From Nannocystis bainbridge (GTDB lineage Bacteria; Myxococcota_A; Polyangia; Nannocystales; Nannocystaceae): a stretch of DNA of 64,000 nucleotides. A program made the position numbers and the translations under genes. Under the pieces are notes generated by a model that was not told the DNA's origin, did not search any database, and saw only the letters and a program-made list of their open reading frames with translations. Positions within the stretch are counted from its first letter, which is position 1; each line of letters starts with the position of its first letter. Shown here one piece after another: positions 1 to 64,000 of the stretch. The DNA is taken from the NCBI RefSeq assembly GCF_028368995.1, contig NZ_JAQNDL010000005.1, forward strand, positions 192,001-256,000, written 5' to 3'.

Positions 1-1638
1 GCTCTTCCAGTCGCCCGGCCGCAGCGTCTTGACCAGCGCGGCCTGCTTGGTCTGCGCGTCCTGCAGCGCCTCGCGGGCCCGCTTGCGGATCGCCACGACC
101 TTCTCGAACTCGTCGATGATGAGCTCGCCGGTCTGGCGGATCGTCTTGACGTCGGCGGCGAGGTCACCGACATCGGCGTGGCCGAGCCAGTAGTAGTTGT
201 CGACCAGCCGCTGCGCCTGCGCGATCAGGTCCTCGTAGGTCTCGCGCCGCGGATCGCTGTTGTCGATCAGGCGCGTGACGCTGAACGCCTCGCTGATCCC
301 CCGCACCAGCTCGGCGTTGCCGACCTTGGCCAGGTACGAGCCGTCGGTCGGGGCCGCCGCCGCGAACTCCGCCGTCATGAACGGCGTCTGCCACACCTGC
401 ATCGGGTGCAGCTGCGCCTGCTCCTCGCTCTGGGCGCGGAACACCACCAGCTTGCCGTCGCGGAACAGGCTGTAGCCGTTGCACTGGATCGGGTTGGCCA
501 TCTCCTTGCGGATCAGGTTGTACGGGAACAGCACGTAGCGGCCCTGATCGCGGCGATAGAACACGTAGAGCACGTCTTCGCCGTTGGGCGCGTCGATCCG
601 GCGCTCGAACTCGAAGGCCCCGGTCTCGCCGCCGAACTGCTTGGTGTCTCCCGTCGTCAGGTAATAGCCGCCGGGAAACACCACCCCGTGGCCCTCGGGC
701 AGCTGCATGCAGCTCTGGCCGATCGCGTCGACCCGCGCGACCGACTTGAGCCGCGTGTTGTAGATGAAGAAGCGCGGCCTCTGCTCGCGGTACGGCAGGA
801 TCTGCAGCAGCACCAGCGGGCCGACGAGCGCGTACGAGAACTTGGCGTCGTCGAGCGCCTGGTTGGCGTCCTCGACCGGCTCGCGGTAGATGCCGAGGCC
901 GTCCTTGGTGTTGTTCTCGACCTTGATCGTCAGGTCGCCGCCGACGGTCTCGACGAACACCAGGTCTTTGATCGACACGTGCGGGTGCTGGCCCGAGACC
1001 TGGTCCTCGCGCGTCGTCGGCGTCCACTCGAAGTCGTGCGAGGCCGGCTTCGGCAGCTCGCGATCGCCGCGCGTGTCGACGTAGCGGACCCCGCCGCGCG
1101 GCAGCACGTTCCAGTGCAGCACCTTGACGTCGGTCGTCGCCGCGCCGATCTGGAAGATCGCGAACAGCTTGGTGTCCGTCGCCTTCAGCCGCTGCAGCCG
1201 GGTGTCCTTGTAGTACTTGTAGATGTCCGTGAAGTCCTTGACGAACTGCTCGCCGTCGAGGAGCCCGGGCACCTTGTCGAGCGTGGCCGGATGCATGGCC
1301 TGACCCTCGGGCGCGCTGCCGTCGAAGGTCTGGATCGAGAACACGTCCTCGATCGCCACGTCCTTCTTCATGCCGAAGAAGACGTTGTAGCCGAGCAGCA
1401 GGTGGCCGCCGGTCTGCACGATGTCGGCCGGCACGCACGCGTGCTCGGTGCGCACGCGCTCGTTGGCGACCACCTGCAGCTCGCTGCCGCCGAACGCCTG
1501 CTTGCGGCGCTCGTTGAGCGCCCCGGTCTTCTCGGCCAGCGCCTTGCCCTGCACGACCAGGCGGGCGCGAATGACCTCGTAGCCGCCGCTCTCGAGCGCC
1601 TCGCCGCCGTCCTGGGGCTTGTCCTTCGCCTCTGCCAT
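1..1638 (-). CDS. DUF3686-type 'DNA repair' AAA ATPase, N-terminal part (runs off window start); not in the ORF track
   Basis: Own translation from ATG at 1638: MAEAKDKPQDGGEALESGGYEVIRARL...GGHLLLGYNVFFG...VFVETVGGDLTIKVENNT...PNGEDVLYVF...HPMQVWQTPF. These motifs are typical of the flotillin-associated large ATPase; the gene lies 12 bp downstream of flotillin. Confidence 0.85.
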   Translation of the reverse strand, partial: MAEAKDKPQDGGEALESGGYEVIRARLVVQGKALAEKTGALNERRKQAFGGSELQVVANERVRTEHACVPADIVQTGGHLLLGYNVFFGMKKDVAIEDVFSIQTFDGSAPEGQAMHPATLDKVPGLLDGEQFVKDFTDIYKYYKDTRLQRLKATDTKLFAIFQIGAATTDVKVLHWNVLPRGGVRYVDTRGDRELPKPASHDFEWTPTTREDQVSGQHPHVSIKDLVFVETVGGDLTIKVENNTKDGLGIYREPVEDANQALDDAKFSYALVGPLVLLQILPYREQRPRFFIYNTRLKSVARVDAIGQSCMQLPEGHGVVFPGGYYLTTGDTKQFGGETGAFEFERRIDAPNGEDVLYVFYRRDQGRYVLFPYNLIRKEMANPIQCNGYSLFRDGKLVVFRAQSEEQAQLHPMQVWQTPFMTAEFAAAAPTDGSYLAKVGNAELVRGISEAFSVTRLIDNSDPRRETYEDLIAQAQRLVDNYYWLGHADVGDLAADVKTIRQTGELIIDEFEKVVAIRKRAREALQDAQTKQAALVKTLRPGDWKS

Positions 1639-1650
1639 GGCGGCCCCGGC

Positions 1651-3804
1651 TTACTGGATCCCGAGGTCCTTGGCCTTCTCCGCCAGCGCCTGGATCTTCT
1701 TCTTCGTCGCGCCGTCGGCGTTGCGCAGCAGGTCGGCGAGGAACGCCGACAGCGTCAACTTCTGCAGGTCGTCGGCCGACACGCCGGACAGCACCTGCTT
1801 GAGGTCGTCCGGCAGGCTCTTCTTGCCGTCGAGGTAGTCGCCGAGCAGCTTCTTGAGCGTGTCGCTGTGCTCGATGGTGCCGTCGATCGACTGCGCCGTG
1901 CCGACCGCGCGCACGAACTTGTCGAAGAACTGGCCGTCGCCGCCGACGATGTTGATCTTGGCGTGCTCGAGCGCGGTCGACAGCACGCGGGCCTGAGCCT
2001 CGGCGATGGTCTTCTGGGCCGCGATCTGGGCCAGCTGGACGTCGCGGTCGCGCTCGAGCTGGAGGCGGAACTCCTCGTGCGCGCGCGGCTCGCCGGCGAA
2101 GTTCTGCATCGCCTTGCCCTTCTCGGCCAGGCCGGTCGCCTCGGCCAGCAGCTTCTCGCGGATCGCCGTCGCCTGGGCCACGCCCTGGCGCTCCTGCGCG
2201 ACCGCCTGCGCCGCGCCCTGCTTCTCGACCGCCGCCGCGTCGGCCTCCTTGATCTTGACCTGGGCAAGGCCCTTCTGCTCCTCGCCGCTGGCCTCGACCG
2301 CGAAGCGCTCGCGCGCGACCGTGTTCTCGGCCATGCCGCGCTTCTCGATCGCGCCGGCCTCGGCCTCCTGCACGCGGACCTTGGCCATCCCGAGCTTCTC
2401 GGTGGCGACCGCGTCGGCCTCCTTCACGCGCACGTTGGCGAGGCCCTGCGCGGCCTCCTGGGCCTGGAGGCCCTCGGCCTCGCGGATCTTCGCCTTGGCC
2501 TGCTTGTCGGCCGACTCGAGCGCGGCCTCGGCCAGGATCAGCTGCTTCTTCGCCTCGTGCTTGGCCACTTCCTCGGAGGCCTGGGCGTTCTTCACGTCCT
2601 TGACGAGGCGCTCCTGGGCCTCGCCCTCGGCCTTGATGACGCGCGAATCCTTGACGCGGTTGGCGTCGGCCAGCGCGCGCACGTCCTTGGTCCGCTCCTC
2701 CTCCTCGGCCACGCCCTTCTCGACCGACACGCGCTCGCGGACCACGTCGGCGATCGCCTTGCGCTCGATCTCCAGCGCCTTCTCCTTCTCGATGCGGAGC
2801 AGCTCGACCGCCCGCTCGCGCGCGATCGCCTCGGTCGCGCGGGCCTTCTCGACCCGCTCCGTCTCGACCTGGACCTCGCGCTCCTTGGCCTTCTCGGCGA
2901 TCAGCACCGCGCGCAGCTTGTCCTGCTCGGCCTTGCCGATCTCGGCCTCGTTGGCCTGCTGGACGACCGTCGTCTTCTTGTGCTCCTCGCTGGCGACCCG
3001 CATGGCCTCGTTCTGCTCGCGGGCCTGCGACATCGCGATCTCCTTGTGCTTCTTCGCCTCGGCGTCGGCGCGCTGCTGCTCGTAGCGGAACACCGCCTCG
3101 TCGGAGGCGAGGTTCTGCGAGCCGACGTCCATGCGCTCCTTCTGCCGCAGCTCGTTGGTGCGCACGTTCTGGGCCGCCGTGATCTCGGTGATCTTGCGGA
3201 TACCCTGGGCGTCGAGGATGTTGTGCGGGTCGAGCGACGACATCGGCGTCTGCTCGAGGAAATCGATCGCGGCGTCGTCGAGGATGAAGCCGTTGAGGTC
3301 GCGGCCGATGACCTCGATCAGCTCGTCCTTGAACTGCTCGCGCTTGGTGTAGAGCTCCTCGAACATCAGCCGCTTGCCGACGGTCTTGAGCGCCTCGGAG
3401 AACTTGGCCGAGAACAGCTCGTCGAGGGTCGACTGGTCGGACGCGCGGACGCAGCCGATCGACTGCGCGACCTTCTGCACGTCCTCCGGGGTCTTGTTGA
3501 CGCGGACGAAGAACGTGACCTTGATGTCGGCGCGGATGTTGTCGGCGCAGATGAGGCCCTCCTTGCCGCGACGGTCGATGTCGATCGTCTTGACCGAGAT
3601 GTCCATCATCTCGGCGCGGTTGATGATCGGATAGACGACCACGCCGGAGAACGCGACCTGGGCGCCCTTGCCCCACGTATTGATGATGATCGCCTTGCCC
3701 TGGTCGACCTGGCGGAGGAATCGCGTGACCACGAACGCGATGATGAGACCCAAAAGGAGGATCGCGCCGGCGACGGCGGCGATCAGGATCAGAGTCGGAT
3801 TCAT
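1651..3804 (-). CDS. Flotillin/SPFH-domain membrane protein (YqiK/FloA-like)
   Basis: N-terminal TM, SPFH region (EGLICADNIRADIKVTFFVRVN...FSAKFSEALKTVGK), long AE/EA-rich coiled coil. Confidence 0.9.
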   Translation of the reverse strand: MNPTLILIAAVAGAILLLGLIIAFVVTRFLRQVDQGKAIIINTWGKGAQVAFSGVVVYPIINRAEMMDISVKTIDIDRRGKEGLICADNIRADIKVTFFVRVNKTPEDVQKVAQSIGCVRASDQSTLDELFSAKFSEALKTVGKRLMFEELYTKREQFKDELIEVIGRDLNGFILDDAAIDFLEQTPMSSLDPHNILDAQGIRKITEITAAQNVRTNELRQKERMDVGSQNLASDEAVFRYEQQRADAEAKKHKEIAMSQAREQNEAMRVASEEHKKTTVVQQANEAEIGKAEQDKLRAVLIAEKAKEREVQVETERVEKARATEAIARERAVELLRIEKEKALEIERKAIADVVRERVSVEKGVAEEEERTKDVRALADANRVKDSRVIKAEGEAQERLVKDVKNAQASEEVAKHEAKKQLILAEAALESADKQAKAKIREAEGLQAQEAAQGLANVRVKEADAVATEKLGMAKVRVQEAEAGAIEKRGMAENTVARERFAVEASGEEQKGLAQVKIKEADAAAVEKQGAAQAVAQERQGVAQATAIREKLLAEATGLAEKGKAMQNFAGEPRAHEEFRLQLERDRDVQLAQIAAQKTIAEAQARVLSTALEHAKINIVGGDGQFFDKFVRAVGTAQSIDGTIEHSDTLKKLLGDYLDGKKSLPDDLKQVLSGVSADDLQKLTLSAFLADLLRNADGATKKKIQALAEKAKDLGIQ

Positions 3805-3840
3805 GCGATTAGCGTCCCTCTCTCACGCGCGCCGCCGCGT

Positions 3841-4608
3841 TCACGGGCGGGCGAGGCTGTCCTTGGTCTCGAACGGCTCGACCATGTAATAGTGGGCAGC
3901 GGCGTCGTAGCTCACCAGCACCACGCGCGTGTGCCTGACCAGCGCGTTGGGGGTGGCGCAGCGGACGTCGATGATCAAGTTGGCGCCGTCCTCTTGCAGG
4001 TTGGCCTGGCCGAAGCGCTCGTCGACGCGGCCGGTGGTGACCGTCGCCAGCTTGCCGACGAGCTCCCCGCGACCGATCGGCCGGTGACGCTTGAACGCCT
4101 CGCCGAGCGCGCCGGCGATGAGGCCCGTGAGCATGCCGGCCAGCAGCACCGCGCCGAAGGCGATGCCGACGTGGACCGCGAGCGCCACGCCCCCGCCCGC
4201 CGAGGCGGCGACGCCGTGGCCCAGCATCAGCGTCGCGAATGTCGACAGCGCCCATGCGAACAGCACCAGCATGCTGATCACGACCGTCGCGGGCGCCTTG
4301 CCGAAGCCGATCGCCGCGAGCAGACTGAGCCCGCCCGCGGCGCCCTCGATCTTGCCGCCGACGGCCTCGAGCTTGCCGGTCGCGCCATCGACGGCGCCGT
4401 CGATCTTGCCGGCCATCGCGTCGAGGGCCCCGTCGACCTTGCCGCCCATCGCATCGAAGGCGCCGTCGATCTTGCCGGCCGCGCCGTCGAGCATGTCGCT
4501 GCCGATCCCGCCGAGCAGCGCGAGCAGCCAGTAACCGACCACCACCAACAGGGCGACCGTGAAGATCACGGTGGGGAAGCTGACGATCGCGGCGATGAAC
4601 TCGTCCAT
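3841..4608 (-). CDS. YqiJ/NfeD-like membrane protein with C-terminal OB fold
   Basis: Start reassigned to MDEFIAAIVSFPTVIFT. Three TM segments, C-terminal GKLATVTTGRVDERFGQA...DVRC; directly upstream of flotillin. Confidence 0.8.
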   Translation of the reverse strand: MDEFIAAIVSFPTVIFTVALLVVVGYWLLALLGGIGSDMLDGAAGKIDGAFDAMGGKVDGALDAMAGKIDGAVDGATGKLEAVGGKIEGAAGGLSLLAAIGFGKAPATVVISMLVLFAWALSTFATLMLGHGVAASAGGGVALAVHVGIAFGAVLLAGMLTGLIAGALGEAFKRHRPIGRGELVGKLATVTTGRVDERFGQANLQEDGANLIIDVRCATPNALVRHTRVVLVSYDAAAHYYMVEPFETKDSLARP

Positions 4609-4747
4609 GGGCCAGCAGCGCGGGGGTGGAAATGTTGCCACACCGCCCGCCCCTCTGCCAGGCCGCTCGACCGGTTCGGATTCGCCCGACGCGAGCGCCA
4701 GCTGTCCGTGAAGACAGGTGCTCGCGCGGATCGTCAGCGCCCGAGCT

Positions 4748-6370
4748 TCACGTCGTTTCGGTCGACTTCGGGCCGCGCGCGAGCGACAGCAACGAACGGG
4801 CGATCTGGAGCGCCCCACGCGCCTTCTTGCCGATCCCGGCGCCGTAGATCGCCCGCACCGCGCCCGTCACCAGCTCGAGCGTCGCCGGCCGTACGGGGTA
4901 GAGCGCCATGCCCTGCCGCACCGGGATGCGGTCAGTGACCATCGCCTTCTCGTTGCAGCAGGCGCGCAGGCCCTCGCGGCCGTTGATGCGCCCGAAGCCC
5001 GAGATCTTGAGGCCGCCGAACGGCAGCGACTGGATCATGTAGGCCAGGCCGAAATCGTTGACGGTGGTCATGCCGGCCGCGATCGCGCGGGCCAGTCGCT
5101 CGCCGCGGGCCGGATCGCGCGTGAACACCGACGAGCCGAGCCCGTACGGGCAATCGTTGGCCAGCCGGATCGCCTCGGCCTCGGAGTCGACCTTGACGAT
5201 CACCATGACCGGGCCGAACTGCTCCTCACGGGTGATCCGCATGCTGTGGTCGACGTCGACCAGCACCGTCGGCGGATAGTAGTTGCCCGGCAGGTCGGTC
5301 CGCGGCTGGCCGCCGCACAGCACCCGCGCCCCCTTGGCGACCGCGTCGTCGACCAGCTCCTGCACGATCTCGAGCTGGCGCGGCATCGTCATCGCGCCGA
5401 CGTCGACCTCGCCCTGCAGCGGCGGCCCCTGGCGCAGCGCCTGGGCCCGCGCCACCACCTCGCGCACGAACGCGTCGTAGATGCCGGCGAACACGTAGAG
5501 CCGCTCGGCGCCGACGCACATCTGCCCGCAGGCGTTGAACACCCCGAACGTGGCGGTGCTGACGGCCTGCTCGAGATCGGCGTCGTCGCAGATGATCATC
5601 GGGTCCTTGCCCCCGAGCTCGAGCACCACCGGCGTCAGCGTCTCCGCGGCCGCGGCCATCACCTTGCGGCCGTTCTGCGGCGAGCCGGTGAAGAAGATCT
5701 TTTCGACGCCCGAGGTCACCAGCGCGGAGCCGGTCTCGCCGTAGCCGGTGACGATCTGCACGAGGTCGGGGCTGTGGCCGCGGCGCCGCAGCACCTCGGC
5801 GAAGATCTCGACGTAGCGGAGCGACGACCAGGTCGCCAGCTCGCTGACCTTGACCACCACCGCGTTGCCGGCGAACAGGGCCGGGATCACGGGACAGAAG
5901 AAGTTGTGGAACGGGAAGTTCCACGGCGCGATCACGCCGATGACCCCGAGCGGCAGGTACTCGACGCGCGCGGCCTTGTGCGGCAGAAAGCCGGAGGTGC
6001 GTCGCTCGGCCCGGAGGTCGGCCTCGCCGTGCGCGATCGTGTAGCGGAGCTTCTCGCAGACGGGGAAGATCTCGCCCATCGCCGCATCGACCATCGTCTT
6101 CCCGGAATCGCGCACCGCCAGACGACAGATCTCCTCCTGGTGCTGAACGACGTACTTCAAGATGTCCGAAAGGACAGCCCGTCGCTCCGCCCACGACGTC
6201 GCGGCCCACGCCGCCTGGGCCGCGCGCGCCCGCTGGACCGTCGCCACCACCGCGGCCCTGTCCATCACCGCCGCCTCGCCGAAGCGCTCGCCGGTGGCCG
6301 GGTCGCTGCACGGCAGGACCGTGGGCGGCAGAGGGGGCTCGGGGGGGACAGTGCGCAGCGTGGTCGCCAT
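4748..6370 (-). CDS. Aldehyde dehydrogenase family protein
   Basis: Motifs IAPWNFP, FFTGS, LELGGKDP, GQMC, EEQFGPV, PFGG; start at MATTLR. Confidence 0.95.
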   Translation of the reverse strand: MATTLRTVPPEPPLPPTVLPCSDPATGERFGEAAVMDRAAVVATVQRARAAQAAWAATSWAERRAVLSDILKYVVQHQEEICRLAVRDSGKTMVDAAMGEIFPVCEKLRYTIAHGEADLRAERRTSGFLPHKAARVEYLPLGVIGVIAPWNFPFHNFFCPVIPALFAGNAVVVKVSELATWSSLRYVEIFAEVLRRRGHSPDLVQIVTGYGETGSALVTSGVEKIFFTGSPQNGRKVMAAAAETLTPVVLELGGKDPMIICDDADLEQAVSTATFGVFNACGQMCVGAERLYVFAGIYDAFVREVVARAQALRQGPPLQGEVDVGAMTMPRQLEIVQELVDDAVAKGARVLCGGQPRTDLPGNYYPPTVLVDVDHSMRITREEQFGPVMVIVKVDSEAEAIRLANDCPYGLGSSVFTRDPARGERLARAIAAGMTTVNDFGLAYMIQSLPFGGLKISGFGRINGREGLRACCNEKAMVTDRIPVRQGMALYPVRPATLELVTGAVRAIYGAGIGKKARGALQIARSLLSLARGPKSTETT

Positions 6371-6732
6371 GGCGCGGCACCTTAGCGGCTTTGCCGGCGC
6401 GCCGACTTGAGCCGGATCACGTCGTCTGCAAACATCGACGCGTCGTCGGTCCTCGCATGCTCCTGACCTCTGCCGCGCCGCTGATGGTCGTCGAACCCGA
6501 ACTGCCCGCGCAGCGCAGGCCCGGGCCCGCCTCGACGCGTCCCGGCGCCTCACCGGGCCCGCGCCGGCTCACGCACCGCCGCGTCCCGTGGCTCGCGCGA
6601 GCGGCGATTCGGCCCACGCGCGGCCTCGGCTTCGCTCGCCGGGTGAAGCGCGCCGCGATGGATCGACGCTCGCCGCGAGTCTCCCATCACATGGTCTTCA
6701 GGACAGGTCAAACTTAACCTCAGGACATCGCC

Positions 6733-7608
6733 ATGCTGCACGCCGTCGCCACCGCTCTGTTGCTGCTGCAACCGCCCGCGCCCGCCCCTCCGTCGCCCGC
6801 CGCCGCGCCCGCCCCTGCGCCCGCGGTCCCGTCTCCACCGAGCGCGCCCGCCCAGGCGGCTCCTCCGGCGCCCGCCCAGCCCTACGCCGACCCGACGCTC
6901 CCCGCGCAGCCCTACCCACCCGCGCAGCCCTACGCCCAGCCCACCGCGCCCGCGCAGCCCTACGCTCAGCCCACCGCACCTGCGCAGCCCTATCCGCCTG
7001 CGCAGCCCTACGCTCAGCCCACCGCGCCTGCGCAGCCTTACGCCCAGCCCTACCCGCCCGCGCAGCCGCAAGGCTACCCGCCCGCCGGCGCTCAGGGTCC
7101 TGCGAACGCGCCCGAGTCGGTCACGCACCGCCGGCTCGTGTTCGCCAACCTCTACACCCTCAACTTCAACATCCTGTCGCCGATCCCCTCCGGGGACTTC
7201 ACCTTCTTCCTCGGCACCAACCTGCGCCCGCGCAAGAACCGGGCCCGCACCTTCGACTGGAACACCGCGCTCGGCTATCAGCTCACGCTCTCGGTCGGCT
7301 TCGCCGACACGCCCACCTTCGATCTGTCGCCGATCGGCTACTTCGCCTTCTTCGTCCACCGCCACCACTTCACGGCGATGGGCTACGGCGGCGAGAAGCA
7401 GCGGCTGTTCTACTCGATGGGCGGCGGCGTCATGTTCGCGCTGTCGGAGATCGGCGGCGTCGAGGGCGAGGGCCGCCTCGGCTACGTGTTCACCAGGCCG
7501 GAGCGGCGGGTCAAGGGCGTGGTCGGCGGCCAGGCGCGCCTGACCGCCGCGTTCGGGGGCATCCCGCTGCTGCAGCTGGGGCCGTTCATCGGCTTCATGG
7601 CCTTCTGA
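6733..7608 (+). CDS. Secreted protein with Pro/Gln/Tyr repeat linker and a beta-strand-rich C-terminal domain ending in Phe
   Basis: Signal peptide, PAQPY(A/P) repeats, alternating-hydrophobic strands. Confidence 0.7.
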   Translation: MLHAVATALLLLQPPAPAPPSPAAAPAPAPAVPSPPSAPAQAAPPAPAQPYADPTLPAQPYPPAQPYAQPTAPAQPYAQPTAPAQPYPPAQPYAQPTAPAQPYAQPYPPAQPQGYPPAGAQGPANAPESVTHRRLVFANLYTLNFNILSPIPSGDFTFFLGTNLRPRKNRARTFDWNTALGYQLTLSVGFADTPTFDLSPIGYFAFFVHRHHFTAMGYGGEKQRLFYSMGGGVMFALSEIGGVEGEGRLGYVFTRPERRVKGVVGGQARLTAAFGGIPLLQLGPFIGFMAF

Positions 7609-7613
7609 CTCTT

Positions 7614-7670
7614 CGGACATGCCCCCGAGGACATGCGCTCAGGGGCATGTCGCAACGAACATGTCGTTCG
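7614..7670. repeat. 14-bp-period GGACATGTCC-type array
   Basis: CATG at 7618, 7632, 7646, 7660. Confidence 0.8.
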
Positions 7671-7747
7671 AGACTCCTCGTGAAGCGACGCACGAGGCAC
7701 GACGAACGCGAACGCCTCGGCCCGGTGAGCCGCCCGCCCCGCCGCCC

Positions 7748-8995
7748 TCAGCGGTGGAAGCGGACGTGAAAGTGGTCGCGGTGGCCCTTCCAGTGGCGGA
7801 TGATGCCGTAGCCGCGGCCCTTGCCGCGCGGGTACTGGAACAGCTCGTCGAGCTTGGACTCCGGCACGCCCTTCTTCTTGGCGTGCTCGTAGAGGACCTT
7901 CTGCAGCCCGTAGTCGAGGAAGATCGCGCGGACTTCCTTGGTGTCGACGAACGACTTGATGAGCGCCCACGTGCGCGCGACGTCGAGGTTGTCGGCGTTG
8001 CCCGAGAGGAACCGGACCTCGCCGGCGTCGGCGCCCTTGAGCACGAGGCCGACGTCGACGTCGACGCCCTTCTGGTGCGACTTGTGGCCCTTGAGCGGAC
8101 CGCCGCCGCGCGCGCTGATGTCGCCGACGTGGATCTGCGGCCCGCCCTTGATGCCCTTGAGCATGGCGTACTTCGAGATCGCGGCCTTGATCGCCTTGAT
8201 CGTGGAGTTTGTCCCGAAGGCCAGGTTCGGACGCTTGATGTAATAGTGCTTGCCCGTATCGAGGGGGATGCCGATGCGCAGCACGCCGCGATCCTCGTCC
8301 TTGGTCGGCGCGAACGCGGCGATGATGCCGCGGTCGATCATGATCGTGAGCTCGTCACCCGGCCGCAGGCTCTTCGGGTCGTTGTCGAGCCGCTTGCGCA
8401 GCGAGCCCTTCTGCAGCGCGATCAGCTCGGCCACCTTCATGTGCTGCTTCTCGGCGATCCCGCTCAGCGAGTCACCGGACTTCACCGTGTAGCTGCCCTC
8501 CTCTTCGAGGTGCGGCGGCACCTCGGGGTCCGGGCAGACCAGCACGATCTGATTGACCGAGAGCTTGTCCGGGTTCTTCTGCAGCTTCGGGTTGAGCTTC
8601 TTGATGTCGCTCATCCGCACGCCGTACTGACCGGCGATGCGCCCGAGGTTGTCGCCGGCCTTGACCCTGTGCTCCCAGATCGGCGTCTTGCCGCCGCAGC
8701 GCGGGTCGCCCTTGGGCTTCTTGACCGAAGCAGACTTCGCCGGCTTCTTGCTCGACTTGGCCGAAGTCGACTTGCTCGTGGTCGGCGGCACCGGCACCGG
8801 CACCGGCACCGGCTCGGGCGCGATGACCGCTGGCGCATCCTCTTCTTCCTCCTCCTCGGGCGTGCCCGCCTCGGGCGGGTCGAGCAGGACCGGGGAGGCC
8901 GCCGCGGTGGGGACTGTCACGAGCCCGATCCACAGGGCCAGAGCGGTCAGCGCCCGCGGAAGGCGCCCGTGAGGAAGAAGTTGGCTGGTTCGCAT
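7748..8995 (-). CDS. LysM x2 + penicillin-insensitive murein endopeptidase (MepA-like)
   Basis: HRVKAGDNLGRIA and YTVKSGDSLSGIA LysM repeats; GDISARGGG, HKSHQKGVDVD, HRDHFHVR. Confidence 0.88.
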   Translation of the reverse strand: MRTSQLLPHGRLPRALTALALWIGLVTVPTAAASPVLLDPPEAGTPEEEEEEDAPAVIAPEPVPVPVPVPPTTSKSTSAKSSKKPAKSASVKKPKGDPRCGGKTPIWEHRVKAGDNLGRIAGQYGVRMSDIKKLNPKLQKNPDKLSVNQIVLVCPDPEVPPHLEEEGSYTVKSGDSLSGIAEKQHMKVAELIALQKGSLRKRLDNDPKSLRPGDELTIMIDRGIIAAFAPTKDEDRGVLRIGIPLDTGKHYYIKRPNLAFGTNSTIKAIKAAISKYAMLKGIKGGPQIHVGDISARGGGPLKGHKSHQKGVDVDVGLVLKGADAGEVRFLSGNADNLDVARTWALIKSFVDTKEVRAIFLDYGLQKVLYEHAKKKGVPESKLDELFQYPRGKGRGYGIIRHWKGHRDHFHVRFHR

Positions 8996-9177
8996 TCAGC
9001 GCTCCTGTGCTCGAACAGGCCCGGGGGCCTGCGGCGCGGCCTTAGACCGCGGCGAGGGCGCCAGATTCATCATCCAGCGCCCTTCAGGGACAAAAGTCTC
9101 ACGCGCGGCCCCCGGGCGCCACAAACTCGCGAGGTCCTCGCGGGGGCGCCCCGACGCCTGATATACCGGCACGCACG

Positions 9178-10026
9178 ATGGAGAGCGTCGTCATCCAGGG
9201 CGTCGAATTGCGCCTCACTCCGCCCGACGAGATGCGCTGGCAGTGGGTCGGCCGGCAAGAGTTGAAGCGCCAGCTGTTGGCCGCGTGGGCCGTGTTGGAC
9301 GAACAAGATCACGCGCTGTCGCCACGTTTAGTCGGCAAGCCCGGCGTTGGCAAGACGACTCTTGCGTCGGCCGCCGCGCGCGCCCTCGACGTCCCGCTCT
9401 ATGTGTTCCAGGCGACCATGGACACACGGCCCGAGGATCTGCTCGTCACGCCGGTCATCACCGACGGTCAGAAGCTGCGCTACACCGCCAGCCCGCTCGT
9501 CAGCGCGATGATCAAGGGCGGCGTGTGTGTCCTCGACGAGGGCAACCGCATGAGCGAACGCAGCTGGGCCTCGCTGGCGCCGCTGCTCGATCGCCGGCGC
9601 TACGTCGAGTCGGTGGTCGCCGGCGTCAAGATCCACGCGCACCGCGACTTCCGCTTCTGCGCGACGATGAACGACGACGCCAGCACGTTCGACATCCCCG
9701 AGTACATCCAGAGCCGACTGCAGCCGCAGATCGTGATCGATTTCCCCGAGCGCGACGAGGAGCAGGCGATCCTGCAGGCCAACTTGCCGTTCGCCAGCCC
9801 GCGGATCCTCCAGTACCTCGCGGTGTTCCTCCAGCGCGCGCACGAGGACGACCAGCCGTTCACGGTGCGCGACGGCATCAACATCGCCCGCTACGCGCTC
9901 AAGCTCGGCGCCAGCGATCGCGGCGGCCTCGACGTGAAGAAGCACGTGCGCCAGGCCACCGCGATGACCCTCGGCGACGACGCGCTCGACTACCTCCCCG
10001 GCGAGGTCCCGCTCGAGCAGCCTTGA
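9178..10026 (+). CDS. AAA+ ATPase (MoxR/CbbQ-NirQ-like)
   Basis: Walker A GKPGVGKT, Walker B VCVLDEGNR, FRFCATMN. Confidence 0.9.
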   Translation: MESVVIQGVELRLTPPDEMRWQWVGRQELKRQLLAAWAVLDEQDHALSPRLVGKPGVGKTTLASAAARALDVPLYVFQATMDTRPEDLLVTPVITDGQKLRYTASPLVSAMIKGGVCVLDEGNRMSERSWASLAPLLDRRRYVESVVAGVKIHAHRDFRFCATMNDDASTFDIPEYIQSRLQPQIVIDFPERDEEQAILQANLPFASPRILQYLAVFLQRAHEDDQPFTVRDGINIARYALKLGASDRGGLDVKKHVRQATAMTLGDDALDYLPGEVPLEQP

Positions 10027-10041
10027 CCTGAACTTTCGGCC

Positions 10042-12099
10042 ATGTTCGACGACGCCGCCGCGACCTACCGCCCGGCCTGGCCGGACCCGCTCAGCCTCTC
10101 GCGCGACGAGCTGGCCGAGCTCGACATGATCTTGCCCGGCGTCATCGTCCTGCCGGTGCTGCACGGGCGGCTCGAGTGCGCGCAGATGGTCCGCCGCGCG
10201 ATCGAGAAGTTCAGCCCGGCGGCGCTCGCCGTCGAGCTGCCGGCGGGCATCGACGCGCTGCTCGCCCGCGCGATCGCCCGTCTCCCGCTGCTCAGCGCGC
10301 TCGAGATCCCAGACGAGGCCCAGCACGGCAAGCCGCAGTACCTCGTGGTCGAGCCGGCCGACCCGCTGATCGAGGCCGTGCGCCGCGGCAGCGAGCTCGG
10401 GATCCCGGTCCATCTCGTCGACCGCGAGATCACCGACTACCCGGCCGCGCGCGACCGCCTGCCAGACGTCGCCGCGGCCGAATCGGTCGGCGCCGCCAAC
10501 TGGCTGCGCGCCGCGCTGGCCGCCGCCTCGATCAGCCCGCGCGCCGCCGCCGACGAGCTGCGCGAGGACTTCATGGCCGGCTCGATCGCCGCGCTCGCGC
10601 TGCGCCAGGACCTGCCCGACGCCCCCGTGCTGGTCGTCTGCGGCCTGCACCACGCGCGCGGCCTGGTCGCGCGCCTCGGCCCGCTGCTGGCCGAGCGCGC
10701 CGCACCGCCGGCCCCGCTGCGCCGGCTCACCAGGCGCGAAGGACATGTCCTTTGGCACCTGTCCGAACAGTCCAGCGGCGAGGTGCTGAGCGAGCCGGCC
10801 TTCATCCACGCCGCCTACGAGCGCAGCCGCGGCAGCGCCCCGCCCGCCGCGCTGAGCCCCGCGAGCGCCGGCGCGGTGCTCGACCTGTTCACCAAGGCGC
10901 GCCAGGCTCCGATCCAGGACCCGTTCCGCACGCCCTCGCCGCCCGATCCGCAGGACGACCGGCCGCGCCTCACCGGGCGCACCGGCCTCTTGCTGGCGAT
11001 CTGCCAGCAGGCGCGGGCGCGCTACCGCGAGCGCACCGGCGGCGATCTCCGGCCCGGCGCGATCCTCCGGCTGCTGCGCTACGCCCACGCCTACGCGCTG
11101 GAAGAGGGGGCGATCGCGCCCGACCTTTATCAGCTCGTGGTCGCCGCGCGCGGCTTCGTCGACGACACCTACGCCCAGGAGGTCTGGGAGGTCGCCACTA
11201 CGTATCCGTGGCAGGCCGTGCGGCCCGACGTGCCGCCGCTCGACCTCTCGCTGCGCGACCTCCACGACCGCGTGCGCACGCTCCACTTCCACCCGAAGCT
11301 CATGCAGCGGCGGCGTCGGTTGATGAAGATCGTGCGGCCGCGAGAGAAGGAGCGGCGCAAGGGCGAGTGGGCCGAACGTTTCAAGGGCGACAGCATCTGC
11401 TCGCACCAGCCCGAGGACCTCGCGCTCGAGCACTACGGCGCGTTCCTGCGCAAGCGCACCGAGCGCGTGCTGTCCGACGCGCACACCCAGGTCGCGCCGT
11501 TCTCGACCAGCCTTTACGACGGCGTCGACGTCCGCGAGACCGTGCGGAACTGGCACCAGGGCAAGATTTACGTCCGCATCGAGCAGCTCGTGCGCGGCAA
11601 GCCCGGCGCGGTCGTGGTGATCTTCGACGACGAGCCGCTGGTGCCCGAGGACGACGAGGTCGAGCCGAAGTTCGGCTGGCACATGACCTGGCAGGGCGAG
11701 CACGAGGACGAGGGCGACATGGCGCTGTACGCCAGCGACCCGTTCGCGCAGCTCGTCGGCCCTGGCATCGGCCGCGCGCTCTACGGCGGGTTCCTCCTCA
11801 ATCGTCCCCCCGGGCAGATGTTCGGGGTGTGGGAAGACCCGCACTTCGGCGACGCGCGCACCAAGTCCGAGGTGCTCTTGCGGGCCGCGCTCGACTACTC
11901 GGCCGAGCGCCTGGTCGTCTACGTCGCGGCCGCGCCGCCGCGCCCGGCCCTGCGCCAGCTCGCGCAGCGCATGGACAAGAAGATCGTCTACGTCCCGCTG
12001 GGGCAGCTGTCCCCGGTGGCGCTCAAGCGCCTGCGGGTGTTTCACGTCTTGAGCGATCGTAACGTGCGGGCGGTCGCGCACCGCTACATCCGCGACTAG
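10042..12099 (+). CDS. Conserved hypothetical partner of the AAA ATPase
   Basis: Starts 15 bp after the ATPase; LAVELP, REDFMA, VLVVCGLHH motifs resemble TraB/DUF5682-like N-termini. Confidence 0.7.
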   Translation: MFDDAAATYRPAWPDPLSLSRDELAELDMILPGVIVLPVLHGRLECAQMVRRAIEKFSPAALAVELPAGIDALLARAIARLPLLSALEIPDEAQHGKPQYLVVEPADPLIEAVRRGSELGIPVHLVDREITDYPAARDRLPDVAAAESVGAANWLRAALAAASISPRAAADELREDFMAGSIAALALRQDLPDAPVLVVCGLHHARGLVARLGPLLAERAAPPAPLRRLTRREGHVLWHLSEQSSGEVLSEPAFIHAAYERSRGSAPPAALSPASAGAVLDLFTKARQAPIQDPFRTPSPPDPQDDRPRLTGRTGLLLAICQQARARYRERTGGDLRPGAILRLLRYAHAYALEEGAIAPDLYQLVVAARGFVDDTYAQEVWEVATTYPWQAVRPDVPPLDLSLRDLHDRVRTLHFHPKLMQRRRRLMKIVRPREKERRKGEWAERFKGDSICSHQPEDLALEHYGAFLRKRTERVLSDAHTQVAPFSTSLYDGVDVRETVRNWHQGKIYVRIEQLVRGKPGAVVVIFDDEPLVPEDDEVEPKFGWHMTWQGEHEDEGDMALYASDPFAQLVGPGIGRALYGGFLLNRPPGQMFGVWEDPHFGDARTKSEVLLRAALDYSAERLVVYVAAAPPRPALRQLAQRMDKKIVYVPLGQLSPVALKRLRVFHVLSDRNVRAVAHRYIRD

Positions 12100-12260
12100 G
12101 CGCACGCGAGGCGGCCGTGCCCCGCGAGCCGCGAGCGCGGACCGATTTGTTGTCACCCGGGCGTGGGTCGGTACCATGCCGCGGGTGGGGCGAGCCGGCG
12201 TGAACACAGGTCGGTCGGCCGGCGTCCCTGCGGCACGCCCCGTACCCTGAGAACCTTCCC

Positions 12261-13073
12261 ATGCGCACTCGTTTCCTCGTCAGCACCCTCGCCCTCACCG
12301 CTCTCGTCGCAGCTCCCGCCTGTGGCGGCGACGACCCGCCCGGCTCCCTCATCGTCCCGTTCAAGATCGGCGCGAACGTCAAGTGCGACGTCCTCGGCGT
12401 CACCGACGTGACCGTCGCCCTCTACAAGTACAACGCCGCCGGCGCCGCGGGCGACCTGATCGACACCGAGGTCGTCGACTGCGAGGACGGCCAGGCCGAG
12501 TTCATGGGCCTCATCGCCGGCCGCTACAACGTCCAGGTCAGCGGCGTCGACGCCGAGGATGTCATCGTCACCGACAACTTCGACAACGACCCGGGTGACA
12601 TCGCCGAGGTCACCTCCGGCGCCGAGAACACCGCCGACGTCGTGACGATGTCGCCGACCCCCGCGAAGATCCTGGTGCGCTGGCTGCTCAACGGCGGCTT
12701 CGGCATGTGCAGCGACGTGCCCATCACCAACTTCAGCGTCGCCACCTACGAGAAGAAGGGCCTGAGCGAGCTGCTCACCTACGACTTCGAGTGCGATCCC
12801 GACGAGCCGTCGATCATGGGCTACAACGCCATCATCGATCCGGGCCGCGAGATCGCCGGCGACGACCTCGACCGCGTCTACATCGACGCGCTCGACGGCA
12901 AGGGCACCAGCCTCGTCACCGCGCCGCTCGAGTTCGTCATGGAGCCGCCGGGCCACGGCCGTACCGTCAAGCTGACCGCCGTCGTCGACTGCACCGTCGA
13001 CCCGTGCACCATCGACTGCGCCGCCGGCAAGGGCGCCGATCCGATGGACCCCACGCTCTGCCTGGCCGACTGA
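12261..13073 (+). CDS. Acidic Cys-containing lipoprotein
   Basis: Signal peptide with lipobox-like AAPAC; strong GC3 bias. Confidence 0.8.
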   Translation: MRTRFLVSTLALTALVAAPACGGDDPPGSLIVPFKIGANVKCDVLGVTDVTVALYKYNAAGAAGDLIDTEVVDCEDGQAEFMGLIAGRYNVQVSGVDAEDVIVTDNFDNDPGDIAEVTSGAENTADVVTMSPTPAKILVRWLLNGGFGMCSDVPITNFSVATYEKKGLSELLTYDFECDPDEPSIMGYNAIIDPGREIAGDDLDRVYIDALDGKGTSLVTAPLEFVMEPPGHGRTVKLTAVVDCTVDPCTIDCAAGKGADPMDPTLCLAD

Positions 13074-13150
13074 CGGCCGCGCACGGCTGCCTCGGCGGCC
13101 CCCGCCTCGGGGGTCCGCCCGCGCTCGCCCCGCTCCTGCGGCGGGCCTTG

Positions 13151-13232
13151 AGGACATAGCTTCGAGGACATGCTCGAACGCGCATGTCCTTTCGAACATG
13201 CGCGTCCAGACATGCTCGAATGCGCATGTCCT
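13151..13232. repeat. 14-bp-period GGACATGTCC-type array
   Basis: Cores at 13155, 13169, 13183, 13197, 13211, 13225. Confidence 0.85.
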
Positions 13233-13292
13233 GAAGCACGAGCGCGCGAAGCTGCGGATCCGCGAAGCGGGGCGCCCGGCAGGCGTCCTGCG

Positions 13293-14165
13293 CTACAGCC
13301 CGCGGGCCCACTCGGGCCGCAGCGTCACCTCGCCCGCGATCGCGCTGTCGATCGTCGCCAGGATCGCCACGCGGTCGCGCGGCAGGCGGCCGCCGATCGC
13401 CAGGTAGTTCGACGCGTGGTTGGTGCGGAACAGCGCGTCGGTCGGTCGGGCCTCGTCGACGATGGTCCGCAGCTCGCGGAGCATCTCGACCACCGACGGC
13501 AGCGCGAAGCGCCCGCGGGTCTGCAGCGTGTGCAGCGGCGTCTTCGGCACCACCGTCGTCGTCAGCGCCGACGCGAACGCCGGGTCCATCGCCGAGATCA
13601 GGCGCGCGGTCGCGGACGCGTGCTCGGCGGCGCGTTCGGTCCCCGCGATCCCGAGCAGTACGATCACGCTGAGCTCGATCCCCGCCGCGCGGGCCCGCTC
13701 CGCCGCCGCCACGTGCTCGGCGAACGTCGAGCCCTTGGCGATCCGCTTCAGCGTCGCGTCGTCGCCCGACTCGGGGCCGATGTAGAGCCGCTTCAGCCCC
13801 GCCTCGCGCAGCGCAGCCAGCTCGTCGGGCGTCTTCTTGAGGATGTTGATCGCGGTCGCGTAGCACGACACCCGCCGCAGCAGCGGGAACCCGCCGTCGG
13901 CCGCCTTGAGGATCGCCAGCCAGCGGTCCATCGGCATCCCGAGCGCGTCGCCGTCGCCGACGAACAGCTTGTCGACGCGGTTGCGAGCGATCGCGGCCGC
14001 GGTGCGCAGATCTTCGAGGCAGGCCTCGACTTCGCGCTCGCGGTAGACCTTGTCGCTGTACATGTCGCAGTAGGTGCAGCGGTTCCACGAGCACCCGACG
14101 GTCGCCTGCAGGATGTACGCATCGGCCTCCGACGGCGGGCGGTAGATCTTGCCTTCGTAGCGCAT
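13293..14165 (-). CDS. Radical SAM protein
   Basis: MRYEGKIYRPPSEA...GCSWNRCTYCDMY, YIGPESGDD, FRTNHASNY. Confidence 0.9.
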   Translation of the reverse strand: MRYEGKIYRPPSEADAYILQATVGCSWNRCTYCDMYSDKVYREREVEACLEDLRTAAAIARNRVDKLFVGDGDALGMPMDRWLAILKAADGGFPLLRRVSCYATAINILKKTPDELAALREAGLKRLYIGPESGDDATLKRIAKGSTFAEHVAAAERARAAGIELSVIVLLGIAGTERAAEHASATARLISAMDPAFASALTTTVVPKTPLHTLQTRGRFALPSVVEMLRELRTIVDEARPTDALFRTNHASNYLAIGGRLPRDRVAILATIDSAIAGEVTLRPEWARGL

Positions 14166-14348
14166 GCGGCGGTTCGTCTCTGGGGCGCACGATAGCCACA
14201 CCCGTGGCGCCGGGATCCGCGCCGCCGGCACGAGCGTCCTCACGCGCACCTGTCCGCGGCCCGCGGGCGGCGCGGGCGCTTTTGCGCGCCGGACTTCGAC
14301 GCCTCGGGCTCCCTGGCCGGCGGCCGTGTATGCTCTCCCGGCCCTCGC

Positions 14349-15359
<1,011 letters not shown>

Positions 15360-15363
15360 TCGC

Positions 15364-16311
15364 TTGGCCTTTTGGAAGCGCAGCGAGAGCCCGACGCCCG
15401 AGCGGCCCGCGCCCGCCGCAGCCGCCGATGATTTATTCGGCGAGGCCTTCCTCGCCAAGCTCGAGCTGTTGCAGGTGATCGCGCGCCGGCTGTTCCGCGG
15501 CAAGCAGCGCGCCGAACGCAAGACCCGCAAGGTCGGCAGCGGCCTCGAGTTCGCCGACCACCGCGAGTACAGCCCCGGCGACGACATCCGCAACCTCGAC
15601 TGGGGCGTGCTCATGCGCCTCGAGCAGACCCTGGTCCGGCTTTATGAAGAGGACGAGGACCTGCCGATCCGGATCGCCGTCGACATCAGCGACTCGATGT
15701 CGACCTCGGGCGGCAGCAAGCTGCGCTACGCCCAGCAGGTCGCCGCCGCGCTGGCCTACGTCGGCCTCGCCAACCTCGACCGCGTCGGCCTGACGTGCAT
15801 GAGCCGCAAGCTGCACACCACCTTGCCGGCGGTGCGCGGCAAGGGCCGGATCTTCCGCGTGTTCGATTTCCTGCGCACGGCCCCGCGCGGCGGCCCGACC
15901 GACATGCGAGCGGCGTGCGGGCGGCTCGCCGCCGAGAGCGCCCAGCCTGGCCTCACCGTCGTCCTCAGCGACTTCTACGACCTCCAGGGCGCGTTCGACG
16001 GCCTCAACCTGCTGCGCTTTCGCAAGCACGAGCCGGTGGCGATCCAGGTCATAGACCCGCGCGAGGCTCACCCCGAGCTCAGCGGCCTGCGCGGCGACGT
16101 CACCCTCGTCGACGTCGAGGGCGGCGACGCCCGCGAGGTCACGCTCAGCCCCGCGGCCCTGCGCGCCTACGGCGACGCCCACGAAAAATTCTGCCAGGCC
16201 CTCGCCGCCAGCTGCCGTAGCCGCGGGATCCCCTACTTCCGCGCCGACACCGACGTCCCGTTCGACGAGCTCGTCCTGCGCATGTTCCGGGTCGGAGGCC
16301 TGCTCCGATGA
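15364..16311 (+). CDS. DUF58 family protein
   Basis: GSGLEFADHREYSPGDDIRNLDW, DISDSM, VLSDF; follows moxR. Confidence 0.92.
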   Translation: MAFWKRSESPTPERPAPAAAADDLFGEAFLAKLELLQVIARRLFRGKQRAERKTRKVGSGLEFADHREYSPGDDIRNLDWGVLMRLEQTLVRLYEEDEDLPIRIAVDISDSMSTSGGSKLRYAQQVAAALAYVGLANLDRVGLTCMSRKLHTTLPAVRGKGRIFRVFDFLRTAPRGGPTDMRAACGRLAAESAQPGLTVVLSDFYDLQGAFDGLNLLRFRKHEPVAIQVIDPREAHPELSGLRGDVTLVDVEGGDAREVTLSPAALRAYGDAHEKFCQALAASCRSRGIPYFRADTDVPFDELVLRMFRVGGLLR

Positions 16312-18323
16312 CCCTGGCCGGCTGGACATGGCCCGAGATCCTCCCGGTGTTCGCCGCCGGGGCCGCCGCGATCACGGCGCTCTACCTCCTGCGCATGCGT
16401 CGGCGCCAGGTCGTGGTCCCGTTCGCCGCGCTGTGGCAGCAGGTCACCCGCGAGAGCGACACCCGCCGCCTGTGGAAGAAGCTGCGGCGGCTGCTCAGCT
16501 GGCTCTTGCAGCTCGTCCTGCTGGCGCTGCTGTGCGCCGCGCTCGGCGACCCGCGGCCCGAGAGCTGGCTGCGCGACCCGCAGACCGTGGCGATCGTCAT
16601 CGACCGCTCGGCCAGCGTCGCTGGTCCGGCCGCCAGCGAGCCCGGGCTCACGCGCCTCGAAGTCCTGCTCCGCCGCGCCCGCGCCGAGATCGCCGGCCTC
16701 GGGCCCACCGATCGCGCGCTCGTCATCACTGCCGGCGCCGAGGTCGAGGTCCCGGGTCCGCTCGGCCGCGACGCCGCCCCGCTCCTGCGCGCCCTCGACG
16801 ACGTCGTCCCCGGCCCCGGCGAGGCCGACCTCGGTCGCGCCCTCGCGCTCGCCCGCGCCGCCCTCACCGGTCAGGCCGGCGGGCGGATCCTCGTCCTCAC
16901 CGACGGCGCCCTCGACGACGCCGCCGCCGACGCCCTCGCCGCCTGCATCTCGGGACATGTCTCTTCCGACAGCCCAGACGCCGCCGCGATCCCGTGCCAG
17001 GTCGCCCGCGCCGGCGGTCCGGCCGACAACCTCGCCCTGGTCGCCTTCGCCGCCCGCCGCTACCCCGGCGACCGCGAGCGCATCGAGGTCCTCGCCGAGG
17101 TCCACAACCTCGGCGACGCTCCGGCCAGCGCCGTGCTCGAGGTCCAGGCTGACGGCCTCGTCGTCGGTCGTCAGGCCGTGCAGCTCGGGCCCGGCGAGCG
17201 ACGGCGCGAGATCTTGCGCGAGCTCGACGCCGCCCGCACCCGGCTCGTCGCCAACCTGTCCCTCGAGCCAGGTGCAGATCCACAGCTGCTCGGCCCGCCC
17301 GACGACGATCGCGCCTACGCCGTGGTCCCGCCGCTGCCGCCGTTCAAGGTCGTGCTCGTCACCGACGGCACCGACCTGTTCCTCGAGGCCGCCCTGCTCA
17401 CCTTGCAGGAGCACATCCAGCTCACCGGCATCGGCCCCGCCGACGCCGCCTCGCACCCTTCGCTGGCCGAGGCCGACCTCGTCATCTTCGATCTCGGCGA
17501 GCGTCCGCTACCCGACCCGCTGCCCGCCGCCGACCTCGTCATCTTCGACCCCGCGCGGATCTCTCCTGACGCTGCCCCGATCCGCGGCGCCGGCGAGCTC
17601 GTGCGGCCCTTCCTCACCGAGCAGCACCGCGAGCACCCGCTGCTCGACGGCGTCGTCCTCAAGGACGTGAACCTCCGCCGCGGCACTCGCCTCGCCACCG
17701 AGCCGGGCGACACCGTGCTGGTGCGCAGCCTCGGCGATCCGCTGGTCGTCCTGCGTCACGAGCTCGGCGGCGACGGTCGGCGCCCGCGGGCCGTGCTCGC
17801 GCTCGGCTTCGACCCGCGTCAGACCGACCTGCCCCTTCGGACAGCCTTCCCGATCCTCGTCGCCAACATCATCGCCTACTTCGAGCAGGCCCGGCCCGGC
17901 TTCGTCGCCAGCGTGCCGGTCGGTCCCAGCCGTCCCGTCGCCGCCGCCGAGATCGGCCTCGGCGCCCAGGGCCTCGGCCAGGTCGAGGTCCGTGGCCCCG
18001 AACCGGCCGAGGTCGCCACGACCGTGCCCGTCGACGCCACCGGCGTGTTTCGCCTGCGCGCCATGCAACCCGGCATCTACCGCGTGCGCGCCGTCGACGG
18101 CGACGCCGCCGGTGCCGAGGTGCTCGTCGCCGTCAACCAGGCCAGCGTCGCCGCCTCCGACCTTCACGATCGACTCGGCGAGCTGTCGCCCGACGTCGTC
18201 GCCGGCGAGGCGAGCGCCCCGGTGCCCGTGCGCGACGAACCGCTGTGGGCCCTGCTGCTGCTCGCGGCGGCCCTGCTCATCGCGCTCGAGTGGGCGGCCT
18301 ACCACCGCCGCGTCACCGTCTAG
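16308..18323 (+). CDS. BatA-N/vWA domain membrane protein
   Basis: BatA-like N-terminus, IDRSAS, LTDG, C-terminal TM ending LEWAAYHRR. Confidence 0.85.
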   Translation: MTLAGWTWPEILPVFAAGAAAITALYLLRMRRRQVVVPFAALWQQVTRESDTRRLWKKLRRLLSWLLQLVLLALLCAALGDPRPESWLRDPQTVAIVIDRSASVAGPAASEPGLTRLEVLLRRARAEIAGLGPTDRALVITAGAEVEVPGPLGRDAAPLLRALDDVVPGPGEADLGRALALARAALTGQAGGRILVLTDGALDDAAADALAACISGHVSSDSPDAAAIPCQVARAGGPADNLALVAFAARRYPGDRERIEVLAEVHNLGDAPASAVLEVQADGLVVGRQAVQLGPGERRREILRELDAARTRLVANLSLEPGADPQLLGPPDDDRAYAVVPPLPPFKVVLVTDGTDLFLEAALLTLQEHIQLTGIGPADAASHPSLAEADLVIFDLGERPLPDPLPAADLVIFDPARISPDAAPIRGAGELVRPFLTEQHREHPLLDGVVLKDVNLRRGTRLATEPGDTVLVRSLGDPLVVLRHELGGDGRRPRAVLALGFDPRQTDLPLRTAFPILVANIIAYFEQARPGFVASVPVGPSRPVAAAEIGLGAQGLGQVEVRGPEPAEVATTVPVDATGVFRLRAMQPGIYRVRAVDGDAAGAEVLVAVNQASVAASDLHDRLGELSPDVVAGEASAPVPVRDEPLWALLLLAAALLIALEWAAYHRRVTV

Positions 18324-18367
18324 CGCCCGCTCTTCGCTGCCGCGGCGAGCCTGCGCGGCCGGCCTGG

Positions 18368-19486
18368 TCACGCCTCCGCGTCCGACAGCTTCTTGCCGAA
18401 ATCGGTGTCGCGGGCGAAGCGGAGCTGATTGAGGAAGAACTGCTCGACCGCCGGCGCGGCGAGGTCGGTCCCTGCCAGGGCGGCCCGGGCGCCCGCCGTG
18501 TCGAACCATAGTTGCAGCGAGAGGTACGGCGTGTAGACCCGCCCGGTCGTCAGGATCCGCTTCAGGCGCCCGAACGCGAACCTGTCGATCCACGGCCGCG
18601 CGCGCACGAACAGGTCGGGCCGCACGAACACCGCCGGCTTGCAGCCGAAGAACCGGCTCGCCGCCGTGGTCAACTGCTCGAGCGTGGCCGCGCGCTCGGG
18701 GCCCGCGCACAGGTGATACGCCTGTCCCGAAGGACCTGTCCGTTTGCGCAGGTGGCAGATCGCCTGGACCACGAAGTCGGACGGCACCACGTCCATCACC
18801 GCGTCGGGCCGCCCGGGCGCCCAGCGGAACCCGCGGGCGAACACCTTGAGCGGCCAGTACAGCACCTTGAAGCTCGACGTCCGGCCGGTGCGCGAGTCGC
18901 CGACGATGATGCTCGGGCGATAGATCGTCACCCGCTGCTCTCCGGCGCGCGCGCGCACCAGCTGCTCCGACTCGAGCTTGGTCTGCTCGTAGCTGTTGTG
19001 GAACGGCTGGCCGACGTCGAGCTCGGTCTCGAGCGCGGTGCCGCGGCGATCGCCGGCCACGTACGCGGTGCCGACGTAGTCGAACGGGCACTCGGCCGCG
19101 TTGGCGAGGTCGAGCATGCGGCGCGTGCCCTCGACGTTGATCGCGCGCGCCTCCGCGAGCGGGAGCGAGAAGCTGACCGAGGCCGCCCCGTGGATCACTC
19201 CCGTCGCGCGGCCGGCCAGCCTGGCCCAGCTCGCGGCGTCGAGCCCGAGGTCGTCGCGCTCGAGGTCGGCGCGCACGATCTCGACCCGTCGCGCCGCGGC
19301 GGCCAGCGCCTCCCCGGTCAGCCGGTCGCGCAGCACCGCGGCGCCGCGGGCCCGCGCCTGCGCCTCGTCGCGCCCGCGCACCAGCAGCGCGAGGCGGGTC
19401 GTCGGCTCCGTGGCGAGCAGGTGATGGACGAGCTCGCGGCCGAGGAAACCAGTGGCGCCGGTGATGACGAGGACGGGATCCGACAT
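18368..19486 (-). CDS. Extended SDR / fatty acyl-CoA reductase-like (NAD_binding_4)
   Basis: ITGATGFLG, IHGAASVSF, YEQTK, RPSIIVGDS. Confidence 0.9.
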   Translation of the reverse strand: MSDPVLVITGATGFLGRELVHHLLATEPTTRLALLVRGRDEAQARARGAAVLRDRLTGEALAAAARRVEIVRADLERDDLGLDAASWARLAGRATGVIHGAASVSFSLPLAEARAINVEGTRRMLDLANAAECPFDYVGTAYVAGDRRGTALETELDVGQPFHNSYEQTKLESEQLVRARAGEQRVTIYRPSIIVGDSRTGRTSSFKVLYWPLKVFARGFRWAPGRPDAVMDVVPSDFVVQAICHLRKRTGPSGQAYHLCAGPERAATLEQLTTAASRFFGCKPAVFVRPDLFVRARPWIDRFAFGRLKRILTTGRVYTPYLSLQLWFDTAGARAALAGTDLAAPAVEQFFLNQLRFARDTDFGKKLSDAEA

Positions 19487-19719
19487 CGCGCGCACGATCG
19501 CCCTCGACGCCGCGAAGGGTCAAGCGGCGCCCGCGCGCGTGGCCGCTCTGCACGCCTGCGTGGCCCCTGGGGGTGCGACGAGGCAGATCCGGCGATCCCG
19601 GCGTCGCCGCCGCCGCGCGCTCGCAGGTCCACCTCCGCCGGCCTCGAACAGCGGCCCACAGGCCCTGAAAGACCGCCCTGTTCGGGCCGGTTCGGGCATA
19701 CTCGGACCGCAGGAGATCC

Positions 19720-21201
19720 GTGAACGACGCCGACGATCCCCTCGCGCTGAACGACGAGATCGCCGCCCTCCGCTACTACGTCGGGGAGTTCACCGAGCGC
19801 GAGGAGACCCCCGCCGCGCTCGCGGCCCTCGAGCGGGTCGAGGCGCGGCTGCACGCCGCCCTGCGCGCCCGCACCGCCATCCTCTCCGACCTCGGGCACG
19901 AGCTGCGCACCCCGCTGAACGCCATCCTCGGCTTTTCGCACCTGTTGCGCGAGGACGTGCTGCTCAGCGCCGAGCAGCGGGCCCACATCGAGGTCATCCA
20001 CCGCAGCGGCGAGCAGCTGCTCACGCTGATCGACGAGCTCACCGGCGGCCACGAGGAGGGCGCCGGCCAGGCCGGCTTCGACCTGCACTATCTGCTGGAT
20101 GACCTCGCGGACATGTTGTGTCTGCGGGCCGCCGGCGCCGAGGTCGCCCTGCGCATCGATCGCGCCACCGACCTGCCGCGCCGCGTCCGCACCGACCAGG
20201 TCCGCCTGCGTCATCTCTTGCTCCTGCTGCTCGGCAACGTGCTCGAGGTCCCGCGCCGCGACCTCATCGTCGTCCGCGTGCGCATCGAGCCGGGCCCCGC
20301 GCCCGCCACCGGTTTGCTCCGCTTCGACATCCGCGCCCCCGGCATCGACCTCGCCGACCTGCGGCTGCGCTCGTTCGTCCGCACCGACGCCGGTTTGCAG
20401 ACCGACGAACCCGGCCGCGGCCCCGAGCTCGCGGTCGCCATCGCCAACCAGCTCGGCGGCGAGTACCACGTCGCGCCCGATCAACTCACCCTCACCTTGC
20501 CGGTCGGGCTCGGGCGCGGCGCCGACGACCCGCGGCGGCCCACGCGCAAGATCCTCGGGATCGCCGGCGGCCAGGAGGCGCCGCGGATCCTCATCGCCGA
20601 GGATCGGTGGCAGAGCCGCCAATTGCTGGTGCAGGCGCTCTCGCGGGTCGGCTTTGAAGTCCGCGAGGCCGCCGACGGGCGCGAGGCCGTGCACTTGTGC
20701 GAGACTTGGCGTCCCCACCTCGTGTGGATGGACATGCGCATGCCCGGAGTCAGCGGCATCGAGGCCACGCAGCAGATCAAGCAGAGCCCGGAGGGCGCCG
20801 ACATCGTGGTCATCGCGTTGACGGCCAGCGCCTTCGAGGCCGACGAGGCGACCGCGCGCGCGGCCGGCTGCGACGACTTCCTGCGCAAGCCGCTGCAGCT
20901 GCATCAGGTGTTCGACAAGCTGAGCGAGCGGCTCGGCGTCACCTATGTCTACGACGACGCCCCGCCGCTGGCGCGCGTCGACGCCACCTCGCTGCACGGA
21001 TTGCCGGCGCCGTGGTTGTCGGCGCTCGAGCAGGCCTGCCTGCAAGCCGACGTGTTCACCATCGCGCGCATGATCGACTTCGTGCGCGGGCAAGCGCCGC
21101 AGGCCGCGACTGTCCTTTCGGACATGCTCGAGCAGTACAACTACGCCGCGATTATCGACCTGACCCGGCACGCGTTACAAGCCGCCGGAGGTGGCCCATG
21201 A
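19720..21201 (+). CDS. Hybrid HisKA-(degenerate HATPase)-REC protein
   Basis: HELRTPLNAILGF; REC ILIAED...WMDMRMPG...FLRKP. Confidence 0.85.
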   Translation: MNDADDPLALNDEIAALRYYVGEFTEREETPAALAALERVEARLHAALRARTAILSDLGHELRTPLNAILGFSHLLREDVLLSAEQRAHIEVIHRSGEQLLTLIDELTGGHEEGAGQAGFDLHYLLDDLADMLCLRAAGAEVALRIDRATDLPRRVRTDQVRLRHLLLLLLGNVLEVPRRDLIVVRVRIEPGPAPATGLLRFDIRAPGIDLADLRLRSFVRTDAGLQTDEPGRGPELAVAIANQLGGEYHVAPDQLTLTLPVGLGRGADDPRRPTRKILGIAGGQEAPRILIAEDRWQSRQLLVQALSRVGFEVREAADGREAVHLCETWRPHLVWMDMRMPGVSGIEATQQIKQSPEGADIVVIALTASAFEADEATARAAGCDDFLRKPLQLHQVFDKLSERLGVTYVYDDAPPLARVDATSLHGLPAPWLSALEQACLQADVFTIARMIDFVRGQAPQAATVLSDMLEQYNYAAIIDLTRHALQAAGGGP

Positions 21202-22289
21202 GCGAGAAGTCCTATCAGCCTGTGCGCGGCGACATCCTCGTCGTCGACGACACCCTCGTCAACCTGCGGATCTTGACCGAGATGCTAGCCGCGCAGGGCT
21301 ACAAGGTGCGGCCGGTGACCTCGGGTCCGCAGGCGCTGCAGGCCGCAGCCGCGGCCGCGCCGGACCTCGTACTCCTCGACATCAACATGCCGGGCATGAC
21401 CGGCTACGAGGTGTGCCAGCAGCTCAAGGCCCAGACCGACACGCGCGACGTGCCGGTCATCTTCATGAGCGCCCGCGACGAGGTGCTCGACAAGATCCGC
21501 GCCTTCGAGGTCGGCGGCGTCGACTACGTCACCAAGCCGTTCCACCTCGAGGAGCTGCTCGCTCGCGTCGCCACCCACGTGTCGCTGCGGGCCCTCCAGC
21601 GCCAGCTGGAGGACGCGCGGCTGCTGGCCGAGAGCGCCGCCGCGGCGCTCGCCGACGAGAAGCGGCGCAGCGACGACCTGCTCTACAGCATGCTACCGCA
21701 GAGCGTCGCCAACACCCTCCGCGAGGGCCGCAGCGTCGTCGGTGACCACTACCCGCAGGTCACCGTGCTGTTCTGCGACATCGTCGACTACACGCGGGCC
21801 GCCAGCGATCACTCGCCGCTCGAGGTGTTCGAGCTGCTCGGCCGGATCTACACCCGCTTCGACGCGCTGATCGAGCGCCACCCGGTCTACAAGATCGAGA
21901 CCGTCGGCGACTGCTACGTCATCGCCGGCGGCGTGCCCGACCCCAACCCGCGCCACGCCGACGCGATCTGCGACGTCGCCCTCGACATGGTCGAGGCCAT
22001 CGACGGCATGGCCCTGCCGACCGGCGCGCCGCTGCAGATCCGGATCGGCATCAACTCGGGCCCGGTGGTCGCCGGCGTGGTCGGGACCAAGATGCCGCGG
22101 TTCTGTCTGTACGGCGACACGGTCAACATCGCCAGCCGGATGGAGACCACCAGCCAGCCGATGCACATCCAGATCAGCCAGTCGACGCACGCGCTGATCG
22201 ACCCGAGCCGCTACAACGTCGAGGAGCGCGGCGAGATCGCGCTCAAGGGCCGCGGCAACATGCGGACCTACTTCGTGCGCCGTCGCTGA
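21198..22289 (+). CDS. REC + class III adenylate/guanylate cyclase
   Basis: ILVVDD...LLDINMP; VLFCDIVDYT, KIETVGDCY, RFCLYGDTVNIASRME. Confidence 0.93.
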   Translation: MSEKSYQPVRGDILVVDDTLVNLRILTEMLAAQGYKVRPVTSGPQALQAAAAAAPDLVLLDINMPGMTGYEVCQQLKAQTDTRDVPVIFMSARDEVLDKIRAFEVGGVDYVTKPFHLEELLARVATHVSLRALQRQLEDARLLAESAAAALADEKRRSDDLLYSMLPQSVANTLREGRSVVGDHYPQVTVLFCDIVDYTRAASDHSPLEVFELLGRIYTRFDALIERHPVYKIETVGDCYVIAGGVPDPNPRHADAICDVALDMVEAIDGMALPTGAPLQIRIGINSGPVVAGVVGTKMPRFCLYGDTVNIASRMETTSQPMHIQISQSTHALIDPSRYNVEERGEIALKGRGNMRTYFVRRR

Positions 22290-22343
22290 GGTCGTTCGCG
22301 CGCGCGAGCGCGGCCGTGCGCCTCCACGCCGGCGAACCCCGCG

Positions 22344-22352
22344 TGGTAGGCT
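22344..22352 (+). promoter_or_regulatory. Possible extended -10 promoter (TGgTAGGCT)
   Basis: Matches TGnTAnnnT about 6 nt before the structured leader. Confidence 0.35.
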
Positions 22353-22358
22353 CGTCGG

Positions 22359-22441
22359 GCCGCCCGCGGGACTTCCGTTCGACTTCCGAATTCGGCCTTT
22401 GTAGCTGCACCAAGCAGTCGAGCACTCCTTCCCCGGGCGGC
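22359..22441 (+). ncRNA. Putative structured RNA/leader upstream of the TROVE-like gene
   Basis: Outer stem gccgcccg[c]ggga/tccccgggcggc with one bulged C; inner stem gttcgact/agtcgagc. Confidence 0.45.
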
Positions 22442-22454
22442 GCTACCTGTCCCG

Positions 22455-23921
22455 ATGATCATGTCCGTGCAGACCCGCCACGCCGCCGCCGCGCGGGTCA
22501 CCTGCGAGGACCTGGTGCTGTTCCTCAACGCCTGCTTCTGCTGCACCGGCCAGCGCGAGTTCTACAGCGACGGCCACGCGCAGACCGTCTCGATCGAGTT
22601 CCTCCACGACTACATCCGCGGCAACTACCGCCGCCTCTACGCCCGCACCCTCGCCGCCGGCGTCAACCACTTCAACCGCGCCCGCATCGTCACCGAGCTG
22701 CTCGCCAGCTCCCGCGACCTCGAGCCTGACGAGCGGCGCGACGAGGGCCGGCTGGTGGTCGCCGCCCTGCGCTCGCTGCCGGCCCCGCGGGCCTACCGGG
22801 CGCTCCTGGGCGTGCGCGCCCGCGGCGTCAACAATCGCCGCCTGCGCGCGATCGTCCGCGAGTTTTTGACAGCGCGGCCGGACCTGCAATTCGACGCCAT
22901 CAAGTACCGCGGCAAGCTGCGCGACCTGATCCTCCACACCCACCTGCGGCTGCCGGGCGAGCTCGGCGGGTTCCTTTTCAAGGGCTGGAAGCAGCGCCGC
23001 TATCAGACCCCGCTGCTCGAGACCTTCCGCAAGGCCCACTTCAGCGACGAGGCGCTCTATGAGCTGCCGTTCACCGTCGCCGAGGGCATGGCCGCCCGCC
23101 GCAAGATCGATCGCGCCGTGTTCCTGCGGAAGATCGCCCCGCGCCTGACCGCCCTCGAGCGGCTGCGCCTGCAGGCCACCGCCGCGCGTGAAGGCGTGAC
23201 CGGGCTGGCGATCGACCTCGCGCGCGCCGGCCTCACCCGGCTCGCGATCTACGTGCTCTCGCTCGCGCCCGCCGACCGCGAGGCCAGGCGGGTCGAGCTG
23301 CAGGCCGCCTTCGACGGCGCCGCCCGTCGTTGCCTGCGCGACGCCCCGCTCGCGCTCGGCCGCGTCGTCGCCGTCCTCGATCGCTCCTACTCGACCACCG
23401 GCTCGCCCGACAAGCCGCGGCGCTCGCTGGCGATCGCGCTCGGCGTCGACGCCCTGCTGCGCGCCGCGAGCACCGACTACCTGGCCTTTTGGACACCTGC
23501 GACGGTCGACCCGCTGCTGGCCGTCCCGCGCGGTCAGACCGACCTCACCGGCCCTCTGCTCGACGCCCTCGAGACCCGGCCCGACCTCGTCGTCGTCGTC
23601 AGCGACGGCTTCGACAACGACCCCACCGGCGGCGCGGGCGAGGTCTGCCGCGTGTTCAAGGCCCGCCTCGATCCCGCGGGCCGCACCACCATCGTCCACA
23701 TCAACCCGGTGTTCGACGCCCCCGAGCTCGGTCCGCGGCGCCTCGGCGCCTCCGTCCCGACCCTCGGCTTGCGCGACGCCGAGGACCTGCCGACCGCGCT
23801 GGCCTTCGCCCGCTTCGCCGCCGGCGACCTCTCGCTCGCCGAGCTCGAGGACTACCTGGCCCGCCGCGTCGAAGTGTTCCTCGGCCGCGCCGCAGCCCCG
23901 GCCCCGGAGGCGGGCGTTTGA
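22455..23921 (+). CDS. TROVE/Ro60-like helical + vWA domain protein
   Basis: C-terminal MIDAS VLDRSYS and VVSDGFDN; basic helical N-terminus. TROVE relationship is an inference. Confidence 0.65.
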   Translation: MIMSVQTRHAAAARVTCEDLVLFLNACFCCTGQREFYSDGHAQTVSIEFLHDYIRGNYRRLYARTLAAGVNHFNRARIVTELLASSRDLEPDERRDEGRLVVAALRSLPAPRAYRALLGVRARGVNNRRLRAIVREFLTARPDLQFDAIKYRGKLRDLILHTHLRLPGELGGFLFKGWKQRRYQTPLLETFRKAHFSDEALYELPFTVAEGMAARRKIDRAVFLRKIAPRLTALERLRLQATAAREGVTGLAIDLARAGLTRLAIYVLSLAPADREARRVELQAAFDGAARRCLRDAPLALGRVVAVLDRSYSTTGSPDKPRRSLAIALGVDALLRAASTDYLAFWTPATVDPLLAVPRGQTDLTGPLLDALETRPDLVVVVSDGFDNDPTGGAGEVCRVFKARLDPAGRTTIVHINPVFDAPELGPRRLGASVPTLGLRDAEDLPTALAFARFAAGDLSLAELEDYLARRVEVFLGRAAAPAPEAGV

Positions 23922-25087
23922 AGTTCGACGAGACCACCCAGGGCCTCGGCCTGCGCGGCCTGCAGGTCGCCCCCGCCCAGGCGTTCGGCGCGGTGCGGCT
24001 CGTCCCCTTGCTCAAAGAACATGTCCGAGAGGACCTGCGCCTCGGGACACATTCGTTCCGCGACCGCCGCCCCCACGCCGTCGGCCTGCGCGGTCAGGCC
24101 GACGCCCCCGATGTCGCCTACTGCTCGTACATCCCGCACGCCTACGTGCTCGACTGGACCGACGACGGCGCCGCCGTGGCCGCTCGCGGCGCCGCCCTGA
24201 CCGACAAGCGGCTCGGCTTGCGCGACGTCGGCGGCGTGCGGGTGCTGCACCGCATGGTCCGCCGCGAGGAGCCGGGCGCCCTGCGGTTCCTCCCGCTGCA
24301 CCTGGCGATGGAGGGCTTCCTGTCGCTGCACTTCGGCGGCCCCGACGTCGCCTGGAGCGAGTACAGCCGCCAGGCGCTGAGCCACGGCCTGTCGCCGCGG
24401 CGCGAGGGCTCGGTCCTCGGCGTCTACGTCCAGGGCCTCGAGGACGCGGTCCGCATGTTCGAGGTCCACGAGCGCCAGGTCGGCTGCCTCGTGTTCGTCG
24501 CCGACGCCCTGGCGGCGATGGTCGTGTTCCCCCACCCCGACGACTACCGCGCCCTGCACCGCAGCCTCGTCCGCGATTTCTTCGGCGAGCTCGTCTATCA
24601 ATACGCGATCCTCTACGACGACGTGCCAGCCCACCGCGTCGCCGTGCGCGAGGCCGAGATCGCCGACCTCGCCGACCTGCGCGCCGCCATCACCCGCGCC
24701 CGCGCCGACTGGACCGCCTTCACCGCCGAGATGGCCGCCGGGGTCCTGCGCGAGAGCTTGCGCTGGCAGACGATCCACCGCGCCGGCCCGTTCCGCCTGC
24801 GCCGCTTCATGTCCGCGCTGCGCCCCGACGAGGACAACCACATCGGCGAGGCGATCGTGCGCGACAGCGGCGAGCTCGAGTACTGCAAGACCTTCCGCCT
24901 GTCGGCGGCCCAGGTCCGGCGCGCCTACTTGCTCGAAAAGCTGGCCCAGAACCTGTGGGATCTCGCGCGCACCGCCGAGGCGCTCGGCGTCACCGTCCCG
25001 GCCCTGCTGGTCCGCCTGCGCAACGCCGGGTTCGCCTACTTGTTCAAGGAACATGTCCTGAAGAACCTGCCCCCCGGGACGGTTTAG
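23918..25087 (+). CDS. ARPP-2-like domain protein with C-terminal Fis-type HTH
   Basis: TTG start overlapping the upstream stop; APAQAFGAVRLVPL, RFLPLHLAMEGFL, WDLARTAEALGVT. Confidence 0.65.
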   Translation: MKFDETTQGLGLRGLQVAPAQAFGAVRLVPLLKEHVREDLRLGTHSFRDRRPHAVGLRGQADAPDVAYCSYIPHAYVLDWTDDGAAVAARGAALTDKRLGLRDVGGVRVLHRMVRREEPGALRFLPLHLAMEGFLSLHFGGPDVAWSEYSRQALSHGLSPRREGSVLGVYVQGLEDAVRMFEVHERQVGCLVFVADALAAMVVFPHPDDYRALHRSLVRDFFGELVYQYAILYDDVPAHRVAVREAEIADLADLRAAITRARADWTAFTAEMAAGVLRESLRWQTIHRAGPFRLRRFMSALRPDEDNHIGEAIVRDSGELEYCKTFRLSAAQVRRAYLLEKLAQNLWDLARTAEALGVTVPALLVRLRNAGFAYLFKEHVLKNLPPGTV

Positions 25088-25377
25088 CCCTCCAGCGCCG
25101 CCTTGAGCTCGCGCGCCGGCTTGAACCGGACCGTCTCGGCGCGGGGGATCTCGATCGCCTCGCCTGTCTTCGGGTTGCGCCCGGGCCGCGCTTGCGTCAC
25201 GTGCACCGCGAACGAACCGAAATTCGGGTGAACATAGCGCCCCTCCCGCCGCAGGCTCTCGACGACCCCGGCGAACACCGCGTCGACCACCTTGCCCGTC
25301 GCCCCCACGGACAGCTCCGGCCCGCCGCTCTCCTCGAGCTGGCGGCGGATCGTCTCGATCAATTCCTTGCGCGTCAT
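25084..25377 (-). CDS. HU/IHF family DNA-binding protein
   Basis: MTRKELI, NFGSF, ARPGRNPKTGEAIEIP, FKPARELK. Confidence 0.95.
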   Translation of the reverse strand: MTRKELIETIRRQLEESGGPELSVGATGKVVDAVFAGVVESLRREGRYVHPNFGSFAVHVTQARPGRNPKTGEAIEIPRAETVRFKPARELKAALEG

Positions 25378-25999
25378 GGCCTGAGGCTAGCAGGCCCGAC
25401 CTGCGTGAAGGGCGCACCTCCGGCAGTGTGGCCGGTCGGCCACGCAGGGCCCGCCGCGCGATCTCTCGCGGCGCCGGCGGTGGAATTCGTCGTCGTTGCA
25501 GATGCATTCACCGCTGCACGCGCTGCCTCGGCGTCACCGCGAACAATGTCTGTCTGCGCATACACAACCGGTGCTCCGGTCCGGGCGGCACCCGGCGCCG
25601 GCGCATGAGGCCGCCCAATCAATGAGGCTCTAAGGTATTGTCGGCTGGATCGGAGCCTTGACGCAAAGTGGCGAAGCTTGCCTTGATTGTATCGAGCCTC
25701 ACAAATGTTTCTTCGGACGGGCCCTGGTCGCCCGCCGAGGGCCCGCGGGTCCCGATCCATGCTTGTACAATCAATCTTGACCCGCCACTATACATCTGAG
25801 CATGATTGCAACCTGCTACCTCGAGCGTTAGCGTCGAAGTTGCTCTAGGGTCATTGAAGCGTGGACTTCTCAACTCCGGTGCATCCAGACCGGTCGCGTC
25901 ATGGCCCTTCGGGCCGATACCCTTCATGCCCTGCGAAGCGGTCACACCCTGGGCCACCGCACCAGGCACTCCACGGACCAGCTACCCCGTCGGCCACCC

Positions 26000-26281
26000 A
26001 TGACCAGCACTGCCAAATTCGCCCTGGGTTTCTCCCTCAGCCTGGCTCTCGGTACTGGCGTGTTGTCGCAGCCCGTCGAGCCCTCGGCCGGCTGGTTCGG
26101 CAACTGCCTCATCTGTAAGTGGGATCCCTGGGGCGGCCCGGCGTTCTGCGCCACCACCTCCGGCAAGGGTTGGTGGGGCTGCTACGCCACCGGTTACAAG
26201 TGTCTCAATGGCGGCCAGCCGTGCGGCAAGAAGGCTCCCACGCCCGCCGCCACCGGCGAAGCCGGCCCACAAACCCCCTGA
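26000..26281 (+). CDS. Small secreted 6-Cys, Trp/Gly-rich peptide
   Basis: Signal peptide followed by C-x2-C-x10-C-x10-C-x6-C-x6-C. Confidence 0.7.
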   Translation: MTSTAKFALGFSLSLALGTGVLSQPVEPSAGWFGNCLICKWDPWGGPAFCATTSGKGWWGCYATGYKCLNGGQPCGKKAPTPAATGEAGPQTP

Positions 26282-26317
26282 GCCCCGAACGAAGCACACG
26301 GAAGCGGCTGGTTCGGA

Positions 26318-27121
26318 ATGTCGACAAGGAAGTTGATCTGCACCCTCGCGGGTCTCGCCGCCGTCTGCGCGCTGCTGTCGTACGCGGCGAGCGAGCGCCT
26401 CGGCGGCCTCCGCGGCGGCTCCACGGCCTCGGCCGCGGCCCATCACGCCGGCCCTGGGTACGGCTCCTATCTGCAGATCGCCGGCGTCCCGGCGCGAGAC
26501 TACGACGCCGCCAACGCCGGGGCTCACCGCGACGGTGACGCCTGGGTCCTCGGCGACGTCGACCTCGAGGCCGTGCGCGCCGCCGCGGCCGCGCCGCAGG
26601 ACCTCGATCGCTTGGCCGAGGCCGACCCCAAGTGGATCCCGACCCAGACGTGGAAGATGCGCCACGGCGGCGCCAGCCCGTTCGCCCTCGCCAAGGAGCA
26701 CTGCAGCGCCCGTCACCTCGCGCGCATGGAGGCCATGTGCAAGGCCGACATCAGCGTCGTCGTCGAGCGCCAGGGCGCCGGCGAGGGCCACGTCGTCTAC
26801 GCCCGCCCTGCGCTCGGTGACGGCGCCACCGACGACTGCCGCGCCTACGCCGACTGCATCGCCCGCGACGCCTGGCTCGACCGCGCCACCCCGCTGCCGG
26901 ACGGCCCGGACCCGCTCCACGCGTTCCAGGCCGGCGACATCCGCCTGCCGATGCACGGCACGCGCGACGAGTGGCAGGTCAGCCTGCACTCGGAGATCGA
27001 GCTCGTGACGGACAACCTCGCCGCGATCCGCCAGCTCGACCTGGCCGATCCGCAGATCCGTCAGAGCCTCGACCTGCAGCAGGATCTGCTCGAGCAGCTC
27101 GAGTGGATGGCCGCCCTGTGA
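26318..27121 (+). CDS. Exported hypothetical protein
   Basis: N-terminal signal/TM, paired Cys, GC3 bias. Confidence 0.75.
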   Translation: MSTRKLICTLAGLAAVCALLSYAASERLGGLRGGSTASAAAHHAGPGYGSYLQIAGVPARDYDAANAGAHRDGDAWVLGDVDLEAVRAAAAAPQDLDRLAEADPKWIPTQTWKMRHGGASPFALAKEHCSARHLARMEAMCKADISVVVERQGAGEGHVVYARPALGDGATDDCRAYADCIARDAWLDRATPLPDGPDPLHAFQAGDIRLPMHGTRDEWQVSLHSEIELVTDNLAAIRQLDLADPQIRQSLDLQQDLLEQLEWMAAL

Positions 27122-27714
27122 CCAGCCCGCTCCGCCGCCATCGCCCCCTCGTCGCCGGTCTGATCGCCGGGCTCCTCGTCGCCGTCGCTACCGCGTGGCT
27201 GCTCGACCCGGCCCGCTGGCTGCGCCCCGGCGTCGGTCGCGTCTACGTCATCGGCACCTGCTCGTACAGCAAGGCCGCCCTCGACATCCTGCGCGCCGAC
27301 CCCGACGCCCCGTTCGTGCCGCTGGTCCTGCCCGCCGAAGTCCCCGAGTTCGAGGCCGACGCCTGCGACGAGGCCCGCGCCCGCCTGCAACGCGGCGGCG
27401 CCTTCTGGCTGGCCGTGCTCCCGCGCAGCTACGTGTGCCGGCGCCTCTCCGACCTCGCGGCCGCCCGCTTCACCGCCGAGACCACCGGCGAGGGCTACCC
27501 CGCGTGGGTCAGCGCCCAGGGCGAGTTCGTCGGCCTCGGCGTCGACCCGCGCCAGATCGCCGCGCTCGGTTTGACCCCGCCGCCGGCCGTGGTCCGCTTC
27601 TGGATCGAGGGCGGATACGAGCGCGCCCTCGTCGAGTCGCTCGGCTTCGTCGTCCCGGACGGCACCGTCCAGGGCCCCCGCCAGCCAGCGCCGATGGCCT
27701 CCCCCATCGAGTGA
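27118..27714 (+). CDS. Membrane-anchored protein with a glutaredoxin-like CxxS motif
   Basis: GTG overlapping the upstream TGA; TM, then VYVIGTCSYSKAA and GYPAW (cis-Pro-like). Confidence 0.6.
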   Translation: MTSPLRRHRPLVAGLIAGLLVAVATAWLLDPARWLRPGVGRVYVIGTCSYSKAALDILRADPDAPFVPLVLPAEVPEFEADACDEARARLQRGGAFWLAVLPRSYVCRRLSDLAAARFTAETTGEGYPAWVSAQGEFVGLGVDPRQIAALGLTPPPAVVRFWIEGGYERALVESLGFVVPDGTVQGPRQPAPMASPIE

Positions 27715-27724
27715 GCCGTCCGAG

Positions 27725-27845
27725 GGGACATGTTCTCCAGAACATGTCCCCGCGGTCATGTCCACCCGACCTGCGCCATCGAGCATGCCCTCTCGGTCAT
27801 GTCCTCATCGACATGTCCTCTCGAACATGCCCTCTCAGACATCTG
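27725..27845. repeat. 14-bp-period GGACATGTCC-type array
   Basis: Cores at 27729, 27743, 27757, 27770, 27784, 27798, 27812, 27826, 27840. Confidence 0.85.
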
Positions 27846-27970
27846 GCCCGAGCAACCTTCATCCTCCCGCCGCGCTAGCTGAACTGTGGCGGCCGACAGT
27901 CAGAGCGCCACGCGCCCGCATCGCGACCGCGCACCGCCGTGCGCCCGAGCCCGCAGCGCGACCAGCCGCC

Positions 27971-28378
27971 TCACCCGCGCTCGAGCGCGTCGGCGGCTTG
28001 CAGCGCCACGAAGCTCCACGCGAACAGACCCAGCCCGACCAGCACGGCGACGCGCAGCCCGGTGGCGAGCGCGTAGCAGACATGGAGCCCGGCGCAGGCG
28101 GCGAACAGGCGCCAGCGCGCGCGTGAGGGTCGTCGCGTCAGCACGCCGGCGGCCAGCGCCGCGACCGCCGAGAAGTACCCCAGCCACAGCCAGCCCGCGG
28201 CCGGGACCGCCGGCAGGGCGCCAGCCTGGAGCCCGGCGGCGATCTGCTCGATCACGCTGTGCTGTTCGCAGAGGTCGATCACCGGCAGGGCCGCGCAGGC
28301 GAGCCCGAACGGCGCCGCCGCGCGACGCACGGCCTCGCGCTGCCAGCGTTCGGTGATGTCCTCCCGCCCCTCGGGCAC
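27971..28378 (-). CDS. Small integral membrane protein
   Basis: 3-4 hydrophobic segments; start uncertain. Confidence 0.55.
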   Translation of the reverse strand: MPEGREDITERWQREAVRRAAAPFGLACAALPVIDLCEQHSVIEQIAAGLQAGALPAVPAAGWLWLGYFSAVAALAAGVLTRRPSRARWRLFAACAGLHVCYALATGLRVAVLVGLGLFAWSFVALQAADALERG

Positions 28379-28458
28379 GACCCTCACCCTACTGCGCCGC
28401 GCCGGCGAACGCACGCGCGCGCGCAAAAACGCCCGCACCGCCGTCGATCGCCCCGGCT

Positions 28459-29472
28459 ATGATGGTCGGGATGGCCGAGGCGCACGGACGAGACGACGAC
28501 GACAAGCCGAGCCGCGCGACACGCATCCTGTCCGCGCCGGCCGAGCCGAGGGCCTCCTTCGCCGCGACCTTCAAGGCGATGTTCCGCGAGCTCCACCCGA
28601 TCTACGCCGCCTTCGACAAGGACGGCCTGCTGTGCGTCGCGGCCCGCGAGGACGGCAAGATCGCCTCCTACGTCCACCTGCCGATCCTCAGCGAGCAGGG
28701 CGCCTTCGGCGTCATCGGCCGCCACGAGTGCTGCGCGCTCACCCTCCACGACGAGGAGGTCTCGCTGCGCCACGCCCTCGTGCGCGTCAGCCAGCAGGGC
28801 CTCGGCGAGGCCCGCGTGCGCCTCATCGACCTCGACTCCTCGAACACCTTCCGCACCGAGGACGGCCAGATGTGCAAGTCGGTCCTCGCCGAGGGCCCGC
28901 TGTTCGTGCACCTGCTCGACTACCAGCTGTTCCTGTTCCCGACCGGCACGCTGGCGCCGAGTCGCTGGGAGAGCAGCGCCGACGCGACCTGGCAGTCCTT
29001 CCCCGAGCGCGTCTACCTCGACCACCGGATCCCCGAGCGCGTCAATCGTGAGCAGCGGCGGCCGCAGCCCGCCGGTCGGGCCCGCCGGCACACGTACATG
29101 ACGCTGCTCCCGGCCGCCCAGCACTTGCGCGCCAAGCCGGGCGCCGGCGGTCGGGTCGTCGGCACCATCCTGCTCGCCGCCGAGAACACCCAGATCGCCC
29201 ATCGCGTCTCGGCCGAGGATCTCGAGCGCGGCATGCTGATCGGCCGCTACGAGCGCTGTCAGCTGGCCGGCGCCAGCCACAGCCTGTCGCGCGTCCACCT
29301 GGTCCTGCTGCTCGACGAGAACGACATCTGGGCCGTCGACACCGCCAGCCTCAACGGCACCATCGTCGACGGTCAGAAGATCAGCGCGATCGTGCTCGAC
29401 CGCGAGATCGAGCTCAAGCTGCCCGCCGGCATGGGCATGCGCTGGGTCCCCGAGCACATCCCGCCGGCCTAG
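28459..29472 (+). CDS. Double FHA-domain protein
   Basis: IGRHECC...VSLRHA...DLDSSN and IGRYERC...SRVH...DTASLNGT. Confidence 0.85.
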
Positions 29473-29617
29473 GCGCGAGCTCCCCGCGACGCGCGATCGA
29501 CGGGAGGCCCCTCGTCAGCCGCGTGATCGCCACGACATGCGCGGCGGTCCCCGCTCCCCGGCTCGCGCCTGCATGGTCGGCGCGGCCTGGTAAGCTTGCC
29601 GCGTCCGAGGGACCCGC

Positions 29618-31087
29618 GTGACCGCCGAGCTCAACCTGTCCTCTTCGCCATCTGGTTTCGTCTCCGCCCGGTCGGGCGGCCTCGAATTCGACGTCGTCGT
29701 GCTCGGCTCCGGCCCCGGCGGCGAGGGGGCCGCCATGCTGGCGGCCAAGGCCGGCCGGCGCGTCGCCCTCGTCGAGCGGTACCGGGCGGTCGGCGGCGCC
29801 TGCACCCACCTCGGCACGATCCCCAGCAAGGCCCTGCGCGAGGCCGTGCGCACGCTGAAGAGCGTGCGCCAGAACCCCATGTTCGCCGACCTCGTCGCCG
29901 GCCACGTCGTCACCTTCCCCCAGCTCCTCACCGGCGCCCGGCGGATCATCGACAGCCAGGTCGAGCTGCGGCGCAGCTTCTATCACCGCAACCACGTCGA
30001 GGTCTTCACCGGCCACGCCCGCTTCGTCGACCCGCACACCGTCGAGATCGAGGAGCCCGGCGGCGCCCGCCCGCGCCTGCGCGCCGGCGGCTTCGTCATC
30101 GCCACCGGCTCGCGCCCGTATCGACCGCCGGACGTCGACTTCACGCACCCGCGGATCTTCGACAGCGACACCATCCTCGGCCTCGGCGTCCACGGCCGCG
30201 AGCGCGTCCCGCAGTCGATCACCATCTACGGCGCCGGCGTCGTCGGCTGCGAGTACGCCTCGATCTTCCGCGGCCTCGAGATGAAGGTCAATCTCGTCAA
30301 CAACCGCGACAAGCTGCTCGCCTTCCTCGACGACGAGATCATCGACGCGCTCTCGTACCACCTGCGCGACCAGGGCGTGCTGATCCGCCACAACGAGACC
30401 TACGAGCGCATCGAGCCCCAGCCTGACGGCGTCGTCGTCCACCTCAAGTCGGGCAAGCGGCTGCGCTCCGACATCCTGCTGTGGGCCAACGGTCGCACCG
30501 GCAACACCCAGGACATGGGCCTCGAGGCGATCGGCATCCAGCCCAACGGCCGCGGCCAGATCGACGTCGACGACGTCTACCGCACCCGCATCCACCCGCA
30601 CGTCTACGCCGTCGGCGACGTCGTCGGCCCCCCGAGCCTCGCCTCCGCCGCTTACGATCAGGGCCGCTTCGCCATGACCCACCTGATCCACGGCGAGTGC
30701 GACGCCCGGCTCGTCAAGGACATCCCGACCGGCATCTACACCGATCCCGAGATCAGCTCGGTCGGCCGCACCGAGCGCGAGCTGACCCAGGACGGCGTGC
30801 CCTACGAGGTCGGCCACGCCCTGTTCCGCAACCTCGCCCGCGCCCAGATCACCGGCATGCGCGTCGGCGTGCTCAAGCTGCTGTTCCACCGCGAGACCCT
30901 GCAGATCCTCGGCGTCCACTGCTTCGGCGATCAGGCCGCCGAGATCATCCACATCGGCCAGGCGATCATGGCCCAGAGCGGCGAGGCCAACAACCTGCGC
31001 TACTTCATCAACACCACCTTCAACTATCCGACGATGGCCGAGGCCTACCGGGTCGCCGCCCTCAACGGCTACAACCGCGTGTTCTAG
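29618..31087 (+). CDS. sthA: Soluble pyridine nucleotide transhydrogenase
   Basis: [52 protein letters not shown]. Confidence 0.95.
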
Positions 31088-31117
31088 GCCCGGCGCTTCG
31101 TCGGCAGAGGTCGCGCC

Positions 31118-32572
31118 CTACTTGCCGAGCTTGTACGCCTTCGACTTCGACTTCTTGCCGTAGATCTTCGCCTGCTCCGCGCTCTGACGGGCCGCGTCGA
31201 GGCCGGACTCGGCCTCCTTGAGCTCCTCGATCTGCTTGACCAGCTTCGGGCTCGGCGTCGCCTTGTGCTGCTTCTCGAGCGCGACCACGCCGTCCTGCAG
31301 CACCTTGCGCGCCCGGTCGTAGTCGCCGCCGTCGACCGCCACCGCCGCCGCTTGCATCTGCGCCGCGCTCTCGACCTCGGCCACGCGGACCGTCACCTCC
31401 GTGCGCTCCGAGCGGGCGATCTGCTCCGGATCGGTGCTGGTCGGGGCCGACAGCGCCAGCTTGCCCTCGACCGGCTTCCCCTGCTGGGTCTGGTCCTTGG
31501 CCCGCAGGTCGACCGTGCCCAGCGCCAGCTGTCCGCTCGCACCTGTCCCGAAGTTCACCTGCAACCGGACCACGATGTCGCGCACCTGCTGGGCCGCCAG
31601 CGAGCCGACCAGGATCGACGCGCCCTGCGGCGTCTCCTGCCAGGCGTAGCCATACACCTGGCGCACCTGGACCCCCGGCGCCATCTGCATCGTCACCTCG
31701 ATCCCCGACGCCACCGTCGCCACCAGCCCGGCGAACTCGTCCGACAGCACCCGCGGGATCGCGTCGGTGCCGGGGATGAAGTGATAGCGCCCGCCGCCCT
31801 GGTCGGCGAGCCGCGTCATCAGCTCCTCGTTGTAGTCGAGCCCGACCCCCAGCGTCGACACGCTGACCCCGTGGCCGAAGCCCTCGCGCGCCCGCTGCCC
31901 GAGCACCTGCGGGTTCTGCTCGCCGACGTTGGCCTGGCCGTCGGACAGCAGCAGCATGTGGCGCAACACATCCTCTTTGCGGGTCTTCGGGTCGAAGATC
32001 TCGAACCCGCGGTACAGCGCCGGCCCCAACGCCGTGCCGCCGCGGGTGTCGAGTCCCAGCACCACCGCGCGCGCCGTCTTGAGGCCGGCCTCGTCGACCA
32101 GCATGCGGTCGGTCATCACCTCGACGTCGCTGTCGTAGGCGATGAGCGACAGCCGATCCTGCGGCTTCAGCTCCTTCAGCAGATCGAGGGTCGCCTGTTT
32201 GACCGCGAGCAACTTCTCGCCGGCCATGCTGCCCGAGCGATCGAGCACCACCGCGAGGTCGAGCGGCGGCCGCTCGCCGGTGACCTCGCCCATGCCGCGC
32301 AGCCGCAACAACAGCTGGAGGTCGAGCGTGCCGGTGCGGCGGTCGAGCACCTCGAATTGTGGCAACACCTCGAGCTGCACCGAGCCCGAGGTCGTCACCC
32401 AGCCGAGCCCGCCCGGCACCGGCGCCTCGGCCTGGATCGGCTGCTCCGCCGCTTCGCTCGCCGGCACCTCGCGCCTGGGCTCGACCAGTCCCTTGCCTGT
32501 ACATCCGCCCGTGACGAACAACGCGAGCATCGTGAACACGGGGACCAGCGAGGACGGGCGCGGCGAGGGCAT
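31118..32572 (-). CDS. vWA domain lipoprotein (YfbK-like)
   Basis: Lipobox-like [34 protein letters not shown]. Confidence 0.88.
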
Positions 32573-32791
32573 CGTCGCCTGCAACGCCGCCGCGGCTCGC
32601 CGGTTCTGATCGACGATCGAAGCGCGACGATCCGCGGCTTCGATCTCTCCGATCCCCACGCTTCACGCCGCGATCGCTCGTCCTCACGAACGACGCTGCG
32701 CGGCTCGAATTCGCGCCACCGCGCGACGTATGACAGGCTGTCCCTTCGGACATCTGATTCGCGAGCCCACGAACCACGCTACCCTCCGCGC

Positions 32792-33259
32792 GTGCCGGTC
32801 CGACTCGTCGCCCTCCTCGCCCTGCTGGTCCTCGGATGCGCTCACAGCCCGCCCCCACCCGCGGGACCGCGCGTGCTGGCCGGCAGCGCGCAGATTCAGC
32901 GGGCCGAGGCGACCGTCGAGCTGACGCTGCGCTACCAGGTGCGCGAGGGTTCGGCGCTCGAGATCTCGGGCGAGCTGCGCGGCGGCGGCAGCGGCAGCGT
33001 CGGCGCCGTCGCCGTCGAGCTCCGCCCCGAAGGCTTCGAGCTCGCCGACCCGCCGATCTGGACCGCCGAGGTCGCCGCTGGCGAGGCCGCGAGCCACACC
33101 TGGAAGCTGCGCCCGCTGGCCGAGGGCATCGCCCGCATCGAGGTCCGCCACGGCCTCGCCGGCGGCGACCTCGACGGCAGCACCACCGCCGCCTTCCGCG
33201 TCGACGCCGACGCGATCCGCCTGTGCGCCACCGCCGACTGCGCCGGCGAGGCGCCCTGA
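32792..33259 (+). CDS. Small lipoprotein
   Basis: GTG start, LLALLVLGC lipobox. Confidence 0.7.
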   Translation: MPVRLVALLALLVLGCAHSPPPPAGPRVLAGSAQIQRAEATVELTLRYQVREGSALEISGELRGGGSGSVGAVAVELRPEGFELADPPIWTAEVAAGEAASHTWKLRPLAEGIARIEVRHGLAGGDLDGSTTAAFRVDADAIRLCATADCAGEAP

Positions 33260-33353
33260 GCGGGCCCCGGCCGCGAGTTCACGAAGCGAGATCGCGCAGG
33301 GAGTTTTCCCGGGGCCGGTCTGTTATCCTGTCGGAGTCGGGGACCCCAGAGTC

Positions 33354-34070
33354 ATGACTGAACAACGCGAGTACGCCGCCCGAACCAATCTTCACGCGTT
33401 TTATTCTCACAGTCAGCTCTTGATCGTCGCCGAGGGCGAGCTGCCGTCGACCGAGTACGAGATCGACATCGGCCACCAGGCCGGCGAGTCCATCCCGACC
33501 TTCGCCCTCACGCATCGCGCTCGCCCGACCGCCGTCGATGCGCCGCCCAAGGCCACGCCGTTCCGCTACGGCGAGATCTTCAGCATCGGTCGCCCGCCGG
33601 ACGTCATCCGCGTGCGCCACAAAGAGGGCCTCGACGACGTCAACGTCGAGTTCACCCGCGACGACCTCGTCGACATCGTCCTCAGCCTCAGCGGCGGCGA
33701 CGTCGAGGTCACCCTGCCCGACGCCGACGCCGACACCGGCGCATCGATCCCCCCGCCCCCGCCGTCGGGCTTCGACACGCACCCGCCCCCGCGCGAGAGC
33801 TCGGCCCCGGTCGAGTCGCGGCCGCTGACCGCCAGCGAGAAGGCCGGCATCCTCGGCGACATCGCCGTCCGCTACCGCGAGTCGATCGGCTACTCGAACA
33901 AGCTCTCGTTCGACGAGGCCTTCGCCGACGCGCTCAAGAAGCTGCCGCCGCCGTCGGTCAAGTTCCCCGACATGCTCGAGACGGTCGAGGTCGTGCAGAT
34001 CGGCGCGAGCTTCGGCGGCATCGCCGGCTTCCGCCGCCTCGAGGTCCGGATCCGCGCCTACCCGGATTGA
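33354..34070 (+). CDS. Hypothetical two-domain protein (C-terminal domain weakly dodecin-like)
   Basis: Good GC3 bias; Pro-rich linker; ESIGYSNKLSFDEAFADAL. Confidence 0.75.
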   Translation: MTEQREYAARTNLHAFYSHSQLLIVAEGELPSTEYEIDIGHQAGESIPTFALTHRARPTAVDAPPKATPFRYGEIFSIGRPPDVIRVRHKEGLDDVNVEFTRDDLVDIVLSLSGGDVEVTLPDADADTGASIPPPPPSGFDTHPPPRESSAPVESRPLTASEKAGILGDIAVRYRESIGYSNKLSFDEAFADALKKLPPPSVKFPDMLETVEVVQIGASFGGIAGFRRLEVRIRAYPD

Positions 34071-34144
34071 CCTGCTTGCATCTGCACCCGCCGCGCGAAA
34101 AGGGGTGCTTCCCAAGCTCCGCGGCCCTGTGGTAGGAACCAGTT

Positions 34145-34423
34145 CGTGCCTTGTGATTCCGTGACAGGAGGGCAGGTCTAGCTCGCTGCTCTGCAGCGGG
34201 GCGGCGTTGCGCCGCCCGAGCGTCTTCCCCACCATCCATCACAAGGAAGGCTATTCCAGAACGTCGCTGATCGTCCGTAGCCCATACGGGCCGCGACGGG
34301 CTGGTTCAACCTCGCCGATCGTGGTTCCGTGCGCGGCCCGTATGGGCTACGGACGGCGAGTTCAGTGAGCCTTCCATGTCCCAGGTCTTGAGGTAGATCC
34401 TCCTTCACAAATCACGATGCACG
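34145..34423 (+). ncRNA. Retron msr-msd non-coding unit, copy 1 (Mx162-type msDNA)
   Basis: a1/a2 imperfect inverted repeat 34145-34180/34394-34423; candidate branch G 34181; msr hairpins including GCGGCGTTGCGCCGC; perfect 24-bp msd stem 34272-34295/34332-34355. Confidence 0.8.
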
Positions 34424-34462
34424 GATGGCCGAGGCGCGACAGCTCCTCGGCCATCGCTTTTT
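34424..34462 (+). terminator. Intrinsic terminator between the two retron ncRNA copies
   Basis: gatggccgagg/cctcggccatc 11-bp stem followed by gcTTTTT. Confidence 0.7.
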
Positions 34463-34479
34463 CTGGTACTGTCCTCTTC

Positions 34480-34750
34480 GTGCTGCGCGTGTGCGAAGGA
34501 GGTCAGGTCTAGCTCGGTGCTCTGCACCGGGGCGGCGTTGCGCCGCCCGAGCGTTCTGCACGTCATTCGTCACAAGGAAGGCTGTTCCAGGATTCACTGA
34601 TCGCCGAGGTACCGGTCGCATCGCGACGGGCTGGTCCAACCTCGCCGATCGAGGTTCCGTGCGCGATGCGACCGGTACCTCGGCGGTGAATCCAGTGAGC
34701 CTTCCATGTCCCAGGTCATGAGGTAGAAAGCTCCTCGCCGCGCACGGCAC
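34480..34750 (+). ncRNA. Retron msr-msd non-coding unit, copy 2 (Mx162-type msDNA)
   Basis: a1/a2 34480-34511/34724-34750; candidate branch G 34512; same msr hairpins; perfect 24-bp stem 34602-34625/34662-34685; predicted msDNA about 165 nt (34558-34722, minus strand). Confidence 0.8.
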
Positions 34751-34752
34751 AT

Positions 34753-34807
34753 GCGGCCCCGACGACCTCCCCGCCGCTCGCGGGAGGCCCTCGGGGCCGC
34801 GGCTTTT
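34753..34807 (+). terminator. Terminator-like hairpin after copy 2
   Basis: gcggccccga...tcggggccgc stem followed by ggcTTTT. Confidence 0.5.
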
Positions 34808-34874
34808 GGGTCGCTGCGTGCGCCCCTGCCCGCGTTCGCTTGACATCCCGGCGCATCGGTCCGATGCCAGATCC

Positions 34875-35840
34875 ATGGGTACCGCCACCCACTCGCGGCC
34901 TCCGCGAGAACGCGCCCGACGCGCTCTACGCGTCGCTCTCGTCCTCAACCTCGCGTTCCTCGGGCTCGAGACGGTCTTCGCGTTCCTCAGCGGCTCCCTG
35001 GCCCTGCTGTCCGACGCGGCGCACATGGTCAGCGACGTCGCGGCCCTCGGGCTGGCCCTGCTCGCCGCCGAGTTCGCCCTGCGCCCGGCCGTCCAGGGCC
35101 GCACCTACGGGTTCGCCCGCGCCGAGGCCCTCGGCGCCTTCGCCAACGCCCTGTTCCTCGCGTTCGCCTGCGCCCTCATCGTCCACAGCGCGATCGGCCG
35201 CCTCAGCACCGGCGACACTCACTTCGAGCCCGAGCCCGTGCTGGTGGTCGGCACCGCCGGCCTCGTCGTCAACCTCGCCTCGGCCTGGTACCTCGCGCGC
35301 AGCGGCGGCGACAACCTCAACATCCGCGGCGCGCTCATCCACATGCTGGCCGACGCGCTCGGCTCGCTCGGGGCGATCGTCGCCGCCGTGCTCGCCTCGA
35401 CCTGGGCGATCCACGCCGCCGACTCGATCCTCAGCCTGGGCATCGCCGTCCTGGTCCTCTTCAGCGCCTGGGGCGTGCTGCGCGACGCGACCCGGGCCCT
35501 CCTCGATTTCGCCCCGACCCACCTCCCGCAGGAGCGCGTCGAGGCCGAGCTGCGCGCCGTGGCCGGGCTGTCGGAGATCCACGAGCTCCACCTGTGGAGC
35601 ATCGGCGGCTCGCCGGTGCTCACCGCCCACCTGGTCCCGCAGCCCGGGGTGGCCCCCGGCGACCTGCTGGCCCGCGCCGAGCACGTCCTGCGCGAGCACC
35701 TCGGCGTCGTCCACACGACCCTGCAGATCGACGACCCCGGCCCGTGCGCGCAGCGGCGCTGCCCGCTGTTCGACGAGCAGCTGGCGAAGATCCACACCCA
35801 CGGTCACGCGCACGGTCACGGTCACGGCCACGCGCACTGA
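34875..35840 (+). CDS. Cation diffusion facilitator (CzcD/ZitB-like) transporter
   Basis: SLALLSDAAHMVSD, LNIRGALIHMLADALGS, HELHLW, His-rich tail. Confidence 0.95.
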   Translation: MGTATHSRPPRERARRALRVALVLNLAFLGLETVFAFLSGSLALLSDAAHMVSDVAALGLALLAAEFALRPAVQGRTYGFARAEALGAFANALFLAFACALIVHSAIGRLSTGDTHFEPEPVLVVGTAGLVVNLASAWYLARSGGDNLNIRGALIHMLADALGSLGAIVAAVLASTWAIHAADSILSLGIAVLVLFSAWGVLRDATRALLDFAPTHLPQERVEAELRAVAGLSEIHELHLWSIGGSPVLTAHLVPQPGVAPGDLLARAEHVLREHLGVVHTTLQIDDPGPCAQRRCPLFDEQLAKIHTHGHAHGHGHGHAH

Positions 35841-35888
35841 CGGGCCTGCCGAGCGGGGCACGACACCGCGAGAGGTGCCCGACCGTCG

Positions 35889-36060
35889 CCTGTCCCGCAG
35901 GACACATTGAGAACATGTCCTGAGGGACAGGCCACGACTTCGCGCCGCGGTCACCGGCCTCAGAGGACGTGGGACATCATCACCTGTCCCGCAGGACAGG
36001 CTATCGTCATGTCCTCCGGGACAGGCCCGCGGCGTCGCGCCGCCACCTGTCCCGAAGGTC
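35889..36060. repeat. Cluster of CMTGTCC-N4-GGACAKG dyads
   Basis: Dyads starting at 35889, 35914, 35983, 36008. Confidence 0.75.
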
Positions 36061-36069
36061 ACGCCCTGC

Positions 36070-36972
36070 CTAGAACCCGATCTGCTTGCACGTGCAGCCG
36101 GCCACGTCCGGCCCGCACTGCGTCGGCGGGGCCGGGTTGTCGGCGCTGACCGACAGCGGGATGTAGCGGTCGGGCGACTGCGCGTGGCCGTCGATGCGCG
36201 TCCACACGTCTGCCGACGGCTCGAGCGCGTTGACGGCGGTCGCGTCCGCGTTGGTGATGAAGGGGACCACCAGCTTGTCGTCGGGGTAGCCGAAGCTCTT
36301 GAGGCCCTCGCTGAGGCCGTAGTGCGGGCCGATGTACTTGCAGCCGGCCTGGTCGAACTTGGCGAACACGTCGCTCGGGCAGTTGCTGCCGGTCGCCTCG
36401 CGGTAGTACTGCAGGAACGCGATCTCGCAGCCGACGCCGCCCGAGCAGCGGACCAGGTAGCGCCACCCGGTCTTCTTCGGATCGATGCAAGGATGGACGC
36501 ACGGGTTCCAGCTGATCGGCAGGCCGTCGCCCGGGCGCAGCTTGTCGGCGTAGCAGACCTCGCCGCGGAAGAACGGCAGCACGAAGGTCGGGAGGTCGCC
36601 CTCGCCCATCCCCGTGCAGTCCTCGGGCGCCTCGCAGGTCGCGGGCGGCCCGGTGGTCGCCGTCGGGTCCCAGCCCGTCGTCTCGGTCGTCGGCCCGCTC
36701 GTCGAGGTCGTCGCGTCGGTCCCGCCCGAGTTGCTGTCGCTCATGCTGCCCTCGGAGCTGGTGGTCGGCGCCGCCGTGGTCGTCGGCACGTCGGCCGTCG
36801 TCGATTCGGTGCCCGTCGCGCCGGTCGCGTCGGTCTCGGTCCCCGTGATCGAGGCTGACTCCGACGCCGTGTTGAGGGCGGCGGTCACCATCTCGTAGTT
36901 GTCCTGGCAGCCGGCCGCGAACGCGAGCGCGGAGAGCCAGGCCGTACGCAGCCAAAGCTGAGACATGGGCAT
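36070..36972 (-). CDS. Cys-rich lipoprotein with Thr/Ser-rich linker
   Basis: LAFAAGC lipobox, T/S/G low-complexity linker, Cys-rich C-terminal domain. Confidence 0.8.
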   Translation of the reverse strand: MPMSQLWLRTAWLSALAFAAGCQDNYEMVTAALNTASESASITGTETDATGATGTESTTADVPTTTAAPTTSSEGSMSDSNSGGTDATTSTSGPTTETTGWDPTATTGPPATCEAPEDCTGMGEGDLPTFVLPFFRGEVCYADKLRPGDGLPISWNPCVHPCIDPKKTGWRYLVRCSGGVGCEIAFLQYYREATGSNCPSDVFAKFDQAGCKYIGPHYGLSEGLKSFGYPDDKLVVPFITNADATAVNALEPSADVWTRIDGHAQSPDRYIPLSVSADNPAPPTQCGPDVAGCTCKQIGF

Positions 36973-37128
36973 GCCGAGCAGTGTAGAGGCTCGCCGGGCC
37001 GCGGGCGACATCTCGGCCGCGCGGCCTGCGCCGCTGCAGGGGGGCACGTGGCCCCGCGCACGGGCATCGCGCCCGCGGCGCCCGCATCGCCGCTCGCGCC
37101 CGGCCCGCGGGTTCGGCAAGCTTCGCGC

Positions 37129-38121
37129 ATGTTCGACCTGCGCATGTGGTTTCGAGCGCTGCAGATCATCCCGCGGCTCGGCAAAGACGAGTGGGACCGC
37201 CTCGACGTCGTAAGTCGCTGGCTCATCGCCACCCGCGCCGCCGTGTTCGTCATGACCATCGTGTCCGCCGGCATCGGCGGGATCCTGGCCGCGCGGGACG
37301 GTCAATTCTCCGGCCTCAACTTCCTCGCCTGCCTGATCGGCCTGGTGTTCGCCCACGCCACCAACAACCTCGTCAACGACCTCACCGATCACCTGCAGGG
37401 CGTCGACAAGGGCAACTACTTCCGCGCCCAGTACGGCCCGCAGCCGCTCGAGCACGGCCTCATGAGCGTGCGCGACGTGCTCCGCTACACCGCCATCACC
37501 GGCGCGATCGCCCTCGCCGCCGGCGTGTGGCTGATCGCCGCCACCGGCACCACCGCGCTCGGTCTCATGCTCGCCGGCGTCTTCTTCGTGCTGTTCTACA
37601 CCTGGCCCTTGAAACACATCGGCCTCGGCGAGCCGACCGTGCTGCTGGTGTGGGGCCCCTTGATGGTCGGCGGCACGTACCTGTGCACCGCCGGGCAGTG
37701 GAGCTGGGACGCCGCGCTGATCGGCACCGCCTACGCGCTCGGGCCGACCGCGGTGCTGTTCGGCAAGCACACCGACAAGCTCCCGGCCGACCGCGCCAAG
37801 GGCATCTTCACCTTGCCGGTGCTGCTCGGCGAGCCGCTCGCGCGCCGCTGCGTCACCGTCATGCTGGCCGCGCAGCTGGTCGCCGTGCTCGCCCTCGTAT
37901 GGCGCGGCGCGCTCGGCTGGCCGCTGCTGATCGTGCTCGCCGCCGTGCCGATGCTGCGCGACACCGCCGCCGTGTTCGCGCGCCCGCGGCCCGACACCTG
38001 CCCGCCCGAGTTCCCCAAGCACATCTGGCCGACCTACCTGGTCGCCTATGCCTTCCGCTACAACCGCCGCTTCGGCCTGCTGTTCCTGCTCGGCCTGCTG
38101 ATCGAGCTGGCGCTGTCTTAA
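37129..38121 (+). CDS. menA: UbiA/MenA family prenyltransferase
   Basis: NNLVNDLTDHLQGVD, FYTWPLKHIGLGE, DKLPADRAKGIFTLPV. Confidence 0.75.
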   Translation: MFDLRMWFRALQIIPRLGKDEWDRLDVVSRWLIATRAAVFVMTIVSAGIGGILAARDGQFSGLNFLACLIGLVFAHATNNLVNDLTDHLQGVDKGNYFRAQYGPQPLEHGLMSVRDVLRYTAITGAIALAAGVWLIAATGTTALGLMLAGVFFVLFYTWPLKHIGLGEPTVLLVWGPLMVGGTYLCTAGQWSWDAALIGTAYALGPTAVLFGKHTDKLPADRAKGIFTLPVLLGEPLARRCVTVMLAAQLVAVLALVWRGALGWPLLIVLAAVPMLRDTAAVFARPRPDTCPPEFPKHIWPTYLVAYAFRYNRRFGLLFLLGLLIELALS

Positions 38122-38226
38122 GTAAAAAGACGCCCGCCGAAAGCACGAAGGGCCGAAGCCATCGCGGAGGATGGCTTCAGCCCTTTGGGAAGCGCGGTGA
38201 CCGGTAGCACCCGGTCGCGCGGCGGC

Positions 38227-38694
38227 TCACTTCGGAGCGGGCTCGGCGGGCGCGGCGGCAGCGGGCGCAGCGGGCGCCGCAGAGCCGGTCGACGGCGTGC
38301 AGATCGGCGCCTCGGTCCCGTTCTCCGTGACCTTGTTGGCGACCCCGTAGCAGCCCCACACCACCTCGAGCTCGCGGCACGAGCCCGGGTTGAGCTCGAT
38401 GAACTTCGCGGCCCGCTGGCGCGCCTCGGGCGACTGGCCGATGTTGGGGCCCACCCACTGGAGCTGCAGCCGACCGAGGATCTCCTTCGTCAGGCCGACA
38501 TTGATGCTCTCGCGCGCGGCCGCGTTGGTGACGCATTGGTTGTAGTCGACGATGTTCTGCAGCACGCAGACATTCCCCTCCGACAACACGTAGCCCGACT
38601 CACAACCTCCCGGGCTCTTCGTTTTGTCGCCCTTGCAGGCGACGGCGGACAGGGCGGCAGAGCTCAGGGCGAGGACGGCGAGGATACGGAGCAT
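38227..38694 (-). CDS. Lipoprotein
   Basis: MLRILAVLALSSAALSAVAC lipobox. Confidence 0.75.
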   Translation of the reverse strand: MLRILAVLALSSAALSAVACKGDKTKSPGGCESGYVLSEGNVCVLQNIVDYNQCVTNAAARESINVGLTKEILGRLQLQWVGPNIGQSPEARQRAAKFIELNPGSCRELEVVWGCYGVANKVTENGTEAPICTPSTGSAAPAAPAAAAPAEPAPK

Positions 38695-38821
38695 GGGGGG
38701 AGCCTCTTCGTTGCGGCCGATTGTATGCCACAGGGGTCCGCGCGCCGCACGAAATTCGCCGGACCGGGGAAAAATGCCACCGCGATCGCGTATAACCGCG
38801 TCCCGGGCTATCTTTGCGGCC

Positions 38822-39511
38822 ATGAGCGAGCCTTCCGACCTGTACTTCCGTCAAGTGCCGATCGGGCCGATGGGCAACTTCATCTACTTCATCGGCAGCC
38901 GCGCCACGCGGACCTGCGTGGTCGTCGACCCGGCCTGGGACACCGACGCGCTGATCCGGCTGGCCGAGGCCGACGACATGAAGATCGTCGGGGCGCTCGT
39001 CACTCACTATCACCCGGACCATTGCGGCGGCGGGATGATGGGGTTCAACGTCCCCGGCGGCGTCGCCGAGCTCATCGGTCGCGTCGACGCCCGCATCCAC
39101 GTGCACAAGCTCGAGGCCGACGGGCTCAAGCAGGTCACCGGCGTCAGCGAGGCCGACCTCGTGCGCCGCGAGGGCGGCGATCGGCTCGCGCTCGGCGACG
39201 TCGAGCTCACGTTCATTCACACACCTGGCCACACCCCGGGCAGTCAGTGCTTCTTCGTCCGCGATCGCCTGGTCGCCGGCGACACTCTGTTCGTCGACGG
39301 CTGCGGGCGCGTCGACCTCCCGGGCGGCGACGCCCAGCAGATGTACGAGAGCCTCACCGGGCCGCTGGCCGCGCTGAGCGACGACGTCGTCCTTTACCCC
39401 GGCCACAACTACGGCCCGACCCCCACCAGCCCGCTGGGTACGCAACGGAAGACCAACCGCTACTTGCGGATCCGCTCGCGCGACGACTGGCGGCGGCTGA
39501 TGGGTCGCTGA
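38822..39511 (+). CDS. MBL-fold hydrolase (glyoxalase II-like)
   Basis: THYHPDH, HTPGHTPGS, GDTLFVDGCGR, PGHNY. Confidence 0.92.
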   Translation: MSEPSDLYFRQVPIGPMGNFIYFIGSRATRTCVVVDPAWDTDALIRLAEADDMKIVGALVTHYHPDHCGGGMMGFNVPGGVAELIGRVDARIHVHKLEADGLKQVTGVSEADLVRREGGDRLALGDVELTFIHTPGHTPGSQCFFVRDRLVAGDTLFVDGCGRVDLPGGDAQQMYESLTGPLAALSDDVVLYPGHNYGPTPTSPLGTQRKTNRYLRIRSRDDWRRLMGR

Positions 39512-39607
39512 CGCGAGCGACGGCGCGCGATGGCCGACGCGGCGCCTCGTTGTACGATCCCCGTCCGCGGCCTCGGGTTGTCGCGTCGGCTTGGGTAGGA
39601 TGGGCGC

Positions 39608-42600
39608 GTGAACGTACAACCTTACGGCCGACCCGGAGATCGCCGCGTCTACCCTCGGGTGGCGTGCACGCTCGTGTGCACCGTCGCCAACGTCGGCAAC
39701 GGTCGCGTCCTCAACGTCTCCGACGGTGGGGCCTTCGTCGCCCTGCCCGACCAGCACGCGCACTTGCCGAGCCCGTTGCACCTGTCGGTGCCGCTGCTCG
39801 GCAGCGACCAGGTCGTCGACGTCGTAGCACGTGTCGTCCGCGTGGCCGCACTGTCGCCCCATGGCCTCGGGATCGGCCTGCAGTTCCAGGACCTCAGCGA
39901 GGGCGCGGCCGAGCAGATCCACCGGTACGTCCTCGGTCGTCTGCTCGCGGAGATCGCGGAGATCATGGAGGAGCAGCCGCGTCACATCGACCCGCGCAAC
40001 GTGCAGGTCGTGAGCGGCGTCGCCTCGGTCGCCGGCACCTTGCGCGACATGATCGCCGAGGGTCCCGTGCCCGGCATGTTGTTTCAGCGCGACGTCGGCG
40101 AGCTCGTCGACCTGCAGCTGTTCCAGGTCAGCAGCGCCGCGATCCTCGTCCAGCTGCGCGACCCCGCGGCGCGCCTGCCGGCCGTCGGCGATCACGTCCA
40201 CCTCACCTTGACGCGCGGCACATTCAACGCCCACGCGCACTCGCAGGTGCTCGACCGCAGCGGCGCCCGCGTCACGCTCGAGGTGCCGGCCAACCTCACC
40301 CGCTTCGAGCTGCGGCGCTCGCAGCGGCGCTCGCCCGGCCCGCAGGAGATGTTCGTCTCGATCCCGCTGCCGTATCCCCCGGGCAGGAAGCTGCGGCGCG
40401 AGGTGCTCGACATCTCCGCCACCGGCCTCGCCTTTCGCATGCGGCCCGACGAGGCGCTGCTGCTGCCCGGCACCCCGCTGCGCGAGGTCGTCGTCAGCGG
40501 CGCCAACGGCGACGGCGAGACCCGCAAGACCGGCCAGGTCATGCACGTCACCCCGGTCGAGGGCGACGCCGGCGCCATCGAGTTCCTGCGCATCGGCCTC
40601 GACTTCGGCATCGCCGACGAGGCCTTCACCAAGGGCGTGCGCCCGCGCGGCGCCGCCGAGAAGAAGTCGCTCGGCTTCGTCGAGAAGATGGGCCTCTTGA
40701 TCGGCCGGCTCATCCCGCGCAAGGCTCCGCCGCCGAGCGGGCCCGGGGCCAGCGGCGTCGAGGTCGTGCGCTACCCCAACCGCCGGCGCGAGGACATCGT
40801 CGCCATCCTCAACACCACCCCGCGCGGTGACGGGCGCAAGCTGCTCGCGCCGGTGATCATCATCCCGCCCGCCCACTCGAAGCGCAAGGAGTCGACCTCG
40901 GGCCTCGCGCTCACCCTGCTCGAGAACTTCGCCCGCCGCCGCCAGGACGTGGTCGTGCTGCGCTTCGACGGCGTGCGCAACCTCGGCGAGAGCTACAAGG
41001 ATCCCGACTGTCGCGAGCACGGGCGCGAGGCCATGCGCATGTCGCTGTCGCAGGCCGTCGACGACATCCAGGCCACCCTCGACTACGTCTACGACAACCC
41101 GATCTTCTCGCCGACCCAGGTCGTGCTGGTCTCGTTCAGCCTGCAGGGCGTCGTCGGTCGCCGCGCCGTGTGGAACGACCGGGGCAAGCGCATCCACTAC
41201 TGGCTCGGCATCAACGGCGCGCCTGCGGCTCAGGAGGTCATCCGCAACGCCTCCGGCGGCGTCGACTACGTGTCGCAGCACGCCAGCGGCAAGCTCAGCG
41301 GCGTCGCCAACATCCTCGGCGTCACCGGCGACATCGACCACTTCTGCGCCGACCTGTTGCGCGAGGGCCTCGCCTTCATGGCCGACGCCAAGCGCGAGAT
41401 CGCCGAGATCCCGGTCCCCGTGACCTGGTTGCTCGGGCGCTACGACGCGTGGATCGATCCTTCCACGATCCGGGAGTTCATGGCCGTCGACGCCCCCGGC
41501 GCGCGCGAGCTGGTCGAGCTCGACTGCGGTCACATGCCGCTGTCGAGCGTCGAGGCGCTGACCCTGTTCCACACCGCCGTGAAGCAGATCTGGCGGTTCC
41601 TGTTCCGCGAGGAGATCGACCCGATCACCCCCGACCCGCGCGAGCTGGTGCGCGCCCGCAACGCCGAGTGGCGGCGCGTGCCGAAGAGCCCGCTGCCCGA
41701 CCGGCGCCGCTACTGGCACGAGTACCTGCTCGGCGACAGCAGCTCCAAGCTCGCCTACGACGTCCTCAACGCCTGCGACGAGTACAACGAGTTCATCGAG
41801 CGCGAGCTCGAGCTGCTCGACGTGCGCGCCGACCACGTCGTCTGCGACCTCGGCTGCGGCACCGGCAACCTCTCCGCCCGGCTGCTGCGGCGTCGCGGGG
41901 CGCGCGGCCGGCCGCCGTGCGCGCGCTTGAACCTCGTCGATTTCGTGCCCGGCGCGCTCGACGAGGCCGAGCGCAAGCTCCGCGCCCTGGCCGAAGAGCG
42001 CGGGCTCGCGCTGCCCGAGGTCGCGCGGCACTGCGTCAACATCGACATCAGCCCGGTGCGGACGCTCCGGCGCTTCCTCGCCGGCGAGCTCTACGGCTAC
42101 GACGCGCTCCGGGGCATCATCAAGGGCCTCACGGGCTACTCGATCGACATGTGGAAGGCAGCGGAGGACTGGCGGCTGCACGACGTCTTGCGCGGGCGGG
42201 AGCTCGACAAGCAGGACCTCGCGTACCTCGCCGCCGCCTTGCCGGCCGACGAGCAGGACGTCGTCCTCGACTTCAACCGCATGACCCGCTGGCTGCGCGG
42301 CCGGCTCGGCCCGCAGGACCTGCTGCGCGACGCCCGGGCCCGGTTCGAGCGCGGCCAGGCCCCGGCGATCGACGAGCTGCAGCTCGCCCGCCTGTCCATT
42401 CGGCCAGGTGACCAGGTCGAGCGCCTGCCGTTCGCCGACGCCACCTTCGACCGCGTCGCCTGCAGCCTGGTGCTCAGCTACCTCAGCAATCCGATCGAGG
42501 TGCTGCGCGAGCTCCACCGCGTCGTCAAGCCGGGCGGGCGGATCGTCGTGTCGACGATGCAGCCCGACTTCGACATGAGCCGGATCTATCAAAACCTGCT

Positions 42601-42850
42601 GCACCGGCTGCAGAGCGACCCGAGCATGCCGCTGCCGCCGGGCGTCGACCGCGGGACCTTCCTGCGCGACGTGCGGGCCTTCCTCAGCAGCGCCGCCTTC
42701 CTCTCGATCCTCGCCGAGGAGGGCCAGTTCGCCTTCTTCTCGCGCGAGGAGCTGACCATGATGGTCGAGCGCGCCGGCTTCCGCCGCGTCGAGACCGTCA
42801 CCGCCTTCGGCGACCCGCCGCAGGCGATCATCGCCGTGGGCCATCGATGA
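39608..42850 (+). CDS. PilZ-PilZ + alpha/beta hydrolase + class I SAM methyltransferase fusion
   Basis: DRRVYPR...NVSDGG; RRSQRR...DISATG; RFDGVRNLGES...SFSL...CGH; DLGCGTG...LPFADATFD...VVKPGGR. Confidence 0.85.
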   Translation: MNVQPYGRPGDRRVYPRVACTLVCTVANVGNGRVLNVSDGGAFVALPDQHAHLPSPLHLSVPLLGSDQVVDVVARVVRVAALSPHGLGIGLQFQDLSEGAAEQIHRYVLGRLLAEIAEIMEEQPRHIDPRNVQVVSGVASVAGTLRDMIAEGPVPGMLFQRDVGELVDLQLFQVSSAAILVQLRDPAARLPAVGDHVHLTLTRGTFNAHAHSQVLDRSGARVTLEVPANLTRFELRRSQRRSPGPQEMFVSIPLPYPPGRKLRREVLDISATGLAFRMRPDEALLLPGTPLREVVVSGANGDGETRKTGQVMHVTPVEGDAGAIEFLRIGLDFGIADEAFTKGVRPRGAAEKKSLGFVEKMGLLIGRLIPRKAPPPSGPGASGVEVVRYPNRRREDIVAILNTTPRGDGRKLLAPVIIIPPAHSKRKESTSGLALTLLENFARRRQDVVVLRFDGVRNLGESYKDPDCREHGREAMRMSLSQAVDDIQATLDYVYDNPIFSPTQVVLVSFSLQGVVGRRAVWNDRGKRIHYWLGINGAPAAQEVIRNASGGVDYVSQHASGKLSGVANILGVTGDIDHFCADLLREGLAFMADAKREIAEIPVPVTWLLGRYDAWIDPSTIREFMAVDAPGARELVELDCGHMPLSSVEALTLFHTAVKQIWRFLFREEIDPITPDPRELVRARNAEWRRVPKSPLPDRRRYWHEYLLGDSSSKLAYDVLNACDEYNEFIERELELLDVRADHVVCDLGCGTGNLSARLLRRRGARGRPPCARLNLVDFVPGALDEAERKLRALAEERGLALPEVARHCVNIDISPVRTLRRFLAGELYGYDALRGIIKGLTGYSIDMWKAAEDWRLHDVLRGRELDKQDLAYLAAALPADEQDVVLDFNRMTRWLRGRLGPQDLLRDARARFERGQAPAIDELQLARLSIRPGDQVERLPFADATFDRVACSLVLSYLSNPIEVLRELHRVVKPGGRIVVSTMQPDFDMSRIYQNLLHRLQSDPSMPLPPGVDRGTFLRDVRAFLSSAAFLSILAEEGQFAFFSREELTMMVERAGFRRVETVTAFGDPPQAIIAVGHR

Positions 42851-45579
42851 ACTCGAGCGACCTCTCCACCGCCAGCGAGAGCGCCGCGTCGCGCGACGAC
42901 GGCTTCGCCGCGCGCTTGCGGGAGGACATCGCGGCCGGCTACCGCCGCGTCACCTACCTCGGCATCGCCTTGATGCTGGGCTTCGGCGTGCTCGACATCA
43001 TCAGCCTCGACGACCCGCGCCTGGTCGCCAAGTTCTTCGCCATGCGCTTGGCGCTCGCGCTGGTGATGATCGGCCTGCTCAACTTCAGCCAGCGGCCGCG
43101 GTTCCAGCGGTGGGTCGAGAGCGTGTGCGCCCTGGCGATGTACCTCATCGGCTCCTTCATGGGCCTGATGAGCGCGCTCAACCTCGGCCACCAGAGCCAC
43201 TACTACGCCGGCATCACCCTCACGCTGGTCGCCGTCGGCGTATTCGTCCCGATCGGCCCGCTGCACGTCCTCGTCACCTCCAGCGCCGTCTACGTAACCT
43301 TCGTCGGCCTGCTGATCGCGCTCGACCCGGTGCCGCTCGCGCGGTGGGACTGGTCGGTGTTCGCCGCCAACAGCATCTTCCTGATCTCGACCGCCACCAC
43401 CGTCACCGTCGGCGCCTACTTCAACCGCCGCCTGCGCCGGCGCCTGTTCGAGGCCGCGTTCGCCCAGCAGCAGACCAACGAGGAGCTGCGCAGCGTCTAC
43501 GAGCGCATCACCCACAGCTACCAGGAAGTCTCGGAGAAGAACCGCGAGATCGAGGAGGCCTACCGGGCCAAGAGTCAGTTCCTCGACAACATGTCGCACG
43601 AGCTGCGGACCCCGCTGACCTGCATCCTCACCCCGCTCGAGGGCCTGCTCGCCGGCAACGCCCGCGGCGAGGTCCGGCAGGTGTTCGAGGACATGCACAC
43701 GGCCACCCGGCAGCTCTACGACCTCATCAACGACCTGCTCGACTACTCCAAGTACGGCGCGCGCGACCAGCCGCTCGCGCGCGACCCGGTCGACGTGCGC
43801 GCGATCGTCGACGAGCAGGTCAAGGCGTTCGGCAGCACCGCGCGCCAGCGCAAGCTCGGCCTGCAGTGGGACCCGCCGCCCGAGCCGGTGGTCGTGCTGG
43901 GCAGCGCGCGCGAGCTCGGCAAGGTCGCGCGCAACCTGATCAGCAACGCCATCAAGTTCACCTCCGCGGGCGGCCGCGTCACCGTCGCCGTCGCCGTCGT
44001 CGGCGAGCGCGTGCGCCTGTCGGTCCGCGACACCGGCATCGGCATGAGCGAGGCCGTCCAGGCCAAGCTGTTCACCCCGTTCTTCCAGGGCGACGCCACC
44101 TCGACGCGCGCCTTCGAGGGCACCGGCATCGGCCTCGCGCTGGTCAAGACGATCGTCAATCGCCACGACGGCGAGGTCGTGGTCGACAGCAGCCCCGGGC
44201 GCGGCACCACCATGACCGTCGAGCTGCCGAGCCAGCCGCTCGACCCGACCGAGCTGGTCGGCATGGCCCCGGCGCAGCCGGCCCCCGGCGAGTCGATGCT
44301 CGCCATCCCTGTCCCCGAGGACATCCTCGGCACGCCGGCGATGAGCATGACCCGCATCGAGCGCCTGCCGGGGTTCGATCGCGTCGAGCTGCTCGACCCG
44401 GCCGCGCCGACCCCCGATTTGTCGTTCCCGGGCGCCGCCCCGCTGCTCGGCGAGCACCTCATGGCCGCCCAGGGCGAGCGCAGCCGGATCCTCGTCATCG
44501 ACGACCACCCCGAGATCGTCCGCGTCATCGAGCGCCTGCTCGCCCCGCAACACGACGTCTACACCGCCAGCAACGGCGAGGAGGGCCTGGAGAAGGTCCG
44601 CGAGGTCCGGCCCGCGCTCGTCATCTCCGACGTCATGATGCCCAAGCTCTCGGGCTTCCAGCTGGTCGAGCAGCTGCGCAAGGACCCCGAGTTCGAGCGC
44701 CTGCCCGTGTTGCTGCTGACCGCCCGCGCCGACGGCCGCGACCGCGTGCGCGGCCTCCGGCGCGGCGCCAGCGACTACCTCGTCAAGCCGTTCTTGCCCG
44801 AGGAGCTCAAGGCGCGGGTCGGCAACCTGCTGCGGGCCCAGCACTACGAGTCGTACCTGACCCGCCTCAACGAGGAGCTGGCGACCAAGAGCAGCTCGCT
44901 CGAGGGCCGCGTCCACGGCTTCTTCATCGACACCGTGCGCACTCTGGTCGCCGCCATCGACGCCAAGGACTTCTACACCGGCGGTCACTCCGAGCGCGTC
45001 AGCCACTTCGCCGTCCGCATCGCCGAGCACATGAAGGTCGCGCGGCCGCTGCTCCGCACCATCGAGCTCGGGGCCCTGCTGCACGACGTCGGCAAGATCG
45101 GCATCCCCGACAAGGTCCTCAACAAGCCCGGCGCCCTGACCCTCGAGGAGATCGAGGTCATTCGTCAGCACACCGTGCTCGGCGGCAAGATCCTCGAGAA
45201 GTCGCCCGAGCTGGCCGAGCTGCGGCGGTTCGCGCTCCACCACCACGAGCGCTGGGACGGCACCGGCTACCCTGACCGCCTGCGCGGCGACGACATCCCG
45301 CCGAGCGTGCGCGTCGTCAGCGTCGCCGACTGCTGGGACGCGATGGTGTCCGACCGCATCTACCGCAGCGGCATGGAGCCGCGGATCGCCGCCGAAAAGG
45401 TCAGCAAACTCGGCGGCACGCAGTTCGACCCGATGGTCGTCGAGGCCATGATGGAGATCTGGCCCGAGCTCGAGCTGCCGCCCAACCTGCGCCCGCTCAA
45501 GCCGCGCACCAGCCCGGCGGAGAATCGGCAGGGCCCGCGCGTCAGCGAGTGCGGCGAGGTCTACGAGGTCCACAACTGA
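42847..45579 (+). CDS. Multi-TM histidine kinase-REC-HD-GYP hybrid
   Basis: About 5 TM; MSHELRTPL, NAIKFT, DTGIG, GTGIGL; REC ISDVMMP; HSERV, LHDVGKIG, HHERWDGTGYP. Confidence 0.92.
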   Translation: MNSSDLSTASESAASRDDGFAARLREDIAAGYRRVTYLGIALMLGFGVLDIISLDDPRLVAKFFAMRLALALVMIGLLNFSQRPRFQRWVESVCALAMYLIGSFMGLMSALNLGHQSHYYAGITLTLVAVGVFVPIGPLHVLVTSSAVYVTFVGLLIALDPVPLARWDWSVFAANSIFLISTATTVTVGAYFNRRLRRRLFEAAFAQQQTNEELRSVYERITHSYQEVSEKNREIEEAYRAKSQFLDNMSHELRTPLTCILTPLEGLLAGNARGEVRQVFEDMHTATRQLYDLINDLLDYSKYGARDQPLARDPVDVRAIVDEQVKAFGSTARQRKLGLQWDPPPEPVVVLGSARELGKVARNLISNAIKFTSAGGRVTVAVAVVGERVRLSVRDTGIGMSEAVQAKLFTPFFQGDATSTRAFEGTGIGLALVKTIVNRHDGEVVVDSSPGRGTTMTVELPSQPLDPTELVGMAPAQPAPGESMLAIPVPEDILGTPAMSMTRIERLPGFDRVELLDPAAPTPDLSFPGAAPLLGEHLMAAQGERSRILVIDDHPEIVRVIERLLAPQHDVYTASNGEEGLEKVREVRPALVISDVMMPKLSGFQLVEQLRKDPEFERLPVLLLTARADGRDRVRGLRRGASDYLVKPFLPEELKARVGNLLRAQHYESYLTRLNEELATKSSSLEGRVHGFFIDTVRTLVAAIDAKDFYTGGHSERVSHFAVRIAEHMKVARPLLRTIELGALLHDVGKIGIPDKVLNKPGALTLEEIEVIRQHTVLGGKILEKSPELAELRRFALHHHERWDGTGYPDRLRGDDIPPSVRVVSVADCWDAMVSDRIYRSGMEPRIAAEKVSKLGGTQFDPMVVEAMMEIWPELELPPNLRPLKPRTSPAENRQGPRVSECGEVYEVHN

Positions 45580-45692
45580 AGCGTCGTCGCCGCCGGGGAT
45601 CGGGGACCGCATGCGTACGCGGCTGCGCAGGCTGCTGCGCGCGACCGGCCTCGTCGTGACAAACGGCTGCGGCCGGTTACAATCCCGGCCCT

Positions 45693-46349
45693 GTGACGAC
45701 CTCGATCGATCGGATGCGAGCCGCGTGGCGCTTCTTCCTCAACGGCTGGCGTGACTGGGACCAGACCGCCTCCTTCGTGCCCAGCTCGCGGTTCCTGGTC
45801 GACGCGCTCGTCGAGGGCGCCGAGCTCGGCCGGGCTCGCAGCGTGGTCGAGCTCGGCACCGGCACCGGCACCGTCACCGAGAAATTGCTCGAGGCCATGC
45901 GCCCGGACGCCCGGCTCTTTGGCTTCGAGATCGACGGTCCGCTGCTCGAGGCCACTGCCCGGCGCTTGCCCGATCCGCGGCTCGTCGCCATCCACGGCAG
46001 CGCCGCCGACATCGGCACGCACCTCGCCGCCGCGGGTCAAGACGGCCCGGTCGACGCCATCATCTCGTGCCTCGGCATGAGCCTGCTGCCGCCCGAGCTG
46101 CGCGACGCGATCCTCGACAGCGCCGCGCGGGTGCTCGCGCCCGGCGGCGTGTTCGTGCAGTACGGCTACCTGCACGCGCACGTGCTCGTCTACAGCACCA
46201 CGCGCGGCTTCTCGCAGTTCCACCTCGGCCGCACCCTCGGCCGCTACTTCGAGGAGCAGCGGCGCCAGATCGTCGTGCCCAACCTGCCGCCGGCCGAGGT
46301 GTTGGTGTGCCGCGGCTCGCTGCGGCGCGACATCTCCGCTGCCGCCTGA
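45693..46349 (+). CDS. Phospholipid N-methyltransferase-like (PmtA/OlsG family)
   Basis: ASFVPSSRFL, VVELGTGTG, FVQYGY, NLPPAEV. Confidence 0.85.
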   Translation: MTTSIDRMRAAWRFFLNGWRDWDQTASFVPSSRFLVDALVEGAELGRARSVVELGTGTGTVTEKLLEAMRPDARLFGFEIDGPLLEATARRLPDPRLVAIHGSAADIGTHLAAAGQDGPVDAIISCLGMSLLPPELRDAILDSAARVLAPGGVFVQYGYLHAHVLVYSTTRGFSQFHLGRTLGRYFEEQRRQIVVPNLPPAEVLVCRGSLRRDISAAA

Positions 46350-46538
46350 GGCACGGGCTCGCCCGCCCCGCGCGTCGCAGTTCTGTCGCCGTTTGTTTTA
46401 GTTCTGTCGCGGCCGGCAGGGGCTCCGCAGGGGCGAGTGCGCGAACCGTTGCGCACCTGCACAGAGCTTCAGGATCCGGCCCTGCACAGCGTCCACGAAC
46501 GTTGCACGGGGGTCGGCTTCGGTGTATCGCTGCGGCGC

Positions 46539-47351
46539 GTGCAGAGCCTCGATCATTACTACCAGTCGACGTACGACCGCGTCGCCGAGTTTTACGACGA
46601 CCTCTGGAGCCCCAACGTCAAGACGCCCAACGACCGGCTCACGCGCGACCTGCACCTCCGTCGCGGCGAGCGCCTGGTCGACCTCGCGTGTGGCAGCGGC
46701 GCCGCCACCCTGCCGATGATGCACCTCATCGCGCCCGGCGAGACCGTCGCCGTCGACCCCTCGGAGAACATGCTGGCCCTGGCCGTCCAGCGCGCCGAGC
46801 AAGAGGGCCTGCACCTCTTGCCCGTCAACTCCAAGGCCGAGGACTTCATCGCCGACGCCCCCGCGCACTCGTTCGACGTCGTGTCGATGCGGTTCGCGCT
46901 CGCCTACCTCGACTGGCCGCGCGTGCTGCCGGCGATGGGTCGCCTGGTCCGCCCCGGCGGCCGCGTCGGCATCCTGACCAGCCTCGCCACCAGCGCCCCG
47001 CAGGCGATGGCGACCTACCAGAAGTTCGCCGAGCACCTCGAGCTCGACACCGTCGCCGAGCCGCCGACGCCCCGCGAGATCGACCCCGTGCTCGAGCTGC
47101 TCGGCCGCGGCGGCCTCGTCATCGACACCTGCTGGCAGCACAACTTCCGCCTGTGGTTCAAGACCGGCGTCGACGCCACCCGCTGGCTGCTCGACACCGG
47201 CTACATCACCCACCCGGCCCTGTCGGCGCTCGAGGGCGAGATCCGCGACGCCATGATCGAGCTGTTCGGCTCGCACCTCGAAGAGGGCTTCCGCGAGGAG
47301 GAGGGCGTGCCGCTCGACTTCTTCTTCGCCGGCGTGATCGCCCGCCGCTGA
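46539..47351 (+). CDS. Class I SAM-dependent methyltransferase
   Basis: VDLACGSG, VDPSENML, LVRPGG. Confidence 0.85.
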   Translation: MQSLDHYYQSTYDRVAEFYDDLWSPNVKTPNDRLTRDLHLRRGERLVDLACGSGAATLPMMHLIAPGETVAVDPSENMLALAVQRAEQEGLHLLPVNSKAEDFIADAPAHSFDVVSMRFALAYLDWPRVLPAMGRLVRPGGRVGILTSLATSAPQAMATYQKFAEHLELDTVAEPPTPREIDPVLELLGRGGLVIDTCWQHNFRLWFKTGVDATRWLLDTGYITHPALSALEGEIRDAMIELFGSHLEEGFREEEGVPLDFFFAGVIARR

Positions 47352-47532
47352 CCTGTCCTCGCGGGCAGGTTCACGACCTGTCCCTTCGGCCAGGCTAACC
47401 GCGACGCCCGCCCCGCCCCGCTCCGCCCCGCCCGAGCCCGCCAGCCTCTCCACCGAGGCGCGCGGGCTCGCTCGCGCGATCGCTCCGCCGCCCGCTTCGC
47501 CTCGCCCGGCGCCTCGCGGTACCATCGCGCCC

Positions 47533-48300
47533 ATGGCCCTCTCCGCGCGCGCCCAGCAGGTCCTCGGCACCCTCGCCGTCGTCTTCGTCGGCGCGTTCCT
47601 GCTGCTCGCCGGCCTCGACCACACCGAGCTCCGCTGCGACCGCGCGCGCGGCAGCTGCACGTACACGGCCGGGCTCCTCGGCTTCGAGCGCACCAAGGAG
47701 ATCCCGCTCGCCGCGATCGCCGACCACCGGTTCGACACCCGCGAGGGCCGGGCCGGCACGCGCGGCGTCACCGTGCTGATCGACGCCAGCGGCCGCGAGC
47801 AAGGGCTCGGCCTCACCGACGAGGCCTCCGCCCGCGCCGACTACGACGCCCTGCACGCCTTCTTCCAGGGCCAGCGGGACGCCGTCGCCGTCGCCGTCGG
47901 CCCCGGCTGGTGGCTGGTCGGCTTCGGCGTGCTCTGCCTCGTCTTCGGCCCCTTCGTCGTGCGCGCCAGCGGGCCCACGCGCGCCCGCGCGCCCGTCGGC
48001 GAGCAGCCCCGACGCGGCGCCGGCCCGTGGCGCCTCGTGCTCGCCGTCGGGGTCCTCGCGCTGCTCGGGCTGGCGGCCTCGACCTTCATGGCCCGGACCC
48101 AGGGCACCCTCGCCCTGACCTGCACCCAGCGCTGCGACATCGGCGGCGGCAGCTGCATGCCCGGCGCGCAGTTGCAGCTCAACCTCGCGCCCGGCGAGTA
48201 CGAGGTGCGCGTCTTCAACCCCGACGATCCCGCGCAGCCGATCGTCCACCGCGTCGCCGTCGCGCGCGGCGAGGTCACCCACTTCGAGTGCGCGCGCTGA
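47533..48300 (+). CDS. Hypothetical membrane protein
   Basis: Three hydrophobic segments, Cys pairs. Confidence 0.7.
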   Translation: MALSARAQQVLGTLAVVFVGAFLLLAGLDHTELRCDRARGSCTYTAGLLGFERTKEIPLAAIADHRFDTREGRAGTRGVTVLIDASGREQGLGLTDEASARADYDALHAFFQGQRDAVAVAVGPGWWLVGFGVLCLVFGPFVVRASGPTRARAPVGEQPRRGAGPWRLVLAVGVLALLGLAASTFMARTQGTLALTCTQRCDIGGGSCMPGAQLQLNLAPGEYEVRVFNPDDPAQPIVHRVAVARGEVTHFECAR

Positions 48301-48373
48301 CGAGCGCCCGCGCGCGCCTGCGGCCCTCGCTGCGCCGCCGCCCCCGCGGCCGTTTCTGTGGAAGCATCACCGC

Positions 48374-48778
48374 ATGCCCGAGGACCGCGACGCGCCGACC
48401 ACCGCCCTCGAACTCGTCGGACAGCACCGCGTCGAGCTGCGCCGCGACCCCGCGCTCGACACCCTCGAGCTCATCGGTCGCGACGGCAAGGTCGTCCTCG
48501 CCATCGAGGTCCGCGAGACCGGCCCGGTGCTGCGCTTCGAGGGCGCCGGCCTCACCCTCAAGACCGCGGGCGAGCTGGTGCTCGACGCCAAGAAGCTGAC
48601 CCTTCGCTCCGAAGAGGCGCTGTCGCTGACGACCGGCGGTGACCTCGATCTCGTCGCCGCCGGCGACCTCCGCAGCACCGCCCGCGTGCAGACGATCACC
48701 GCCGAGCTCGGCGACGTCCGGCTCGAGGCCAACGACGACGTCCGGATCGACGGCGAGCGCGTGCTCGTCAACTGCTGA
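48374..48778 (+). CDS. Small beta-strand repeat protein (spike/gp5-C-terminal-like)
   Basis: About 8-residue beta repeats ending ANDDVRIDGERVLVNC; upstream of DUF2169. Confidence 0.6.
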   Translation: MPEDRDAPTTALELVGQHRVELRRDPALDTLELIGRDGKVVLAIEVRETGPVLRFEGAGLTLKTAGELVLDAKKLTLRSEEALSLTTGGDLDLVAAGDLRSTARVQTITAELGDVRLEANDDVRIDGERVLVNC

Positions 48779-48789
48779 AGGCGCGCGCC

Positions 48790-49749
48790 GTGAAGCTCGA
48801 CAACCGCTCGCCGTACCACGCCCACCTGTTCCGCGGCGGCATCGACGAGCGGCGGCTGTTCGGCTCGGTCGCCGTCCGCGTCACCTACGACATCGTCGGC
48901 GACCGCCTGCGCGTCGCGGACGACCAGGCGTGGCAGGTCTCACCTGCCCCTTGGGACAGCCCGCAGGGGCCGCTGCCCGGCGACGAGCTGTTCTACCGCG
49001 GCGGCGTCGACCTGCTCGTGTTCGGCTCGGCGCGCGCCGCCCGGCCCGTCCCGCGCATCGACGTCGACCTGCGGGTCGGCAGCGGCTTCCGCGGCCGCGT
49101 GGCCGTGTTCGGCGACCGCGTGTGGAAGCGAGGCCCGCGCGGCCTGGCCGCGAGCGCCCCGGTCCCGTTCCGCGCCATGCCGCTGACGCTCGACCGCAGC
49201 TTCGGCGGCAGCTTCGAGTGGGACGGCCTCGCCGCCGGTTTCCCCGACAACCCGGCCGGCCGCGGCTACTACCCCGACGAGCGGACCGCCGAGGGCCAGC
49301 CGCTGGCCAACATCGAGGACCCCGCGGCCCTGTGCGCGCGCTGGGACGACCGCCCCGAGCCGGTCGGCACCGGCTGCCCCGGCCAGGGCTTCGGCCCGCG
49401 GTTGCGCCGCAGCGTCGAGTTCGACCCAGACAGCGGCATGCTCGAGGTCCTGCGCCCGACCTTCTACAACGCCGCCTTCCCGCAGCTGATCGTCCCCGCC
49501 GCCCGGCCCGGCGATCGCGTCTCGATCACCGGCGTGCGCGAGGACGGCCCGCTCGTGTTCCACCTGCCCGACAACCTCCTGCGCGTGCGCCTCGCGTTCG
49601 GCGAAGAGACCGCCGAGAAGACCCCCGCGATCGACCAGATCGGCGTCGAGCCCGACCTGCTGCGCGTGTTCGTGTCCTACCGCTACCCGTTCCGCTACGT
49701 CCTGCACCCGCTGGAGAAGCGCGTCTGCGAGCTCGTCGCCCTGCGCTGA
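48790..49749 (+). CDS. DUF2169 family T6SS/eCIS adaptor
   Basis: DLLVFGSA, VFGDRVW, PFRAMPLTLDRSFGG, NPAGRGY, LANIEDP, FYNAA. Confidence 0.88.
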   Translation: MKLDNRSPYHAHLFRGGIDERRLFGSVAVRVTYDIVGDRLRVADDQAWQVSPAPWDSPQGPLPGDELFYRGGVDLLVFGSARAARPVPRIDVDLRVGSGFRGRVAVFGDRVWKRGPRGLAASAPVPFRAMPLTLDRSFGGSFEWDGLAAGFPDNPAGRGYYPDERTAEGQPLANIEDPAALCARWDDRPEPVGTGCPGQGFGPRLRRSVEFDPDSGMLEVLRPTFYNAAFPQLIVPAARPGDRVSITGVREDGPLVFHLPDNLLRVRLAFGEETAEKTPAIDQIGVEPDLLRVFVSYRYPFRYVLHPLEKRVCELVALR

Positions 49750-49773
49750 AGGACATGTTCGAAAGGACATCTC

Positions 49774-50736
49774 GTGCCGTTCGCCGTCCTCAAAGATTTC
49801 CACCCGATGTTCGGCTACGACCTGCACATCCCGTGGCCGCTGCCCTCGCCCGCGCCGTCGCCCGCGCCCGTCCCCTACTACTGCTTCCACCTGCTGTGCG
49901 GCTGGAAGGGCACCTATCAGCGCGCCATCAGCCACAGCACCAGCTGGGGCGCCCTGGTCCAGAAGGGCAGCGACATCGGCCCCGGCATCCCGCACATCGG
50001 CGTGCCCTCCTACCTGCTGCCGCTCGACATCCTGTTCAGCGCCTCCAAGTCGTACTGGGGCACCAGCGAGTACAAGGCCGAGGGCAAGCCCGCAGCGGTG
50101 TGCATCATCCCGTGGGCCTGCATCAACATCAACCTCAACTGCGGCACCCCCTTCCCCAAGCGGCCCGGCATCGTCATCGCCTTCAACACCCACTACGCGG
50201 GCATGACCTGGGGCGACTTCTTCCACGGCCTCCTCAGCTTCGCCATCGACTGGGCGCTGCAGTGGCTGTTCAACAAGCTGCTCGGCAAGTTCAGCGACAA
50301 GATCGCCAACCGCTTCCTCAACACCGCGCTGACCAAGAGCGCCGCCAAGGCGGCCCTGAACGGCACCGTCAAGCGCAGGGTGATCAACCAGATGGCGCGT
50401 GAGCTGGCCGCGGCCAACCGCGCCCGCGCCGACGCCTTTCTCAAGCTCTTCCCCGCCTTCATCCGCCCCAGCCGCGAGGCCGCCAACCCGATCCTCAACA
50501 ACGCCGTCGGCGCCGTCGCGGGCTTCCTGTTCGGCGGCCCGCTCGGCATGGACGCCAACGGCGCGTTCGGCTGGTGGACCCCCGGCGGCAGCGCCACCAA
50601 CGGCGCCCAGGACTACCTCAACAACAACGTCGTCGACGAGTTCGGCAACACCCCCGAGCGGCCCCCGCCTCCGCCTCCGCCCCCGCGCCGGCCGCCGAGC
50701 ATCGGCCCGGCCCCGCCGCCCCTGTGCCGGCCCTGA
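49774..50736 (+). CDS. PAAR-like N-terminal domain protein with unknown C-terminal extension
   Basis: GYDLHIP..PSPAPSP, VQKGSDIGPGIPH, ASKSYWG..KAEGKPAA; flanked by DUF2169 genes. Confidence 0.55.
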   Translation: MPFAVLKDFHPMFGYDLHIPWPLPSPAPSPAPVPYYCFHLLCGWKGTYQRAISHSTSWGALVQKGSDIGPGIPHIGVPSYLLPLDILFSASKSYWGTSEYKAEGKPAAVCIIPWACININLNCGTPFPKRPGIVIAFNTHYAGMTWGDFFHGLLSFAIDWALQWLFNKLLGKFSDKIANRFLNTALTKSAAKAALNGTVKRRVINQMARELAAANRARADAFLKLFPAFIRPSREAANPILNNAVGAVAGFLFGGPLGMDANGAFGWWTPGGSATNGAQDYLNNNVVDEFGNTPERPPPPPPPPRRPPSIGPAPPPLCRP

Positions 50737-50797
50737 TCTACCTGTCCTCCGGGCCAGGTCGCTCCTCCCCCTCTCGCGCCGCCGAATCAACTGTCCC

Positions 50798-51961
50798 ATG
50801 CGCCAGGTCGAAACCCGCCCGAGCCCCACCGTCCAGCAGGTCTCCGACATGCTCCCGTCGGGCGAGCCGATGCTCGCCGTGCTGGCCAAGCGCACCTACG
50901 ACGTCGGCGCCGACGGCCGCTGCAGCCTCGCCGACGAGCAGGCCCCGCTGCTGGCCGCCCCGCTCGACGACCCCGACGTCCCCGACCTCCTGCTCGCCGA
51001 CTCCGACCTCCACCCCTACAAGCCGCGCACCGACCTCGTCCTGCTCGGCCACGCCCACGGGCGCCAGCGCGTGCGCCGGCTCGAAGTGCTCGTCCGCGTC
51101 CCTGGCCACGAGCACCGGATCGCCGTCATCGGCGCGCGCACCTGTTCGATCGAGCAGGGCAAGCTCCGCTTCTCCGACCCGCTGCCGATCGACAAGGTCC
51201 CGCTGTCGCCGCTGTACGCCTACGGCGGGCGCGATCGCGGCGCAGAGGCCCGCCACGGCAACCCGCTCGCCAGCCCCGAGTGGAGCCGGGCCCTCGCCGG
51301 CGCCGATCCAGACGCCCTCTCGCCCTACCGTTACCCGCGCAACCCCGTCGGCCGCGGCTACCTGCTCGAGGTCGATCCGGGCCACGACGACGCCTTCGAG
51401 CTGCCGCAGCTCGAAGATCCCACCGACCTCCTCACGCCGACCCGGATCGTCGGCGACTGGCTCGACAACTGGCACCGCCTGCCCCTGCCGCACGCCGGCG
51501 GGTGGGTCCACTACGACTGGTACCCGCGGATCGCCTTTGCGGGCATGGTCCCGATCGTCGAGCATTTCGACGAGCCGCCGCTCGAGGTCGAGCGCGAGCT
51601 CGTCCCCGATCTGCTGGCCGACGGCACCGGCCGCACCGTCCTCGATTTCCGCTACGAGATCGCCTGCGGCGCCCCGCTCGGCCTCCAGGTGCCACATCTC
51701 CGCGGCGGCGAGCCCGTCGAGCTGCACGGCGTCCACCCGACCCGGCCCCGCTGGGGCTTCACCGTCCCGCCGGCCCCGCGCCTGCACACCGACGGCCGCG
51801 ACGGCCGCCTGAACCCCGCCGAGCCCGTGCTCCACACCGTCGTGATCGAGCCCGACCTCGATCGCATCACCCTCGTGTGGCGCGGCGCGGCCCCGGCCCG
51901 CCGCCAGTATCACCCGCAGGAGCTCGAGAGCATGCCGCTGCGGGTCGACTGGCGCGAGTGA
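50798..51961 (+). CDS. DUF2169 family adaptor (second copy)
   Basis: AKRTY, SDLHPYKPRTDLVLLGHA, AYGG, YPRNPVGRGY, LRGGEPV, LHTVVIEPD. Confidence 0.9.
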   Translation: MRQVETRPSPTVQQVSDMLPSGEPMLAVLAKRTYDVGADGRCSLADEQAPLLAAPLDDPDVPDLLLADSDLHPYKPRTDLVLLGHAHGRQRVRRLEVLVRVPGHEHRIAVIGARTCSIEQGKLRFSDPLPIDKVPLSPLYAYGGRDRGAEARHGNPLASPEWSRALAGADPDALSPYRYPRNPVGRGYLLEVDPGHDDAFELPQLEDPTDLLTPTRIVGDWLDNWHRLPLPHAGGWVHYDWYPRIAFAGMVPIVEHFDEPPLEVERELVPDLLADGTGRTVLDFRYEIACGAPLGLQVPHLRGGEPVELHGVHPTRPRWGFTVPPAPRLHTDGRDGRLNPAEPVLHTVVIEPDLDRITLVWRGAAPARRQYHPQELESMPLRVDWRE

Positions 51962-52052
51962 CATGTTCCAATGGACATGTCCTCTGCGACATGTCTCCGG
52001 AAACATGCTCGATGTCACGAGCCCCCGCCTCTCAGGGTCGAAGGGGCATGTC
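51960..52052. repeat. 14-bp-period GGACATGTCC-type array
   Basis: CATG at 51962, 51976, 51990, 52004. Confidence 0.8.
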
Positions 52053-52069
52053 CCCCATCGACCACGGGC

Positions 52070-53581
52070 TCAGGCTCGCCCGAGCCCGGCGAGCACGGGC
52101 AGCCGCGAGGCCACCAGCGCCACCGGGCCGCTGGCCAGCGCGCAGATGATCAGCGCCGCCCCTGCGGGCCCCGCCAGATCGATCCACGACAGCGCGAACG
52201 GCAGGTGGTCGACCGGATAGACCTCCGGGTCGAGCGGATAACGGAACACCGCCACCATCCAGCCGAACGCCAGCCCGAGGCCGACCCCGATCAGCGTGCC
52301 GAGCAGCCCGGCGAACACCCCGACCGCCTCGAACACGGCGAAGATCGTCCGCGAGTCGGCGCCGAGGCTCATCAGCGCCGCGATCTCCTCGCGCTTGCGG
52401 CGGACCAGCAGCAGCAGGCTCGCCAGCAGGGCCGTGGCCGCCACCACCTCGAGCAGGCCGAGCACCAGCGACACCGCCGCGCGGATCTGCCGCAGCCCGG
52501 CGAGCACGTCCTCGCCCTGCTGCTCCCACGTGGTCGCGCGGAAGCCGTCGCCCATCGCCGCCACCACCTCGCCGGCGAACGCCTTCGCCGAGTCCGGGTC
52601 GCGCAGCGCGAACTCCACCCCGCTGACCCGGCGCTCGGCGAAGAACAGCGCCTGCGCGGCCGACAGGTGGACCAGCGCCAGCGACGCGTCGTAGTCGCCG
52701 ACCCCGGTGTCGAGCAGGTCGACCACCTCGTACTCGCCGTGGCGCGGCGGGCGGGCCATCGCCGCCGCCGTCCCGTCGAGCTCCGCCGGCACCACCAGCC
52801 GCACCGCGTCGCCGACCTTCACCTCGAGGCGCTCGGCCAGGCGCGAGCCGAGCGCGATCGCCGGGACGTGGCGGACGTCGCCCGGGCGCACCTTCATCAG
52901 GTCGCCGCCGCGCAGCATCGCCGCCGTACCCGGCAGCCCGGCCGCCAGCTCCGGCTCGACCCCCTTGATCAGCGCGATCACCGGCGCGTTGCGGTCGATC
53001 GGCCGGGTGTGTGTCTCCTGGGACATGTCCTCGGGCGCATGTCCTTTTGGACCTGGCGCCACGGACCTGTCCTCCTGGACATCCTTGTGCAGCGGCACCA
53101 CCGCCGCGGTCGAGAACGCGAACGGCGAGGCCGCCAGGACCCGCGGGTCGCCGCCCCAGCGGGCCACCACCTGCGGGTACTCGTCGAAGTCGAGCCCGTA
53201 CTCGGTGAGCGTCACGTGGCCGCCGACCTTGCTGAGGCGGCCGATCAGCTCGCGCTCGAAGCCCGAGGTCACCCCGAGCACCGTGATCAGCGCCGCGCAG
53301 CCGAGGCCCGTGCCGAACACCGCCACCGCCACCGCGGGCATCAGGTAGCGCGCGCACAGCAGGCCCACGGTGACCAGCGCCGCCAGCCCGGCGACCAGCG
53401 GCGGCGCGACCGCGCGGACCCCGAGCAGCGTCGTCGCCGCGCCCGCGATCGTCAGCAGCGCCGCGACGATCAGCACCGCGCGCACGCCTTTGCCGGCCCC
53501 GCGCCGCCCCTCGCGGAGGAGCATGCGGCGGGCCACCAGCGCGATCAGGGCCCAGCGGCGGCGGGAGCTGCGGGCGGCCAC
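52070..53581 (-). CDS. LolC/E-like ABC transporter permease
   Basis: GVTSGFERELI, EIAALMSLGA, YPLDPEVYPVDHLP. Confidence 0.88.
   Translation of the reverse strand: MAARSSRRRWALIALVARRMLLREGRRGAGKGVRAVLIVAALLTIAGAATTLLGVRAVAPPLVAGLAALVTVGLLCARYLMPAVAVAVFGTGLGCAALITVLGVTSGFERELIGRLSKVGGHVTLTEYGLDFDEYPQVVARWGGDPRVLAASPFAFSTAAVVPLHKDVQEDRSVAPGPKGHAPEDMSQETHTRPIDRNAPVIALIKGVEPELAAGLPGTAAMLRGGDLMKVRPGDVRHVPAIALGSRLAERLEVKVGDAVRLVVPAELDGTAAAMARPPRHGEYEVVDLLDTGVGDYDASLALVHLSAAQALFFAERRVSGVEFALRDPDSAKAFAGEVVAAMGDGFRATTWEQQGEDVLAGLRQIRAAVSLVLGLLEVVAATALLASLLLLVRRKREEIAALMSLGADSRTIFAVFEAVGVFAGLLGTLIGVGLGLAFGWMVAVFRYPLDPEVYPVDHLPFALSWIDLAGPAGAALIICALASGPVALVASRLPVLAGLGRA
53021..53085. repeat. 14-bp-period array inside the permease CDS
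   Basis: Cores at 53024, 53038, 53052, 53066, 53080. Confidence 0.75.
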
Positions 53582-53585
53582 GGCG

Positions 53586-55658
53586 TCACTCGTAGCGCAG
53601 GCCCTCGACGGGGCGCAGTTTGGCCGCGCGCAGCGACGGCGGCAGCGTGGCGACGAAGCAGATCGCCAGCGTCATCGCCAGGATCCAGCCGATCTGGGCC
53701 AGGCTGAACTCGACCGGCAATTCTTCGATGAAGTAGACCTCGGGGTCGAGCGTGTAGCCGTAGAGCGACACCAGCCAGCACAGCACCAGGCCGAACAGCA
53801 CCCCCGCGGCCGCCCCGGACAGCCCGATCGCCATCCCGGTGACCTGGAAGATCCGCGCCACCTGCGGCCCGGTCGCGCCCATCGACATCAGGATCGCCAC
53901 GTCGTTGGTGCGGCGGACCACCATCGTCCACAGCGCCGACAGCACGTTGAACGTGGCCACCGTGATCACCAGGCTGAGGATCACCGTGATGATGTTCTTC
54001 TGCAGGCGGATGCTCTTGAACAGGTTCTCGTTCAAGTTCTGCCACTCGAGCACCTGGTACTCGCGGCCTGGCAGCGCCGCGCGGATCGTCGCGCCGACCT
54101 GGGCCGACAGGTCCGGGTTCTGCAGCCGGAGGTCGATGCCCGACACCTGGTCGCGGCCGCGGTACTTGAAGCGCTGCAGCTCCTTGATGTGCACGTACAC
54201 CAGGCGGCTGTCGTACTCCTGGAAGCCGGCCTGGAAGATCCCGGCGACCCGGTAGTACTGGAATTCGGGCTCGCTCGAGGCGTCGAACGACGAGCCCGGG
54301 TCGACCACCATCACCAGCGAGTCCTCGTGCAGGCCGAGGTCGCGAGCCAGCGACGCGCCGACGAAGATCGTCGGCAGCGCGCTGGCGTCGAAGCGGGCCG
54401 CGGGTTCGCCGGTGGCCGACTCTTCGGGCCACGCGTCGTCGTCGAGGAGATCGCCGCGGATCTCGCCGGGGATACGCTTACGGACCGCGGGGACCTGGGC
54501 GTAGTGGTTCATCGCCCGCTCGTACCAGCCTGCGCCGCGCGGATCGGGCGTGACCGCGATCGCCGGCGGCAATTCCTCCGGCTCGCGATCGGGCACCGGC
54601 ATCAGCTCGAAGTCGGAGCGCAGAACCGGGAGCGGGATCGCCCGCCCGCTGCCGCGTTGAAGGTGAGCCGGCAGGTCGATCACCTCCGCCGCCGTCTCGG
54701 GCTCGATCCCCTTCACCAGCACGCTCGCGAGCCGGAGATCGTCGGTGCGGCCGCCCTCCGGATCGTAGGGCGCCAGCATCATCGCGTAGTAGACGAACGG
54801 GCTCGCGCCGGTGACGCCGGGGCGCGTGCGCAGGTACGCCTCGAAGCGGCGGTACTCGGCCATGCCCGAGCTGCGGGTCACGTTGATGTGCGCGTACACG
54901 CCGAGCACGCGGCGTTCGAACTCGTGCTGAAAGCCCGTGGCGACCGACTGGACCACGATCAGCGCCGCGACCCCCAGGACCACCCCGATGATGCTGGTGG
55001 TGCCGAAGATCGACGAGTACTGCACGAGCAGCAGCAGCAGCCCGAGGAAGCTGGCGGCCGCGGTGGCGATCACCAGCGCGAGGCTGTGGTAGCCGAGGTT
55101 GAGCAGCAGCAGCGCGACGCCGGCGATCGCCCAGCACACCGCGCACAGCAGGCGAGCCCCGCGCGGCACTCGCTCGGCGCGGATGATCCGCAGCCCGAGC
55201 GATCGCTCGTAGCCGAGGGCGCCCGACAGCAGCCAGAACAGCACCAGCAGGCCCAGGGCCGCGGCGCCCGCGTAGCCGACGGCCGGCGCCCACTCCGGCA
55301 GCGCGTCGGCGAAGCCGAGCGGACCGGCGAGCGCGAGCGGCGTGGCCCACGAGAGCACGAACAGGCTCAGCAGTCCGGCGCGTCGGGGCGACGCGGGACC
55401 GGGCGTCCGCGCCCCGAACCGATCTCCCGCCCGATGAGGCCCGGAACGGGCGAGCGGAGGGCCTTGTACGTGCGGCGGCTTCAGGCCGGGCACGCTAGCA
55501 GCCGGCCTTTGCGCGGTCAACGAGCGCGGGGCCACGGGTGCGCCGCAAAGCGTGATTCGGCGGCGTGCACCTGGGCCTGCAGCGCCTGTGACGTCGACGG
55601 CGGGGCGCTCGGCATCCTTAGTTGAGTCAGCACGGGCTTGCCGCGGCGACACACACAA
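53586..55658 (-). CDS. LolC/E-like ABC transporter permease (true start probably about 55380-55470)
   Basis: GVAALIVVQSVATGF, WQNLNENLF, AILMSMGA, RAAKLRPVEGLRYE. Confidence 0.85.
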   Translation of the reverse strand: MCVSPRQARADSTKDAERPAVDVTGAAGPGARRRITLCGAPVAPRSLTAQRPAASVPGLKPPHVQGPPLARSGPHRAGDRFGARTPGPASPRRAGLLSLFVLSWATPLALAGPLGFADALPEWAPAVGYAGAAALGLLVLFWLLSGALGYERSLGLRIIRAERVPRGARLLCAVCWAIAGVALLLLNLGYHSLALVIATAAASFLGLLLLLVQYSSIFGTTSIIGVVLGVAALIVVQSVATGFQHEFERRVLGVYAHINVTRSSGMAEYRRFEAYLRTRPGVTGASPFVYYAMMLAPYDPEGGRTDDLRLASVLVKGIEPETAAEVIDLPAHLQRGSGRAIPLPVLRSDFELMPVPDREPEELPPAIAVTPDPRGAGWYERAMNHYAQVPAVRKRIPGEIRGDLLDDDAWPEESATGEPAARFDASALPTIFVGASLARDLGLHEDSLVMVVDPGSSFDASSEPEFQYYRVAGIFQAGFQEYDSRLVYVHIKELQRFKYRGRDQVSGIDLRLQNPDLSAQVGATIRAALPGREYQVLEWQNLNENLFKSIRLQKNIITVILSLVITVATFNVLSALWTMVVRRTNDVAILMSMGATGPQVARIFQVTGMAIGLSGAAAGVLFGLVLCWLVSLYGYTLDPEVYFIEELPVEFSLAQIGWILAMTLAICFVATLPPSLRAAKLRPVEGLRYE

Positions 55659-55779
55659 GTTGCCCGCGACACCTTACAATCGGGCGAATTCTTCGGCCCA
55701 GCACGGCCTGGCGCGAACCTTGACACACCTCGCTGGCGCAAGTTACGCTGCGCCGACCGCTGAATCTCGGAGCTCCCGC

Positions 55780-56685
55780 ATGCCCAGACGGTTCCTTTCT
55801 TCGTTTGCCCTAGCGGCGTTCGGCCTGAGTTTGCTTCTCGGCTCTTCAGAGGCTTGGGCGGGACCCTACGACCTGCGGCTCAGCCAGCTTGGCACGATGG
55901 CCAATGGCGTGGTCACGGGCAACGACGGTGACTTCCGCAGCCTCGCCTCGGAGCTCGGCGTCCTCATGGCGCCCAAGCCCGTCGACCCCGCCGACTCGCT
56001 CGGTCTCTCGGGCTTCGCGGTCTCGGCCGACATCAGCCTGAACACGATCAGCAACGGCGAGAATTTCTGGAAGAACGCCACGCGCGGCGATCCGGGCAAG
56101 GTCGCGCCGACCTTGCAGCTCATGGGTCGCAAGGGTCTGTGGCCTGGCATCGAGGTCGGCGCCGGCGCGACGCACCTGTTCGGCAGCCGGCTGTGGACGA
56201 TCAGCGGCTACGGCAAGGTGGCGATCCACGAAGGCTTCCACCACTTGCCGATCCCCTCGATCGCGCTGCGCGGCATGTTCTCGCGCCTGGTCGGCGCCGA
56301 GGACATGAACATGACCACGGGCGCGTTCGACATCTCGATCTCGCACGTGTTCGGGGTCGGCAAGACCGTCAACCTGACGCCGTACGCCGGCTATCAGGGC
56401 TTGATGATCTTCGCGCGCTCCGGCGTGCTCGACGCCACGCCGACCACTGACGAGTACCTCGACAAGTCGCCGGTGTTGAGCGAGTTCGTCTTCAAGGATG
56501 CGGGTATGATCTACCGGCACCGCCCGTTCGTCGGCTTCCGATTCATCTTCAGCGTCTTGCGCGTCGGCGTCGAGGCGATGATCGTCCCTGGCGGCAAGCG
56601 CGAGGGAGAGATCGAAGGCAACAAGGTCGCCGACAAATCCGGGCTGCAACAGCAGTACACTCTCTCCCTGGGTCTGGACTTCTAA
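55780..56685 (+). CDS. Putative outer-membrane beta-barrel protein
   Basis: Signal peptide AWA-G; amphipathic strands; C-terminal YTLSLGLDF. Confidence 0.8.
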   Translation: MPRRFLSSFALAAFGLSLLLGSSEAWAGPYDLRLSQLGTMANGVVTGNDGDFRSLASELGVLMAPKPVDPADSLGLSGFAVSADISLNTISNGENFWKNATRGDPGKVAPTLQLMGRKGLWPGIEVGAGATHLFGSRLWTISGYGKVAIHEGFHHLPIPSIALRGMFSRLVGAEDMNMTTGAFDISISHVFGVGKTVNLTPYAGYQGLMIFARSGVLDATPTTDEYLDKSPVLSEFVFKDAGMIYRHRPFVGFRFIFSVLRVGVEAMIVPGGKREGEIEGNKVADKSGLQQQYTLSLGLDF

Positions 56686-57530
56686 TGTTCGTCCTCTGTC
56701 CGTCCTGCGCCGGTCCCTTCCGCATCCCTGCCGACCAGATCGCCCCGCTGGTCCAGATCGCGTGCCCGCACTGCGAGTTCCGCATGATCCTGGACTTCGA
56801 GGCGGCCAACGAGCCGTCGCTCGCCGATCCCGGGCAGCTGTTCGCTCAGGGCTTCGAGAGCGCCGAGGCGTACTTCAGCGTCTACAGCCACGTCGGTCCG
56901 CAGTCCGACATCACCCCGCGCAAGGTCGAGGCTCCGCCGGCGCGTCCGGTCGAGGTCGAGGCTCCGGCCGCCAAGGCTCCGCCGACCTCGCCTGCTGCCA
57001 CGCCGCCGGTCTCGGCGCACACGCCTGCGACCGCGCCGGTGTCCTCGCCGCCCCCGCTCGCCGCTGCCGAGCCGCCGTTCCGCGCCGGCAACAAGACGAT
57101 CATCCAGGCGCCCAAGCGCCCGGCCAGCATGGACCCGCGGGCCGGCGAGGTCGCTTCGGCGCCGAGTGGTTCGTCGATGCGGGCCGGCAACAAGGGCATC
57201 GAGGCCGAGCCGGTCGCCGAGGCCAAGGTCAGCGCCGTGCAGCCCGAGCCGCGGATTCCGCCGCACACGCCGCCGGCCCAGACCGCGACCAGCAACCCGC
57301 CGGCGCCCACCGAGCCGGCCGTCGTCGCCAAGGTCGAGGACGCTGCGACGCAGTCCAACGCCAACTTGCCGACGCAGAAGCAAGAGGCGACCAGCCGGCC
57401 GTCCGAGCCGGAGAAGCCGATCGCCACCACGCCGCCGCCGACCGGCAGCTCCAACGTCGTCTACATCGCGCTGGTGGTGGTGGTGATCATCGCCGTCGTC
57501 GTGGTCATCGTCCTCAACTCCAAGGGTTGA
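56685..57530 (+). CDS. Zinc-ribbon protein with Pro-rich linker and C-terminal TM
   Basis: CPSC...CPHC; C-terminal hydrophobic anchor. Confidence 0.8.
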   Translation: MFVLCPSCAGPFRIPADQIAPLVQIACPHCEFRMILDFEAANEPSLADPGQLFAQGFESAEAYFSVYSHVGPQSDITPRKVEAPPARPVEVEAPAAKAPPTSPAATPPVSAHTPATAPVSSPPPLAAAEPPFRAGNKTIIQAPKRPASMDPRAGEVASAPSGSSMRAGNKGIEAEPVAEAKVSAVQPEPRIPPHTPPAQTATSNPPAPTEPAVVAKVEDAATQSNANLPTQKQEATSRPSEPEKPIATTPPPTGSSNVVYIALVVVVIIAVVVVIVLNSKG

Positions 57531-57561
57531 GGACCCGCCGACGCCCTCGCGGCGTCGACGG

Positions 57562-57598
57562 CGAAGCCCGCTCCTTCCGGCTGGAAGGGCGGGCTTCG
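57562..57598. terminator. Hairpin between convergent genes
   Basis: cgaagcccgc..ccttcc / ggaagggcgggcttcg. Confidence 0.55.
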
Positions 57599-57638
57599 TG
57601 ATTCGGGCTTCGTGATCTTGGCGGCCTCAGGCGCGCGG

Positions 57639-57869
57639 TCAGCCCGGGCGGCCGTGCTTCGGCTCGTCCTTCGGCGTGACGTCGATCTCGCCGCGGCGAT
57701 CGGCCTCTTGTTGCTTGTCGTGTTCGATCGCCTTCATCTCCTTGCGGAACCCTCGCAGCATCTGACCGATGCTCGATCCCAGCGCGGGCAGCTTGGACGG
57801 GCCGAGCACGAGCAAGATGACCGCGACGATGATGACGATCTCGAGGGGACTGAGGACACCCAGGAGCAT
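57639..57869 (-). CDS. tatA: Twin-arginine translocase TatA/E
   Basis: EIVIIVAVILLVLGPSKLPALGSSIGQMLRGFRK. Confidence 0.9.
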   Translation of the reverse strand: MLLGVLSPLEIVIIVAVILLVLGPSKLPALGSSIGQMLRGFRKEMKAIEHDKQQEADRRGEIDVTPKDEPKHGRPG

Positions 57870-57916
57870 GGCCGAAAGGTAGTCCTTCGAGCCTCGCTTT
57901 GCTAGCGTGGGCGGCG

Positions 57917-59989
57917 ATGCGAATGCGACCCGGTCCGGATCTGCGCGGAGGCCGCCAAACCGCTCATAACCCCTCCTGGGTGGGGATTGGCGGGCTTCTA
58001 ACGGCCCTGTGGCTGGGCGTTGCAGGTGTGGCTCACGGCGCACCGGCCGAGGAGCGCGAACGGATCGGGCCCCTCGAGGTCGCCGGCGGCGGTCGCGACC
58101 AGGTGCGAGGAGGGCGGCCGGATGGTGCCACGATCCACGAGACGCACGCGGGGCGGGCGGTCGACGCGGACGCGGCCGCGCGTGAGGACCTCGCCAGCTT
58201 CGAGCGCGGGGTGCTGGCGAACCCGCCGCGCGCCACGATCGAGAAGACCGCGCCCGAAAAGTGGATCGCCGCGCTCGCCCTGCCCGAGCTGCCGATCCGC
58301 TACGGCGCCAAGCTCGTCGAATATTTGCGCTTCTTCAAGGACGACGCCAAGGGCCAGGCGCTGATGCGCGGCTGGCTGCGGCGCATGAACCGCTACGAGC
58401 ACCTCCTGCGCCCGATCCTCAAGGAGGTCGGCGTGCCCGAGGATCTCGTGTTCGTCGCCATGGCGGAGAGCGGATTTCAGCCGCATCGGCGCTCGCGCGT
58501 GGGCGCCGCCGGCCTGTGGCAGTTCATGGAGCCGACCGGCAAGGTCTACGGGCTCGAGCAGAACTACTGGGTCGACGAGCGCCACGACATCGAGCGCTCG
58601 ACCTACGCCGCCGCCGCCTACCTCAAGGACCTGCGGGTCCGCTTCGGCTCGTGGGAGATGGCGCTGGCGGCCTTCAACGGCGGCTACGGCCTGGCGATGA
58701 CCGCGATCGCGCGCGCCAACAGCAACAACTTCTGGGCCCTGTGCGAGATCGAGAGCGGTCTGCCGCACGCGACCACCCTCTACGTGCCGAAGATCCTGGC
58801 CGCCGCGCTGGTCGGTCGCAACCGGGCCGCGTTCAAGCTCGGACCTGACCTTTCGGACAGCCTGCCCCCGATCCAGTTCGTCAAGGTCGACGTCCCGCCG
58901 GGCACCGCCCTCTCGACCGTGGCCAAGGCGATCGACGAGGACCCGGCGCTGATCGAGGAGCTCAACGCCCAGCTGATCCGCAAGCGGACCCCGCCCGGGC
59001 GCAGCTACCCGGTGCGGATCCCCAAGGCCAAGCTGGCCGCCTGGGACCGCGGCGGCGTGCGCGACGGCGCCGGCGCCGATCACATCCAGCACGTCGTCGC
59101 CTACGGCGAGACCGTCGTCGCCATCGCCGGGCGTTACGGCGCCACCGAGGCCCAGCTGCGCAAGCTCAACGGCCTCGAGGACAACGCCGAGCTCGAGCGC
59201 GGCGTCGTCCTGTTGGTCCCGCGCGGCTCGGCCGCCGCCGCACCTGCCTCTTCGGACAGGTTGCTCGTGCCCGCGCCCAAGGTCGCCGTGGGCCCCGACC
59301 AGCGGCTGGTGTTCTTCGCCGTCACCCGCTCGACCACTCCGCGCGGCCTGGCCGACGCCTTCGCGGTCCCGTGGGACAGCATCGTCGCCTGGAACGACCT
59401 CGACCCGCAGGCCCGGCTGCAGCCTGGCCAGGTGCTGCAGGTCGTCGTCCCGCGGGGCTTCGACGCCAGGGCCGCCAAGATCGTCGTGCTCGAGCAGAGC
59501 GCCGTCGACCTCGTGATCCGCGGCTCGCGGGAGCACCTCGAGGCCGGCCTCAAGCAGCGCGGCCTGCTGCGGCGCGGCTACAAGGCCAAGAAGGGCGACA
59601 CCCTCGAGAAGATCGGCAAGCGCTTCGACCTCACCGACGGCGACCTCGCGCGCATCAACGGCATCGACCGCAGCCACACCCCCGCGAACGGCGAGCTGCT
59701 GGTCGTCTACGTCAAGTCGGGCGACACCCGCGGCACCGTCGACGCTCCCGCCCCGCGCGGCAAGGTCGGCCCCGCCCCCGATGATTTGCGGGCCGACGAC
59801 GCCGCCGAGGATCTGAGCACCACCCGCTACGCCGCCACCGCCGACGACCCGAGCGCCGCCTCCGCCGTCGACAACCCGGTGCCCTCGACCGACGAGACCA
59901 ACTCCTTGCCTGGCAAGCGCGGCTGGTCCAAGCGCGGCAAGCACAAGACCACCCCGCCCAAGAAGACCAGCAAGAAGAAGTCCGGATGA
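57917..59989 (+). CDS. mltD: MltD-like lytic transglycosylase with LysM domains
   Basis: AMAESGF, AAGLWQFM, ALAAFNGG, YVPKILA, several LysM repeats. Confidence 0.85.
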   Translation: MRMRPGPDLRGGRQTAHNPSWVGIGGLLTALWLGVAGVAHGAPAEERERIGPLEVAGGGRDQVRGGRPDGATIHETHAGRAVDADAAAREDLASFERGVLANPPRATIEKTAPEKWIAALALPELPIRYGAKLVEYLRFFKDDAKGQALMRGWLRRMNRYEHLLRPILKEVGVPEDLVFVAMAESGFQPHRRSRVGAAGLWQFMEPTGKVYGLEQNYWVDERHDIERSTYAAAAYLKDLRVRFGSWEMALAAFNGGYGLAMTAIARANSNNFWALCEIESGLPHATTLYVPKILAAALVGRNRAAFKLGPDLSDSLPPIQFVKVDVPPGTALSTVAKAIDEDPALIEELNAQLIRKRTPPGRSYPVRIPKAKLAAWDRGGVRDGAGADHIQHVVAYGETVVAIAGRYGATEAQLRKLNGLEDNAELERGVVLLVPRGSAAAAPASSDRLLVPAPKVAVGPDQRLVFFAVTRSTTPRGLADAFAVPWDSIVAWNDLDPQARLQPGQVLQVVVPRGFDARAAKIVVLEQSAVDLVIRGSREHLEAGLKQRGLLRRGYKAKKGDTLEKIGKRFDLTDGDLARINGIDRSHTPANGELLVVYVKSGDTRGTVDAPAPRGKVGPAPDDLRADDAAEDLSTTRYAATADDPSAASAVDNPVPSTDETNSLPGKRGWSKRGKHKTTPPKKTSKKKSG

Positions 59990-61257
59990 TCCCCGACGAC
60001 CTCGATCCCGCCGACGCCCTCGCGCACGTCCTGGCCGCCTGCGCCCCGCTGCCGGGCGAGCGGCGGGCCCTCCACGCCGCCCGCGGCCTCGTGCTCGCCG
60101 AGACCCTGCGCGCCCGCTGGGCCATGCCCGGGGCCGACGTCAGCACCATGGACGGCTGGGCCGTGCGCGCCGCGGACCTGTCCCCCGGGAAAGCCGATGC
60201 CGCGCCGCCCGTCGCCACCGACCTGTCCGCAGGGACAGCCGAGGTCGAGCTCGCGGTCATCGGCGAGAGCGCCGCCGGTCACCCCTCGCCGGCCGCCGTC
60301 GGCCCCGGCCAGGCCGCGCGGATCTCCACCGGCGCCGTCCTCCCGCCCGGGGCCGACGCCGTGGTCGCCCAGGAGGACGTGAAGCGCCACGGCGAGCGCC
60401 TGTGGATCGACCTCGCCCGCGCCGGACGGATCGGGCCTGGCCACTTCGTCCGCCGCGCCGGCAGCGACCTCGCGGCCGGGGTCGAGATCCTGTCCCCGGG
60501 GACAGCCCTGCGCGCCGGCGACCTCGCCCTCGCCGCCGGGGCCGGCCACGCCGACGTGCTTGTCCACCGGCCGCCGCGCGTCGCCGTCTTGTGCACCGGC
60601 GACGAGCTGGTCGACATCGGCTGTCCTCCGGGACATGGCCAGGTGGTCAGCAGCAACGGCCTCATGCTCGCCTGTCAGGCCGAGGCCGCCGGCGCCGAAG
60701 TGCGCGACCTCGGGCGCGTCGGCGACGAGCCCGAGGCGCTGCGCCGGGCCCTCGCCGACGCCGCCGCCAGCAGCGACGTCTTGCTCGTCAGCGGCGGGAT
60801 CTCCGTCGGCGACCACGACCTCGTCTGGCCGGCCCTGCTCGCTCTCGGCGCCCAGCCGATCTTCCGCCGCGTCCGCCTGCGCCCCGGCCGGCCGCTGGCG
60901 TTCGCGCGCCTCGGCGACACCCTCGTGTTCGCCTTGCCCGGCAACCCCGCCAGCACCTACGTCGGCTTCGAGCTGTTCACTCGCCCGGCCCTGCGCCGCC
61001 TCGGCGGCCACCTGCAGGTCGAGCGACCGCGCCGGCGGGTCATCCTCGCCGGCCCGGCCGAGGGCGCCGGCAAGCGCACCCACTGCGTCCGCGCCCGCCT
61101 GGTCGACGGCCGCGCCGAGCCGCTGCCGAGCCAGGTCTCCGGGGCCCTCACCTCTCTGCGCGCCTGCGACCTCCTGGTCCTCGTGCCCCCGGGCCCCGCG
61201 CTGCCGGCCGGCGCCGAGGCCGAGGCGCTGGTCCTCGCCGATCCAGGATCGACGTGA
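59986..61257 (+). CDS. moeA: Molybdopterin molybdotransferase
   Basis: STMDGWAVR, ISTGAVLPPGADAVV, TGDEL, SGGISVGDHD, LPGNPAS. Confidence 0.95.
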   Translation: MIPDDLDPADALAHVLAACAPLPGERRALHAARGLVLAETLRARWAMPGADVSTMDGWAVRAADLSPGKADAAPPVATDLSAGTAEVELAVIGESAAGHPSPAAVGPGQAARISTGAVLPPGADAVVAQEDVKRHGERLWIDLARAGRIGPGHFVRRAGSDLAAGVEILSPGTALRAGDLALAAGAGHADVLVHRPPRVAVLCTGDELVDIGCPPGHGQVVSSNGLMLACQAEAAGAEVRDLGRVGDEPEALRRALADAAASSDVLLVSGGISVGDHDLVWPALLALGAQPIFRRVRLRPGRPLAFARLGDTLVFALPGNPASTYVGFELFTRPALRRLGGHLQVERPRRRVILAGPAEGAGKRTHCVRARLVDGRAEPLPSQVSGALTSLRACDLLVLVPPGPALPAGAEAEALVLADPGST

Positions 61258-62396
61258 CGCGCCGCCGGACAGGTCCCGAAGGGCATGCTCATGGGGACAT
61301 GCCCGAGAGGCCATGTCCTCCCGAGCCTGCTCCAAAGAGCATGCCCAATCAGTCATGTCCCCACGGGCAGGTCCGCCCGGCCGGCGGCGCCAGCGAGTCC
61401 GCCGCGTCTGGGCCCGCCCTCGCCTCTTTCGCTACCGCCACCCCTGCAGTTCCTCCTGCTGCGCCCCCGCGCCCCACCGCGGCCTCGAGCCTCGTCTGCA
61501 CCGCCGAGCCCGACGACGATGGCGAGCGCGCCGACGTCGTCCTCGGTCGACGCCTCCCTGGCCTGTCGCGGCGGATCGCCCGGGAGCTCGCGCTGGCTGG
61601 CCGGCTCACCGTCGACGGCCAGCGGGCCCCGCCGTCGCACCGCGTTCGCGCCGGCGAGCGCCTCGAACTCGCGGCCCCTGCCGCGCCCGCGCCCCGCGTC
61701 GACGCCCCCGATCTGCTCGCGGTCACCGACGCCTTCGTCTACGTCGTCAAGCCGGCCGGCCTGCACACCCACCGGCTCCGGCCCGGCGATCCGCCCGCCC
61801 TGGCCGATCGGGTCGCCCTCGCCTTCCCCGAGTGCGCCGCCGCCGGCCTCGACCCGCGCGAGGGCGGCGCGGTCCACCGCCTCGACCGCGGCACCTCCGG
61901 CGTCGTCGCCTTCGCCCGCACCCGTGACGCCTTCTTCGCCGCCCGCGACGCTTTTGCCGCCGCCCGCGTCGGCAAGCGCTACATGGCCGTCACGACATGT
62001 CCTATGGGCCATGTCTGGCCGCCCGCCCCGGCCCCATGGATCGCGTCGCTCGGCCCCGCCCTCGTCGAGGTCGACGCCCCGCTCGGCCCCGGCTCCGGCC
62101 GCGACCGCATGGCCGTGCGCTCCACCGGCCAGCCCGCCCGCACCCGCGTCGAGCCCCACGGCCCGCCGGGCCCGCGCAGGCTTTGGTCGCTCGAGCTGCT
62201 GACCGGCCGCCGCCACCAGGCGCGCGTCCACCTCGCCTGGCTCGGCCTGCCGATCGTCGGCGACGCGCTCTACGGCGGCGAACCTGCCGACCGCCTCTAC
62301 CTGCACGCCCTGCGCCTCGATCTCTCGGCCGCGATCGCCAGCGAATCGCCGATCACCGCCCCTCTGCCGCCCGAGTTCACGGCCGCGCTCGGCTGA
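61254..62396 (+). CDS. RluA/RluD family pseudouridine synthase (start uncertain)
   Basis: S4-like region, VKPAGL, VHRLDRGTSG, TGRRHQARVH, PIVGDALYG, LYLHA. Confidence 0.9.
   Translation: MTRRRTGPEGHAHGDMPERPCPPEPAPKSMPNQSCPHGQVRPAGGASESAASGPALASFATATPAVPPAAPPRPTAASSLVCTAEPDDDGERADVVLGRRLPGLSRRIARELALAGRLTVDGQRAPPSHRVRAGERLELAAPAAPAPRVDAPDLLAVTDAFVYVVKPAGLHTHRLRPGDPPALADRVALAFPECAAAGLDPREGGAVHRLDRGTSGVVAFARTRDAFFAARDAFAAARVGKRYMAVTTCPMGHVWPPAPAPWIASLGPALVEVDAPLGPGSGRDRMAVRSTGQPARTRVEPHGPPGPRRLWSLELLTGRRHQARVHLAWLGLPIVGDALYGGEPADRLYLHALRLDLSAAIASESPITAPLPPEFTAALG
61266..61372. repeat. 14-bp-period array at the moeA/rluA junction
   Basis: Cores at 61270, 61284, 61298, 61312, 61326, 61340, 61354, 61368. 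Confidence 0.85.
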
Positions 62397-62409
62397 GCCA
62401 CGCTGCCCT

Positions 62410-62662
62410 CTATCCCTCGTGGGATTGGGTCGCTAACAGCACGTAGCCGGCGACCGTGAGCAGCACGAACCCCCCGAGCGCGAACACTGCACGCCGGACG
62501 TGGAGGTCGTCGTCCGACCGGGCTGTCTGCCAGGTAGACCAGCATCGTGTGCGCGTAGGGCACCAGGTTGGCGTGCTGCCACGACAGCACGGCGAGCGCC
62601 CCGACCCAGGCCAGGAAGCCGAGGCCGATCGGCGCCAGGAAGTTGGCGAAGCGCAGGCTCAT
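62410..62662 (-). pseudogene. Probable frameshifted small membrane-protein gene
   Basis: MSLRFANFLAPIGLGFLAWVG...LVYLA continues plausibly in another frame as DDLHVRRAVFALGGFVLLTVAGYVLL...HEG*. Confidence 0.4.
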
Positions 62663-62789
62663 CAAAGACTGGGCGGCGACATCGGCAGGCAGTCGACGAA
62701 GCAATCCGCCGTATCTGCCGCGAACGTGCCGAGCGGCAGCGACGCCCGCGCTGCATCGAGTGCGGGCAGATCTCGGAAGTCTGCGCCCG

Positions 62790-63450
62790 CCTACTCGCTT
62801 GCCCAACCGATTAGCGCCCGTGTCTGGGCCTGGGATGAATTCGATTTTGCAGGGCTCTCGATCATCTTGCTCGCTCGCCCAGGCGGGCCTCTTCTCTGCC
62901 TTCTACGCTCTTGCTCCGACACCTCGCCCCCGAGCGCTCTACTTCCTTGCTGCAACCATCTCGCACCGCGCTCGCCTACTCGCTTGCCCAGGCGGACCTC
63001 TTCTGCGCTCTTGCTGCAAGGCCTCACACGCCGAGCGCTCTACCTACTTGCTGCATCACCGTGCGCTGCCCTCGCCCCCGCCTTCGCCTCCTCGCTTGCC
63101 CCGAGGCGGACCTCTTCTACTTCTACGCTCTTGCTTCCACCCCTCGCACGCCGAGCGCTCTACTTCCTTGCTGCATCGACGCGCCGCGCTCGCTACTCGC
63201 GTGGCCAACTACGCTTCCTCTACGCTCTTGCTTTGATGTCGCACGCCGAGTGCTCGACTTCCTCGCTGCACCGACCATGCTCTCGCTACCGCCCTCGCTG
63301 CCCCAAGCTCTTCTACGAGCTTGCTTCGATGCCTCGCAAACCGAGCGCTCTACTTCCTTGCTGCACCGACGCGCCGCACTTGGCCCGCTGCGCCTCGTCT
63401 ACGCTCTTGCTTCAACACCCCGCACGCCGAGCGCTCTACTCCCTCGCCCC
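62790..63450. repeat. Degenerate tandem repeat, about 6 units of 86-120 bp, core CTAC-N4-TTGC
   Basis: ccgagcgctctac-type block (often followed by ttccttgctgca) at 62930, 63031, 63151, 63246, 63341, 63427. Confidence 0.85.
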
Positions 63451-63486
63451 AGGCCCTCGCAACCCGAATTCCAACCCATCCCCGCG

Positions 63487-64000
63487 TCACCCCGCCAGCA
63501 CCGGCGCCCGATAGGGCCCATGCCTGTAGTATTTCGGCCGCGCGTCGAGCCGCACGTGCAGCCACGGCACCGCGCCCCCTGACGTGCTCAGCCACAGCCC
63601 CGCCGGACTGCGGGCCCACGCCGCCTTCAGCGCCGCCCCGACCGCCTGCCACAGCGCATCCACCTGCCGCTCCGGGCCACTCCGCAAGAACGCCGCCAGG
63701 TGGCCGTACGCCGCGTAATCCGTTCGCGCGCGTGGCACCACCAGCACCGCGTCGCCGCCGAGGTTGGCGAACGTGCACACCTCCTCTTCTTCGTCGCGCT
63801 CGAGGTGCTCCGCGAACGCCACGGGCGACGGCTCGGCGCGCGACAGCTGAGGCGCCGACACCACCACCATCTCGAACGGCGACGCCGTCGACCTCGCCGA
63901 CACCGCCGGCGTCTCCCAGACGAACGCCGCGAACGGGCTCGCTGCCAGCGTCTCGGTGAGCACCGATCGCAGCGCCCGATCGGCCTGCAGACCGGCCGCC
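63487..64000 (-). CDS. Conserved hypothetical (DUF6940-like), 5' end beyond the window
   Basis: AFVWETP, FANLGGDAVLVVP, WLSTSGGAVPWLHVRLDARPKYY. Confidence 0.75.
   Translation of the reverse strand, partial: AAGLQADRALRSVLTETLAASPFAAFVWETPAVSARSTASPFEMVVVSAPQLSRAEPSPVAFAEHLERDEEEEVCTFANLGGDAVLVVPRARTDYAAYGHLAAFLRSGPERQVDALWQAVGAALKAAWARSPAGLWLSTSGGAVPWLHVRLDARPKYYRHGPYRAPVLAG

Follow-up and report, generated by a model that had tools for sequence, protein, structure and literature searches.

Retron RNAs are described in a review of the field (PMC6868368) as having paired ends, a motif with the priming G, short msr hairpins and a long msd hairpin. The described retrons closest to the locus studied here are those of the type XIII reverse transcriptase (RT) clade, which is formed by Mx162, Mx65 and Ne144; in the account of Mestre et al. 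(2020; PMC7736814), the gene set of this type has HEAT-repeat and SWIM genes upstream of the RT gene, and the retrons track host phylogeny. For Mx162, the review gives CAGC as the motif (PMC6868368). The same review describes Retron-Nex1 (Ne160) of N. exedens, which has several duplicated msr-msd repeats and no RT within a kilobase (Lampson and Rice, 1997, as cited there), and attributes to papers of 1997 and 2002 the observation of msDNA-like chromosomal repeats and a partial msDNA copy in N. exedens, with possible retrotransposition (PMC6868368). Tandem msr-msd arrays have also been engineered: the 'multitrons', derived from an E. coli retron, serve in genome editing (PMC10370050).

Tandem units in the window

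In this study, we analyzed a 64,000-nt stretch of the Nannocystis bainbridge genome (hereafter the window). Two head-to-tail units of about 240 nt each were found on the + strand (34156-34420 and 34486-34750), next to an ORF without a Pfam family and a cation-efflux gene and with a gene for an lpd-like oxidoreductase further upstream. They share direct-repeat blocks of 94, 44 and 44 nt at a spacing of 331/330 nt, with a copy-to-copy identity of 87-95%. Each unit contains an inverted repeat whose 24-nt arms are 100% complementary and lie 36 nt apart (34272-34295/34332-34355 in unit 1 and 34602-34625/34662-34685 in unit 2). The 5' arms of the two units differ at 13 of 24 positions, and the 36-nt apical parts at only 2 of 36. 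These repeat and inverted-repeat analyses confirm what a previous sequence-only reading of the region had described, namely a near-constant scaffold with a different but perfect 24-bp stem in each of two msd copies; its span (34259-34693) took in only the msd parts, and the whole units extend further on both sides. The predicted folds were -167.4 kcal/mol for unit 1 (z -9.7) and -197.9 kcal/mol for unit 2 (z -9.1), and none of 100 shuffled sequences reached the same value in either case. The features of the two units are as follows.

34156-34180, +: unit 1 a1 arm, which forms the 5' side of the closing duplex and has TCTA at its end; pairs with 34394-34417 (-19.4 versus a shuffled mean of -13.5 kcal/mol)
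34181, +: unit 1 predicted priming (branching) G of TAGC; TAGC directly follows a1, from which the branch point is predicted
34184-34217, +: unit 1 two msr hairpins, CGCTGC-TCT-GCAGCG and GGGCGGCG-TTG-CGCCGCCC; consensus fold of 31 units
34240-34271, +: unit 1 lower msd stem, conserved 5' side (scaffold); helices 1 and 2 of the covariation count
34272-34295, +: unit 1 variable stem, 5' arm, 24 nt; inverted repeat, covariation
34296-34331, +: unit 1 constant 36-nt apical part, four conserved pairs with a bulged G and then a small hairpin; 0-5 of 36 positions different among close genomes
34332-34355, +: unit 1 variable stem, 3' arm; 100% complementary to 34272-34295
34356-34393, +: unit 1 lower stem, conserved 3' side, which includes CCCAGGTC (34380-34387) and ends immediately 5' of a2, where cDNA synthesis is predicted to start; covariation, fragment ends
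34394-34417, +: unit 1 a2 arm, beginning TAGATCCTCC; pairing with a1
34424-34463, +: unit 1 probable terminator, GC-rich hairpin followed by TTTTT; inverted repeat I6 and sequence, not called by the consensus scan
34486-34511, +: unit 2 a1 arm, unlike that of unit 1 in sequence; pairs with 34724-34748 (-23.3 versus -15.7 kcal/mol)
34512, +: unit 2 predicted priming G of TAGC; from motif position, as in unit 1
34515-34548, +: unit 2 two msr hairpins; fold and consensus
34571-34601, +: unit 2 msd stem, 5' scaffold; covariation
34602-34625, +: unit 2 variable stem, 5' arm; inverted repeat
34626-34661, +: unit 2 constant apical part; inverted repeat, 2 of 36 positions different from unit 1
34662-34685, +: unit 2 variable stem, 3' arm; inverted repeat
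34686-34723, +: unit 2 3' scaffold; covariation
34724-34748, +: unit 2 a2 arm; pairing with a1
34753-34810, +: unit 2 probable terminator, GC-rich hairpin followed by TTTT; inverted repeat I4 and sequence, not called by the consensus scan

A consensus scan for promoters (including sigma-70) and terminators gave no calls. It was also observed that TGGTA, 8 nt and TTCGTGC lie at equal spacing 5' of both units (34130-34165 and 34463-34496), and this may be a shared promoter element. An Rfam scan of 30000-40000 returned chance-level matches to microRNA families alone (24-32 bits against gathering scores of 70-100). The msr family RF00170 had no match in the whole genome at E values up to 1, which says little, as the control search was positive in 0 of 14 genomes.

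Distribution of the units and conservation of the stem

Homologous units were searched for at the DNA level in 73 genomes of the family, including that of the window. Full units were present in 26 genomes and 4 of 17 genera: the genus of the window (g1; 9 of 10 genomes besides the window's own), g11 (4 of 5), g12 (7 of 7) and g16 (5 of 11). A genome usually carries two copies and at most four. From 49 extracted profile matches, 46 units of the four genera could be parsed.

The closing duplex is a general property of these units. The a1 and a2 arms vary in sequence from unit to unit yet stay complementary, and the last base of the duplex directly precedes the G of TAGC. In 45 of 48 rows the duplex exceeded the shuffled mean in stability, two rows being mis-anchored by the search pattern, and it reached 20 pairs or more in some loci (L050, L048 and L053). 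All 31 aligned units have AGC, in the form TAGC or, in genus g16, TTAGC/TCAGC. The consensus fold of the same 31 units also contains two msr hairpins with compensated changes (pairs 34/45, 50/66, 51/65 and 52/64 were doubly changed in 2-5 sequences). The order of elements is therefore that of a retron RNA: closing a1/a2 arms (about 8-30 nt in retrons), (T/C)AGC 3' of a1, msr hairpins (1-3 in retrons) and then a long msd hairpin. An adjacent RT, a further hallmark, is absent from the window units and present beside their homologues in g16, g15, g2 and Myxococcaceae (see below). Taken together, the a1/a2 arms, the AGC, the msr hairpins and the RT adjacency of homologues bear out the earlier suggestion that the repeats are retron msd copies, and, judging from sequence, the units are msr-msd genes of the Mx162 family, type XIII. 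Pxr, 6S and Y RNAs, mobile-element guide RNAs and att-site duplicates of an RNA gene were considered as candidates and dropped because of the a1/a2 and TAGC anatomy and the RT adjacency in relatives.

The variable stem was flawlessly Watson-Crick paired in 44 of the 46 parsed units (24 bp in 34 units, 29 bp in 8 and 30 bp in 2); the other two had one single mismatch and one indel, respectively. For a covariation count, we aligned 21 units with 24-bp stems and took the variable stem together with the four constant pairs above it (28 pairs). Both sides were changed in 22 of the 28 pairs, changes on one side only were never seen, and 99.8% of cells (587/588) were paired. All 213 changed cells were double changes, including many transversion swaps (GC to CG), which cannot go via a wobble intermediate. 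The covariation score was 0.501, compared with 0.123 in shuffled alignments (0 of 500 reached 0.501) and 0.057-0.074 when the 3' partners were slid by 1-3 columns. Among the same 21 sequences, lower helix 1 was nearly invariant, and the neighbouring lower helix 2 had 5 of 8 pairs changed on both sides with 99.4% of cells paired, so the covariation previously claimed for the neighbouring helix holds over the homologous units as well. The pairing and length of the variable stem are thus strictly kept and its sequence is free, as the sequence-only reading had proposed from two copies. Within the stem, there is little variation at positions 1-3 and 21-24, and the sequence of the centre is free. 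The 29-bp run of genus g16 consists of the 24 pairs plus the four conserved pairs and the bulge above, and the distance from lower stem to apical loop is therefore kept there too. In one genome with four units (G059), all four stems differ, and there are no or almost no differences in the loops and 3' scaffolds.

It should be noted that no G-U pair occurred among the 587 paired cells of the variable helix, which argues that the DNA hairpin rather than the RNA must pair. According to the review, msDNA with a mismatched stem raises mutation rates via MutS titration and msDNA with a fully complementary stem does not (PMC6868368). The lack of G-U/G-T pairs points either to selection on the DNA form, in which a mismatched multicopy hairpin titrates MutS, or to copying from arm to arm.

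RT genes and their arrangement

No RT gene is present in the 64,000-nt window. The genome has five RVT_1 matches: three identical group II intron-type proteins with a maturase domain (L013, L014 and L015 on contigs C1, C2 and C3) and two non-intron RTs (L016 and L017). PADLOC assigns both non-intron RTs to RT_XIII (E = 4.6e-186 for L016 and 3.1e-159 for L017). The L017 RT gene (G000:C1:3253748-3255046) lies on a contig other than that of the units and is the last gene of a HEAT-repeat/SWIM/RT operon. A 1345-aa ORF of this operon matches HEAT_2 (E = 9.4e-44), and the 642-aa ORF beside the RT gene scores 17 bits for SWIM, below the cut-off of 19.6, yet a CxCx12CxH motif is readable in it. This SWIM-motif ORF abuts the RT gene, and the upstream space is too small for an RNA gene. 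The ORF beside L016 scores 24.7 bits for SWIM. Both the RT clade and the HEAT/SWIM gene set of type XIII were thus found in this genome. None of the units occurs within about 6-7 kb on either side of the L016 and L017 RT genes.

The L016 RT has its own canonical msr-msd upstream, which is unrelated in sequence to the window units. This second type XIII retron (L016/L107; G000:C1:2364000-2376000) consists of a large ORF, a SWIM ORF, an msr-msd with 19-nt a1/a2 arms and CCTAGC, and a 517-aa RT. It may correspond to the published Ne144.

Several arrangements were observed for the relatives of the L017 RT. Its orthologues in g16 have homologous arrays of 2-4 units directly downstream, and those in g15 and g2 have a single unit directly upstream. 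In Myxococcaceae, a single unit lies directly upstream of the RT gene in 27 of 29 loci (profile matches of 50-66 bits), and the M. xanthus RT is 51% identical to the L017 RT over its full length versus 47% over part of the length to L016. By contrast with these RT-linked units, among 31 loci whose RT shares 64% or more identity with the L017 RT, none has a unit within 2.5 kb, which indicates that in this clade the RNA genes have become separated from the RT gene. All 10 other genomes of the genus retain an intact RT operon, and RTs 97-98% identical to the L017 RT occur in Nannocystis exedens, pusilla, punicea and radixulma. In g11 (L048 and L050), two or three units, about 3 kb apart and not in tandem, flank a gene for an lpd-like oxidoreductase and an ORF without a Pfam family. 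As the same lpd-like gene is found upstream in the window, this points to a conserved chromosomal position.

Divergence of the stem

According to the sequence-only reading, the duplex sequence diversifies under selection as a sensor repertoire, and neutral paired sites were named as the standard against which the stems should be compared. We used third codon positions for this purpose. In five close genomes, only 2 changes were found in 240 arm positions, in the form of one compensated pair set in one genome, versus 11-15% different third codon positions in the upstream ORF. Between two further genomes (G053 and G054), the arms of one stem were identical (0/29) and those of the other had 5/29 positions different (5/58 in total), versus 19% of the third positions of the RT gene. 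Deeper within the genus, arm differences were 6% (G044), 33% (G040) and 35% (G042) versus 23-30% for third positions. The loop and scaffold were nearly invariant in all these comparisons. Measured against third codon positions, the stems therefore diverged no faster than expected, and the proposed diversification under selection was not supported. On these rates, the stem sequence is free but its divergence no faster than that of third codon positions, and the two copies are old paralogues. Considering the deep arm divergence (33-35% versus 23-30%) and the early saturation of third positions at this GC content, a mild acceleration of the stem may exist.

The sequence-only reading had also suggested that targets of the stems be looked for in phage and host DNA. 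The msd had no match in 50,697 phage records, and the variable arms matched nothing in their own genome besides msd fragments.

Dispersed msd fragments

Partial matches to the units are scattered through the large genomes of the genus. For unit 2, 41 of 42 fall inside unit positions 78-231, which is the msd part; the remaining one is a weak match in msr. This restriction to the msd is indirect evidence of the RT-dependent production of branched, RNA-linked msDNA that characterizes retrons. In the genome of the window, such fragments lie at C1:725768-725827, C1:3879060-3879120, C1:1154788-1154847, about C1:1547849-1547925, C2:867074-867136 and C2:1810524-1810564, and in sister genomes at loci L003-L005, L009 and L085-L104. 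Many of these fragments stop at CCCAGGTC or at most 3 bases later, 3-6 nt before a2 (equivalent to 34382-34390), and two start at the first bases of the msd stem.

We scored 26 fragments against the native unit and against a unit with the loop reverse-complemented. The loop-flipped form was better in 12 fragments, the native form in 2 and either in 12, so that 12 of 14 informative fragments were flipped. In the flipped form, the inverted loop is preceded by a few 5'-arm bases and followed by the 3' arm and then the 3' scaffold. We infer that such fragments represent the expected 3' half of a snapped-back and filled-in msDNA hairpin, which a plain gene fragment or cDNA would not give. The empty sites of 20 sister-genome fragments were sought in the genome of the window; many flanks were present, the intervening DNA differed in a complex manner, and no clean insertion with target-site features was seen.

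Two further observations were made on these sequences. The palindrome GGACATGTCC lies near several fragments and was considered as a fragment-specific motif, but it was rejected as it is common genome-wide (956 occurrences in the genome of the window versus 9.5 expected from base composition). In addition, an end-to-end mosaic of both variable arms is present at L108:3581-3632 (G000:C1:4343581-4343632), with 16 of 16 nt of unit 2 followed by 17 of 18 and 14 of 15 nt of unit 1, within a cluster of TGTTCCACGTGAAA repeats.

Occurrence in public sequencing runs

Twenty public sequencing runs contain part of the stretch, and six of them are RNA libraries. Contigs of two RNA runs cover 34199-34383 with no differences and 34525-34714 with three differences, and adapter letters directly adjoin 34167 in such contigs. 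Thus, the units are present in RNA libraries. The RNA runs have no cover at 34412-34489 and 34750-34850, whereas both DNA runs compared with them cover every bin; the first gap is a weak hint of the unit 1 terminator. All four runs were compared as assembled contigs and the RNA evidence comes from environmental (metatranscriptome) runs, which means that transcript ends, strand and msDNA cannot be read from them and that DNA may be present.

Proposed mechanism and alternative explanations

Our preferred explanation, to which we give a probability of about 0.72, is that the repeats are separate msr-msd RNA genes of the Mx162-family type XIII retron, that their RT is encoded elsewhere and that the 24-bp stem is a spacer of fixed length and free sequence. 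Each RNA would be transcribed from the + strand and closed by its own a1/a2 duplex. The conserved msr hairpins would be the binding site of the L017 RT and the 2'-OH of G34181 or G34512 its primer, and the msd part (about 34237-34393 and 34568-34723) would be copied to a ssDNA of ~155-160 nt with the same hairpin fold. The lower stem and the apical loop would be the parts read by protein, with the 24-bp stem as a spacer between them that requires length and perfect Watson-Crick pairing and leaves the sequence free. A stem with these properties would drift by always-compensated changes, and old paralogues would come to have different stems. Priming alone would explain why all units keep their own a1/a2 arms and AGC context. 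The spacer role itself leaves the retention of 2-4 different copies in several genera unexplained.

In a diversified sensor or decoy repertoire, the msDNA stems would be distinct dsDNA ligands, each for another DNA-binding or DNA-modifying protein of phage or host, and an array of 2-4 units would widen sensing. Four genera have kept arrays of 2-4 units whose stems differ, G059 has four different stems under identical or nearly identical loops and 3' scaffolds, and some other retrons start their defence when a phage protein modifies or binds the msDNA. We nevertheless regard such a repertoire as rather unlikely, considering the slow change of the arms relative to third codon positions among close genomes, the identity of one of the two orthologous stems in G053 and G054, and the failure of the msd to match phage records and of the arms to match anything but msd fragments in their own genome. 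The locus also lies in conserved chromosomal synteny beside the lpd-like gene and not in a defence island, and inheritance of type XIII retrons is reported to follow host phylogeny (PMC7736814). It could also be supposed that the units are stand-alone structured small RNAs of retron descent which are no longer reverse transcribed and whose stem acts as RNA, for example as a dsRNA substrate. The separation of units and RT, seen in this genus and in all 31 related loci with an RT identity of 64% or more, a terminator-like hairpin for each unit and the abundance of the units in RNA libraries would all fit this possibility. It is, in our view, very improbable, as every unit has retained a1/a2 and the AGC context, the complete lack of G-U pairs is unexpected under selection at the RNA level, msd-only copies, many of them loop-inverted, are dispersed in the genomes, and the RT operon has stayed intact in the 10 other genomes of the genus.

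The remaining alternatives concern the origin of the perfect pairing and of the fragments. Pairing might be kept mainly by mutational copying between the arms, either by template switching in the palindrome at replication or by recombination of snapped-back cDNA with the gene. That 213 of 213 changed cells are double changes with many GC-to-CG swaps, that defects were caught in only 2 of 46 units and that filled-in hairpin DNA exists or existed, as suggested by 12 of 14 informative fragments, all favor this process; the same data fit strong selection against mismatches, and a bulge or mismatch in the same stem of three Myxococcaceae homologues suggests that such correction is not universal. 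We consider copying as the main cause improbable, although it concerns how pairing is kept and is compatible with our preferred explanation. A more far-reaching proposal, which we likewise hold to be a long shot, is that the fragments are captured msDNA: a snapped-back, filled-in hairpin would be opened near the loop and captured by the SWIM protein of the retron, the type XIII retron would insert DNA or have done so until recently, and the perfect, fast-compensated stem would be a by-product of this hairpin chemistry as it feeds back into the gene. Such hairpin capture would explain why 12 of 14 informative fragments have the loop inverted relative to the 3' scaffold, and the SWIM protein has been likened to DEDE transposases in published analysis.

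The element in the window is an ordinary representative of the retron family that has been known longest and not a new kind of element, and it provides a natural case in which one RT apparently serves several unlinked template RNAs, kept across several genera. For Mx162-type retrons, our data separate the fixed parts of the msd (lower stem, apical loop, stem length and strict Watson-Crick pairing) from the free ones (~17 central stem pairs), and such a map should be useful for engineering this retron type. The sequences of the chromosomal msDNA-like copies are relevant to whether retrons can retrotranspose, a question of long standing.

Comparison with known systems

Like the multitrons, the locus combines tandem msr-msd units of differing msd content with one RT that is possibly supplied separately (PMC10370050). 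Unlike them, it is a natural array, in which a stem and not a donor sequence varies; the account of multitrons that we draw on (PMC10370050) names no natural array.

Retron-Mxa1 (Mx162) of M. xanthus has a homologous ncRNA, since the Myxococcaceae units in 27 of 29 loci match the profile with 50-66 bits, and an RT 51% identical to the L017 RT. Locus L162 is taken to be Mx162, judging by the organism and the CAGC motif. The shared features are considerable: the M. xanthus unit carries CAGC, as reported for Mx162 (PMC6868368), and, as in Mx162 and type XIII generally, the RT gene is preceded by HEAT-repeat and SWIM genes and inheritance goes with the host (PMC7736814). On the other hand, Mx162 has one ncRNA directly upstream of its RT gene, whereas two copies lie here on a contig other than that of the RT, and the three Myxococcaceae units that were folded have a bulge or mismatch in the stem that is perfect in 44 of 46 units here.

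The closest likeness is to Retron-Nex1, which also has repeated msr-msd, no nearby RT and chromosomal msDNA-like repeats according to its description (PMC6868368). Its name, Ne160, fits the msDNA length predicted here (about 155-160 nt). Considering this fit, the description of Ne160 in the review and the RTs 97-98% identical in other Nannocystis species, the element is probably already known and of the Retron-Nex1 (Ne160) type, as far as the description in PMC6868368 allows the comparison. Our analysis extends that description by a likely cognate RT, a series of arrangements across genera, statistics on the perfect stem and the fragments with an inverted loop.
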